Source: Candidatus Poribacteria bacterium
GTDB lineage: Bacteria; Poribacteria; WGA-4E; WGA-3G
Length of the DNA: 64,000 nucleotides
Reading direction: 5' to 3'
Assembly (NCBI GenBank): GCA_963665235.2
Contig: CAXXLX010000001.1
Coordinates: 1 to 64,000, forward strand
In this document: positions 1 to 64,000 of the stretch, one piece after another
How the letters are laid out: each line of letters opens with the position of its first letter
Position numbering within the stretch: position 1 is the stretch's first letter
Translations under genes and position numbers: made by a program
The notes under the pieces: generated by a model
Told to the model about the DNA's origin: nothing
The model's input: the letters and a program-made list of their open reading frames with translations, nothing else
The model's database searches: none

Positions 1-9938: not shown

Positions 9939-10907
9939 TTATAGCGGTGGATAGGATTTTCGCGTTTTCACAATCCGTTTCGGTCTTTTGGAACGTTCTA
10001 AAACGTCTCGGACGCGCTCGAGCTGTTCCTGGGTGTTTTTCAATTGTTCCCGGGCATTTTCCAGCTGTTTCTTAACGTTTTCCAGCTGTTTCGTAGCGTC
10101 TTTAAGCGGTTGTGAATTGAAATGTTGCTTTGCACGTTCAATTTGTGTTTTACTGCGTTCTAGTTGTACCTTGGCGTTTTCAACCTGTATCTTAACCTTT
10201 GCAACCTGTGCTGCAACCCGCCGCATCTTGGTGTGCTCTTTCACTAACTTATCAATATAAGCAGCTTTATAGGTATTCCAATTATCTGTCGCCGGAATGC
10301 CTAGAGGCACACTCTTACGCAGCTTCGGATTGTCTTCCAGGAAGGCGAGCGTATGCCGTTTTGACAGGTAGGAAGCATACTCATGGAAATTTTCTATCGT
10401 AATCCCTTTGTCCAAAAGGAGTTGAAGCCACTCCGCCCGTGGATACCGCGCCTCTATCTCCGTAGGTGTCAACTGACTGCTAGCCACTTCCCTATCAGCA
10501 CTATCAATCTTAGGTGGTAGGTTGACATCACCTGATGTTAGCAGATAGACCCCGGATGTTACATTACCGACTTTACGGAATACACGCACCACGGTTTTTG
10601 AATGATTGTTATTATAGGTATCATCAAATGCGGCCATCAATTTCTTTACGGTTTGCGGACCGGTATATTCTTTAGTGTCGGCCAGCGCGCCTTTCTTGAG
10701 GACTGTTATTTCAGCGAAACTGAGCCCTTGGGTGTCTGTTGATTCTAAGTTAGCTCGGTGCCCAAAAAGGGTGCCCACGCTGTTTCCTTCCAATACCAAT
10801 TGGCAATTGGAAAATACGATTTCCGAGTTGGCCCGGTGCCCAAAAAGGGTGCCTATCCCCAGAACTGTCAAAAGCAAAAACATTAGTATACCGATTGTAC
10901 GCTTCAT
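9939..10907 (-). CDS. Exported hypothetical protein with C-terminal coiled coil
   Basis: Signal-like N-terminus, GTLFGHRAN twice, heptad K/Q/L repeats; GGAG RBS. Confidence 0.7.
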   Translation of the reverse strand: MKRTIGILMFLLLTVLGIGTLFGHRANSEIVFSNCQLVLEGNSVGTLFGHRANLESTDTQGLSFAEITVLKKGALADTKEYTGPQTVKKLMAAFDDTYNNNHSKTVVRVFRKVGNVTSGVYLLTSGDVNLPPKIDSADREVASSQLTPTEIEARYPRAEWLQLLLDKGITIENFHEYASYLSKRHTLAFLEDNPKLRKSVPLGIPATDNWNTYKAAYIDKLVKEHTKMRRVAAQVAKVKIQVENAKVQLERSKTQIERAKQHFNSQPLKDATKQLENVKKQLENAREQLKNTQEQLERVRDVLERSKRPKRIVKTRKSYPPL

Positions 10908-11065
10908 GCTGTCTCCTCCGTTAGTTTATTGTTAAGCTATATACACACACTACTCAAAAAAGTTGCAGAAAAGTTTGGATTCTCTATCAATGCGGTAGAT
11001 TGGGGCTATTTAGTTTTTTGAGGAGCAGTTGCCCGAATACTGAGCAAGCAGCACGCGCCTTAATA

Positions 11066-11298
11066 TCGCGTGCACAGCACGCTCCTACACAAGTGTCGCG
11101 TGCACAGCACGCTCCTACACAAGTGTCGCGTGCACAGCACGCTCCTACACAAGTGTCGCGTGCACAGCACGCTCCTACACAAGTGTCGCGTGCACAGCAC
11201 GCTCCTACACAAGTGTCGCGTGCACAGCACGCTCCTACACAAGTGTCGCGTGCACAGCACGCTCCTACACAAGTGTCGCGTGCACAGCACGCTCCTAC
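11066..11298. repeat. Tandem array of ~7.8 x 30 bp of a GTAG-type REP (TGTAGGAGCGTGCTGTGCACGCGA on minus strand)
   Basis: Exact 30-nt period; isolated copies at 33549, 51993, 52040; variants near 61770 and 62018. Confidence 0.92.
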
Positions 11299-11353
11299 TG
11301 AAGAGAGAACAAAGCACGCTCCTACATATTCACTACGTTCAGCCTACGAGCTG

Positions 11354-12907
11354 CTAGTCCTTAGGGTCAATTAACGCTTTCACTTTTTGCAACAGACTCT
11401 CCGGTGCAGCATCTATAATAACATCCTTGACAATCAGCTCCTGCTCTAAAAGGATTGTTATCAATTCCGTTTCCGGTTTAGCACTGTCTGCATTCAGGAG
11501 TGTCTGTATCTGCTCGGTTTCACCAATCCAGATGGGCATTGATAGTTTGTATTTCTCCTTGAACGTCTTAATTGCCTTCGCGGTACCACCGATGCTAATG
11601 CCAACCACGTGCAATTGCTCACTGTCATAGTTTTCAAACCGCTTCTCTAGTTGCTGTAACTTCGGGCCACAGGTGGTAGACTCAGTTGAAAAGAGGTGCA
11701 TGAGGATAAACTTGCGACGAAGTGTGTTTAACTTAACAGGTTTTTTTGAAAGGGCGGTCAGCCCTATATCTGGCATCGGTTTGTCTAGCAGATGTGCCAA
11801 TTCCAATCCCTTCCAATTTGCAGTATTAGGGGCTTTCTCCGCTAACTGCTTGAGCATTGATTTTCCCTCTGGCGTTTCAAGAAATCCGTCACCAAATTGA
11901 GCCTCGAGTTGGGCCCGTAAGTTTTTCGAAGGGTCGATGTGCAGGGTAACGGCACTTTTCGCCCCCGGAGGCAGGTTTGCTGGGAGGGACGATTGCAGGG
12001 TAGAGGTTCGCATAATCTTCACTACGCTGCTGTTATAGATAGGTCTTTGCGGACCATTGCGATACAGTTTTCCGCTCATACTTAGATTGAGAAGGTGATG
12101 CTGACACCGAACAATAGGTATCATATCGCCTACATGTTTGAACAGCAGCTCTTGGTTCGCTTTTTCATCGGTACGAAACTCATACAGATAACTACAAGGT
12201 CCATTCGGATCGGATGCACCATCTGTTAAAACCCCAGGTTTGCCCTTCGTTGTATCCGCAGGACACAGTAGCACTTTTTTGTTGACATATTCAGGAGATA
12301 GTTCAGAGAGCCATTTCGGCTCATCTTTTCTCTCCTCTCGATATTTCTCAAGCCCCAATTTTATCTGTCTTAAATGTGTTCGGCAGATCTCAACCCCTTT
12401 TGCATTAGCGTCGGTCTGTTTTTCAGTAGGCGAGGCAAGCTCGTGGGGATAGGCATCTGCCAAAAGAAAACGATTCAGACGAACGAGGGCATCCCCGCTT
12501 TGCGGGTCTTGCGTCAAGCGTGCTTGCGTCTCTTTACTAAGTTCAATTTTATCAAAATTTTTCGCATCGTACAGCGAACCCGCTTGGAGCAGACGGTTTA
12601 AATCTGTCAGCAGTCCTTTCTGTAGTGGTAGTGTGGGTGTGCTTGCGCCATCATATTCTGCCAGTAGCCGTTGTGTTTCATCGGACAATTGCGTGGCGAT
12701 GGATTTTGATACCGCAGCGCGCGTATCCTGAAGTTTCACCGCAAAACTGCCCGGGTCTTTAAAGTCCTCCAAACGCAATACCCCTTCATTGGTGTCCGCG
12801 AGGGTAGAGAGGGTTAAGCTTATGGTAAGCGATAACGTCACAAATAGAAACATCCGAGCACGCAACTTGGCATCACAATTCTGTAAACTTAATACTGTTT
12901 GTAGCAC
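11354..12907 (-). CDS. Exported protein with a pseudopilin-like central segment and a C-terminal redoxin/TlpA-like domain
   Basis: Signal-like N-terminus; C..HLRQIKLGLEKY..P.WLSEL.PEY..LLCPAD; MPDIGLT..L..LRRKFILMHLF..TTC (CxxC incomplete). Confidence 0.6.
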   Translation of the reverse strand: MLQTVLSLQNCDAKLRARMFLFVTLSLTISLTLSTLADTNEGVLRLEDFKDPGSFAVKLQDTRAAVSKSIATQLSDETQRLLAEYDGASTPTLPLQKGLLTDLNRLLQAGSLYDAKNFDKIELSKETQARLTQDPQSGDALVRLNRFLLADAYPHELASPTEKQTDANAKGVEICRTHLRQIKLGLEKYREERKDEPKWLSELSPEYVNKKVLLCPADTTKGKPGVLTDGASDPNGPCSYLYEFRTDEKANQELLFKHVGDMIPIVRCQHHLLNLSMSGKLYRNGPQRPIYNSSVVKIMRTSTLQSSLPANLPPGAKSAVTLHIDPSKNLRAQLEAQFGDGFLETPEGKSMLKQLAEKAPNTANWKGLELAHLLDKPMPDIGLTALSKKPVKLNTLRRKFILMHLFSTESTTCGPKLQQLEKRFENYDSEQLHVVGISIGGTAKAIKTFKEKYKLSMPIWIGETEQIQTLLNADSAKPETELITILLEQELIVKDVIIDAAPESLLQKVKALIDPKD

Positions 12908-13166
12908 CTTTAAAATCTCCTTATGTGTGTCTAATCTGGAATTATGTCAATCGGTTATACACCAGCTATCCTGAAAAAGTTCCAAAAATAGGTATAAATT
13001 TAAGGAGATAGGGTTGTTTGTGAGGAGGGTTAAGGCAATTCATTGCCCATCTATTTATGTTGGTAGTAGGGCAATTTATTGCCCGTCGAAAAGAACGGGT
13101 GATAAATCACCCTACTACGAACGCCAAAAAATCACGCGTAAACTGCTAGTACAGTACAGAATGTGC

Positions 13167-15851
13167 CTACTGCTTTTCCAATAGAAGTTTCAGAACTTTT
13201 TCTCTACCGGCCTTGACCTCTGCCTCGTCAGCCTTGAGCTGCAAGAGCCCGATGACGAACTGTGTCAACGACCAGTCTACTTGGGTTACAGCTATCGGAG
13301 TACTGCCATCGTTATTTTGTGCGTTGATATCCGCGCCCTTTTCAATGAGCAGCTTCGCCACTTCAAGGTGTCCGAGGAAAGCTGCGGCATGTAAGGGTGT
13401 CGCGCCATCTTTATTTCGTGCGTTGACATCCGCGCCTCTTTCAATGAGTAATTTCGCAGCTTCCGTTTTGCCGGTGAGTGCTGCCCAGGCTAAAGGACTA
13501 ATTCCAGATTGCGGTTCGAGCGCGTTTATCTTTTTGCCCTCATCCAATGCCTTTTTGATAGCAGTTAGGTCGCCTGTGGCAGCTGCCTTCCATAAGTTTT
13601 GTGATTGCGTGCTGTTATTGGCATGTTCAGAGAGCAGTTTCACAACTTGGAGGCGTCCCGCTTCAACCTTTGCTTTGTCCACCTCGATTTGCAAAATACC
13701 GAGTATAAATTGTGTGGTCCCCCAGTCGAGCTGTGCAACATCCATCGGAGCACTGCCATCATTATTCCGAATGTTCGGATCGGCACCGTGTTTTAGAAGG
13801 ACTTTAACGGTTTCAGCACGGCCGAGGAACGCTGCGGCGAGTATTGCGGTCGTGCCATCTCTATTTTGTCCATTAACATCTGCGCCCTTTTTGAGCAGTA
13901 GCGTCACAATATCCGTGTGCCCCATCAGGGCAACCCCGGTCAAAAGCACGTCCCCAGATTCCGGGTGTCTTGCATTCACATCCATTCCATCAGCTAACGC
14001 CTTCTCAACAGCTTTGATGTTACCGCTGTATGCGGCTTCCCACGCTCGTTCCATACCCCGCCATTTTGACAACTCACCGCGCTCGACACCGAGCATTTCA
14101 GCGATTTTGTTTCTACCCGCTTCAACCTGTTTCTGTTCCAACTTAATGCCAAACATCCCTATCACAAATTTTGTCATCTCCCAGGGGGCCCACAATCCGC
14201 TTGCGGGGAGATTACCGTCACGGTTTTTGGCGTTGACATTCGCGCCGTTTTTGATGAGGAGCTCCGTTATCTCAGCGCGGCCTAAAAATACAGCAACATG
14301 CAACGGCGTTCCGCCATCCTCGTGCCTCACGTTGACATTCGCGCCGCGCTGTAGTAGCAACGCCGCCGCCTTTGGCTGTCCCATCAGGGTTGCCCATGTC
14401 AATGGAGACATCTGGGTCTCCGGTGAGAGTTCATTGATATCCGCCCCTTCGGCGAGGTAACGCTTGATCTCCTCAAGGTCGCCAGTCAGCGCGGCACCCC
14501 ACAAGTTGTCCTTCGGCAATTCGATAAACTGTCTCATCGCTTTACCATCGAACCCCTCAGGCCCGATTACGAATGGGCGGTGAGGTCTTTTTTTCCAAAT
14601 CGGCATTCCATCATCAATCTCGGTTAAGATTTCACCTTTGCGTGTACGGATGAAATTACGCGTCCGCTCCAGCATCCCCGCAAAATCGCGCGGTGTTTGT
14701 CTCCGCCGGTCCCGTCCTCCCCCAAAGAACTGTTGGGCGGGTATCATGTGCGGCCGGATCATCGCGTCAATCCTGTTCACTTCGGCCAGCAGTTGTGCCT
14801 CATCCCAATTGTTTTCAAGCAGGGCCATCATTGTTTTTCGGTACCGCTCGCGTCCTGACTCGAGTTGATAGAGCCTGTATGCGATGAATCCCTGTGTTTT
14901 AACCGATACTGGGGTCCGCGGGTCTCTACGAAAATCTATTTCACTATGTTTTACGAACAGCGAATCGGCACCCCACGGTAAAAAGTGAAACTTATCCGTT
15001 TCTGGGTTGAGATAGATAAAGAAGTTGTTGTTATTGCCGGAGTAGCCATCCCAGAAACCGAGCAGTCCTTCCACTGCCCAAAACGGATAGAAGCTATCTA
15101 AATCAACATGTTCACCGATAGCCTCCTCTGTCACCTGTTCATCTGCAAGAACGTCAATCAAGATTTTTATTTTTTCTCTACCGCGTGTATCGTTGCCTCT
15201 TTTGTGTTCAAAGCTGTTCTCCCACGCCTCGTAAAAATCAACGACGGTGCCTTCATAGAATGGCCCCTTGTTATTTCCGAAGGCGCGTTTTAGTATCGGT
15301 TTGCGCATACTCTCTACGTGGGAATAAATTCCCAAGTTTCTGCCGTTCACTGTCACCTTTGCATACGCACACCGGGGCGCAGTGGAGCCAACCGCATTGA
15401 ATAGGGCGTACCCCATAAATTGACTGACCTGACTCACATCCTGCTGGTTGTTATTGAACGTCAAGTTTGTCATCCCCTCAATTTCCGCGTCTTTGTCAAC
15501 ATGATTCAATCTGATTTTGAGGGAGGGACGCATGCTGTTTTGCGAACCGATAAATCCCTTTTTGCGGATTCCCACTTTCGGAAACACTACCCCATCAATA
15601 CTGACACTCGCTTCAACGTAGGTATACGGATGGTCAGGTGGCTTAAATTGTCGTGATGCGTTCAGAACTTCAGCAAAATGCCGAGTCTGATGCCGAATGG
15701 TATCCCAATCCTTTTGTGCAACGGTAATCTGTACATCTAAAACCCGGTCGGTTGGAAAAACATCCTCTAATGTAAGTTCCCGCGCATTGCTGCTGTGAAT
15801 GGCAGCCCCTAAACAGAGGAATGCTACCATAAACCCTATACACTGTTTCAT
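13167..15851 (-). CDS. CotH kinase-family domain fused to ankyrin repeats, signal peptide
   Basis: VGIRKKG, RPSLKIRL, WDGYSGNNNNFFIY, FHFLPWGAD; many GxTPLHxAAxxG ankyrin repeats; start MKQCIGF with GGAG RBS. Confidence 0.85.
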   Translation of the reverse strand: MKQCIGFMVAFLCLGAAIHSSNARELTLEDVFPTDRVLDVQITVAQKDWDTIRHQTRHFAEVLNASRQFKPPDHPYTYVEASVSIDGVVFPKVGIRKKGFIGSQNSMRPSLKIRLNHVDKDAEIEGMTNLTFNNNQQDVSQVSQFMGYALFNAVGSTAPRCAYAKVTVNGRNLGIYSHVESMRKPILKRAFGNNKGPFYEGTVVDFYEAWENSFEHKRGNDTRGREKIKILIDVLADEQVTEEAIGEHVDLDSFYPFWAVEGLLGFWDGYSGNNNNFFIYLNPETDKFHFLPWGADSLFVKHSEIDFRRDPRTPVSVKTQGFIAYRLYQLESGRERYRKTMMALLENNWDEAQLLAEVNRIDAMIRPHMIPAQQFFGGGRDRRRQTPRDFAGMLERTRNFIRTRKGEILTEIDDGMPIWKKRPHRPFVIGPEGFDGKAMRQFIELPKDNLWGAALTGDLEEIKRYLAEGADINELSPETQMSPLTWATLMGQPKAAALLLQRGANVNVRHEDGGTPLHVAVFLGRAEITELLIKNGANVNAKNRDGNLPASGLWAPWEMTKFVIGMFGIKLEQKQVEAGRNKIAEMLGVERGELSKWRGMERAWEAAYSGNIKAVEKALADGMDVNARHPESGDVLLTGVALMGHTDIVTLLLKKGADVNGQNRDGTTAILAAAFLGRAETVKVLLKHGADPNIRNNDGSAPMDVAQLDWGTTQFILGILQIEVDKAKVEAGRLQVVKLLSEHANNSTQSQNLWKAAATGDLTAIKKALDEGKKINALEPQSGISPLAWAALTGKTEAAKLLIERGADVNARNKDGATPLHAAAFLGHLEVAKLLIEKGADINAQNNDGSTPIAVTQVDWSLTQFVIGLLQLKADEAEVKAGREKVLKLLLEKQ

Positions 15852-16026
15852 TTTTACACTTCTCCTTAAATTGTCCATTGTAATGTTTGTGGCCGGTTTG
15901 AACGAAGCGAAACTCGACAAATCCACTACCATTTTAACACATTTTCAAAATTTCTGCTTGATAAATTTTCAAGACACGTGCTATAATAGCGTGACAATCA
16001 TAGTCGTAAGGAGAAAAAACATCCCA

Positions 16027-19000
16027 ATGTCAAAACCTTCACATATCCGAGACAACAATATGTACGGCACTGTTGCCGATTTTTTGCGAGATAAGCTCCA
16101 AGACGGTGCCTCCCTCTCTTTTGTCTCCGCCTACTTTACAATTAATGCCTTCAATGCACTTAGGGATTCACTGACTGGCATTGATAACCTGCGTTTTCTT
16201 TTTGGTCAACCCGATGTTGTCAACGGAATGGATCCCTCAAAAACAGAGAGCAAAGCGTTCCGTCTCACTGAGGAAGGGTTAGACCTGCGTACTGAACTTT
16301 CCCAAAGCGAAATTGCCAAAGCGTGTGCTGAGTGGATTGAACAAAAGGTGAAAATTCGCTCTGTCCATAAATCCAATTTTCTGCACGGTAAGATGTATTA
16401 TATCGAAAAGGATGGCGGTGAGGATGCAATCGTCGGCAGTTCCAACTTTACCGTGCGTGGCTTGGGGTTAAGCGAGAAAGCAAGCAACATCGAACTTAAC
16501 CTTGAAGTTGATAGCAAGAACGATTGCGCTGACCTTAAAAAGTGGTTTGATAGCCTCTGGGAATCGGATGAGGTGGTGGATGTCACTGATGAGGTCTTGC
16601 GAAATTTAGAGAATGCCTATTTTGACACAGACCCGGAATTCATCTACTACAAAACCCTCTATCACGTTTTTGAAGAATTCTTGGAGGGTGCAACTGATAC
16701 AGAGTTTGCCGAAGCAAATCCCAAATTTCAGGAAACAGAAATCTGGAAAAAACTCTACGCTTTTCAAAAGCACGGGGTTCAGGCGTGCATCCAGAAATTG
16801 AAGGAATACAACGGGTGTATTATCGCTGATAGCGTCGGATTAGGCAAAACTTTCGAGGCACTTGCAATTATCAAATACTTTGAATTACGAAACGCTAATG
16901 TGTTGGTGCTATGCCCCAAAAAGTTAGAGCAGAATTGGCTGCTTTATCCGACACACTATCGCAGGAAACGCAATCCACTGAAAGCAGATCGGTTCCGTTA
17001 CAACGTGCTAGCACACACGGATCTGAGTCGAGACAAGGGGGAATCCAACGGTATTGACTTGGCACAGCACGAATGGGATGGATACGACCTTATCGTCATT
17101 GATGAATCTCACAATTTCCGAAACCGTGGTGTCCGTTACGATAAATTGATGGAAGATGTTATCCAAAGCGGCGGCAAAACCCAAGTGCTTATGCTCTCTG
17201 CCACCCCGGTCAACAATCGCCTTACTGACCTTGCGAATCAGATCTGTTTAATCACTGAAGATAGAGACGACGCTTTTAGTAAGACTGGGATTCCAAGCAT
17301 TAGAGGGACGCTTAACGCAGCACAAAGTCGGTTTGATACGTGGACAGAAGAAGAAACCGAACAACCTTCTGGAGAACGCAAGCAGAAACCTGAAAACCTC
17401 GCTGAAAGCTTGAACGCAGACTTTTTTAACCTCTTGGATCGGCTCACTATTGCCCGCTCCCGAACGCATATTGTAAATTTCTATGAAAATACCGAGGAGG
17501 AGATCGGTCGGTTTCCGGAGCGTGTGCCCCCCAAATCCATCTTCCCTGACATTGACCGAGAGGGAAAATTTCCCCCCTATCAAACGATTAGCCACCAAAT
17601 CGAGGGTTACAAACTCGCGCGTTTTATTCCATCAAATTATATCCGTGAAGAATGCCGCCATCATTATGGCGAGGGACTCCTCCGGCAACGCGAGTCCAAC
17701 CTTATCGGTATGATGAAGGTTAACTTCCTCAAACGACTTGAAAGCAGTGTCTACTCCTTCGCAACTACCCTAGACCGCACTATTGAAAACATCAAAAAAC
17801 GTGAATCTGAAATTGAAGACTTTTTAAATGGGGAAGCTGAAAAAGGAGCTGGTTTCGATCCGTTGGCTGAAGCTGAAGAGGAATACGGTGATAATCAAGA
17901 TGAAGACCTGCAAGCTGGCATAGAAGCAGGAAAAGACCAGTTCTATCATTACGAACACCTCGACCTTGACGCTTGGCTTACTGATCTTCGAGACGATAGG
18001 GTGCAATTGGATAAAATTTACAGAATCGCGAACAACATTACACCCGAGCGCGATGCTAAATTGGAGCGACTCAAGCAGCTAATTGCCACCAAAGTGCAGA
18101 ACCCTACAAAAAACCGATGTGGAAAAGAGAATCGCAAAGTCCTTATCTTTACCGCCTTCGCCGATACCGCCAATTACCTTTACGATAATCTCCACGAATG
18201 GGCAATCGAGACGCTTGATATCCAATCCGCTGTCGTTACGGGCAGTGCAAACAGAACATCTTTGGGCAGAAACGATTTCAACGAGATTTTGACCAATTTC
18301 TCACCACTCTCTAAGTACCGGGAAGATATGGCAACGGATAGAGAAAATCGCGAGCCCGAAATCGAACTTCTGATTGCCACCGATTGTATCTCCGAGGGAC
18401 AAAACCTACAGGATTGCGATTATCTTGTCAATTACGACATCCACTGGAACCCTGTCCGTATTATTCAACGGTTTGGACGAATTGATAGGATTGGCAGCAA
18501 AAACGAGGAGATCCATCTCGTTAACTTCTGGCCCACACCTGAACTTGATGAATATATCAATCTCAAACCGCGCGTTGAGGCACGCATGGCACTCGTTAGT
18601 CTCACTGCTACCGGCGACGATGATCTGCTTTCTCTGAAGGACGAAGAAGAGAGCAGCATGAAACACGTCTGGACGCATCGCGATGAACAACTCCGCCGAA
18701 TGCAAACCGAAATCCTTGATTTTGAAGATATTGAGGAGCAGTTGAATCTCAATCAATTCACGCTTGACGATTTTCGGGCGCAACTCCTCAACTATCTACG
18801 TGCCAATGAAGCTGCACTGAGAAATGCTCCACTCGGATTATATGCTGTTACCGCACCCTTTACACATGATGGCATGCCTGTCAATATTAAGCCCGGGGTT
18901 ATCTTCTGTTTAAAGCAGGTTGTTGCCGAAACAGAGGGTACGGAGAAGCAGAAACTCAACCCAATTCAGCCTTACTATCTCGTCTATATCGATAATGCAG

Positions 19001-19308
19001 GCGAGGTTTCTATCGGATTCACAAATCCGAAACGGATTCTAGAACGTCTTAGCGCGCTCTGTATCGGAAAAACCGCCTCAAATCAGGCACTGTGTCACTG
19101 GTTTAACACAGAAACCGAAAATGGCGAGGATATGACGCTCTATGAGATGTTAATTGAGGCTGTGCTGAATTCAATTCGTGCGGAATACAATCGGAAAGTC
19201 AACGATCAGCTTGACGCAAGTGCTGATGCGCTGCTTCCATCTGCTGATAGTCAGATTACAGAGAAAACTGAATGGGAACTCGTTACCTGGCTCATAATTC
19301 AGCCTTAA
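16027..19308 (+). CDS. PLD-nuclease / SNF2-type helicase associated with type IIG-like R-M loci
   Basis: LHGKMY..D..GSSNFT (HKD), ADSVGLGKT, DESHNFR, SATP, SEGQNLQ, WNPVRIIQRFGRIDRIG; start moved to ATG 16027 (AGGAG upstream). Confidence 0.9.
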   Translation: MSKPSHIRDNNMYGTVADFLRDKLQDGASLSFVSAYFTINAFNALRDSLTGIDNLRFLFGQPDVVNGMDPSKTESKAFRLTEEGLDLRTELSQSEIAKACAEWIEQKVKIRSVHKSNFLHGKMYYIEKDGGEDAIVGSSNFTVRGLGLSEKASNIELNLEVDSKNDCADLKKWFDSLWESDEVVDVTDEVLRNLENAYFDTDPEFIYYKTLYHVFEEFLEGATDTEFAEANPKFQETEIWKKLYAFQKHGVQACIQKLKEYNGCIIADSVGLGKTFEALAIIKYFELRNANVLVLCPKKLEQNWLLYPTHYRRKRNPLKADRFRYNVLAHTDLSRDKGESNGIDLAQHEWDGYDLIVIDESHNFRNRGVRYDKLMEDVIQSGGKTQVLMLSATPVNNRLTDLANQICLITEDRDDAFSKTGIPSIRGTLNAAQSRFDTWTEEETEQPSGERKQKPENLAESLNADFFNLLDRLTIARSRTHIVNFYENTEEEIGRFPERVPPKSIFPDIDREGKFPPYQTISHQIEGYKLARFIPSNYIREECRHHYGEGLLRQRESNLIGMMKVNFLKRLESSVYSFATTLDRTIENIKKRESEIEDFLNGEAEKGAGFDPLAEAEEEYGDNQDEDLQAGIEAGKDQFYHYEHLDLDAWLTDLRDDRVQLDKIYRIANNITPERDAKLERLKQLIATKVQNPTKNRCGKENRKVLIFTAFADTANYLYDNLHEWAIETLDIQSAVVTGSANRTSLGRNDFNEILTNFSPLSKYREDMATDRENREPEIELLIATDCISEGQNLQDCDYLVNYDIHWNPVRIIQRFGRIDRIGSKNEEIHLVNFWPTPELDEYINLKPRVEARMALVSLTATGDDDLLSLKDEEESSMKHVWTHRDEQLRRMQTEILDFEDIEEQLNLNQFTLDDFRAQLLNYLRANEAALRNAPLGLYAVTAPFTHDGMPVNIKPGVIFCLKQVVAETEGTEKQKLNPIQPYYLVYIDNAGEVSIGFTNPKRILERLSALCIGKTASNQALCHWFNTETENGEDMTLYEMLIEAVLNSIRAEYNRKVNDQLDASADALLPSADSQITEKTEWELVTWLIIQP

Positions 19309-19334
19309 AGTGAATGGGAGCTCTCGATTTTTTC

Positions 19335-19363
19335 TTGACAATTAAAAGGTTACCCTTTACAAT
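19335..19363 (+). promoter_or_regulatory. sigma70-like promoter P1
   Basis: TTGACA-17-TACAAT. Confidence 0.6.
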
Positions 19364-19402
19364 AGGTATGGCATGAACTCATAGATTTTAGTGAAATTTA
19401 AT

Positions 19403-19431
19403 TTGCATTACTTAATATGATATGGTATAAT
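19403..19431 (+). promoter_or_regulatory. sigma70-like promoter P2, 9 nt upstream of the ancestral HD start / omegaRNA guide
   Basis: TTGCAT-17-TATAAT with extended -10 TG. Confidence 0.7.
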
Positions 19432-19461
19432 TAACCTATTATGACAGAACGACCGCATGAA

Positions 19462-19740
19462 GTCAATAACCCCCAGCTAAAGCATGGGGGAAACCTGTCC
19501 CTGATGCCCGCCAAGGCTATTACAGGGACGAGGGTAACTTGTTGACTACAGTAATATATCGCAGAGGCTGGACATGGCAGTCCAAAGTATGGTTATCTAA
19601 AAAGGTGGGTCGTCTGTGGTTGGACGATTTCACTGAAGGATGCTCCCCAAGTCTTAACCCACTACGCTTATGTGATCTGGATGGGGAAACCACATATACC
19701 CGCGTAAGCGGAGAACCCGAAAGGGTCCTTACCTGTTTTT
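19462..19740 (+). ncRNA. omegaRNA/HEARO-like structured RNA (3' end approximate)
   Basis: GTCAATAA (19462) pairs with TTGTTGAC (19539); GGATGCTCCCCAAGTC (19638) can pseudoknot with TGGGGA (19682); GNRA hairpins CCGC-GTAA-GCGG and ACCC-GAAA-GGGT. Confidence 0.72.
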
Positions 19741-19938
19741 TCAAAGAGACCGTGTCAGGTCAAGTAAACAGAAAGTGCGAGTTCTGTTGAACGAAGCAGC
19801 ACACTCGGAGAGGAACGCCTACGGGAAACCTGTGGCGAAAAAACAACCCGACTCCCCCTTTGGGGGAAATATAGAACGAATGGGAGCGGTGTTTCCTCCC
19901 CCGCATAAATGCTGGGGGTCTTCACACCGAATATTTTG
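19462..19938 (+). mobile_element. Non-autonomous IS200/IS605 (IscB-type) element without a protein ORF
   Basis: Begins GTCAATAACCCCCAGCTAAAGCATGGGGG; ends CCCCCGCATAAATGCTGGGGG..TATTTTG followed by ATGA; removal restores an in-frame HD start. Confidence 0.8.
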
Positions 19939-21300
19939 ATGAGAGACCCAATTCACGGCTTTATCAAACTTTCTAAAACAGAAAGAGATTTGATCGACAC
20001 AAAGGTATTTCAACGTCTTCGTCGGATTCGGCAATTGGCGATGACGTTTTTGGTGTATCCGGGTGCCGTGCATACGCGGTTTGACCACTCAATTGGTGTG
20101 ATGCACATCGCCGGTCGAATTTGCACAAGACTTCAGGAGTTAAATCCGTCGAGAATATCCGATGAAGACATGGATCGGGTTCGTATCGCTGCATTGCTTC
20201 ATGATGTTGGACACGGACCCTTTAGTCATGTTTCCGAGCATCTTTTGAAAAAGTACGCACCAGCAGATTCCGATACAGGACAGATTCTGGAAAAGATACA
20301 TGAGAAAATCACTGTAGATATTATTCGTACCGACTCAGAAATCAACGGAATTCTAAGTCCCGATGAACGGGATTTTGTAGTTGAAATCATTGAAGGAAAG
20401 CAAAATATCCGGGATTGGCATCGAGATGTTGTCTCTAGCGAGTTAGACGCGGATAAAATGGACTATCTCTTACGCGATTCCTATTTCGCCGGGGTCAAAT
20501 ACGGGATATACGATCTAGAGAAGATTATTGAATCATGTCTTATTGAGGTTGATAAAACAGAAACCTCCCTGGCAATTAACAGTAAAGGCATTTACGCCCT
20601 TGAACAACTCTTGCTTGCACGATACCACATGACACGGCAGGTTTATTGGCACCGAGTTAGCCTCATTTCTAACGAGATGATTATACGTGGAATAACTCTT
20701 GCAATTGAAGAGGGCAATACAAAAATGAAGGAACTTTATCAATACGATGAAAATGATAAAGAAAACTTCATTCAGAAGTATCTAAATTACCATGATGAAA
20801 ACGTAGTAGACATTTTGAGAAACTGTCCACAAGAAAAAGCACAAGCAATTTTCAGCAGACTTTACGGCAGAAAACTCTTCAAAACGGTTGCAAATCTCCG
20901 GCTCAAAGATGAAACAAATATTAGGGTTAAGCGGCGACTCCTCACAATGAAAGACGATCCGCAGCTAAGACTGGAATTGGAGACAGCAGTTGCCGATTAT
21001 CTTGGGATTGACGCAGATTACGTGATTATCAAACCTCTTCAGATTCGGAATCCTAACTATGGAAGCCGGAGTTACATCCTGAATCCGGAAGCAATCACAA
21101 TCGTTGACGAGTGGAGCTCCGAACCACGCGCTATGAGCGATTATACAAGCGAATTATTTTTCGCGAGACCTCTTGCCGACGACGAAACTTCTCTAGAGAT
21201 GGTGCAAGTTTATGTTCCCCCAGAGGGAGATAACCTGTCTCAAAAGCAGCGGCGATTGGCACTTGAGCCAGAAATCCAAAACATTTTGCGCTCTGCATGA
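19939..21300 (+). CDS. HD-domain phosphohydrolase (YwfO/SAMHD1/dNTPase-like); first 7 codons displaced to 19441-19461
   Basis: RDPIHG, FQRLRRIRQL, VYPGAVHTRFDHSIG, LLHDVGHGPFSH, DADKMDYLLRDS. Confidence 0.92.
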   Translation: MRDPIHGFIKLSKTERDLIDTKVFQRLRRIRQLAMTFLVYPGAVHTRFDHSIGVMHIAGRICTRLQELNPSRISDEDMDRVRIAALLHDVGHGPFSHVSEHLLKKYAPADSDTGQILEKIHEKITVDIIRTDSEINGILSPDERDFVVEIIEGKQNIRDWHRDVVSSELDADKMDYLLRDSYFAGVKYGIYDLEKIIESCLIEVDKTETSLAINSKGIYALEQLLLARYHMTRQVYWHRVSLISNEMIIRGITLAIEEGNTKMKELYQYDENDKENFIQKYLNYHDENVVDILRNCPQEKAQAIFSRLYGRKLFKTVANLRLKDETNIRVKRRLLTMKDDPQLRLELETAVADYLGIDADYVIIKPLQIRNPNYGSRSYILNPEAITIVDEWSSEPRAMSDYTSELFFARPLADDETSLEMVQVYVPPEGDNLSQKQRRLALEPEIQNILRSA

Positions 21301-21881
21301 AAGGTGATGAAATGTACACAATAGACGTTCTTTTACTTGTTGTTAAGAGCGAACCCGAAAACAGACTACGGGGGAGAACCCTCCTCCAAAAGAAGGTCTA
21401 CTTTCTATCGGTCCTCATGGGCGTTAATTTTGACTTCACCGCACATCGCTACGGGCCTTACAGCAGCCTGCTTGCAGGAAACTTAGATAGTTTAGTCGCC
21501 CATGGATTTCTTAATGAAGATATTGAATCCTTCGCGACAGCCTCAACCGATCGAAGTGTCTTTGGCGAAATGCGCCGACACACCTATTTTTTGACTGATG
21601 AGGCCAAAGAATTATGGAGAGATATTGAAAACGAACCAGAATTCCGAACATGGAAAAGGGAACTCGAGCGCATAAACGCTCACGAAATCGCTCACGATTT
21701 TAACAGACTCTCTATCGCTGCGAAAGTCCATTACATTGTCAGCCGGGGAGGAAACGGCACATATCAACAAATTCGACAGGTTGCCAAAGAGTATGAATGG
21801 GACGTGAGCGAAGACGACATCGAAAGTGTCCTCTCCTTTCTAACCGAACTCGGGCTGGTAACAACTGATGAATCTACGTGA
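21297..21881 (+). CDS. YwgA-like winged-helix protein, copy 1
   Basis: GRTLLQKKVYFL..F..HRYGPYS; ATGA overlap with the HD gene. Confidence 0.7.
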   Translation: MKGDEMYTIDVLLLVVKSEPENRLRGRTLLQKKVYFLSVLMGVNFDFTAHRYGPYSSLLAGNLDSLVAHGFLNEDIESFATASTDRSVFGEMRRHTYFLTDEAKELWRDIENEPEFRTWKRELERINAHEIAHDFNRLSIAAKVHYIVSRGGNGTYQQIRQVAKEYEWDVSEDDIESVLSFLTELGLVTTDEST

Positions 21882-21924
21882 TTCCTTCCCGTTCCGAACT
21901 GGAGTCGGACTGAAAGGAAATGAT

Positions 21925-22494
21925 ATGCACATTATTGATATTCTTATACTTGTTGTGAAGAGTGAAGGTGAGAACGGACTGCGAGGCAGAACGCTCCTCC
22001 AAAAGAAAATCTATTTCTTATCCGAGCTGATGGACGTTGATTTAGGGTTCTCGCCGCATTACTATGGGCCCTACAGTAGTTACGTTGCAAGCCACTTAGA
22101 TAGTCTGGTAAACTGTAGGTTGCTTAGAGAAGTGACAGAATCCTTTTCGACAGATTCGGAAGATCAGAATGTTTTTGGTGAAATGCGCCGGCATACCTAT
22201 TCTATTCCTGATAATGTTGAACCTGTCTGGCAAGACATTCAAAAGAAACCGCAGTTTGACGAATGGCAAGACGCTTTAAAACGGATAAACGAACACGAAA
22301 TCTCTAAAGACTTTAACAAACTGTCTATCGCTGCGAAAGGCCATTACATTGTCAGCTGGAAAGGAAACGGCACATATCAACAAGTTCGACAAGTTGCCAA
22401 AGAGTATGAGTGGGACGTGAGCGAAAACGACATCGAAAGCGTCTCCACCTTTCTAACCGAACTCGGGCTGGTAACAGCTGATGAATCTACGTGA
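21925..22494 (+). CDS. YwgA-like winged-helix protein, copy 2
   Basis: GRTLLQKKIYFL..F.PHYYGPYS; paralog of copy 1; ORF is open from 21868. Confidence 0.7.
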   Translation: MHIIDILILVVKSEGENGLRGRTLLQKKIYFLSELMDVDLGFSPHYYGPYSSYVASHLDSLVNCRLLREVTESFSTDSEDQNVFGEMRRHTYSIPDNVEPVWQDIQKKPQFDEWQDALKRINEHEISKDFNKLSIAAKGHYIVSWKGNGTYQQVRQVAKEYEWDVSENDIESVSTFLTELGLVTADEST

Positions 22495-22668
22495 TTCCTT
22501 CACGCTTCTATATGACCAACCGCTGCTTGCATGACCAGGACGGACGCAGCGCGTTGATAAAGTCCATAGATAATGGGTGCATAGCGGGAAACCTAGCGGG
22601 CGAGGAGACCTCGCCCCTACGAGGCTTAGGGCTAAATTTGCATCCGTCCTGACTCCATGAGACGCTAT

Positions 22669-25600
22669 ATGAATTTAGAAATAACAAAGAAAAACATTGA
22701 AAACACACTGAAGAACTTTGATAAGCAACCGCTCAGAGATGCCGCCACAAATCTTCTGAACACCCTCGGCTACTACAGCAATCTAGTCGGAAACGATGGA
22801 ATCGATGCCGAGCGGTTTGAACTTCTCTTTGAGGCCGCTCGTAAGACTGCCAACCCATCTCAAAAACTCCGCCTTGATGAGTGGCAATCCTTTTTTCAAA
22901 TTATGCAAGTAGCGGACAATCAAATTAAGCAGCAGCTAACCCCTGAGCAAGGCTCGCTGTTTGAGAGCACTCCAACAGACATAGATGATACGCTCAGAAC
23001 CTCCTATATGTTCGTCACGCTTCAACTGACTAAAGAGACCTACACACGCACACAACTCGCTGACATCACCCGTTTTATCAACAAAGAATTTGAAAAATCG
23101 GTCATGGTGATGTTCCGATACGGTGCTGTGCTCTCCCTCGCCATCATCAATCGCCGGCGCCATGAGATAGACCCATCAAAACAGGTGCTAAAAAAGGTGA
23201 CACTCATCAAGGACATTAACCTATCGTCTCCGAAACATGCCCATATTGTTATCCTCTCAGAACTTTATCTCCAACGGCTCATTGAACTTGAAGGCGTTAC
23301 CAACTTTGATACACTCCACAATGCATGGGCAAGTGTTCTCAACACGGAAGCACTCAATAAACGTTTCTATCGTGAGCTTGAAGCGTGGTATGAATGGGCA
23401 ATCAGCAGGAGTGCAAATTTCCTGATACAGAGAAAATCATAGAACCGGAGGAACATGTGATCCGTCTGATCACACGCCTCCTGTTTATCTGGTTTATGAA
23501 GGAAAAAGAATCTGGTTGCCTTCAGACGCTGTTCAACAAATCGCAAATCGCGAGACATATCTGAACAGAAGATGATTTTGAGACATCGGCGACTCCTACT
23601 ATCGCGCCGTCCTGCAAAACCTCTTCTTTCGCGACACTTAACACCAAAATAGACGAACGTAGGTTTACTAAGGTTAACAATTCTGATCACCGTAATCCCT
23701 CAGTGTATCGCTACAAAAAACAGATGAACGATTCTAACAAACTGCTATCCCTCTTCTCCAAAACCCTCATGGATTTCTGGAACACCTTAAGCAGGTGCCG
23801 TTTGTTCGGGGTTTGTTTGGATCTCGAGGAGGCAACCAAAAAAGGCTGGCGGTACACGCGTGGATTGCTTTTCACAGACTATGAAAAACATAGACAGAAA
23901 CTCCATCGTTCCAGCAACCGCCTCTTTTTTGATGAAAAAGTAGGCTTTATCGAAATACTTAAGCGCTATAAGTTTACCGTTGAGGAAAACACACCCGATT
24001 GAGCAGGAGGTTGCGTTAGACCCGGAACTGCTCGGACAAGGTATTTGAAAATCTACTCGCCGTACGTACAATCCCGAAACGCGCTGCCACTGCACGGAAA
24101 GCAGACCGGTTCCTACTATACGCCACGTCGATTGTTGATTACATGGTGGACGAAGCACTCATCGCTATTTTCTACGAGAAGGTTCAACCGACTGATGGAG
24201 ACAATGAAATACCTTAGAGGATGAACGACTCCGGGATGATCTGCTTGCCTACGACCGAAATGTTTGACGATGCACACGAATGGTTTGATGACCGAGAAAC
24301 GGACGCAATTGTGAAAACAATCTCTGAACTCAAGATATTGGACCCAGCCGTCGGTTCCGGCGCGTTCCCGATGGGCATACTCCACAAGTTGACGCTTGCA
24401 CTGCGGCGGCTTGATCCTGATAACAGCCGATGGGAAAAGTTACAGAAGGAGCTTGCGACACAACGCGCAGGCGAGGCTTTTGATACCTCCGACCAACAGG
24501 AACGGAAGGATGAACTCGCTGAAATCAGTGACACCTTTGAAAGTTACCGGGATTCAGACTTCGGACGTAAGTTATACCTAATCCAAAACAGCATCTTCGG
24601 GGTGGACATCCAACCGATTGCATGTCAAATCGCTAAACTCCGCTTTTTTATCTCGCTTGCAATTGAGCAGGAACCGGACAGAGACGCGAAGAACTTCGGT
24701 ATCAAACCGCTGCCGAACTTAGAGACGCGATTTATCGCTGCCAACACGCTGATAGGTCTTGGCCTGACACTAACAAGTGAAAAGGCACAGCGTTTAGAAC
24801 GTAAACTGCTTGTCAATCGCGAACGGCACTTCCACGCCACTACCCGCAAACGCAAACTTGCATGTAAGACTAAGGACAAAAAATTGCGAACAAAATTGGC
24901 AACCGAGCTAAAATATGTGGGTATGCCTGCCGATGATGCGGAAAAAATTGCCAAATGGGATATTTATGACCAAAACGATACCGCTGATTGGTTTGAGCCG
25001 AAACGGATGTTTGGCGTTGCAGATGGATTTGATGTCGTGATTGGCAATCCGCCGTATGCAAAAGGTGAACACCTAGATCTCACAATGCGTAAACAGCTGA
25101 AAGAGAGTTATGGCTGGGCGGGCGATTTATACGACTACTTTATCTTTGCCGGGTTTAATCTTACTGCCGAAAACAGGATTTTTGCATATATTGCCAATGA
25201 CAGTTACGTCGCACTGCCCACAAAACGTAGGATTCGTAACCTGTTTTTGGAACATAAGCTACTTCATTTGGTCAAGGCACCGGCCCATACATTTGAGGCC
25301 ACTATCTATACGGCTATTTTTATTTTGTTGAAAGCAGAGGTAGAAAATCAACATTCCTACCTGAGCGGAGAAATGAAATTTCCCGATTTTGAGTACATTG
25401 CAAACGGAGCAGTAGAATACGCAACGATTAACAAAATACCAGACCGTAAATTCCTATTAAGCGGAAAAAACCACTGGGTTTTGAGACTTTTTGCCCTTGA
25501 AAATGTGGAAAAATACTGCAACGTTTTGGACACGGGTATTCATTCTGGGAATGTCAGAACCAAAATCTTCTTCCAGGAAAATAACGGTAGAAGGCATAGA

Positions 25601-26212
25601 CTTTTACAAGGTAAGCAGATTCAAAGGTACACCATTCAATGGGATTCTCCGAAAGCGAAATACCTGTTTTGCGATATTGATTACGTACCTCTTCCTATCC
25701 CCGGAATTGGACGCGGCGGAAAACCGAGTAAACGAAACGAATACTGGCATTTTTGTGGGGATATTAAAAATCATCACCAACCCGAACGCCTACTGATGCG
25801 TCAAACTGACGATGATCTAATCGTCGCATATCATAGCGAGGCGGAGTCGGGACATTTCTACACAGATAACACACTCTATACGCTTCTTCCGACATCTGGG
25901 GACGTAAGTCTCAAGTTTCTTTTAGCGTTGTTTAATAGCCGATTGCTGAACTTTGTTTATCATTTTATTTCGCAGGAACAAGGGAAAACTCTGGCTGCGG
26001 TGAAAGTTAGCACTGTGAACAAATTGCCTGTGGTGATCCCATCGGAAATGGAGCAACGCCCCATTATTGATTTAGTAGATGAAATTCTTGAAGCGAAAGC
26101 TGGAAATCCAAATGCCGACACCACTAAGCAGGAAAAAGAGATTGACAAACGGGTCTATGAATTGTATAATTTAACGGGAGATGAGATTGCGATTGTGGAG
26201 GGAAAAGAATGA
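22669..26212 (+). pseudogene. Type IIG (Eco57I-like) restriction-modification enzyme, multiply frameshifted at ~23400-24220
   Basis: Fragments KVTLIKDI, LNKRFY, YKFTVEENTP, VALDPELLG, GSYYTP across frames; intact C-part with DPAVGSGAF, FDVVIGNPPY and TaqI-C-like TRD. Confidence 0.85.
26132..26203 (+). repeat. MTase 3'-end repeat copy 1 containing TTGACA-17-TATAAT (26142-26170)
   Basis: Near-identical to 28204-28273. Confidence 0.9.
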
Positions 26213-27960
26213 ACAAAGGACTAAAAATTTTCATTACCTATGCACATAAAAATTCAGAAGCAAAAGACGAATTGATAACCAGCCTTGCTGTCCTGAAGCA
26301 AAACGGATTAATAGATGTCTGGCATGACAACGAAATTCTACCCGGAGACAAGTGGCGGGATGCAATTTTCGACAATCTTGCCGATTCGGACATTCTACTC
26401 TACCTTACTTGTCGGTATAGTCTTGCTTCTGAAAATTGCAATAAGGAATTGACCGCTGCGTTAAATCCAAACATAAGAGTGATTCCGATTATCCTTGAGC
26501 ATTGCGATTGGCAAAATCATCGACTTAGCGATTTTCAAGCTCTTCCTGAAAAAGGCAAGCCGATTTACGATATAAACGAATGGAACCCTGAAAGCAAAGG
26601 GTGGCAAAATGTTGTGGATGGCCTCCGCAGAACTATTACCGAAATGCAGTCTCAGGCAAAGCCCTCACCCAGAGTAACACCCGATGAAATAGAAATACTT
26701 GCCTTCTTAAGATTCGATCGGGGGAACTTTATGATGATTCTGGGTCAAATAGACGAGGCACTAAAAGATTACTCACGTGCAATTGAACTCAGCCGCAATA
26801 ATGCAGCAGCATATACCAATCGCGGTATTGCCTATGGCGAAAAAGGCGAACTTGACCTTGCAATCAAAGACTACTTCTCAGCACTTAAAATCAATCCAGA
26901 TTTTGTTAATGCCTATATCAGTCGCGGTTATGCTTACGTTGAAAGAGGCGAGATTGAACGCGCAATCATAGATTTTGACAAAGCCATAGAACTCCAAGAA
27001 GACTCTCCCCACGCCTATAATAACCGGGGCTACGCCTATAGTAAAAAAGACGAGATTGACAGGGCTATTCAAGATTTTGACAAAGCCATAGAACTTGATC
27101 AAAATTTTGCTGAAGCCTATGGTAATCGTGGTGCTGCGTACTGCAAAAAAGGTGAGGCAGATCGTGCCATTAAGGACTTAAACATAGCAATTCGCCTCAA
27201 GGATGACTACGTCCAAGCTTACTATAATCGTGCGGGAGCTTATTGGAACAAGGGTGAGTACAATCTTGCAATAAGGGATTGTGATACAGCAATAAAATTG
27301 GACAAAGAATGTGCTGAAGCCTATAATCAACGAGGCACTGTTTACGTTAGAAGGAAAGAATATAACCGAGCAATTGATGATTATGATATGGCTATTCAAC
27401 TTAAAGAGAATTCTCCTACAGCTTACTACAATCGGGGTGTGGCATACGCTAATATAGGAAATCTTGAGGCTGCTATCAAAGATTTCAAAAGAGCAACTCA
27501 ATTTAAAACTGATTATGCTAAAGCTTATTACAACCTCGGTAAAGCTCACTTTGAAGTAGGGGCAGTTGACCTTTCTATAGAAAGTTATACCAAAGCTATT
27601 GAGCTAGACCAGGATTTGGCAAAGGCGTACAAGAACCGAGGAATTATATTTCTCCATATTGGAGACGTAGAATTAGCTGTTGCTGATTTTAGCAAGGTTA
27701 TACAACTTTGCCCTAATGATGCCATCACCTATTACCTCCGAGCGACCCAAGTGTGGTTATCCCGAGAAGAATGGGAAAAAGCCAAATCAGACTTAACGGT
27801 TAGCAAATCTTTGGGGTTAGATATTTCTACTTTATTTTATCGCGAATTTGGTGGCGTTAACAACTTCGAGAAGATGATGAATATTCGGTTCCGAGCAGAC
27901 ATCGCCGCACTGCTAACACCCCCGCAAGAATCGCAGTCCAACAAAAAACCGTCCGCTTAG
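26209..27960 (+). CDS. TIR domain + TPR repeat protein
   Basis: KIFITYAHK, VWHD..I.PG..W, SENCNKEL (putative catalytic Glu); ~10 AYxNRG TPR repeats; ATGA overlap with the MTase. Confidence 0.9.
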   Translation: MNKGLKIFITYAHKNSEAKDELITSLAVLKQNGLIDVWHDNEILPGDKWRDAIFDNLADSDILLYLTCRYSLASENCNKELTAALNPNIRVIPIILEHCDWQNHRLSDFQALPEKGKPIYDINEWNPESKGWQNVVDGLRRTITEMQSQAKPSPRVTPDEIEILAFLRFDRGNFMMILGQIDEALKDYSRAIELSRNNAAAYTNRGIAYGEKGELDLAIKDYFSALKINPDFVNAYISRGYAYVERGEIERAIIDFDKAIELQEDSPHAYNNRGYAYSKKDEIDRAIQDFDKAIELDQNFAEAYGNRGAAYCKKGEADRAIKDLNIAIRLKDDYVQAYYNRAGAYWNKGEYNLAIRDCDTAIKLDKECAEAYNQRGTVYVRRKEYNRAIDDYDMAIQLKENSPTAYYNRGVAYANIGNLEAAIKDFKRATQFKTDYAKAYYNLGKAHFEVGAVDLSIESYTKAIELDQDLAKAYKNRGIIFLHIGDVELAVADFSKVIQLCPNDAITYYLRATQVWLSREEWEKAKSDLTVSKSLGLDISTLFYREFGGVNNFEKMMNIRFRADIAALLTPPQESQSNKKPSA

Positions 27961-28030
27961 CAGATAACTTGATGTTACAGAGTGTCAATCCGCGTAATCC
28001 GTGATAATCCGCGATTCTGACAAAACTAAG

Positions 28031-28178
28031 TGTCTGAATCGCGGAGGACACGGAGGACACAGAGAACGCGGAAAAAGAGGTTTTTTCCCAACATCTACAC
28101 ATTTTGTGAAGTGAGACTGAAATGCACAAAAGACCCTTCCGCGCCTTCCGCGCCTTCCGCGATAATCCGCGATTCAGA
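28031..28178. repeat. Dispersed element related to 3857-4050
   Basis: TCTGAATCGCGG...CCGCGATTCAGA inverted ends. Confidence 0.7.
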
Positions 28179-28203
28179 AAAGCATCTCAACGTTTCACTT
28201 GAG

Positions 28204-28273
28204 AAAGAGCTTGACAAACGGGTATATGAATTGTATAATTTAACGGAAGATGAGATTGCGATTGTGGAGGGAA
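28204..28273 (+). repeat. Orphan duplicate of the MTase 3' end with promoter TTGACA-17-TATAAT (28211-28239)
   Basis: Encodes KELDKRVYELYNLTEDEIAIVEG vs MTase KEIDKRVYELYNLTGDEIAIVEG. Confidence 0.9.
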
Positions 28274-28274
28274 G

Positions 28275-28628
28275 TGTCTGAATCGCGGATTATCGCGGAT
28301 TTATCGGATTATCGCGGATTTTAAGAGGCTCCGCTGCAGTAAAGCACATCACAAGAAAAAAACATCAAACGCTGATACAGAAAAACACGCCAGCATTCAG
28401 AAAAATAACCTGCCGACACCAAAATCAATAATCCGCGCAATCCGTGTAATCCGCGTAAATCCGCAATTCTGACAATAGAGGTAATCCGCTACGGTAAAGC
28501 GCATCGCAAGAAAAAACATCAAACATTAATAGAGAAAAACGCACCAGCATTCAGAAAAATAACCTGCCGATACAAAAATCAATAATCCGCGTAATCCGTG
28601 TAATCCGTGAAAATCCGCAATTCTGACA
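28275..28628. repeat. Nonamer (AATCCGCGT-like) repeat tract with a ~145-bp imperfect tandem duplication (28330-28474 / 28485-28628)
   Basis: Seen directly; related tracts near 27985 and 50930. Confidence 0.8.
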
Positions 28629-28719
28629 GTAAAGAAACCACCATCTACAAAATAACCCTTGAACACCTAACCCCCATCTCTCTAACGTGTATCACACAAA
28701 CAAACGGAAGGATAGGACG

Positions 28720-29100
28720 TTATGCACTATCCTTTTCCAACAAAGCAAGAACTTTCCCCACACCGATACAAAGCGCACCAGGAACGACAAAGAGCAGAGA
28801 TACACCAATTGCTATTACAACCTCGCCAAATGTCAACTCGGCTGAGGATTCAGAAAAAAGCATTGATGCCGCCGGTCGACTGAACTGTACTATCATATAT
28901 ATCCCAATAGCAATACCGAAGATGATTGTGAGGATACCGAGGGTTTTTAGAATAACACCTTGGGCCGGCTGTCCATCTCCACCTGGAGAAACTTCATGTT
29001 CCTGTAGCGTATCGTTGCTACCTTGAACCGACTGCTCATCTTCACCTTGAACCGACTGCTCATCTTCACTTGAGGAAACTTCATGTTCTTCGTGTTGCAT
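28720..29100 (-). CDS. Small two-TM membrane protein with an acidic repetitive N-terminus
   Basis: EDEQSVQG x2, EHEVS x2, two hydrophobic helices; GGAG RBS. Confidence 0.65.
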   Translation of the reverse strand: MQHEEHEVSSSEDEQSVQGEDEQSVQGSNDTLQEHEVSPGGDGQPAQGVILKTLGILTIIFGIAIGIYMIVQFSRPAASMLFSESSAELTFGEVVIAIGVSLLFVVPGALCIGVGKVLALLEKDSA

Positions 29101-29324
29101 TTATTGTCTCCTTTGATTTTAATTCAGAACGTGTTGATAACTTCTAACATCATTATAGAACGAACAGAGGATTAACCGCAAGCACCTAAAATTAGGTAAT
29201 CCCAGCGTCCCCTGCCTCTCCTTAAAGTGTACCCTAAATTTGCACAAATGTCAAATTTTTTCGATTTTTTCAAAAAAACATAAATTAGGACTTAAAAACG
29301 CAAAACGGGATGTTTTCGAAACCT

Positions 29325-30491
29325 CTACGTCACCTCAGCAAATCCCGCAATTGCCCGTTGAATTTCCGCATCCGTGTGCGTTGCCATTACCGTAACACGC
29401 AGACGACTTGTCCCCGAAGGGACAGCAGGCGGCCGAATTGCAGGTGCAAAAACCCCCACCGCAAGCAACGCCTCAGCGACGTGCAATGCACGTTGTGGGC
29501 TGCCTAATACAACAGGAATAATCTGCGTCTCGCTTGGCAGGAGGGAAAATCCCAAGTTTGCTAACGCAGTTTTGAGGCATGTCGCATGTGAGAGCAGACG
29601 TTGGCGTAATTCCGGTGTGGAACGCATCACATCCAATGCAGCATGTGCAGCGGCTAGCGTAGCAGGCGGTAAACCTGTCGTGAATATGAAACCGCGCGCC
29701 CGGTTGATAAGTAATTCAATTAGTGCGCGACTTCCTGCGACATATCCGCCCAAACCGCCAACGGCTTTGCTGAGCGTGCCGATATGAATAATATCATCTG
29801 TCCCACTCAATCCGAAATGCGCCACGGTACCGCTACCATCCTCTCCCAGCACACCAAATCCGTGTGCGTCATCGACCAACACCATTGCGGCGTAGTCCGC
29901 AGCGACTTTGCAAATGTCGGGGAGCGGTGCAATGTCCCCATCCATACTGAAAACGCCATCTGTGATAATCAGTCGCCGCTGAAAGCCGGGGGTTTCCGAC
30001 AACAGTGCCTGCAAATGTGCCACATCACAGTGCCGATAGATTTTTTTAGTGGCACGACTGAGACGACACCCATCTATGATGCTCGCATGGTTGAGGGCAT
30101 CGCTTAAAATGAGGTCACCCTCCCCCGCAAGCACAGGGATGACACTTGTATTGGCAGCATAACCGGAGCTGAAAACAAGTGCCGCCTCCGTGCCGTGTAT
30201 TTTCGCCAGAGTCGCTTCCAACGCTGTGTAGAGTTCACTGTTGCCTGAAATAAGACGCGACCCACTTGCACCTGTGCCGAAAACGTGTGTTGCCTCAACA
30301 GCAGCAGCGATGACCTTCGGGTGTGTGCTTAATCCCAAATAGTTGTTCGAGCCGAGCAGCACAACCTCGCGGCCATCGAGCAGAATTGTGCCTGTCGGTG
30401 CGTTCATCACGGTGCGAAGGTGGCGCAGCAATCCCGCTTCCTCTAATGCGGTGCGTTCCGCTTCTATCCAATCGTCCCTGTTATCCATCAT
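29325..30491 (-). CDS. bioF: 8-amino-7-oxononanoate synthase
   Basis: SNNYLGL, GSRLISGN, NHASIIDG, DGVFSMDGD, DDAHG, TLSKA. Confidence 0.92.
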   Translation of the reverse strand: MMDNRDDWIEAERTALEEAGLLRHLRTVMNAPTGTILLDGREVVLLGSNNYLGLSTHPKVIAAAVEATHVFGTGASGSRLISGNSELYTALEATLAKIHGTEAALVFSSGYAANTSVIPVLAGEGDLILSDALNHASIIDGCRLSRATKKIYRHCDVAHLQALLSETPGFQRRLIITDGVFSMDGDIAPLPDICKVAADYAAMVLVDDAHGFGVLGEDGSGTVAHFGLSGTDDIIHIGTLSKAVGGLGGYVAGSRALIELLINRARGFIFTTGLPPATLAAAHAALDVMRSTPELRQRLLSHATCLKTALANLGFSLLPSETQIIPVVLGSPQRALHVAEALLAVGVFAPAIRPPAVPSGTSRLRVTVMATHTDAEIQRAIAGFAEVT

Positions 30492-30494
30492 TTA

Positions 30495-31409
30495 TCATCC
30501 GATGAACTGTCTTAAGAAGATATGACTTTGTCGCAAGGCACGCTGCCGTGTCTCTAACGTCCCTTCATAAGCCCGGTCTTCTACCTCAACGCAGACCGCT
30601 CCATCGTACCCGGTATCGCTTAAGACAGAGAAGAGGTTTCCCCAATTGACATCACCGAGCCCCGGCAACTTCGGCGTATGATACGACAGTGGCGTTGCAA
30701 GAATACCGACTTCATCAAGCCGTGCCCTATCTAATCGGACATCTTTGGCATGCACATGAAAAATGCGCTCAGCAAAGGTGACAAGCGGTTTCAGATAATC
30801 CATTTGCAACCAGATAAAATGAGACGGATCGAAGTTAAGTCCAAAGTTCGCGGAAGGAATTTCTTCAAACATCCGTTCCCAAATTGCAGGACAATAGGCG
30901 AGGTTTTGACCGGCGGGCCATTCGTCTTCGGTGAAAAACATCGGACAATTCTCGATACCGATGCGGATGCCGTGGTCTGCAGCGAAGTCGATGAGCGGTT
31001 TCCACACCTTCTTGAACCGGGGCCAATTCTCATTTACTGTACACGCCTGCTCTCTGCCGATAAACGTATTTACGATGTCTACCGATAAACGTTCCGCTGC
31101 GAGGATTAGGTGTTTGAGGTGTTCACTGTAAATATTCGCCGCCGTTTCGTCCGGTGTCAGCGGATTCGGATAGTAGCCTAAGCCGCTAATCGTTATCCCC
31201 GCGTCCGAAACGCATTGCAGGATTTTATCTATTGCTGCCTCATCTATATTGACAACATCAATGTGCGTTACACCGGCATAACGGCGTTCCGCTTTCCCCT
31301 TGGGCCAGCACATTAATTCAACACAATCGTAACCGGTGTCAGCAGCGAACTGAACGACTTCTGTTAGTGTCTGGTCGGGTAAAATTGCACTTACAAATCC
31401 GAGTTTCAC
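30495..31409 (-). CDS. Sugar phosphate isomerase/epimerase (xylose isomerase-like TIM barrel)
   Basis: [31 protein letters not shown]. Confidence 0.88.
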
Positions 31410-31493
31410 ATGCGTCCTCCATTCTGTTTTTTGTGCATTATACTACAAATTTCGTGATAGACCCCCAGCTAAAGCTTGGGGGCTTCCGCAAAG

Positions 31494-32705
31494 TTATGCG
31501 AAAGCATTTGTGGAATTCAGAAGCCGACTGGAGGCTTCAACGGTGAGGCCTACAATTTTGTTGAACAAAACAATAGGTCTTACAATACCTAACCCAAAGG
31601 AGGCTACCCCCTCCTTAAGAATATTAATAGCAGCGTTGTGGTCTCTATCAAGGTGCGTATAGCACTTTAGACAGGTCCACTCGCGCTCGGCTAACGTGAT
31701 ATTTCTATGGTGGTATCCGCAAACAGAACAACATTTCGTAGAGGGTGCCCATTTATCAATCTTCAAAACGCTTTTAATCCGTTTTTTGGATTGATGTTTT
31801 AGTTTCTGCATGAATTCTCCGAATGCCAAGTCAGAAACCTGTTTGCCCCAAAGTGCTTTCATGCCATTCAGGTTTAGGTCTTCAAAGAAGAGAATATCAA
31901 ACTGCCGACAAAGGTCAATAGCAAGTTTCCAATGGTGGTCTATTCTCTGATTCTTAGTTTTTTTGTGTATACGTGCAACCTGTTTTTTCGCACGCTCTCG
32001 GTTGTTAGAACCCTTAACCTTGCGAGACAAATCACGTTGGGCGAACGCGAGTTCTTTAGCATTCTGTTGATAGAACATAGGAGAACTATATCGTTTTGCG
32101 TCACTGCCAGTCAGGAAGTCTTTGATACCAAAATCAAACCCTTCAGCCTTACCTGTCTTGGGTTCAGGTATGACTTCGCTATAGTCTTCAGTGAGTGTGA
32201 TATAGATGGCACCGAGTGCGTCCCGTGTGACGTGAACTTCTTTGATGGCACCTTGTATCTCGCGATGCAAAGCGAAACGATACCAATGCCCGTTTAGGCG
32301 AATTCTATATGTAGGGTGGTTTCTACAATGCTTTTGTGGGTCAAGCAACTTCTCTATACGAACTTGCTCACCGCGAAACGTCATGCCTTTGTGCTTTTGA
32401 CATTTCTTGAATTGGGGGCGCCCGCGTTTGTGCGTCCGCATCTCTCTAAACGATTGGGCAAGCCGTTTAAGGACTTTTTGTAATGCCCAGGAATACGGAA
32501 TATTCCAATGGGCATACTTCTTCAGTTGCTTTAGTTTTGTCAGGTGCGCAGACATTTTGCCATAGGATAGACCTTTACCATAGCGACGGTAATATCGCAT
32601 AGACAGGGCGATGAAGTGATTTCGCACAACACCACAGATATTAAGCTCGTTATGTAGACGCTTTAAGGTCTTGTCGTGAAAAAGTTTGTGTTTTGTATTT
32701 CGCAC
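31494..32705 (-). CDS. tnpB: RNA-guided endonuclease TnpB
   Basis: GFDFG, FFEDL, CSVC..CLKC zinc finger, DRDHNAAINI. Confidence 0.93.
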   Translation of the reverse strand: MRNTKHKLFHDKTLKRLHNELNICGVVRNHFIALSMRYYRRYGKGLSYGKMSAHLTKLKQLKKYAHWNIPYSWALQKVLKRLAQSFREMRTHKRGRPQFKKCQKHKGMTFRGEQVRIEKLLDPQKHCRNHPTYRIRLNGHWYRFALHREIQGAIKEVHVTRDALGAIYITLTEDYSEVIPEPKTGKAEGFDFGIKDFLTGSDAKRYSSPMFYQQNAKELAFAQRDLSRKVKGSNNRERAKKQVARIHKKTKNQRIDHHWKLAIDLCRQFDILFFEDLNLNGMKALWGKQVSDLAFGEFMQKLKHQSKKRIKSVLKIDKWAPSTKCCSVCGYHHRNITLAEREWTCLKCYTHLDRDHNAAINILKEGVASFGLGIVRPIVLFNKIVGLTVEASSRLLNSTNAFA

Positions 32706-32717
32706 TATACACCTTTT

Positions 32718-33122
32718 TCATCTTCCTTCTACATACTGCTCTAAAACGGAGAGGGTTACACCCTCTGTAGAGGCTACAAAATAGGAACGGGTCCACAAGT
32801 TCGGAAGCCTTGATTTTAAGTGTGGGAACTCCGCGCGTAACACTTTTGCTGTCATTCCTTTTATTCTGCCGATTAGGATACCCACAGCTTCGGTGGGAGG
32901 AATGCTAATCAACAAATGCACGGGGTCTGCCAGGGTTTCCACTGCACGGACAACGTAACCGTATTCTTCTTGAGATTCTAATACAAGTTCTTTTAACCGT
33001 GTTTGGATTTCAGTAGACAAAACCGTACGTCTGTATTTCGTACACCAAATGATGTGATACTCACAGGCGTATGTAGAGGAGCGTGTCTTTTGATATACTA
33101 ACTCTGGTGTTTCTAATTTCAT
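32718..33122 (-). CDS. tnpA: IS200/IS605 Y1 transposase TnpA with altered HUH motif (DPVH)
   Basis: YHIIWCTKYRR, LWTRSYF, catalytic Y in EQYVE; first His of DHVH is Pro. Confidence 0.9.
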   Translation of the reverse strand: MKLETPELVYQKTRSSTYACEYHIIWCTKYRRTVLSTEIQTRLKELVLESQEEYGYVVRAVETLADPVHLLISIPPTEAVGILIGRIKGMTAKVLRAEFPHLKSRLPNLWTRSYFVASTEGVTLSVLEQYVEGR

Positions 33123-33274
33123 TTTAAAAAACCCTGTTGTGTTAGATTATAGATATATTATACCACATTTTTATTAGAAAGTCAAAGCATAGGTTCAACC
33201 CATGCGCCGCTACTACATCCCCCAGCTAAAGCACGGGGGTTTTGTAGCGGAAGACTTGATAATTTTTGAAGCTG

Positions 33275-33502
33275 CTATAAACATATCGCCCCGATGGGGC
33301 TAGGTTGGGGGGCGCGGCGGTTTTCTATAAACATACCGCCCCGATGGGGCTAGGTTATGTGTTTGTTGCGTCCTGCTATAAACATATCGCCCCGATGGGG
33401 CTAGGTTGGGGGGCGCGGCGGTTTTCTATAAACATACCGCCCCGATGGGGCTAGGTTGGGGGGCATGGCGGTTTTCTATAAACATATCGCCCCGATGGGG
33501 CT
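33275..33502. repeat. Five copies of CTATAAACAT(A)YCGCCCCGATGGGGCT with ~50-nt period
   Basis: Palindromic core GCCCC-GAT-GGGGC; spacers mostly repeated; related copies near 35355, 35405, 50988, 57024. Confidence 0.88.
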
Positions 33503-33653
33503 GCGTTTTCGCATGAGGAGCGGGCTGGTTGACCAATTGAACAGATAATCGCGTGCACAGCACGCTCCTACATAAGAGGACAATTGAAAATTTTGTTTGA
33601 ATATATAAAAAAATATGATACAATGCACAGCATAAGCGTGAAAGGAGGAAATC

Positions 33654-34469
33654 ATGACTCCCAAACAGCGATATCTTTTTGATTTAACAGGATATCTCCA
33701 TCTTAAAAACGTCCTCAGCGGTGAGGAATTGCAAACAGCACAGGATGCTGTTGAACGGTGTGTGCAAACGCCACCAGAGGAGCTCCCGCCCGGTATCAGT
33801 TACGGCGGGGGCGGGTATTCCAACGGGTTCTCGTTCGATAAATCGCTTGAGGCACTCACACTTCACCCGAAAACGTGGCCAATTGTGAAGGAGCTGACGA
33901 GCAACAGACCACGTTTTAATCGTGGGTCTCTGGTTGCAAAGGGCCCGGAACATGACCAGGTTATCGGCAAGTTGCACTGTGCGCGCGAAGATTGCGGATG
34001 GCAGACGCGACGTTATACTGTCAAAAATGGGAAGATTCACAACAACGACTTTGCCATCTTTTTCTACTTCACTGATGTTTACCCTGGTGATGGCGGATTA
34101 GTTGTGCTACCGGGCTCCCATAAAGCGAGGTTTCAACGTCCGGAGGGTCTCTTTTTTCCTGATGTGGAGACTCCCCCTGATGAACTCCATCCTGCCCTCG
34201 TAAATGTTACCGCTCGCGCAGGCGATGCGATTGTCATGTCCGAGCTACTGACACATGGCGTTTTAATATGGAAACCGAACGAACGGTATAGACGATTTCT
34301 CATCTTGCGATACAAAACACAGTTTTTTCAAGACAGTCGGGGAAACAGAAATCCGTTTCCACCTGAGGTAACGGAACGACTTTCTCCTGAAACCCGTGAA
34401 TTAGCACAACCCGCACATTATACACATATCAAGGATATTGTTAAACAGGAACAGGTCCTGCTAACTTGA
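33654..34469 (+). CDS. PhyH-family dioxygenase-like protein
   Basis: YLFDLTGYLHL, DGGLVVLPGSHK, LTHG. Confidence 0.85.
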   Translation: MTPKQRYLFDLTGYLHLKNVLSGEELQTAQDAVERCVQTPPEELPPGISYGGGGYSNGFSFDKSLEALTLHPKTWPIVKELTSNRPRFNRGSLVAKGPEHDQVIGKLHCAREDCGWQTRRYTVKNGKIHNNDFAIFFYFTDVYPGDGGLVVLPGSHKARFQRPEGLFFPDVETPPDELHPALVNVTARAGDAIVMSELLTHGVLIWKPNERYRRFLILRYKTQFFQDSRGNRNPFPPEVTERLSPETRELAQPAHYTHIKDIVKQEQVLLT

Positions 34470-34481
34470 GAGGCACTGCGA

Positions 34482-35321
34482 ATGACACCCGAACAACGCT
34501 ATCTATTTGATGTTACAGGCTATCTACACATTCAGAATGCCGTCACAGGGGAGGCACTCGAAAAGGCACATGCAGCGGTTGATAGGTATATTCACATGCC
34601 GCTTGCGGAACGTCCTGAAGGTTTCACGACGCGTCCCCGTGAACTGGAACCGGGCAAAGGCGGCAGATATGAACACGGATTCGCCTTCGATCGGGCGCTT
34701 GAGGCAATGACAGTGCATCCCGCTATCTGGCCCCTTATCAAAGAGTTCACCTTTGATAAACCGAGATTCGTCACGGGCACCCTCACGTTGGAACAGCACA
34801 ATCCCAATCGGCAACCGATGGGTACAAACCCCGCAGGGTTACACTGTGCACGTGAAGGACGACACTGGCTCACCCGTTATGAAATTAAGAATGACCGTAT
34901 CTATTGCAACGATTTTGTGGCGTTCTTCTATTTGACAGATGTGCACCCCGGCGATGGTGGACTTATCGTCATCCCCGGTTCACACAAGAGCCAATTTGAA
35001 CGCCCGGAAGACCTGCTGACACCGGGGCCAGACGGTATCGATCCGGAACCGGATGACGTTTTCACCAATATCACCCCGAAAGCGGGGGATTTTGTTGTTA
35101 TCTCTGAACTTTTGACACACGGGGTGTTACAGTGGAAACCGAAAGACCGCGATAGACGATTTCTTATTCTTCGATATCGTCCACAATTTGAAGGCAAATC
35201 CGGACTGCCAGAAGCAATCTTCAATCGTTTGTCACCAGAGGTGCAGGAATTGACAAAAACCGCATCTTATGGACACATAAAGGAAATTGTTAAACAGGAT
35301 GTTGTCAAGCTAACGGCATAG
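34482..35321 (+). CDS. PhyH-family dioxygenase-like protein (tandem paralog)
   Basis: YLFDVTGYLHI, DGGLIVIPGSHK, LTHG. Confidence 0.85.
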   Translation: MTPEQRYLFDVTGYLHIQNAVTGEALEKAHAAVDRYIHMPLAERPEGFTTRPRELEPGKGGRYEHGFAFDRALEAMTVHPAIWPLIKEFTFDKPRFVTGTLTLEQHNPNRQPMGTNPAGLHCAREGRHWLTRYEIKNDRIYCNDFVAFFYLTDVHPGDGGLIVIPGSHKSQFERPEDLLTPGPDGIDPEPDDVFTNITPKAGDFVVISELLTHGVLQWKPKDRDRRFLILRYRPQFEGKSGLPEAIFNRLSPEVQELTKTASYGHIKEIVKQDVVKLTA

Positions 35322-35454
35322 TGAGGATGTGTAAAGTTTCTGACACGTCTGCTGCTATAAATATATCGTCCCTACGGGACTAGGAGCGGGTGTGCTCTGT
35401 GCTGCTATAAATATATCGTCCCTACGGGACTAGGAAATGAATGGAGGAATGCCA

Positions 35455-36498
35455 ATGAAAACTACACAATACCGTGCCTGTCTTGTTGGGTGCGGACGGA
35501 TGGGCGGGACAATTGACGAAGAGGTTCGCTCAACCCCGCACGGCGCACTACCGTATTCACATGCTGCCGGTTATACCGCTTTTGAAAGAACACAGCTTGT
35601 CGCCGCCGCGGATGTGGTCGAAGAAAAGGCACAGCGCGTTTGTGACAAGTGGAACATCCCGAAGTACTACCTTGACTATCAAGAAATGATAATGCAAGAG
35701 AAACCGGATATTGTCAGCATCGCCACGCGTCCGGGGAATCACGCCGACATCACACAATTTGCCGCAGAAAACGGTGTGAAAGGCATCTATTGTGATAAAC
35801 CGCTTTGTGCTTCTATGGAAGAAGCGGACGCTATGCTTGAAGTGTGTGAGAAGTACGACATCAAATTTAACCTCGGCACGCAGCGGCGGTTTACGCCCGG
35901 CTACATCAAAATGCGTCAAATCCTTGAGAGCGGAGAATTAGGGGAACGACGCTCTATCATCTCCTATACCGGCGGTTCCGCTTTATGGGGCTACACCCAC
36001 GCCGCTGACCTTATCCTCTTTTTGGCAAGCGATTCACCGATAGAATACGTCCAAGGCAACGTCGCTGTTGACGATGCTGATTTTGAGGATAACCGTACCG
36101 AGTCCGACCCGGGAATTGTGATGGGATTTATCCGTTTTCAAAACGGCATCAACGGCATCAGCATTCCCGGCACCGCTTACGAATTTGAGGTAAATTGCAC
36201 CGCAGGCACAGTCCGTTCCCTCAACAACGGACTCGGGTTTCAACTCCGCAAACGGCAGGGACAGTTTAATGAAATTTTAGACGCGCAATTCCCCCCCTTT
36301 GAACGGAAAAGTGGCACCGTGGGGTGCATCGAGGACATTGTGGATGCAATTGATACCGATACGGAAACACAAGGCAACATTCAACTTGCACATCGGAGTA
36401 CCGAAATGGTCTTCGCCATAGTGGATTCGCAACGACAGAAGGGCATGCGCGTGTCGATACCGATGGAAAACCGAGGGCTTTACCTCGGAAGGTGGTAA
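35455..36498 (+). CDS. Gfo/Idh/MocA oxidoreductase
   Basis: VGCGRMG, KPDIVSIAT, CDKP. Confidence 0.9.
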   Translation: MKTTQYRACLVGCGRMGGTIDEEVRSTPHGALPYSHAAGYTAFERTQLVAAADVVEEKAQRVCDKWNIPKYYLDYQEMIMQEKPDIVSIATRPGNHADITQFAAENGVKGIYCDKPLCASMEEADAMLEVCEKYDIKFNLGTQRRFTPGYIKMRQILESGELGERRSIISYTGGSALWGYTHAADLILFLASDSPIEYVQGNVAVDDADFEDNRTESDPGIVMGFIRFQNGINGISIPGTAYEFEVNCTAGTVRSLNNGLGFQLRKRQGQFNEILDAQFPPFERKSGTVGCIEDIVDAIDTDTETQGNIQLAHRSTEMVFAIVDSQRQKGMRVSIPMENRGLYLGRW

Positions 36499-36503
36499 GC
36501 ATA

Positions 36504-37310
36504 ATGATTAGAAAACTTCAAAAAATAGCAGCGGCCCCACGTGTCCAGAAAACAGCGAAAATTTTCGCTAGCACGGTTGGCGTGCTGCTCCTGCTAACCT
36601 ATGTAGCAACCTCGCTAAAAGGCGCATCGCACGAAGAAGGTGAGCACACACGCCCAGTGAGTACACACTACAAACAGCAGCCCGCCAGTCGAGATGGTAT
36701 CGGCAAAATCTACATGGGCCGAGAAATATCGCAGGTCATGGGACACCTCGCCGCGGGCTGGTTAGAACGTCCCGAACGGGAACGTGAAGAGATGCCGAAT
36801 CGTCTCATTGAAATGCTAAAACTAAAAGAGGGGCATGTCGTTGCGGATATCGGTGTGGGTACAGGCTATATCGCGCGGCGCATCTCACCGAAAATCGGCA
36901 AAACAGGCACCATCTACGGCGTTGAAATTCAGCAGGAGATGCTCGACATCCTCGACGAGAAGATGGCAGCGGAGGGTATTACCAATATCAAAGGCGTATT
37001 AGGCACGATTACCGACCCGAAATTGCCCCCGAACTCGGTGGACCTTGCAATCATGGTAGATGTTTACCACGAATTTTCGCATCCGTATGAGATGATGCAA
37101 AATATCTGCCGTGCCCTCAAAGTGGGTGGCAGGGTCGCCTTTGTAGAATATCGCTTGGAAGACCCAAATGTACCAATCAAACGTTTACACAAGATGAGCG
37201 AATTGCAGGTAATCAAGGAGGCAACACCTCACCCGCTGTCTTGGATAGAAACGCTTGATGGTCTGCCGTGGCAACATGTTATTATTTTTGAGAAGGTTGG
37301 TGAGCAGTAG
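36504..37310 (+). CDS. Class I SAM-dependent methyltransferase with an N-terminal membrane/signal segment
   Basis: VADIGVGTG, VDVYHEF. Confidence 0.85.
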   Translation: MIRKLQKIAAAPRVQKTAKIFASTVGVLLLLTYVATSLKGASHEEGEHTRPVSTHYKQQPASRDGIGKIYMGREISQVMGHLAAGWLERPEREREEMPNRLIEMLKLKEGHVVADIGVGTGYIARRISPKIGKTGTIYGVEIQQEMLDILDEKMAAEGITNIKGVLGTITDPKLPPNSVDLAIMVDVYHEFSHPYEMMQNICRALKVGGRVAFVEYRLEDPNVPIKRLHKMSELQVIKEATPHPLSWIETLDGLPWQHVIIFEKVGEQ

Positions 37311-37802
37311 ATAAAGAGACGTGGAGACGCATTTCTTAAAAAACAGGCGGGGCAGAGGGGCAGGGGGGACCGCCCCCCTGCCCCGCCCGGCAACTTGGCA
37401 ACCCTGTCCTATTTTTTATTCCCATCGGACAGGGTTGTCTAGATGTTGCGAAATAATTATACCTCAATCGTGGTATGGATGTCAAATTGACACCTATAGG
37501 TTTCGCTGCGTTCAACTTGTCCTACAAATACTTTAGTACTTATGTTATCAGGCGAAGAAACGCAATTCTATGAGTACAAATTGCAAGATCGAAGAGACAA
37601 TTCTATTATCGAGACAGGGGTTTTTACAATCCTCAACGATGACTATATCGAGGAGGCACAAGAGTATAAATACTGAAATCCATCATCATTTAACTCACAT
37701 ACCACATGTATATATTATCATATTATGGTAGTTTTTTCAAGAATATAATAAATTTAAATTTTCTTTATTGAATAAAACGTGGAACTTTGTTAAAATTAGA
37801 TT

Positions 37803-37893
37803 AGGACTTACGCATTCCTCCCCGCCTGCGGGGGCGTTAGGGGGGGTAAACCTCTGCGAAAACCCAAAAATCCGTTTTATTTGCGTAAGTCCT
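37803..37893. mobile_element. MITE-like element with AGGACTTACGCA terminal inverted repeats
   Basis: AGGACTTACGCA...TGCGTAAGTCCT; same ends at 61511-61655. Confidence 0.65.
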
Positions 37894-38014
37894 GTTAGAT
37901 ATAGGTAAAATATCGCCTTTAAACCTTTTGTGTGTCAAAACGTTACATGACATGATTTTGTTAGAACAAATTTCAGTTTGCAAGCCATATTGATTGAAAA
38001 GGGAGATCATTTTT

Positions 38015-41000
38015 GTGAAAAACGCTAAAAGTACAGTCCCACTAACTGCTATGTTAGTCTGCTTGTGTGTTGCAATGTTAGGGCTGCCCCTCACATTCGC
38101 AGAACATCATGAAACCGCACAGGCACCCGTTGACTATAATCTGGATATCCGGCCGATTCTATCGAATAACTGCTACGCCTGCCACGGGCCAGACGAAAAG
38201 AGCCGACAGGCAGGACTACGACTGGATACAAAAACCGGCGCGTTCTCTGAACCGAGCGGGTACCCTATTATCACCCCCGGTAAACCGGAAGAAAGTGAAC
38301 TTTACAACCGTATCATCTCCGAGGACGAAAACTATCAGATGCCCCCGGCGGATTTCAACAAGACGCTAACACCTGAACAGATTGAAAAGATTAAGCGGTG
38401 GATTAGCGAAGGCGCGACGTGGAAGGAGCATTGGGCATTCACTACGCCTGTACGTCCAACACTCCCCAACGTCAAAAAGGCGGACTGGGTCAAAAATCCG
38501 ATTGACGCTTTCATTCTTGCCCGACTTGAAAAGGAGGGCTTAAAACCCGCCAAAGCAGCGGATAAACGTACACTCATCCGCCGCCTCAGCTTCGATCTCA
38601 TCGGTTTACCTCCTACACTTGAAGAGATACATCAATTCCTTCAGGACGATTCACCTGATGCTTACGAAAAACTCATTGATACCTTCATGAAAAAGCCCGA
38701 ATACGGCGAACACTTAGGACGCTTCTGGTTAGATGTCGCACGTTATGGCGATACCCACGGCCTGCATCTCGATAATTATCGTGAAATGTGGCCCTATAGG
38801 GATTGGGTTATTAACGCATTCAACAAAAATACGCCGTTCGACCAATTCACGATTGAACAGCTGGCGGGTGATCTGCTCCCGGAGCCAACCCTCGACCAAC
38901 GTGTTGCAACAGGTTTCAACCGATGCCACGTCACAACAAGCGAAGGCGGCTCCATCGCTGAGGAATACTATGTCCGATATGCCGTTGATAGAGCAAACAC
39001 CACAGCCACTGTCTGGATGGGGCTCACCGCTGGATGTGCACAGTGCCACGACCACAAGTACGATCCGATTACGCAGAAGGAATACTATCAGCTTTACGCC
39101 TATTTCAACAATATCACCGAAAATGCGATGGATGGCAACCGTAAGGATTCGCCACCTATTGTGAAGCTGCCGACACCGGAGCAGAAGGCACAACTCGCAA
39201 AATTTGATGAACAGATTAAGGACTTAGACACACAGAGTAAGGGCCCAATACCGCACATAGATGCCGCACAAACGGCTTGGGAAAATAGGATGCCACGATG
39301 GACACCTATTAAGCCGGAGGTTGTGCTTTCACAAGGCGGCGCGACGCTTGAAATCCGTGAAGACAATTCTGTGGTAGCAAGCGGTACAAATCCTGATAAA
39401 GAGGTCTATGAGGTTATTGCAAAATTACCCCCCGGCAAATGGAGTGCCGTGCGATTAGAAGGTCTTCCTGACAAATCCTTGCCCGGAAGTGGAATCGGAC
39501 GCAGCGACAATAGCAATGTCGTCTTGACAGGATTTTCTGTTGACATCGTTCCCGCCGCAAATGCTGAACAGGAGCTTAATGCTGCTAAGGAAGCAGCACA
39601 GAAAGCGGTGGAAGAGGCTAAAGCAGCAGCAGAGGCAAAAGCAGCAGCGGAAGCCAAAGCAGCTGAAGAAGCTAAAGCAGCAGCGGAAGCTAAAGCAGCT
39701 GAAGAAGCTAAAGCGGAAACTGATGCGGAGAAGACTGAAGAAGCAGATGCACCAGAAACCGATGCTGAAAAACCCGCAGAGGAAGCCACACCGGAAACCA
39801 CTGATGAGGCGAAAACTGAGGAAGCCGCACCAGAAACTGATGCTGAAAAACCCGCAGAGGAAGCCGCACCAGAAACCGATGCTGAAAAACCCGCAGAGGA
39901 AGCCGCACCGGAAACCACTGATGAGGCGAAGACTGAGGAAACCGCACCAGAAACCGATGACGCTGAAACACCTGCCGAGGAAGAAGACCCCTGGACAACC
40001 GTTCCCGTTGTGGCAGCCTGGGCAGACAAGGAGCAGGGCGGCGATTTTGCTATTGCTAACGTTATTGACGATAAACCAGAAACAGGCTGGGGATTGGAAA
40101 GCAATAACAATCGAGGCAACAGCCGACAAGCAATCTTTCTTGTCGCAAACCCGTTCAGCACAGAAGGTGGACTGCTAAGAATTCGGCTTAAGCATGAATC
40201 GCAGCACAGCAAACATCATCTCGGTCGATTCAGACTCGCTATTACAGATGCACCGACCATCTACCCCATCGGCTCCAAAGTGTCGCTTGCGAACTGGCAC
40301 GCTGCCGGGCCGTTTACCGCAGAACACGGAAACATCGCCTTCTATAACGTTTATGAACCGGAAACGAAACCTGTCAATACAAAGGATAAATTCACTGTCG
40401 GTTCACAAGAGGTGACGTGGAAACAGCAAACGCATTGGAAAGATGGAGAGGTGCACAACGACATCGTTGGGGAAAATAGTGCAACATACCTCTACCGGAA
40501 CATCGCCTCCGAAACCAAACAGAAAGCGACGCTTTACCTCAGTAGTAATGACGCGTTGAAGGTGTGGGTGAATCAAACGGAAGTGCTTGCCAGTAATATC
40601 CAGCGCGATGCTGCACCGGACACCGAAAAGGTCCAAATCCAACTGAATTCCGGCAACAATTCCCTACTGCTAAAGGTTGTCAACTATTCCGGTCCATCCG
40701 GTTTCTTCTTCCGCATGGAATCCGAGGCACCGATGGTAACAGCGAACATCGTTGACATCGCAGCGGTTGAAAGAGGGAAACGCAACGGAAATCAGCAGAC
40801 GCAACTCCGGGAATATTACCGGCGCAATGTTTCAACCGATGAGGGGTTGAAAAAACTCTACGCAGATATTTCTGATACGCAAAACAAAAGGAACGCCTTA
40901 AACAATTCGCTCACGACAACATTAGTCATGCAGGAGCGAACGGAACCTCGAGGGGCGTACGTCCTGGAACGCGGCGCGTATCAGCACCGAGGCGAGCAGG

Positions 41001-42007
41001 TCCATCCACAAACCCCGGCAGTCCTCCCACCGATGGTGAAGGGAATGCCGCCAAATCGGCTTTCGCTTGCGAAATGGTTGGTCTCCGCGAAACATCCGCT
41101 CACCGCGCGGGTTACCATTAACCGTTTCTGGCAAAATATTTTTGGGACCGGTATTGTGAAGACAGCGGAGGACTTCGGCACACAGGGCACATCGCCGACA
41201 CATCCGGAACTTCTCGATTGGCTCGCAACCGAATTTGTCGCCTCCGGGTGGGATATACAAGCGATGTTGAAACTTATGTTCACCTCAGCGACATACCAAC
41301 AAGGTGCACAGATTACGTCTGAAAAGTTGGAACGGGATGCCGATAACGTGCTGCTCTCTCGCGCACCGAGATATCGCTTCGATGCCGAAATCGTCCGCGA
41401 TAACGCACTTGCGCTCAGCGGGTTGTTATACACACGTATCGGCGGACCGAGTGTCAAACCCCCGCAACCGGGTGGACTTTGGAAGGCGGTCGGGTTTACC
41501 GGCTCTAATACCGATACCTTTAGGAAAGATAGCGGTGCCGATAAGGTGTATCGTCGGAGCCTCTACACGTTCTGGAAGCGGACTGCACCGCCGCCACAGA
41601 TGAACATCTTGGACGCACCCTCACGCGAGGCATGCACAATTCGCCGTGAACGTACCAATACGCCGATGCAGGCACTCATGTTGATGAACGACCCACAGTT
41701 CGTTGAAGCAGCACGTGCTTTCGCTGAACGCACGATTAAAGAGGGTGGCAAAACACCCGAAGAGCGACTCGCTTACATCTTTGAGCTTGCAACCGCACGC
41801 GAACCGAAACCTACGGAAGCGGCAGTGCTACTTGAAACGCTCCAAGCACACGCCGAAGAATTGAAAGCAGTGCCGGAAGCCGCCAAAGAACTCATCGCGG
41901 TCGGCGAATCTAAACCGGATGAGAAATTAGATGCAGTCGAACTTGCTACATGGACGATGATTGCAAACCTAATTCTCAATCTGGACGAAGTCCTGAACAA
42001 AGGATAA
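38015..42007 (+). CDS. Planctomycete cytochrome c / PSD1 (DUF1549 + DUF1553) protein
   Basis: CYACHGPD, NPIDAFI, WLDVARYGDT, CAQCHDHKYDP, PTHPELLDWLA, RRSLY, TNTPMQAL; low-complexity insert ~39570-39990. Confidence 0.9.
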   Translation: MKNAKSTVPLTAMLVCLCVAMLGLPLTFAEHHETAQAPVDYNLDIRPILSNNCYACHGPDEKSRQAGLRLDTKTGAFSEPSGYPIITPGKPEESELYNRIISEDENYQMPPADFNKTLTPEQIEKIKRWISEGATWKEHWAFTTPVRPTLPNVKKADWVKNPIDAFILARLEKEGLKPAKAADKRTLIRRLSFDLIGLPPTLEEIHQFLQDDSPDAYEKLIDTFMKKPEYGEHLGRFWLDVARYGDTHGLHLDNYREMWPYRDWVINAFNKNTPFDQFTIEQLAGDLLPEPTLDQRVATGFNRCHVTTSEGGSIAEEYYVRYAVDRANTTATVWMGLTAGCAQCHDHKYDPITQKEYYQLYAYFNNITENAMDGNRKDSPPIVKLPTPEQKAQLAKFDEQIKDLDTQSKGPIPHIDAAQTAWENRMPRWTPIKPEVVLSQGGATLEIREDNSVVASGTNPDKEVYEVIAKLPPGKWSAVRLEGLPDKSLPGSGIGRSDNSNVVLTGFSVDIVPAANAEQELNAAKEAAQKAVEEAKAAAEAKAAAEAKAAEEAKAAAEAKAAEEAKAETDAEKTEEADAPETDAEKPAEEATPETTDEAKTEEAAPETDAEKPAEEAAPETDAEKPAEEAAPETTDEAKTEETAPETDDAETPAEEEDPWTTVPVVAAWADKEQGGDFAIANVIDDKPETGWGLESNNNRGNSRQAIFLVANPFSTEGGLLRIRLKHESQHSKHHLGRFRLAITDAPTIYPIGSKVSLANWHAAGPFTAEHGNIAFYNVYEPETKPVNTKDKFTVGSQEVTWKQQTHWKDGEVHNDIVGENSATYLYRNIASETKQKATLYLSSNDALKVWVNQTEVLASNIQRDAAPDTEKVQIQLNSGNNSLLLKVVNYSGPSGFFFRMESEAPMVTANIVDIAAVERGKRNGNQQTQLREYYRRNVSTDEGLKKLYADISDTQNKRNALNNSLTTTLVMQERTEPRGAYVLERGAYQHRGEQVHPQTPAVLPPMVKGMPPNRLSLAKWLVSAKHPLTARVTINRFWQNIFGTGIVKTAEDFGTQGTSPTHPELLDWLATEFVASGWDIQAMLKLMFTSATYQQGAQITSEKLERDADNVLLSRAPRYRFDAEIVRDNALALSGLLYTRIGGPSVKPPQPGGLWKAVGFTGSNTDTFRKDSGADKVYRRSLYTFWKRTAPPPQMNILDAPSREACTIRRERTNTPMQALMLMNDPQFVEAARAFAERTIKEGGKTPEERLAYIFELATAREPKPTEAAVLLETLQAHAEELKAVPEAAKELIAVGESKPDEKLDAVELATWTMIANLILNLDEVLNKG

Positions 42008-42016
42008 TTATACCGA

Positions 42017-42044
42017 ATGTACGCGACCGAAAGGTCGCGTACAT
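42017..42044. other. Perfect 12-bp stem GAAA-loop hairpin between the PSD1 and LRR genes
   Basis: ATGTACGCGACC-GAAA-GGTCGCGTACAT, no adjacent U-tract. Confidence 0.6.
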
Positions 42045-42069
42045 CCCTATTTTGAACGCGGTGCACCTG

Positions 42070-43230
42070 ATGAAACCCATTTACACGTTGTTCATAGTGC
42101 TCATCGTAAGTTTGCTAGCGTGTTCGTCCAATGAATATGTGACGATACCAGATGCTAACCTGGCCGCCGTAGTGCGCGAGGCACTCGATTTGGCCCCAAC
42201 TGACGCTATCCCACGGAAAAAGCTAGAGGTATTACCGCAGCTGGATGCCGACAGCAGAAACATCCGCGACCTAACAGGCCTGGAAAACGCAAAAGGGTTA
42301 GAGACCTTAGAACTCCGAGCGAATCAAATTACGGACATTAAACCGCTTGCTAAATTGACACAGCTTACCGGATTATATCTCACGAAAAATCAGGTACGGG
42401 ATATTACACCCCTCACCCGATTAACACAATTGGAAAACCTGGCACTTGGCGGTAATCAGGTCAGTGACATCAAACCTCTTACAAAATTGACGAACTTGAA
42501 GCAGTTGTGGCTCTGGGATAGTCCGATTAAGGACATCACCCCTCTCAAAGATTTGACGCAATTGACCGGGTTAAACCTTCAGAACACTCAGATTAGCGAC
42601 ATCACACCCCTTACAGCATTGACGAACCTGGAATGGTTATTACTTCATAACAATAAAATTACCGATATTACACCCCTCTCAGGATTAACGCAACTAACCG
42701 ATTTAAACCTTGGCGGGAATGAGATTCGCGACGTTGGACCTCTCTCAAACTTGACACAGTTGACAGAGTTATGGATATGGCGGAATCGAATTAGCGACCT
42801 CACCCCCATTTCTGAACTCACACGATTGACGAAGTTATGGCTCTGGGGCAATCAAATTCGGGAGCTCACCCCGCTTGTCAAAATGACACGGTTAAGGGAA
42901 TTGTCCCTCGGACGTAATCAGATTACTGACATCGAACCGCTTGCTAACTTAACACAGCTGGTAGAACTAAACCTGGGAACAAATCAAATTCGTGAAATCT
43001 CCTCGATTGCCAGGGCAACACGTGTTAGATATTTATACCTCGATAACAATCAAATCAGCGACGTAAGCACTGTTGAAAACTTTAGGCGTTTAAGACGTTT
43101 ATACGTTAGGGAAAATCCGATTTTGGATATGGAACCGCTTCGAAGGGTGTTGGAACGGCTTCCGGGTTTAGAAATAGATATTCCATCGCCATCGGGCCTT
43201 GACATTCAACCGCCGCCTACTAATCAGTAA
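42070..43230 (+). CDS. Internalin-like LRR lipoprotein
   Basis: Lipobox LLAC, IPDANL cap, 22-aa LxxLxLxxNQIxDIxPL repeats. Confidence 0.9.
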   Translation: MKPIYTLFIVLIVSLLACSSNEYVTIPDANLAAVVREALDLAPTDAIPRKKLEVLPQLDADSRNIRDLTGLENAKGLETLELRANQITDIKPLAKLTQLTGLYLTKNQVRDITPLTRLTQLENLALGGNQVSDIKPLTKLTNLKQLWLWDSPIKDITPLKDLTQLTGLNLQNTQISDITPLTALTNLEWLLLHNNKITDITPLSGLTQLTDLNLGGNEIRDVGPLSNLTQLTELWIWRNRISDLTPISELTRLTKLWLWGNQIRELTPLVKMTRLRELSLGRNQITDIEPLANLTQLVELNLGTNQIREISSIARATRVRYLYLDNNQISDVSTVENFRRLRRLYVRENPILDMEPLRRVLERLPGLEIDIPSPSGLDIQPPPTNQ

Positions 43231-43241
43231 AGCAGTTTGTT

Positions 43242-45176
43242 ATGAGAAACCTCTATCTTCTACTTGCAATACTCATCGTTTCTCTCGGTTGCACATCTAA
43301 CGCGGATGTGGTAATACCTGATGCTAACCTAGCTAGTGCTGTGCGGGAAGCACTCGGTTTAGACCCGAACGCTTCTATTCCGCAAACGGAACTGGAAAAA
43401 TTAGAGAAACTTGTTGCTGTACAAACTGACATAAAAGATTTAACTGGGCTGGAAAAGGCAAGCGGTTTGACAGATTTAAGGCTTACATCGAATCAAATTT
43501 TTGACATTACACCGCTCAGCAGATTAACCCAAATCACGATTCTGAAACTCGCGGGAAATGAAATTCACGACATCACCCCGCTCACAAAGTTAACGCAGTT
43601 GACAAAGTTATACCTTTCAAATAATCAGGTTAGCAACATCACACCCCTTGCGAACTTGAAACAGTTAGAATGGTTAGGACTTGCCGGGAATCAAATTAGT
43701 GATGTAACGCCACTTGCGAACTTGACACGGGTAACGCACTTAGGGCTTGCCGATAATGAAATCGACGACCTCACACCGCTTGCGAACTTGACACAGCTGA
43801 AATGGCTAATACTCGCGGCAAATCAAATCACGGACATAACACCCCTCACGAATCTGAAACAGGTAACATATTTAAATCTTACGGCGAATCAAATTGACGA
43901 CATAACGTCACTCAACAGCCTAACACAATTGATAGCATTAGGTCTCGGTTTTAATCGAATCAGGAACGGACAGGCACTTGAAGGATTGAAGGAGTTGCGG
44001 AGGTTGTCGCTTATGGGTAATCAGCTCAGTGACATAACACCCCTCACACATTTGCCACAGTTGACAGTTTTGTCACTACAAGAGAATTATATAAAGAACT
44101 TTGACCGAGCCGCCTTGACACAGATAAGGGTGTTATACCTTTCGAATAGCCCAAATCAAGATATGAAACCAGAATTTATACCCTATTATTTGCCACTTGA
44201 TATTCCGCCGCCAACTTCCCCAGGTGTGACGATACCGGATGCCAACTTAGCCGCCGCGGTGCATGGGAGTCTATCACCTAGCGCGGGCAGAAGTAAGCTC
44301 TATCTAACCCCCGATGATCCGGTCCCACTAGAGGAATTGCAGGAACTGGAGTATTTGTACGCCACCCACGCAAATATAAAAGACTTAACAGGATTGGAAA
44401 AAGCGACTGGGTTAAAAGTTCTACATCTTTATCGAAATCAAATTACCGACATTAAACCGCTCGAAAACTTGAAACAGCTGCAAGAGGTAGAACTTACGTA
44501 TAATCAAATTACGGATATCAAACCGCTCGAAAACTTGAAACAGCTGCCAACATTAAATCTTACGGGCAATCAAATCCGTGATATTGCACCCCTGGCAAAC
44601 TTACCGCAGTTGGAAGAATTAATCCTGTCAAACAATCAAATCACCGATATTAAATCAATTGCGAACTTGAAACAGTTGAAAAAGCTAAACCTTATACGCA
44701 ATCAGGTCAGCGACATCACACCCCTAGCAAACTTGAAACAGCTACAAGAATTAGAGCTGGGAGGTAATCAGGTCAGCGACATCACACCCCTGACAAATCT
44801 GAAACAGCTGACGGCATTATCTCTTGATAGTAATCAAATTGGCGATATTACACCCATTACTGGGTTAGCACAATTGACAACGTTGGGCCTGGGACATAAT
44901 CAGATTAACAACATATCACCGCTTGAGGGATTGACGCGGTTGAAATATTTGTCCTTGTTTGGGAATCAGATCGGTGACATCAGCCCCCTCACGAATATGA
45001 CACATTTGACGAATTTGGCACTACACTGGAATCAAATCGGTGACATCACACCGCTTGAAGGATTGACACAATTGAATTATTTATACCTTTCGGATAATCC
45101 AATTCAAGATATGGAACCGCTTGAACGACTATTAAAACGTAACCCGACCCTGCAAGTGGATCCGGTGGAAGATTGA
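43242..45176 (+). CDS. Internalin-like LRR lipoprotein with two capped LRR modules
   Basis: Lipobox-like SLGC; IPDANL cap twice. Confidence 0.9.
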   Translation: MRNLYLLLAILIVSLGCTSNADVVIPDANLASAVREALGLDPNASIPQTELEKLEKLVAVQTDIKDLTGLEKASGLTDLRLTSNQIFDITPLSRLTQITILKLAGNEIHDITPLTKLTQLTKLYLSNNQVSNITPLANLKQLEWLGLAGNQISDVTPLANLTRVTHLGLADNEIDDLTPLANLTQLKWLILAANQITDITPLTNLKQVTYLNLTANQIDDITSLNSLTQLIALGLGFNRIRNGQALEGLKELRRLSLMGNQLSDITPLTHLPQLTVLSLQENYIKNFDRAALTQIRVLYLSNSPNQDMKPEFIPYYLPLDIPPPTSPGVTIPDANLAAAVHGSLSPSAGRSKLYLTPDDPVPLEELQELEYLYATHANIKDLTGLEKATGLKVLHLYRNQITDIKPLENLKQLQEVELTYNQITDIKPLENLKQLPTLNLTGNQIRDIAPLANLPQLEELILSNNQITDIKSIANLKQLKKLNLIRNQVSDITPLANLKQLQELELGGNQVSDITPLTNLKQLTALSLDSNQIGDITPITGLAQLTTLGLGHNQINNISPLEGLTRLKYLSLFGNQIGDISPLTNMTHLTNLALHWNQIGDITPLEGLTQLNYLYLSDNPIQDMEPLERLLKRNPTLQVDPVED

Positions 45177-45249
45177 ACGTGTGGATGTTCAGCATCCGCC
45201 CTGACTGCCGAAAGCCCTTATTGCTGTCGGCTTCTTTAAGGAGAAATTT

Positions 45250-46728
45250 ATGGACCCGATTAAAGAATATTTGAAACTTGAGACCCGCCGTCAATTCTTC
45301 GGCAAATGTGCCATGGGACTCGGCGGTGCAGCCCTCGCCTCAATGTTGCCGAGTAGCGTTGTCCACGCCCTCGAACAGCAAGCCGGAACGCGGATTGGCG
45401 GATTGCCTGAACTGCCGCACTTCGCACCGAAGGCGAAACGCGCTATATACCTCTTTATGTCCGGCGCACCCTCGCAAATGGACCTGTTTGACTACAAACC
45501 GACGATGGGGGAATGGTTCGATAAAGACCTACCGGAGACGGTCCGAATGGGACAACGGCTCACTACGATGACCTCCGGGCAATCCCGTTTCCCAATTGCA
45601 CCCTCTATCTTTGAATTCAAACAGTACGACAACGGAAACGAGGGGGTGTGGCTTAGCGAATTATTACCGCATACCGCATCTATGGTAAAGGACATCGCTA
45701 TCGTCAGAAGTGTACATACCGATGCGATTAACCACGACCCGGCTATCACTTTTGTCTGCACAGGGGACGAAACCCCCGGCAAACCGAGCCTCGGCGCATG
45801 GCTCAGCTACGGGCTCGGCAGTGAAAACCGAAATCTCCCAGCATTCATCGTAATGAACGCCACTTGGAGCGGACCGAAGGGCGCGCAGGCCCTTTACAAT
45901 CGCCTCTGGGGTGCCGGTTTCCTACCCTCCGAACATCAAGGTGTGCTACTCCGCAGTCAAGGTGACCCGGTGCTATTCCTCTCAAACCCGAAAGGCATGA
46001 GTGAAAAGGCACGCAAACAGATGCTTGACTCACTAGTCAAACTCAACGAAGAACTCTACGAAGAGGTCGGCGACCCTGAAACACATGCACGTATCTCACA
46101 GTATGAGATGGCGTTCCGCATGCAAACCTCTGTCCCCGAACTCACGGACCTAAAGCAAGAGTCTGACAAAGTCAAGGAGATGTACGGGCCCGAGGTCGAC
46201 ACCCCCGGCACATTCGCGAACTGCTGTATCCTTGCACGTCGGATGATGGAGCGGGATGTTCGTCTCGTTCAAATCTTCCATCGCGGTTGGGACCAGCACG
46301 GAGACCTGCCCAAGAACATTCGGAATCAGGCGCGCGATATTGACCAACCCGCAACGGCACTCGTCCAAGACCTGAAGCAACGCGGCATGCTTGACGATAC
46401 ACTCGTTGTCTGGGGCGGTGAATTCGGACGGACGGTTTACTGCCAAGGGGCACTCAAAAAGGACAACTACGGCCGTGATCATCATCCGAAGTGCTTCACC
46501 ATGTGGATGGCTGGCGCGGGTATTAAAGGCGGTGTCGTACACGGCGAAACCGATGACTTTAGCTACAATATCGTCAAAGACCCTGTCTCTGTTCGAGACC
46601 TAAACGCAACGATTCTCAATCAATTGGGCATTGACCACGAACGGTTGACCTTTAAGTTCCAAGGGCTTGACCATCGGTTGACCGGTGTTGAGGAAAAGGC
46701 ACGGATTGTCAACGAGATTTTGGCGTAA
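45250..46728 (+). CDS. DUF1501 family protein (Tat-like signal), copy 1
   Basis: [37 protein letters not shown]. Confidence 0.9.
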
Positions 46729-46831
46729 CCCTTAAGTAGAGCGTATCTCATAAATCACTTGTAGGGGCGGGGTCCCCCCGCCCGATTACCTGTAGGCGAT
46801 ATCAAATAGGGTTTATTAGAGGCATAACTCG

Positions 46832-48181
46832 ATGATATATTTTTCCACCCTTTTTGTTTTTCTTATGGTTTTTATGAGTTGTTCATCCGATAAAAATGTA
46901 ACTATACCAGATGCCAGCTTAGCCGCTGTTGTGCATGATGCTCTCGACTTAGCTCCAAGCGACCCAATCCCGGAAAAGCGGTTGAAAGAATTAGAGGAAC
47001 TTTCTACTTACCAATACAACATAGAAGACTTAACGGGACTGGAAAAGGCAACAGGATTAAAGGTTTTGAGACTCTATGATAATAAAATCAGCGAGCTCGG
47101 ACCTATTGCTAATTTGACACAACTCACTACGCTCCTGCTTCCTGGCAACCCAATTAGCGATATAAGACCGATTTCTAATTTGACGCGACTAATCAATTTA
47201 GACCTTAGTGGTTGTCAAGTCCAGTGATATCAGAACCACTCACTCGGTTTGACAAAATTACAAGTACTGTCGCTTAGCAAAAATCCTATCCGAGATATTA
47301 AACCTATTTCAGAATTAAAGTCCTTAACGGACTTAGAGCTTCGGGAAAATCAGCTCACAGATATAGAACCACTTACGAGATTGACGCAGTTAGTGAAGTT
47401 ACGGCTCTGGAGAAATCAGATTACGGATATAGAACCGCTTACTAAATTGACGCAGTTAGCAGAATTGGAGCTTGATTATAATCCAATCACGGATATTACG
47501 CCACTCTCAGGAATGACACAGCTGGCGAGTTTATCGCTTAATGGAAATCAGCTCACGGATATAGAACCCCTCGCTAACTTGAAGCAGTTAGTGGGACTCT
47601 ATCTCGGTAGGAATCAAATCAACGATATTACACCGTTGGCGGGGTTGACACAATTGACACATCTAGCGTTACAGAAAAATCAAATTAACGATATAAACCC
47701 AGTTGCCAAGTTTACACAGTTAACATCGTTGCATCTACACAGAAACCGAATAAGTAGTATAGAACCCCTCGCGGGCTTGACAAAGTTAGCACGGTTAAAC
47801 CTATCGGGAAATCAGATTAGCAACATAGGGTCACTTGCTAATTTGGAGCGGTTGACACAGTTAGACCTCTCGAAAAATCAGATTAACGATATTGCCCCCC
47901 TTGCTGAATTAACAGATTTGAAAGAGTTAAGCCTTGGCGGTAATCAAATCCACGACATTTCACCGATTGCTAACGTAACAAAAGCCCATTTCTTATACCT
48001 TGAACGAAACCAAATTACTGATATCAGCATTGTTGAAAACTTTACAAACCTAAGACGTTTATTTGTTGGAGACAATCCAATTCAAGATATGGAACCACTC
48101 CAAAATCTCAGGAAACAGATTCCTGATTTGGGAGTAGATATCCCAGCACCACTTGATATTTCACCACCTGCTAATAAGTAA
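46832..48181 (+). pseudogene. Internalin-like LRR lipoprotein interrupted at ~47220-47250
   Basis: Both ORF halves are in the same frame; three apparent +1 insertions within ~30 bp create one stop. Confidence 0.8.
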
Positions 48182-48223
48182 ACGTCCCGATAACTTAAAC
48201 GAGCATAGCGAAAGGAGTTAATA

Positions 48224-49702
48224 ATGGACCCGATTAAAGAATATCTGCAACTTGAGACCCGCCGTCAATTCTTCGGCAAATGTGCCATGGGACTTGGCGG
48301 AGCAGCCCTCGCCTCAATGTTACCGAGTAGCATTGTCCACGCCCTTGAACAGCAAGCAGCACCACAAACCGGCGGGCTGCCGGGACTTCCGCATTTTGCA
48401 CCGAAAGCAAAACGCGCTATCTATCTGTTCATGTCCGGCGCACCTTCGCAAATGGATATGTTCGACTATAAACCGAAGATGGGGGAATGGTTCGATAAAG
48501 ACCTACCGGAGACGGTCCGGATGGGACAACGACTCACCACGATGACCTCCGGGCAATCCCGTTTTCCAATTGCCCCCTCTATCTTTGAATTCAAACAGTA
48601 CGACAACGGCAGCGATGGCGCGTGGATTAGCGAATTGCTCCCCCATACCGCATCCATGGTCAAAGACATCGCTATCGTCAGAAGCGTACATACCGATGCG
48701 ATTAACCACGACCCGGCTATCACTTTTGTCTGCACTGGCGATGAAACCCCCGGCAAACCGAGCCTCGGCGCATGGCTTAGCTACGGGTTAGGCACAGAAA
48801 ACAACAATCTACCCTCTTTTATTGTGATGAACGCAACGTGGACAGGCAGAAAGTCCGCACAAGCACTCTATAACCGCCTCTGGGGGGCTGGATTTTTACC
48901 CTCCGAACATCAAGGGGTGCTACTTCGTAGCCAGGGCGACCCGGTGCTATTCCTCTCAAATCCGAAAGGCATGAGCGAAAAGGCACGCAAACGGATGCTT
49001 GACTCACTGGTCAAACTCAATGAAGAACTCTACGAAGAGGTCGGCGACCCTGAGACACATGCACGTATCTCACAGTATGAGATGGCGTTCCGCATGCAGT
49101 CCTCTGTCCCCGAACTCACAGACCTGAATCAGGAGCCGGACAAAGTTAAAGAGATGTACGGACCTGATGTTAACAAACCCGGCACATTTGCACACTGCTG
49201 TATCCTTGCACGTCGGATGATGGAGCGGGATGTCCGCCTCGTTCAAATCTTTCATCGCGGTTGGGACCAGCACGGGGCATTGCCGAAAGACATCCGAAAT
49301 CAGTGCCGCGACATTGACCAACCCGCAACTGCCCTCGTCCAAGACCTAAAGCAGCGTGGTATGCTTGACGATACGCTTGTTGTCTGGGGGGGTGAATTCG
49401 GACGCACCGTTTATTGTCAAGGGGCACTCAGAAAGGATGACTATGGTCGCGACCATCATCCGAAGTGTTTCACTATGTGGATGGCTGGCGGCGGTATAAA
49501 AGGCGGTATCGTCCACGGCGAAACTGACGACTTCAGTTACAACATCATTAAAGACCCCGTCTCTGTCCGAGACCTAAACGCGACAATCCTTAATCAATTG
49601 GGCGTTGACCATGAACGGTTGACCTTTAAGTTCCAAGGGCTTGACCATCGGTTAACCGGTGTTGAAGAGAAAGCACGGATTGTCAACGAGATTTTGGCGT
49701 AA
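48224..49702 (+). CDS. DUF1501 family protein, copy 2
   Basis: 492 aa, near-identical to copy 1. Confidence 0.9.
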
Positions 49703-49747
49703 CATAATGGGCACGCTCTGTTAGCGCGCCCCAAACTTGGGAACAGT

Positions 49748-50902
49748 ATGAAAGAATTAAAAGCGGTCGTTGTCGGCGCGGGATGGTCTGCTGAAGGACA
49801 CACAAAAGCGTTTCAGCATTACGGTGTTGAAGTGCTTGCTATCTGTGCACGTAAACCGGATATTGTGCAAAAAGTCGCATCCCGTTTAGGCGTACCTGAT
49901 GCCTCAATTGATTGGCGGAAAAGTTTGTTGACGCACAAGCCGGATATTGTCGCGCTCACGACACCCGCAATTTTACGTCCAGAGGTTGTTGAATTAGCGG
50001 TAGAACTCGGATGCCACATTATCTGTGAAAAACCGTTGGCACTTGACGCGGAAGCAGCGGGACATATCTATAGACTCATCAAAGGGACAGGGCTGAAACA
50101 TGCCTTCGCCGCAACGCATCTGTACGACCCAAGTGTCGCTTACGTACGTCAACTTTTGACACAGCAGAAGGTCATCGGTGAGCTAACAGCCGTCGATACC
50201 GGTTACACCCGCCGAATTCCAGGCCCTCCATCAGATAAGGTGAAGCCATGGAATTGGATGAGTTCATTGGCACACGGAGGCGGCGCGTTGAACAATGGGC
50301 TCACACATCGGCTCGGTATGCTGGAACGTATGACAGGCATGAAAGTTATGTCAGCAGTCGGGGAGGCAAAAATCCATCCGCGGAAAGCCCCGGTCGTACC
50401 AGAAATTCGCGACTGGCGGGTGTGGCGAAGCACAATGATTACTCGCGAAGAAGCGTCAAAACTTGAATGGCGAGATTGTGATGCAGAATGGGATTACTCT
50501 GCATTCTTCAAGTTGGGACATCCAAACCCGGATACCGGCAATTCTATCCTCGCGACGATGCGAACCCACCCGGGCATCCCATCACATAGACCTACCGGCG
50601 GTTGGTTTTTCTACGGCACACAGGGTACATTGGTCGGAAGAGGCGGCCACATTCTATCGCACATCACAAAACATGTTGGCGAAGAGGTTGAGGAGATGTC
50701 TGTCCCACAAGAATTACAGGACGATTTACCACAAATCGGGGACGAAATCCAAAACAAGTGGACTGCCCTCGTTCGTGATTTCCTTGCGGATATTGAGGGT
50801 CGCCCCCACGAACCGTATTTGACATTTCAGGATGGGTGCCGTTATCAAATCGCCATTGATGCCATACGGGACAGCCGCGGTTGGGCAGAGATGTCCGATT
50901 AA
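49748..50902 (+). CDS. Gfo/Idh/MocA oxidoreductase
   Basis: VVGAG, KPDIVALTTP, CEKP. Confidence 0.88.
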   Translation: MKELKAVVVGAGWSAEGHTKAFQHYGVEVLAICARKPDIVQKVASRLGVPDASIDWRKSLLTHKPDIVALTTPAILRPEVVELAVELGCHIICEKPLALDAEAAGHIYRLIKGTGLKHAFAATHLYDPSVAYVRQLLTQQKVIGELTAVDTGYTRRIPGPPSDKVKPWNWMSSLAHGGGALNNGLTHRLGMLERMTGMKVMSAVGEAKIHPRKAPVVPEIRDWRVWRSTMITREEASKLEWRDCDAEWDYSAFFKLGHPNPDTGNSILATMRTHPGIPSHRPTGGWFFYGTQGTLVGRGGHILSHITKHVGEEVEEMSVPQELQDDLPQIGDEIQNKWTALVRDFLADIEGRPHEPYLTFQDGCRYQIAIDAIRDSRGWAEMSD

Positions 50903-51043
50903 GATTGTATTGGAGGTTAGCGTCTTTTTGTCAAAATCGCGGATTACACGGATTTCGCGGATTGGAAGATGCGTAACAATCACAGTCCTATAAACATATC
51001 GCCCCGCTGGGGCTAGGTTGTGAGGTCGTTGGGTTTTTCTCCG

Positions 51044-51142
51044 TATTCGGACTGCAAAAACAATTCCGGTGAATCTGTCGCAAGCCGTGTCTATTTCTAT
51101 ACCCTCAGCGCAGACAACTTTACCGCAACATGCAAAATTTAG
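51044..51142 (+). pseudogene. Decayed fragment of a FlgD/T9SS-like C-terminal domain
   Basis: YSDCKNNSGESVASRVYFYTLSADNFTATCKI* vs YWDGKNELGESVASGIYFYTLTAGDFSATRKML at 62114. Confidence 0.7.
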
Positions 51143-51206
51143 TAACGCATATTGATAGAACTTTTAAGGGACCCGAACACGCACCCTGAAAACCGGTATC
51201 TTCCTA

Positions 51207-51977
51207 TTGCTTCTGCTGATTGGTGCGACTTTCACCGTCAAATACCTACAAAGCGAAACGGATACACAATCCCCTATAGCAAAAGCCGAGAAACTTATCA
51301 CAACCGAAAACTATTATAAGGCAATCCTTGCCCTCAAACCCCTATTGACAAGCAACGAAAAGAGCGAGGCACAAGAACAGGCACTCTGGCTTACTCATCG
51401 GCTTGTTTCAGAAGTTATATGCCGTACCCGTTATTTCGTCAATGGTTCACTCGATAAAAAAATAGAGGACACCCTAAATCAACTCGGTGCAGATTTTGAT
51501 TATTTCGAGATGTCAGGTCCGATCTATGATATGGGTTTTCTGGACCGGTTGATAGATGAATACCCTGACAGCCCGAAGCGTCCAATAATAGAATACCTCT
51601 CCCTATTTTGGAAGCGTAGTCGGCCCAATGAAGAAGTAGCCATCGAGGCACTTCACGCTTACGTGGATAAATACGAAAAAACAGGACGTTATGAAGTCTA
51701 TAGGGCTCATCTTGACATTGCACGCCTTCATCACGGACTTTGGGCAGCACTGACATATCCTGACGAGCCTGGTCCCGGTGGGGACGTAGGTGCTGAATAC
51801 ACCAGTGGGGATGCCGCAGAAGACAAAAAACGCGCCGCCGCACACAAGGCGGAAGCACTGAAGTATTACGCGTTGTATCATCTCAATCCATACGGGCTGC
51901 CTGACGATGAAGGTTATGAACGTTTGAAGAAAAACGAACGATTCGGATGGGACTATTTGCTGATCTATGGCTGCTAA
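51207..51977 (+). CDS. Hypothetical helical (TPR-like) protein, start uncertain
   Basis: 256-aa ORF, hydrophobic N-terminus, LIDEYPDS motif. Confidence 0.55.
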   Translation: MLLLIGATFTVKYLQSETDTQSPIAKAEKLITTENYYKAILALKPLLTSNEKSEAQEQALWLTHRLVSEVICRTRYFVNGSLDKKIEDTLNQLGADFDYFEMSGPIYDMGFLDRLIDEYPDSPKRPIIEYLSLFWKRSRPNEEVAIEALHAYVDKYEKTGRYEVYRAHLDIARLHHGLWAALTYPDEPGPGGDVGAEYTSGDAAEDKKRAAAHKAEALKYYALYHLNPYGLPDDEGYERLKKNERFGWDYLLIYGC

Positions 51978-52146
51978 GTTGCCAGCCTCCTCTGTAGGAG
52001 CGTGCTGTGCACGCGATGTTTTACCGTTTCCGTTTCCTCTGTAGGAGCGTGCTGTGCACGCGATTTCCTCTAGTATTCGGGCGAGAAGTCCGTTCCCCAA
52101 GAGCGAGCTGTGCTTGCGATGTTTTACCACCGCCGCCTCCAGTATT

Positions 52147-52410
52147 TTATTGAAAATAGGCCGCGTTAATCTCTATGAAATGCTCCCACTCTTCCGGCAC
52201 ATCTTCCTCCATGAAGATAGCCTCGACGGGACATTCCGGCACACACACGTTGCAGTCAATGCATTCCTCCGGATCGATGAAGAGTTGGTTTACCGCTTCA
52301 AATTCATCAGGTTCATTATGCTGCATTGGATGAATACACTCCACCGGGCAAACATCCACACAAGCGTTGTCCTTTACATCAATGCAGGGTTCACAAATTA
52401 CGTACGTCAC
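52147..52410 (-). CDS. Dicluster ferredoxin (FdxA-like), copy 3
   Basis: CEPC..CVDVCP..CIDCNVCVPECP. Confidence 0.93.
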   Translation of the reverse strand: MTYVICEPCIDVKDNACVDVCPVECIHPMQHNEPDEFEAVNQLFIDPEECIDCNVCVPECPVEAIFMEEDVPEEWEHFIEINAAYFQ

Positions 52411-52497
52411 TTTCTAATTCTCCTTTTGTGTCTATTTTTTAATCGGGCAGGCAGTCAAACCCGTGTTTTGAAATGTTTTTCTGCCTGTCCGAAGTTT

Positions 52498-52761
52498 TTA
52501 CTGAAAATAGGCCGCGTTAATTTCTATGAAGTGCGCCCATTTTTCCGGTACATCTTCGTCCATGAAGATAGCCTCGACGGGGCATTCCGGTTCACACACG
52601 CCGCAATCGATGCATGTTTCTGGGTCGATGAAAAGTTGGTTTACCGCTTCAAATTCATCCGATTCGTCGATTGGATGCGGCCGGATGGAATCACACGGAC
52701 AGATATCCACACACTCCTTATCCTTTACATCAACACACGGTTCACAGATTACATAAGTCAT
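52498..52761 (-). CDS. Dicluster ferredoxin, copy 2
   Basis: CEPC..CVDICP..CIDCGVCEPECP. Confidence 0.93.
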   Translation of the reverse strand: MTYVICEPCVDVKDKECVDICPCDSIRPHPIDESDEFEAVNQLFIDPETCIDCGVCEPECPVEAIFMDEDVPEKWAHFIEINAAYFQ

Positions 52762-52837
52762 GTGTTATTTCTCCTTTTGTGTCTATTTTTAATCGGGCAG
52801 GCAGTCGAACCAGGGTTTTTCTGCCGCTTCGGAGTTT

Positions 52838-53101
52838 TTACAGAAAATAGTCCGCGTTAATTTCTATGAAATGTTCCCATTCGTCGGGGACATCTTCTTC
52901 CATGAAAATAGCTTCGACAGGGCATGCCGGTTCACATATAGCACAATCGATGCATTCTTCGGGGTCAATATAGAGTTGATCGACCGTCTCAAATTCGTCG
53001 GGTGCATCGTCACGCATCGGGTGGATACATTCGACAGGACATATATCGGCACAAGCGTGGTCTTTTACGTCGATGCACGGTTCGCAGATTACATAAGTCA
53101 T
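52838..53101 (-). CDS. Dicluster ferredoxin, copy 1
   Basis: CEPC..CADICP..CIDCAICEPACP. Confidence 0.93.
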   Translation of the reverse strand: MTYVICEPCIDVKDHACADICPVECIHPMRDDAPDEFETVDQLYIDPEECIDCAICEPACPVEAIFMEEDVPDEWEHFIEINADYFL

Positions 53102-53138
53102 GTGTTAATTCTCCTTTGTGTTTGTTGTTTATCTGAAA

Positions 53139-53951
53139 TTACCAAGGCCGGGCACTACTCAACCGGGCATGTTTCCAATTAATTGCATTTGTCCAACCAG
53201 GTTTGACACCCTCTTTTGGTCCCATGCCATACGCACCGACACAATAATCGATGCCTGTCATGAACATTAAGCGAGATGCCAATTCCTTAGCTTCAGCTAC
53301 ATCTATCTCAATTCCGGGTTCTTTCTCTAGTTTAAAACCGTTGTGAATCAATCTCACCTGTAGCTCGTGCTTTTCTATCTGGGATTGCAAACGGTGCCCT
53401 ATCTCCTGTACCTTTGGAAAATGGACATCAGCAGTATCCGCCTTAGGCTGTAAGGTAAAACCTGCATGATGGACCTGAATGCCGTTCGCCGCATTTTCAA
53501 AACGGCCTTCAAGTGTCATCTGTTCCAGTAAATTTTCTAGTTCTATCATCTCATCAGTCCGGTAGTGCCGTGGCTTATTTGGGAAAATTACGACTGTAAA
53601 CCATAAGTGAAGGATACTGAAAGGGAGTTCTCGTTCTTTAATTAAGACGCGCAGCACCTCCTTAACTTCAGGAATACGGATTGAATCTGATGCAAGACGC
53701 TCTATTTCGTTATATATCGCAGATACGGGGCGCCCTCTGGCGAGGCACCAATGTCCACTGATGATATTCTGCTGAAATTTTTCAAAGATGCGAGCCCCTT
53801 TCCACCGCTTAATTATAAGCTCTGTGTGTGCCCTTGCTGCTGGGCCATCATTTTCAACAATCAATAGAGGCCCTTTGCCTATTGTGGAGATAGGCAGTGC
53901 AAATTCCTGAATCAAAGCGTTTAGTAATTCCTTAACCTCATTCGGGTTCAT
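53139..53951 (-). CDS. Hypothetical protein, paralog of 54072-54782
   Basis: MNPNEVKELL..LI...LP; repeated H.GF.L units; GGAG RBS. Confidence 0.7.
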   Translation of the reverse strand: MNPNEVKELLNALIQEFALPISTIGKGPLLIVENDGPAARAHTELIIKRWKGARIFEKFQQNIISGHWCLARGRPVSAIYNEIERLASDSIRIPEVKEVLRVLIKERELPFSILHLWFTVVIFPNKPRHYRTDEMIELENLLEQMTLEGRFENAANGIQVHHAGFTLQPKADTADVHFPKVQEIGHRLQSQIEKHELQVRLIHNGFKLEKEPGIEIDVAEAKELASRLMFMTGIDYCVGAYGMGPKEGVKPGWTNAINWKHARLSSARPW

Positions 53952-54071
53952 AATTGATTCTCCTTTTATCAAACCTATTTTCTGTGAGCTTAGCCATTTT
54001 GCTACAGCCCCCTTAGGAGCGGGCTGCTTGCCCGAACACTGGAGCAGGCCTACTAATTCATTCGGAGCAGT

Positions 54072-54782
54072 TTAACGTCGTGGAAACCGCCACAAAGAGA
54101 TGCAGATATTAGCACTTGTGCAATTTGTAGATTTGAATTTCTCCTCAGAACGCGGGGTGCTGTATGAATACAGCACGTAGTTGATACCGAGGGTATCATC
54201 AATCTGTTTTGCAATTCCGCGAATCTCTGAGAGCGGTATATTTGCTTCACTGTTTTTTTCTAATCCAAAACCTCGGTGGAACAATTTCGCCTTTGTGTTT
54301 TTCTCATGTAGCACCGTCTCAAAACGTTCGGCGACCGCTTCAAGCTGCGATGGTTGGACCTTAGCCCCCGCTCGTTTCTGTAACCGCAATCCCCCGTGAA
54401 GAATCTTTACAGGGTACCGCGTCGTGTCGTCCGCTGCGAACGTAATCAGTCGGAAACCGTGGTCGGTAAAACGGATTGGCAGCTTTTTTGACGTTATGAT
54501 AGATTCAAGGAGTGCTTCAACCGCTAGAGATTCCACCAACTCTTTTGCCGCTGAGTCAGAATCGGTTTTGGTATAAAATTCCATAATTTCTGCGCGTCCG
54601 GGCGGCCGTGTGTAGAATTTCCCATCTGTGTTCCATTGATGGATAACATCTTTGATGCGGCCCTCTGTGGTATAATCCGATGTCCCTGAATATTGAGAAG
54701 GGTCTATATCAATCAGATCCATCGGAAGCCCCTGCGCCGCAATTAAGGTTTTCAACAATTCCTTGACATCATTCGGTGTCAT
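54072..54782 (-). CDS. Hypothetical protein, paralog of 53139-53951
   Basis: MTPNDVKELL..LI...LP; HGFRL, HGGLRL, HRGFGL units. Confidence 0.7.
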   Translation of the reverse strand: MTPNDVKELLKTLIAAQGLPMDLIDIDPSQYSGTSDYTTEGRIKDVIHQWNTDGKFYTRPPGRAEIMEFYTKTDSDSAAKELVESLAVEALLESIITSKKLPIRFTDHGFRLITFAADDTTRYPVKILHGGLRLQKRAGAKVQPSQLEAVAERFETVLHEKNTKAKLFHRGFGLEKNSEANIPLSEIRGIAKQIDDTLGINYVLYSYSTPRSEEKFKSTNCTSANICISLWRFPRR

Positions 54783-54805
54783 GCGTGGTCTCCTTTTTTA
54801 ATAAA

Positions 54806-54837
54806 TTAAGAATGCAAATCGGCAGAAAAGGTTACAT
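54806..54837 (-). promoter_or_regulatory. Putative ECF sigma promoter, copy A
   Basis: ATGTAACCTTTTC-N4-GATTTGCATTCTTAA; 28/32 identical to 56849-56880. Confidence 0.65.
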
Positions 54838-54860
54838 CGAAAACGGTATTTTTTGCGAAA

Positions 54861-55451
54861 TTATTGGCGAGTGTTCGGAAATATATGGTCAAATTCGCCT
54901 GGATATTCTGCTTTCATCCATGCGATAATTTTTTTTCGCGCCCGATGCAACCGCACCTTTGTTGCTGACACCGCAATATTCAATGTCTCAGCAATCTCTT
55001 CCAGCGGCATATTCGGATTGTTAAGTTTCAACGCAAACGCTGCCCGTTCTGATTGTGGTAGCCGCCGTACCAAACTGTGAACGATTTCCAGCTGTTCTTT
55101 AGCAATGATACGATGTATAGGCGAGCGATGCTCCAGGTCTACCAAATGCGCCTCCAGCGGACCGGTTTCAACGTTTCTCTGCGTTTCGCGGAAGTGCGCC
55201 GCAACCAGCTGATACGCAATGCTAAACAGCCAACTGGAAAAACTTTCCGGTTTCCGAAGGGTTGCGAGATGTTGATGCACCTTGATAAACGTCTCTTGCA
55301 CCAAGTCTTGTGCGGTTTCCCAATTCCCGACACGCCTATAGAAAAAACTGAGGAGGGGCCCTTCGTAACGATGGTAGAGAATTTCGAACGCCTCATCATC
55401 CGCATCGTCTAAATTTTGATGCACCAATTCCTCGTCGCGCATCTCATCCAT
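54861..55451 (-). CDS. ECF RNA polymerase sigma factor
   Basis: AFEILY.RY, AQDLVQETF, FSSWLFSIA, LEEIAETL, KVRLHRARK. Confidence 0.92.
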   Translation of the reverse strand: MDEMRDEELVHQNLDDADDEAFEILYHRYEGPLLSFFYRRVGNWETAQDLVQETFIKVHQHLATLRKPESFSSWLFSIAYQLVAAHFRETQRNVETGPLEAHLVDLEHRSPIHRIIAKEQLEIVHSLVRRLPQSERAAFALKLNNPNMPLEEIAETLNIAVSATKVRLHRARKKIIAWMKAEYPGEFDHIFPNTRQ

Positions 55452-55474
55452 TGTTACCCCCCCCTCTAAATTGC

Positions 55475-56791
55475 TTACGCCTTTTTACCTGCAATCTCTG
55501 CCGCGACGAGTTCGCCTAAGTGGCTGCCTCTCGCCTTAACCGAGATAACTGTGCCATTTCGAGCGATTAGGAACGGTGCGGGAATTCCGCGCACGCCGTA
55601 CTGCTTTGCGAATTCGCCACGGAAGCCGCCCGTGTCCAAAATATGTCGCCACGGTAGTGCTCTCTCCGTGATGAACTCACGCAACGTCGTCTCGTCCTTG
55701 TCAAAACTCACACCGATAACGTCAAAACCTTTGTCGTGATATTTATCGTAGACCGCCTTAACGTTGGAAATCTCTCCGAGGCACGGTCCGCACCACACCG
55801 CCCAGAAATCGAGGAGCACAACTTTTCCGCGGTAGTCGGACAACGAAATTGGATTACCCTCAAGGTCCACGGTTGACGATGCGAAGTCTGGCAACACCTG
55901 CTCCTCCCATGCCAAAGTAGGGTCTGCTTTGACCTTATATTTTCGGGCAAGTTGGGCATTGCCTAACTTCTCGTGGACATTCGCTAAACCGCTTATCGCG
56001 TTGTAGTCGTCTTCATCCTGTTCGAGCTGTTTTTCAAAAACGGTTTGTGTTTTCTTCAAAACCTGTTGCGCTGCGTCAGTATTTCCGAGGGCTTCCTGAA
56101 TTTCGGTTAGCATGCGGACAGTATGCCAATGGTCCGGCGTTCGTTTTCGCTGTTCTTCAAAAACGGTCTCAATTTTACCGAGCACTGCTGTCCACCTTTC
56201 CGCGAGGGAGTCGTTACTATCAAGCTCCTTGTAAAAATCGGTAGGTCTCGAAGTGACGTGCAGGTAGTCGTAACACCCCCGAAAGAGCCATTGGTACAGG
56301 GTCGGTTTTTCACCTGCGCGGTGCCGTTCAAATAGTTTTTCAAGCGCGCTAACTCCTTCGTCAAGAAGAACATCAAGACCAGCGTTTTCAAACGCTAAAT
56401 AGCAAATATCCACCTCGTTTGGTAGCAATTCTGCGGTTTTCTCATAGAGCGTCCAGAATTCATCAGGTGGCAGGTCGTAAGATATTCCCGCTGTCACGAT
56501 TGTCAAAAATTTTGCGGCGGCACCATTATCGGGGTCGGTTTTCAGCGTCCGTTCCGCGTGTACCGTCAACTTTTGACGCATTTCATCAGGAAAACGCCAG
56601 ACGTACTCATTCCATATTAAATCGGATGGAAGAGCCGTTTTTCCATCAACAACCCCCGCATCAATTTTGGTTTTGAAGTAGTCGACTAACGTCTCCTGAA
56701 CGTCCGGTGCAACCTCCCAACTGCTTGAGAGGCCACGGTTTTCAAGTGTATTGAGAAAGGCATCCCAGACATCTACACTGTTTTCTTTCAC
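55475..56791 (-). CDS. TPR-like + TlpA thiol-disulfide oxidoreductase
   Basis: LSDYRGKVVLLDFWAVWCGPC, YGVRGIP. Confidence 0.88.
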   Translation of the reverse strand: MKENSVDVWDAFLNTLENRGLSSSWEVAPDVQETLVDYFKTKIDAGVVDGKTALPSDLIWNEYVWRFPDEMRQKLTVHAERTLKTDPDNGAAAKFLTIVTAGISYDLPPDEFWTLYEKTAELLPNEVDICYLAFENAGLDVLLDEGVSALEKLFERHRAGEKPTLYQWLFRGCYDYLHVTSRPTDFYKELDSNDSLAERWTAVLGKIETVFEEQRKRTPDHWHTVRMLTEIQEALGNTDAAQQVLKKTQTVFEKQLEQDEDDYNAISGLANVHEKLGNAQLARKYKVKADPTLAWEEQVLPDFASSTVDLEGNPISLSDYRGKVVLLDFWAVWCGPCLGEISNVKAVYDKYHDKGFDVIGVSFDKDETTLREFITERALPWRHILDTGGFRGEFAKQYGVRGIPAPFLIARNGTVISVKARGSHLGELVAAEIAGKKA

Positions 56792-56848
56792 GGTTTTACC
56801 TCCATGTTTTGTTTTTTCGAGTTTGTCAAATCTGAACTTTATCGTAGG

Positions 56849-56880
56849 TTAAGAATGCAAATCCATCGAAAAGGTTACAT
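56849..56880 (-). promoter_or_regulatory. Putative ECF sigma promoter, copy B
   Basis: Same motif as 54806-54837, upstream of the tlpA-sigma pair. Confidence 0.65.
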
Positions 56881-57223
56881 AAAAATTGGCGATTGGCTCA
56901 CTGGCGATTAGCAATTGGCAATTAGCAATTAGCAAAGAGGTTTATGATTCTAATACACGCTTTGACGCACATCACAACTCTCTTTCTCTTGCTAACGGTT
57001 TCCATAAGTGATAAGTCAACATTCTATAAACATATCGTCCTTAAGGAGCGGGAAACCGTTAGCCCGAATACTGACACGACGGGCGATGAATCGCCCTACT
57101 ACAAACGCCCCTCCGTTAACTTGTACGAAAACTTTACACCCCCCTATCATTCCCACCAAAATTGACACCGTCTCAATTTTGTGATATGCTGTGGATAGAA
57201 TACAACTCTTAAGAGGAAAAGAA

Positions 57224-58126
57224 ATGAATCCACAATTGCCTGATGCACGAAACGAAAACATTTTAATCCATGTCGGGGGGGAGCTGCTCCCGCGCGAAGA
57301 TGCGAAAATTTCGGTATTTGATAGCCTTGTCCAAGGCGGAGACGGCGTATGGGAGGGGTTACGCGTCTATAAAGGTAAAATTTTTGCACTGGACGCACAC
57401 CTGGACCGCCTAATAGACTCGGCACACGCGATGGCGTTCGCAGGAATTCCCCCCAGAGACGAAATCAAAACCGCTATCTTTGAGACGCTCCACGCCAACG
57501 GTATGCGCGACGAAGTTCATATCCGTTTGACGCTCAGCCGGGGCAAAAAGGTGACATCCAGCATGAACCCGGAGGTGAATCAGTACGGCACCTGCCTCAT
57601 CGTTTTGGCGGAGTGGAAACCCCCGATTTATGCCAGCACCGGCGTTCGGTTGGTCACTTCAGCGATACGACGGAATACGGCGCAGTGCGTTGATTCCAAA
57701 ATCCACCATAACAATTTGATTAACAACATCCTCGCTAAAATAGAGGCGAACGTCGCGGGAGTAGACGATGCAATAATGCTCGATATCTTCGGCTTTGTCT
57801 CCGAGACGAACGCGACGAATATCTTTTTAGTGAAACGGGGACACGTGCTCACACCGCACGCGGATAGTTGTCTACCGGGGATTACCCGAGGCAATGTCAT
57901 CCGACTCGCTCGCGAAGCACAAATACCGATTACAGAACGAAACGTCTCACTAACGGAGGTCTACGCCGCTGATGAGATGTTCACGACCGGCACCGTCGGG
58001 GAGTTAAGCCCTGTATTAGAGGTAGATGGCAGACAAATCGGCACGGGGAGCCCAGGCCCAATGACAGGCCGTTTGCAAACCCTCTATGCCGAATTGACAG
58101 CCCGTGAAGGCGAACCGCTACCTTAG
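57224..58126 (+). CDS. Class IV PLP aminotransferase (IlvE/D-alanine aminotransferase-like)
   Basis: GDGVWEGLR, HLDRL, K.HHNN, ETNATNIF, LPGITR, ADEMFTTGT. Confidence 0.9.
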   Translation: MNPQLPDARNENILIHVGGELLPREDAKISVFDSLVQGGDGVWEGLRVYKGKIFALDAHLDRLIDSAHAMAFAGIPPRDEIKTAIFETLHANGMRDEVHIRLTLSRGKKVTSSMNPEVNQYGTCLIVLAEWKPPIYASTGVRLVTSAIRRNTAQCVDSKIHHNNLINNILAKIEANVAGVDDAIMLDIFGFVSETNATNIFLVKRGHVLTPHADSCLPGITRGNVIRLAREAQIPITERNVSLTEVYAADEMFTTGTVGELSPVLEVDGRQIGTGSPGPMTGRLQTLYAELTAREGEPLP

Positions 58127-58134
58127 AAACGCGT

Positions 58135-59229
58135 CTACAAGAGAGACACTGCATCTATAAGCACGGCTTCCCCATCGGTGATGACCAATTCAACCGCTAA
58201 AACAGCTATCGGCAGGTGTGTGGCGTAAGGAATTAACTTCTGTTCGTCCTTCTGGGTTGTGATAATCCACTCGGCATTGCCCTGTTTCATACAACGTTCA
58301 ATCTGCTGTAAATCGGATTCGGTGTAGACGTGGTGGTCAGGAAAAGCGAGCAATTCTACCGCCTGTGGACAGTACTGCGCGAGCGTTGCGGCGAAGGCTT
58401 CAGGGTTACCAATTCCACACACAGCGAGGAGCCGTTTCCCTGCTAACGCATTTATCGGAAACGGGGTATTTTCTAGATTATCGCCTAACCAATAGAGGTT
58501 TGTCGGTCGATGGACGCTCTCCAAGATAGGGAGATGCGGTGCCAAGCGGTTCAGCTCCGTTTTCAGGTGTTGCGTTTGCACCCCAATCCCATCCGTTCTC
58601 GTCAATAAGATGATGTCCGCACGTTTAACCGCAGTAGGGGGTTCGCGCAAAGTGCCCCTGGGCAGGAGCTTACCAGTCCCATAAGGTTGCGTCGCATCGA
58701 TAGTGAGGATATCAATATCTCGTCCGAGTTGACGGTGTTGAAATCCATCATCTAGGATTAAAATATCGCTTTTAAAGCGGTCGAGGGCAGTTTTACCCGC
58801 TAGATAACGTTGTTTTCCAACGATGATAGGCGTTTTCGGAAGTTGCCGCGCGAGCATATCCGCTTCATCACCGCTCTCCTCTCTGGAGCAGAGGCGGTTT
58901 TCACCATCCGAGACAACCGTCACCGCTTCACTAGAGCGTCGCCGATAGCCGCGAAGGAGAACTGACACCTGAAACCCTGATTGCTGGAGCAGTGTAGCAA
59001 GCGCAGCAACGGCTGGCGTTTTCCCTGTGCCCCCCGCAACGATATTACCCACACTGATGACGATACACGGCAGCTGTTTCTGTTTGAATATCCCCTTTGT
59101 GAAGCAGTAATTCCGTATCCGAACAGCGGAGCCGTAAAACCAACAAAATGGGACAAGTAGGAAATATAGAAACGTTCCGAAAACACCGCGCTGTTTGCTG
59201 GTGATGAAGGTGTAGAGCGCACGTTTCAT
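58135..59229 (-). CDS. lpxK: Tetraacyldisaccharide 4'-kinase
   Basis: VISVGNIVAGGTGKTP, GDEA, LDDGFQH, LLPRGTLRE, FPDHH; ATGA overlap with lpxB. Confidence 0.93.
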   Translation of the reverse strand: MKRALYTFITSKQRGVFGTFLYFLLVPFCWFYGSAVRIRNYCFTKGIFKQKQLPCIVISVGNIVAGGTGKTPAVAALATLLQQSGFQVSVLLRGYRRRSSEAVTVVSDGENRLCSREESGDEADMLARQLPKTPIIVGKQRYLAGKTALDRFKSDILILDDGFQHRQLGRDIDILTIDATQPYGTGKLLPRGTLREPPTAVKRADIILLTRTDGIGVQTQHLKTELNRLAPHLPILESVHRPTNLYWLGDNLENTPFPINALAGKRLLAVCGIGNPEAFAATLAQYCPQAVELLAFPDHHVYTESDLQQIERCMKQGNAEWIITTQKDEQKLIPYATHLPIAVLAVELVITDGEAVLIDAVSLL

Positions 59230-60398
59230 TGATTCAAAGGGGTCGCAATCTGTGTCAGCAGTAGTTGTGCAGTTCGGTCCGCCGCCCCCGCCTCTCCTAA
59301 TTGTTGATGAACAGCGCAAAGCGCATCACGTTGTGCCTCGCATGCATCGGGGTTGCGGAGCAGGTTTAAGGTTAGTTCGGTAAGCCTATCAGGGGTCAGG
59401 TCCGTCTGTAACAGTTCCGGGACAATCGTCTTTCCTGCAATAAGGTTCGGCAGCCCGCTATGTTCAAGGGGAGTTAGTGCCCTAATGGCACGCCAATTGA
59501 ACCACGAGGTACAATAGAGGATAATCATCGGGGTACCGATACAGGCGGCCTCAAGCGTTGCCGTTCCGGAGGTAATGAGCATCAACGTTGCCGCACGCAT
59601 TGCCGTATAGGTTGCGTCGTGCAAAATCTTTATAGGCGGAACACCTGCAATTCTACTATAGCAGTCGGTTATCTGTTCTTCTGATAAGCCTGGTGCAAGC
59701 GGGAGAATCCATTCTGCATCTCCATGTACTTTCGCAACGTTCGCCGCTGCCTGTAGCATAATTGGAAGGAGCCGTTGCACTTCAGACCGGCGGCTGCCGG
59801 GCATCAGTCCGATAACGGGAGAGCCGTTTTTCAGACCGAGTGTTTCGCGTGCTTGTGTAACCGTGAGGTCGGTCTGTGCGAAGTCTACCAACGGATGCCC
59901 GACAAATTCAACACGCGCGCCCGCATTTCGGTAAAATTCTGCTTCAAAGGGAAAGATGGCAGCAACGACGTTCACCCGTTTCGCAAGTTTTTTTGCTCTG
60001 CCTGCACGCCATGCCCAAGCCTTCGGCGGAATGTAATAGACCACCGGAATACCTTCACGTTGTGCGAACTTCGCTAAAGGCATGTTAAATTCGGCAAAAT
60101 CGACCAATAGCAGGGCATCAGGCCGTTGCTGTCGGAGCCGTTTTTTTAACGCCGCCTGTTTCTTGAGGAACATCGGAAGGACAGACAATACCTCGGTTAT
60201 CCCCATGATGGCAGAGTCTCGGATGTGAATATCAAGCGATACCCCCGCTTTTTCCATCATGTCCCCGCCCATGCCGATGAGCGATATGTCTGGGCATCTC
60301 GCCTTGAGTGCCGTTGCAACATGAGAAGCGTGCAAGTCCCCAGAAGGTTCACCCGCGACAATCATGAGTTCCATCGGTAATTGGTTTCCATTTGCCAT
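59226..60398 (-). CDS. lpxB: Lipid-A-disaccharide synthase
   Basis: AGEPSGDLH, WAWR, IFPFE, VGHPL, PGSR.SE, SGTATLE, LPNLIAG. Confidence 0.95.
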   Translation of the reverse strand: MANGNQLPMELMIVAGEPSGDLHASHVATALKARCPDISLIGMGGDMMEKAGVSLDIHIRDSAIMGITEVLSVLPMFLKKQAALKKRLRQQRPDALLLVDFAEFNMPLAKFAQREGIPVVYYIPPKAWAWRAGRAKKLAKRVNVVAAIFPFEAEFYRNAGARVEFVGHPLVDFAQTDLTVTQARETLGLKNGSPVIGLMPGSRRSEVQRLLPIMLQAAANVAKVHGDAEWILPLAPGLSEEQITDCYSRIAGVPPIKILHDATYTAMRAATLMLITSGTATLEAACIGTPMIILYCTSWFNWRAIRALTPLEHSGLPNLIAGKTIVPELLQTDLTPDRLTELTLNLLRNPDACEAQRDALCAVHQQLGEAGAADRTAQLLLTQIATPLNQ

Positions 60399-60399
60399 T

Positions 60400-61446
60400 C
60401 TACGGCAGAAGGCCCGGTGATTTCAAACCGTCTGTTTCGTTACAACCGCACATAAGGTTGAGGTTTTGCACAGCAGCCCCCGCTGCACCTTTCCCAAGGT
60501 TATCCAATGCTGCCATTGCAACGACGCGCTGTGTGCGTTTATCAACTTCCAGCCCAACATCACAGTAGTTGCTGCCGAGAACTGCCTTCGTTTGCGGGTA
60601 TTCATCTTTGTCAAGAACGCGGATAAACGGTTCATTTTGGTAAAAAGTGGCATATATTTCAAGTAGGGCATCGGTAGCAAGCGGTTGCTTTAAACGGGCA
60701 TAGACGGTACTCAGGATACCCCGTGTCATCGGAACCAGATGCGGCGTGAAGGTTACAGAAACCGTTTCGCCAGCGACAGCACTTAACTCCTGCTCAATTT
60801 CAGGCGTATGTCGGTGTTTTCCGATGTTATAAGCGACAAGGTTGGATTCCCTATTCGGATAATGGGTGGTATCCTTCGGTTTTGGACCTGCTCCAGAAAT
60901 GCCCGATTTTGAATCGATGATGATAGATTCCAAGTCAATCAACTTATTGTTAAGCAGCGGCATGGTGGCGAGGATAGCACTCGTCGGATAACACCCCGGA
61001 TTTGCCACTATTCGCGCCTCTCGAATCTTCTCGCGATAACGTTCCGGCAAACCGTAAACAGCATTCTGAATAAGCGTGGGACTGGTATGTTCAACGTGAT
61101 ACCACTCACTATAGGTCTCCGCATCATAGAGCCGGTAATCCGCGCTGAAATCTACAACCCGCAAACCTTGTGCAACAATTTGCGGTGCATATTCCATCGC
61201 AACTTTATGCGGTACAGCGAGTACGACAACATCCACCCGTTTTTTAAGTGAATCTATGTCTAACGGTTCAAACGTAAGGTCTGCTATAAACCCTCGAAGG
61301 TGCGGCAACACGCGGTCAACGCGCTGACCGGCGTACGTTTCCGATGTAACGAGTTCTATGTGCAGTCCGCCAGGGTGGGTCACCAAAAACCGTACCAATT
61401 CGCTCCCGCTATACCCTGACGCGCCAACAATTCCTAACTTTGTCAT
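60400..61446 (-). CDS. argC: N-acetyl-gamma-glutamyl-phosphate reductase
   Basis: GASGYSG, DFSADYR, ANPGCYPT, SGISGAG, HRHTPEI, DNLGKGAAG. Confidence 0.96.
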   Translation of the reverse strand: MTKLGIVGASGYSGSELVRFLVTHPGGLHIELVTSETYAGQRVDRVLPHLRGFIADLTFEPLDIDSLKKRVDVVVLAVPHKVAMEYAPQIVAQGLRVVDFSADYRLYDAETYSEWYHVEHTSPTLIQNAVYGLPERYREKIREARIVANPGCYPTSAILATMPLLNNKLIDLESIIIDSKSGISGAGPKPKDTTHYPNRESNLVAYNIGKHRHTPEIEQELSAVAGETVSVTFTPHLVPMTRGILSTVYARLKQPLATDALLEIYATFYQNEPFIRVLDKDEYPQTKAVLGSNYCDVGLEVDKRTQRVVAMAALDNLGKGAAGAAVQNLNLMCGCNETDGLKSPGLLP

Positions 61447-61510
61447 GGTTTTTTACCTTGTAGGTCGGGTTGAACGAAGAGAAACCCGACACCTCCTTAT
61501 TAGAATACGT

Positions 61511-61655
61511 TCAGGACTTACGCAAATTTAGAACATAAGCTCAGTATTCGGGCAAACGGTTTCCCGCTCCTCTAGGGCTGGGTCCCCCAGCCCGCTAAGG
61601 CAGCCTCTAAATCCCATTATCTATGGACTTTAGCAACGTGCTGCGTAAGTCCTGA
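61511..61655. mobile_element. MITE-like element with TCAGGACTTACGCA terminal inverted repeats
   Basis: TCAGGACTTACGCA...TGCGTAAGTCCTGA. Confidence 0.65.
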
Positions 61656-62113
61656 CGTTCTAACTATGTATTTTAGCATAGGGTGGAGGGAATGTCAAGG
61701 TTAATGTTATCGAGGGGCAGGGCCATTTAGTTTTACAGATTCACTTTATAGATGTGTATATGTTCCTCTGTAGGAGCGGGCTTCGCACGCGACACATTAG
61801 ACGTTATAATGATTTAATCAGAGTGCGCCTATGAGCCTCGTAGGGGCGAGGTCCCCTCGCCCTATAAACACGGTTTCAAATCGGGCGAAACCCCGCCCCT
61901 ACGCACCGCACCGGCTAACGAAACAGCGGACTACAATTAAACCAGCATAATGTCTATTATATCACATACCGACACATACAAATCCCAGTATTCGGACAAG
62001 CCGCCTGTTCCTTCCTATCGCGAGCACAGCTTGCTCCTACATAAGAGGTTTGTTGAGCAACCGGCGAAAAATATCGAAAACTAAATAGCCCTGTATCGAG
62101 GGGCAGGACTATA

Positions 62114-64000: not shown

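Follow-up and report, generated by a model that had tools for sequence, protein, structure and literature searches.

The segment at 19462-19938 of the window (the whole 64,000-nt stretch of DNA that was analysed) is very probably a non-autonomous, protein-less derivative, of the PATE type, of an IsrB-encoding IS200/IS605 element, which would work through a guide taken from the host flank and through proteins supplied in trans. It is a discrete mobile unit of 477 nt, and its insertion separated an HD-domain gene from the first seven codons and the near-leaderless start of that gene. All features described below lie on the + strand.

Protein-less IS200/IS605 derivatives and standalone omegaRNAs have already been described, and the core of the element belongs to this known type. 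PATEs are protein-less derivatives of IS200/IS605 elements, the omegaRNAs of which are acted on by TnpB (Meers et al. 2023 preprint), and standalone omegaRNAs are stated to function with IscB (Hirano et al. 2022, PMC9581776, citing Altae-Tran 2021). As in the systems outlined in these sources, both ends and the guide-RNA gene are kept in the present element, and TnpA and a nuclease are needed in trans. Unlike those systems, the family in the window is of the IsrB type and shows an added conserved RNA domain instead of a plain deletion. An earlier note on this DNA described the insert as a minimal RNA-only OMEGA element. It is no isolated case: the ORF-less family is multi-copy and spread over genera, and PATEs and standalone omegaRNAs had been published before. 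The protein-less IsrB-type element with a host-flank guide is thus a clean natural example of a described phenomenon.

Boundaries of the element and its insertion site

Removal of 19462-19938 joins MTERPHE to MRDPIHG, which agrees with the clean insert in the HD gene proposed earlier; all the sequence features listed in that proposal were also found where it had placed them. The original start of the HD gene and its codons 1-7, ATGACAGAACGACCGCATGAA, are located at 19441-19461. The ATGA at 19939-19942 opens MRDPIHG, and serves both as the target-adjacent motif (TAM) and as the present first ATG of the HD frame; its assignment as the TAM is based on the flanks of other copies, given below, and on the published NTGA motif. 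From this ATG the HD gene extends over 453 codons (19939-21300), as identified by the Pfam families HD and HD_assoc_2 and by orthologues with 57-77% identity. Translation from the old ATG gives a read-through ORF of 34 codons (19441-19545), MTERPHE plus 27 element-encoded residues, which ends at the TGA of 19543-19545, the stop that had been expected near 19543.

A contiguous start, M-x-x-R-x-[YH]-x-[VIM]RDPIHG, is kept in 10 of the 11 HD orthologues, in line with the MTERPHEMRDP-like start that had been predicted for them. A 7-8-codon N-terminal extension was likewise found in 10/11, together with a TATAAT box located 6-23 nt before it. The nearest orthologue (in genome G003) shows the empty site, CATGAA-ATGCGC, with the protein start MIERSHE-MRDPIHGF. 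The insertion is therefore placed after codon 7 of a near-leaderless gene.

Two promoter-like sites were predicted by a consensus scan. P1, TTGACA-17-TACAAT, lies at 19335-19363 (11/12 matches). P2, TTTGCA-18-TATAAT with a TG extension, lies at 19402-19431 and is predicted to be the native HD promoter; its block aatttgcattactta...tggtataat also precedes the HD orthologue in G003. Normal expression of the HD gene is from this promoter, with its TG-extended -10 box, and yields an mRNA that is leaderless or has a leader of 3 nt. The P2 transcript is predicted to start near 19438, so that the scaffold would be preceded by 24 nt of flanking host sequence. This predicted guide segment (19438-19461) includes codons 1-7 with the original start codon; its start was deduced from the -10 box, and the seven codons were confirmed by the orthologues. 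The length falls within the guide of about 21-24 nt that had been proposed with P2 as the start site.

Eight ORF-less copies, including the window copy, were found in this genome, seven of them full and one 5'-truncated. BLAST copies at other, unrelated loci have the same first and last bases, so that the boundaries are not due to chance. Full-length ORF-less copies of 442-484 nt are held by 13 related genomes, and at least nine isrB-bearing copies with paired ends are present in this genome. ATGA follows directly after 31 of 35 element ends. The omegaRNA-side flanks of the copies are mutually unrelated, so that a fixed motif is found on one side only, without target duplication. The shared boundaries and the ATGA flank are as the earlier note had expected of other copies.

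At the omegaRNA-side end (the TnpA 'RE' in the bottom-strand reading), the subterminal hairpin CCCCCAGCTAAAGCATGGGGG is located at 19470-19490 and is shared with tnpA loci; that of the other end, CCCCCGCATAAATGCTGGGGG, is located at 19898-19918. A variable hairpin, CCCCC-UUU-GGGGG, at 19853-19866 is absent from several relatives. No IsrB-like ORF was found inside the element, where tblastn recovers only about eight C-terminal codons. The predicted fold of the element has an energy of -173 kcal/mol (z = -3.1), and none of 100 shuffles was equally stable.

The omegaRNA scaffold and its partners in trans

A complete omegaRNA scaffold of the IsrB type, about 265 nt long (19462-19727), is preserved in the element and was identified by a sub-threshold match to Rfam HEARO (RF02033), by compensatory pairs and by alignment with isrB-bearing copies. 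The remainder of the insert is a separate module that the earlier note did not recognise. The HEARO-like core is located at 19462-19693, and tandem terminal hairpins, including a remnant of the isrB Shine-Dalgarno hairpin, are located downstream. The conserved multi-helix fold runs from the element boundary to the Shine-Dalgarno hairpin of the nuclease gene, and the alignment to isrB-bearing copies extends through this hairpin and the start-codon region.

The first stem, which covaries, is formed by GTCAATAA at 19462-69 and TTGTTGAC at 19539-46. GNRA-looped hairpins, GCG-UAAG-CGG and CCC-GAAA-GGG, were found at 19701-19725. A candidate pseudoknot (19638-19687) is formed by the hairpin GGATGCTCCCCAAGTC / GGAUGCUCCCCAAGUC at 19638-53 and TGGGGA (UGGGGA in the RNA) at 19682-87. 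The stem of this hairpin covaries (GAU/GUC, CCU/GGG and GGU/GCC), and its loop motif aligns to the HEARO consensus. Since the pseudoknot loop and its partner are nearly invariant, covariation neither supports nor refutes the candidate pseudoknot. In the whole-element alignment of 20 copies, compensatory change was observed in 45 of 85 predicted pairs, mostly in the scaffold.

The HEARO match begins at element base 1 and spans the full model, positions 1-211, with a score of 22 bits (E = 0.025); in 11 of 19 other copies the match likewise begins at base 1, with scores of 27-35 bits. The first stem, the CUAAAG-looped hairpin, the GGAUGCU...AGUC hairpin and the 3' GAUGGGGAA tail all align. The scores of 22-35 bits are, however, below the gathering score of 83 bits of a model that was built on IscB-associated RNAs, and a search of the whole window at the gathering threshold gave no Rfam match. 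By score, therefore, the element stays outside the HEARO family as Rfam defines it; the check suggested earlier yielded the match from the first base without the score.

Relatives of 1.26-1.41 kb are 86-89% identical to the element over its bases 1-133 and 77-86% identical over its bases 177-241. These long relatives encode a 359-aa PLMP/RuvC protein with Pfam RRXRR (3.7e-30), in which no Pfam match to an HNH family was found; among solved structures, its closest relative is DtIsrB (8DMB, E = 1.4e-25). IscB, assumed earlier to be the partner, does not fit, because the family is IsrB, of about 360-400 aa and without HNH. The genome has 23 RRXRR matches, and in 20 of these the frame is open over 336-403 aa. 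The search for other copies and for iscB or isrB that had been suggested thus returned seven further ORF-less copies and about 20 intact isrB genes. There are 13 Y1_Tnp matches, eight of which are near full length without stops, one of these matches being in the window (32727-33074). The CCCCCAGCTAAAGC.TGGGGG hairpin was found at 4 of 9 tnpA loci examined, with 95-100% identity over 21-22 nt. To judge from sequence, the genome contains intact genes for both IsrB and TnpA, and these could act in trans.

The element resembles the IsrB OMEGA system of Desulfovirgula thermocuniculi in its hairpin ends, in the scaffold at the boundary and in the 5'-flank guide, as far as that system is presented in PMC9581776. 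The TAM of IsrB is NTGA, and DtIsrB cleaves at ATGA (Hirano et al. 2022, PMC9581776), the form found here. The sister copies encode a PLMP/RuvC protein of 359-403 aa, and the terminal hairpin with the isrB Shine-Dalgarno sequence is likewise present. Unlike the described system, the window copy has no isrB, and the 125-nt module with the SRP-like helix stands in place of the ORF.

The following mechanism may be proposed. The element inserted 5' of the ATGA that is codon 8 of the HD gene, and P2 would now transcribe the scaffold together with the roughly 24 nt of host sequence in front of it. Since the 5' flank of the scaffold is the guide (Meers et al. 2023 preprint), the P2 product would be a ready-made omegaRNA, the guide of which matches the uninterrupted allele beside its ATGA TAM. 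IsrB would be supplied by the intact isrB copies, and TnpA by IS200 copies with the same hairpins. By analogy with IscB and TnpB elements, the two proteins together would mobilise the element and introduce nicks at sites that it has left. The HD protein, minus seven residues, would probably still be made from the ATG of the TAM. As far as can be read from sequence, the element may show how a strong host promoter can be exploited. Two points count against this mechanism. IsrB is described as a nickase, and homing would have to proceed from a nick. Ribosomes are also expected to load at the 5'-terminal AUG and to translate the guide and the first 84 nt of the scaffold, which could hinder folding of the omegaRNA.

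In three RNA-library runs of a single study, contigs were found that cover parts of 19461-19942, with mismatches that indicate an origin from sister copies or relatives and not from the HD locus itself. These contigs do not cover 19300-19435 and cover almost none of the HD gene. Contig depth, which cannot rank the parts of the element, peaks over 19708-19775, and RNA libraries may contain DNA. The contigs are neither for nor against transcription of the HD locus. In run X6, of DNA or of an unstated type, the 19462 junction is bridged, and the empty site was not found.

There are other possible interpretations of the insert. The element might be mobile via TnpA only, with the omegaRNA as a passenger that IsrB does not use and the 'guide' flank without consequence; we consider this unlikely. 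Genomes G011, G014, G020 and G023 hold one module copy each and no RRXRR match at E <= 1e-10, which suggests that copies can persist without IsrB. Ribosomes that start at the leaderless AUG would traverse the guide and the first stem, and no locus-specific RNA was seen in the contigs. These points agree with an idle omegaRNA. On the other hand, the scaffold helices are kept by compensatory changes among copies that are only about 70% identical, a fact that suggests selection on the RNA fold. The Shine-Dalgarno hairpin, reported to be contacted by the PLMP domain in DtIsrB, is retained in the compared ORF-less copies, and all five module-rich genomes tested have many isrB genes (9-28 RRXRR matches each).

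Since removal of 19462-19938 restores the reading frame, and intron-fused IS605-family elements have been reported, the insert could also be taken out at the RNA level, in the manner of a group I/II intron or an IStron, to restore MTERPHE-MRDPIHG. This is very improbable. The group I/II intron models of Rfam gave no match even at E <= 10, the ends of the insert are IS200/IS605 hairpins common to tnpA copies, and none of the contigs in four runs joins across the element, although contigs are a weak test of this. The position of the region between promoter and ORF and its stable fold would suit a structured leader, or a riboswitch, that is native to the HD gene. This possibility is effectively ruled out by the same 477 nt at unrelated loci and by the orthologues, in which the N-terminal codons are contiguous without an insert in all 10 with a locatable start (of 11). 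The suggestion of a structured leader for a defence operon, made in the earlier note, goes beyond the observations, which are limited to the defence-like families of the genes. The non-autonomous element with a guide from its host flank remains the preferred reading.

The 125-nt module and its SRP-like helix

The isrB ORF is replaced by a covarying module of 125 nt (19727-19851, model R1), whose central helix, on comparison of the sequences, seems to copy domain IV of the SRP RNA minus its tetraloop; this arrangement appears to be new. The module is absent from the isrB-bearing copies of this genome. In the alignment 96.6% of its cells are paired, compared with 85.7% in shuffles, and none of 500 shuffles reached the real value. 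Compensatory change was observed in 11 of 23 pairs. Of 99 genomes sampled from the same family, 38 have the module; its copies in the family number more than 100, with at least 20 each in two genomes (G067 and G081). With tblastn and blastn, no similarity of the module to the isrB ORF was found beyond the last eight codons or so. These facts are consistent with a selected RNA domain, the core of which may copy the Ffh-binding helix of the SRP RNA.

The SRP-like helix (19746-19806) was identified by comparison with helix 8 of the SRP RNA of the same genome. Its 5' strand contains a GACC loop, GUGU, CAGG and UC, and its 3' strand GA, AGCA, GCAC and A(C). It shares with SRP RNA domain IV the CAGG/AGCA symmetric loop, the closing U-G pair, the UC/GA pairs and an ACC-type asymmetric loop. 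CAGG/AGCA is invariant or nearly so, and the U-G pair was found in 19 of 19 copies. A 31-nt variable hairpin (19762-19792) takes the place of the tetraloop, and the module has neither an Alu domain nor a match to an SRP model; it is not an SRP RNA. The Rfam SRP models gave no match to the element, and a search of Rfam with the 91-nt SRP-like stretch returned only SNORD26 and RT-2 at chance level (E 7-9). R1 found the eight element copies in the genome and one further match at E = 0.96; on the SRP locus its score was 10.1 bits (E = 0.86), which did not surpass that of a chance match alongside. The SRP resemblance therefore rests on direct comparison and not on a model score.

We are inclined, by a little, to regard the helix as a generic motif or a fossil piece of SRP RNA which does not bind Ffh and which matters for folding or stability of the element RNA. 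The lack of an Rfam SRP match, the poor score of R1 on the real helix 8, the absence of the GNRA tetraloop and the fact that the resemblance was noticed post hoc all point in this direction. Such a reading has to account, however, for the fact that both strands of the symmetric loop, the U-G pair and the ACC-type asymmetric loop on the 5' side are retained, although the helices on either side covary. It also has to account for the motif pair, which occurs eight times in the 5.3-Mb genome, in seven ORF-less copies and otherwise only in the SRP RNA gene, and for a further ORF-less element type (L075-L078), unrelated to the first, in which this helix is found as well. A stronger proposal, that an RNA-only OMEGA lineage exchanged isrB for a mimic of the Ffh-binding helix and recruits Ffh, which would protect the guide RNA or bring it to ribosomes making IsrB, seems doubtful to us. 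No link between bacterial transposable elements or omegaRNAs and SRP RNA or Ffh was found in the literature searched.

If the proposal of Ffh recruitment were true, the element would be a bacterial counterpart of the SRP-RNA-derived Alu that parasitises L1, and the helix in the L075-L078 type would mean that the trick was adopted more than once. The Alu/B1 SINEs of eukaryotes derive from SRP RNA, although the part of 7SL RNA that gave rise to Alu is the end opposite to helix 8. By analogy, both Alu and the present element would be non-autonomous and dependent on the proteins of autonomous copies. An SRP-core domain found only in ORF-less copies offers a testable idea of how guide RNAs without a nuclease survive or find one in trans. 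With regard to a possible association of the L075-L078 type with TnpB, two loci that have only its right-end hairpin in common with it were found to contain ordinary genes, for PfkB, an ABC ATPase and an oxidoreductase.

The TAM-side end and docking on start codons

The TAM-side end (the TnpA 'LE', 19882-19938) was delimited by stem pairing across ends and by the C-terminal codons recovered with tblastn. It consists of a Shine-Dalgarno-like GGGAG (19882-86), an outer stem CGGUGU/ACACCG (19887-92 with 19924-29) that encloses the hairpin at 19898-19918, a 9-nt spacer, and the last eight or so isrB codons. The outer stem pairs at 6/6 positions in all 27 parsed ends, with five sequence variants, each of which is preceded by a motif of the GGAG, AAGG, GAGG or GGAT type. 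The covarying stem would bring the conserved GGAG-type motif to 9 nt from the ATG of the TAM and might thereby aid translation of the HD gene. The stem might just as well act as a DNA structure that TnpA recognises, and the GGAG motif in long copies is also part of the C-terminal codons of isrB.

The ATG of the TAM opens an ORF of at least 80 codons at 21 of 35 ends, compared with 20% of 39,677 ATGA sites. Pfam domains were found in 14 of 19 such ORFs, among them BatA, URO-D, the aconitase family and ArgJ, in which the profile starts within the first 15 residues. The elements thus appear often to dock directly on start codons, those of housekeeping genes included, with a conserved Shine-Dalgarno-like motif and stem; this too appears to be new. 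No account of IsrB insertion at start codons was found in the literature searched. Docking on ATGA starts suggests that a transposon can sit between the ribosome-binding site and the start codon without silencing the gene, and the module and the docking together may be of interest for the origins of OMEGA and CRISPR systems. MurJ was also found among the Pfam-domain ORFs opened by the ATG of the TAM.

Insertion into the HD gene and boundaries of the element

Reading of the locus confirmed the sequence description of the earlier note. Two promoter-like sites, P1 (19335-19363) and P2 (19402-19431, a TG-extended TATAAT), are predicted on the plus strand, followed by the original start and first codons of the HD gene, ATGACAGAACGACCGCATGAA (19441-19461), the 477-nt insert (19462-19938) and ATGAGAGACCCA, which from 19939 opens a 453-codon HD-domain frame (Pfam HD and HD_assoc_2). 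Translation from 19441 gives 34 codons and then TGA at 19543-45. The fold stability of the insert was above that of its own shuffles (z = -3.1). Another promoter-like sequence (TTGACT-17-CATAAT with TG, 19466-19438, minus strand) spans the element/host junction and is directed away from the HD gene.

Orthologues of the HD protein were sought in 40 relatives and were present in 12, of which 11 loci were fetched. The RDP[IV]HG motif was located in 10 of the 11. All ten showed an in-frame ATG 7-8 codons upstream of the motif (N-termini MKARPYV, MAKRQYS, MNTRTYE, MNKRPYE, MIERSHE, MTARSYE, MAKQTYRR, MEKQTYRR (twice) and MKKPAHK) and a TATAAT-like box 6-23 nt ahead of this ATG. At the locus of the nearest orthologue (77% identity, in G003) the sequence is ...tggtataattttaatATGATAGAACGTTCCCATGAA ATGCGCGAC..., an empty site, and the promoter block there is the same as that at the HD gene of the window. 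The HD gene is therefore normally leaderless or nearly so. The alignment for an empty site proposed in the earlier note therefore yielded a contiguous N-terminus in 10 of 11 loci and the empty site itself, bearing out an insertion after codon 7.

The -10 box of P2 ends at 19431. A transcript starting about 7 nt past this box, near 19438, would carry 24 nt of host flank ahead of the scaffold. RNA-library contigs (three runs, one study) cover pieces of 19461-19942; their mismatches place their origin in sister copies or in relatives. One further run, of unknown kind, crosses the 19462 junction with no differences. Among the RNA-library and unknown-kind run contigs compared, none skipped the element.

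With the element as query, the window's own genome (5.3 Mb in 4 contigs) gave 51 matches. Among them, two copies (C1:337433-337901 and C1:680877-681345) show 96% identity over the full length, and four more distant copies are also full (504553-505002, 532866-533432, 1154421-1154878 and 1888074-1888563). All these copies start with GTCAATAA or GTAAAGAT and a CUAAAG-looped hairpin, and terminate in ...CCGAA(G/T)ATTTTG. The target-adjacent motif (TAM) ATGA, found here at 19939-19942, directly follows 31 of the 35 ends of this end-family, and the opposite, omegaRNA-side flanks are mutually unrelated. Further copies thus share its boundaries, and the insert at 19462-19938 is a mobile element whose ends are precisely defined.

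A 5'-truncated ORF-less copy (C1:419334-419536, in the locus 419236-419560) retains bases ~256-477 of the element. Its downstream flank (ATGAGATTCCGGGCAGAGGCAGTG...) is repeated directly upstream of it over at least 24 nt, a duplication not expected under peel-and-paste transposition. In four genomes (loci L056-L059 of G111, G120, G121 and G020), the same 18 nt (AATGGACCAGGTATCTTA-type) precede the scaffold. The sequence further upstream diverges in G120 (L057), and the usual TAM-side end is missing in three of the four. These loci may hold a copy that is domesticated or has a fixed guide, or they may form a subfamily whose boundary has shifted.

The IsrB parent family and the omegaRNA scaffold

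In relatives of 1.26-1.41 kb, identity to the element is 86-89% over bases 1-133 and 77-86% over bases 177-241. The long copy examined encodes a 359-aa protein with a PLMP motif and RuvC signatures, which matched Pfam RRXRR (3.7e-30) and no HNH family in Pfam. Its best solved relative was IsrB of entry 8DMB (E = 1.4e-25); IscB structure entries aligned with its first ~115 residues only. The parent is therefore IsrB, and the IscB-type assignment of the earlier note did not hold. In the genome, 20 of 23 RRXRR matches have open frames of 336-403 aa. There are also 13 Y1 transposase matches, 8 of them near full length, and the subterminal hairpin of the element recurs at 4 of 9 tnpA loci. Since intact isrB frames and near-full-length tnpA genes are present, IsrB and TnpA for action in trans are on hand. 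An IS200-type element at ~31460-33290 of the window (tnpA 32727-33074, minus strand) is bounded by hairpins, CCCCCAGCTAAAGC(T/A)(T/C)GGGGG, that match that of the insert, and is a likely source of TnpA in trans.

According to Hirano et al. 2022 (PMC9581776), IsrB acts as a nickase, has a length of about 350 aa and uses an omegaRNA of about 300 nt; its TAM is NTGA, with ATGA accepted. A preprint (Meers et al. 2023) states that the IscB-type scaffold begins at the transposon end with the 5' flank as guide, that its transcription must originate outside the element, and that omegaRNA-encoding palindrome-associated transposable elements (PATEs, protein-less IS200/IS605 derivatives) exist. The core of the insert is a PATE or standalone omegaRNA, a kind already described.

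No Rfam family matched the insert at gathering score. At relaxed thresholds the sole sensible match was HEARO (RF02033) over 19462-19693 (model positions 1-211, 22 bits, E = 0.025); the model also matched 11 of 19 other sources at 27-35 bits, always from element base 1. The HEARO check suggested earlier thus gave a match from base 1, covering the whole model, but at 22 bits against a gathering score of 83 the insert does not count as a member in Rfam. The scaffold fold is well supported: when 20 full ORF-less copies, drawn from 14 genomes, were aligned, two-sided changes preserved pairing at 45 of the 85 predicted pairs. The stem of the GGAUGCUCCCCAAGUC hairpin covaries. Its loop and the UGGGGA partner are nearly invariant, so that their pseudoknot stays a candidate, though reasonable, reading. 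Alignment with isrB-bearing copies showed that the terminal CCGAAAGGAG hairpin, the isrB Shine-Dalgarno sequence, and a few bases of the isrB start-codon region are retained in ORF-less copies; the scaffold therefore extends to about 19727, roughly 265 nt.

An SRP-like module in place of the isrB frame

Element bases ~266-390 (19727-19851) form a module conserved in every ORF-less copy, and no counterpart was found in isrB-bearing copies. In its consensus structure (19 copies), 96.6% of cells are paired versus 85.7% in shuffles (0 of 500 equal), falling to 38-52% when partners are slid; compensatory change is seen at 11 of the 23 pairs. The central helix has the strands (G/C/U)ACC-G(U/G)GU-CAGG-UC and GA-AGCA-GC(A/C)C-A. 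Helix 8 of the genome's own SRP RNA (C1:3538403-3538668, 177.8 bits) reads AACC-CCGU-CAGG-UC...GA-AGCA-GCGG-CA. Both have the same symmetric loop, the same closing U-G (present in 19 of 19 module copies), the same two pairs above it and an ACC-type 5' loop facing one or two bases. Where SRP RNA has its GNRA tetraloop, the module has a hairpin of about 31 nt that varies and covaries. In domain IV of SRP RNA, the Ffh M domain contacts the symmetric loop, the U-G, the adjoining pairs and the ACC-type loop. GTCAGGTC followed by GAAGCAGC within 80 nt occurs at 8 sites in the genome, namely the SRP RNA gene and seven ORF-less copies. Rfam SRP models did not match the element, and the module's covariance model (R1) gave the true SRP helix a score of 10.1 bits (E = 0.86), so that model-based tests do not bear out the likeness. 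The module is therefore a partial mimic rather than an SRP RNA.

Of 99 genomes sampled within the same family, 38 gave R1 matches to the module, with 20 matches in G081 and at least 23 in G067; none of 51 genomes from other families of the phylum gave one. No IsrB-like frame lay within about 1.5 kb of the module at 36 fetched loci from other genomes. RRXRR occurs in 70 of 110 genomes of the family sample and in all five module-rich genomes tested (9-28 matches each); no RRXRR match was present in four genomes that carry one module copy each. A second type of ORF-less element, about 700 nt long and bounded by hairpins, also contains the SRP-like helix (R1 E = 1e-11 to 1e-15), here within a large conserved RNA, and has an internal promoter-like site, TTGAC(T/A)...TTTAATAT. 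This second element was found at four loci (L075:1280-2060, L076, L077 and L078; G093 twice, G018 and G103), with five copies in G103; no Rfam family and no nearby nuclease gene were found at these loci.

Docking on start codons and the host locus

The TAM ATG opens an ORF of at least 80 codons at 21 of 35 ends, versus 20% of all 39,677 ATGA sites. Of these ORFs, 19 were scanned and 14 carried Pfam domains, with MurJ and a biotin-lipoyl protein in this group; for BatA, URO-D, the aconitase family and ArgJ, the profile's first positions are at most 15 residues from the TAM ATG. IsrB elements or ORF-less derivatives lie directly on start codons of intact housekeeping-type genes, the six just named, at C1:3543562, 607425, 1198240 and 784538 and at C2:342217 and 569783 (L093-L109). 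Several omegaRNA-side flanks end with a Shine-Dalgarno motif 6-9 nt from the junction (e.g. AAGGAG-N9, AAAGGAGA-N6), and these elements therefore lie between the ribosome-binding site and the start codon of genes that are probably indispensable.

At the TAM-side end, an outer stem pairs 6/6 in all 27 parsed ends (eight further rows were unparseable), in the variants CGGTGT/ACACCG, CGGATT/AATCCG, CGGGCT/AGCCCG, CGGGCA/TGCCCG and CGGTGT/GCACCG. Immediately 5' of the stem is a motif of GGAG, AAGG, GAGG or GGAT type, and the distance from stem to ATG is mostly 9 nt. The stem would join a split ribosome-binding site, and translation of the HD gene from 19939 may, by analogy, persist. Alternatively, or in addition, TnpA may use the stem on DNA. 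The SRP-like module and the docking on start codons set the insert apart from described PATEs and standalone omegaRNAs; the overall reading of the earlier note is supported once corrected to IsrB, to a kind already described and to an added module.

The 1169-aa protein upstream of the HD gene matched the PADLOC HKD+Snf2 model C3a139 (5.5e-125), and the HD protein weakly matched a dGTPase model (1.7e-12). Downstream there is a type IIG-like methyltransferase. This region plausibly has a defence context. The neighbours at 13167-19308 and 21297-26212 resemble a defence island; among them are a minus-strand CotH-kinase/ankyrin protein of 921 aa and two small proteins with weak similarity to the DarG C-terminus.
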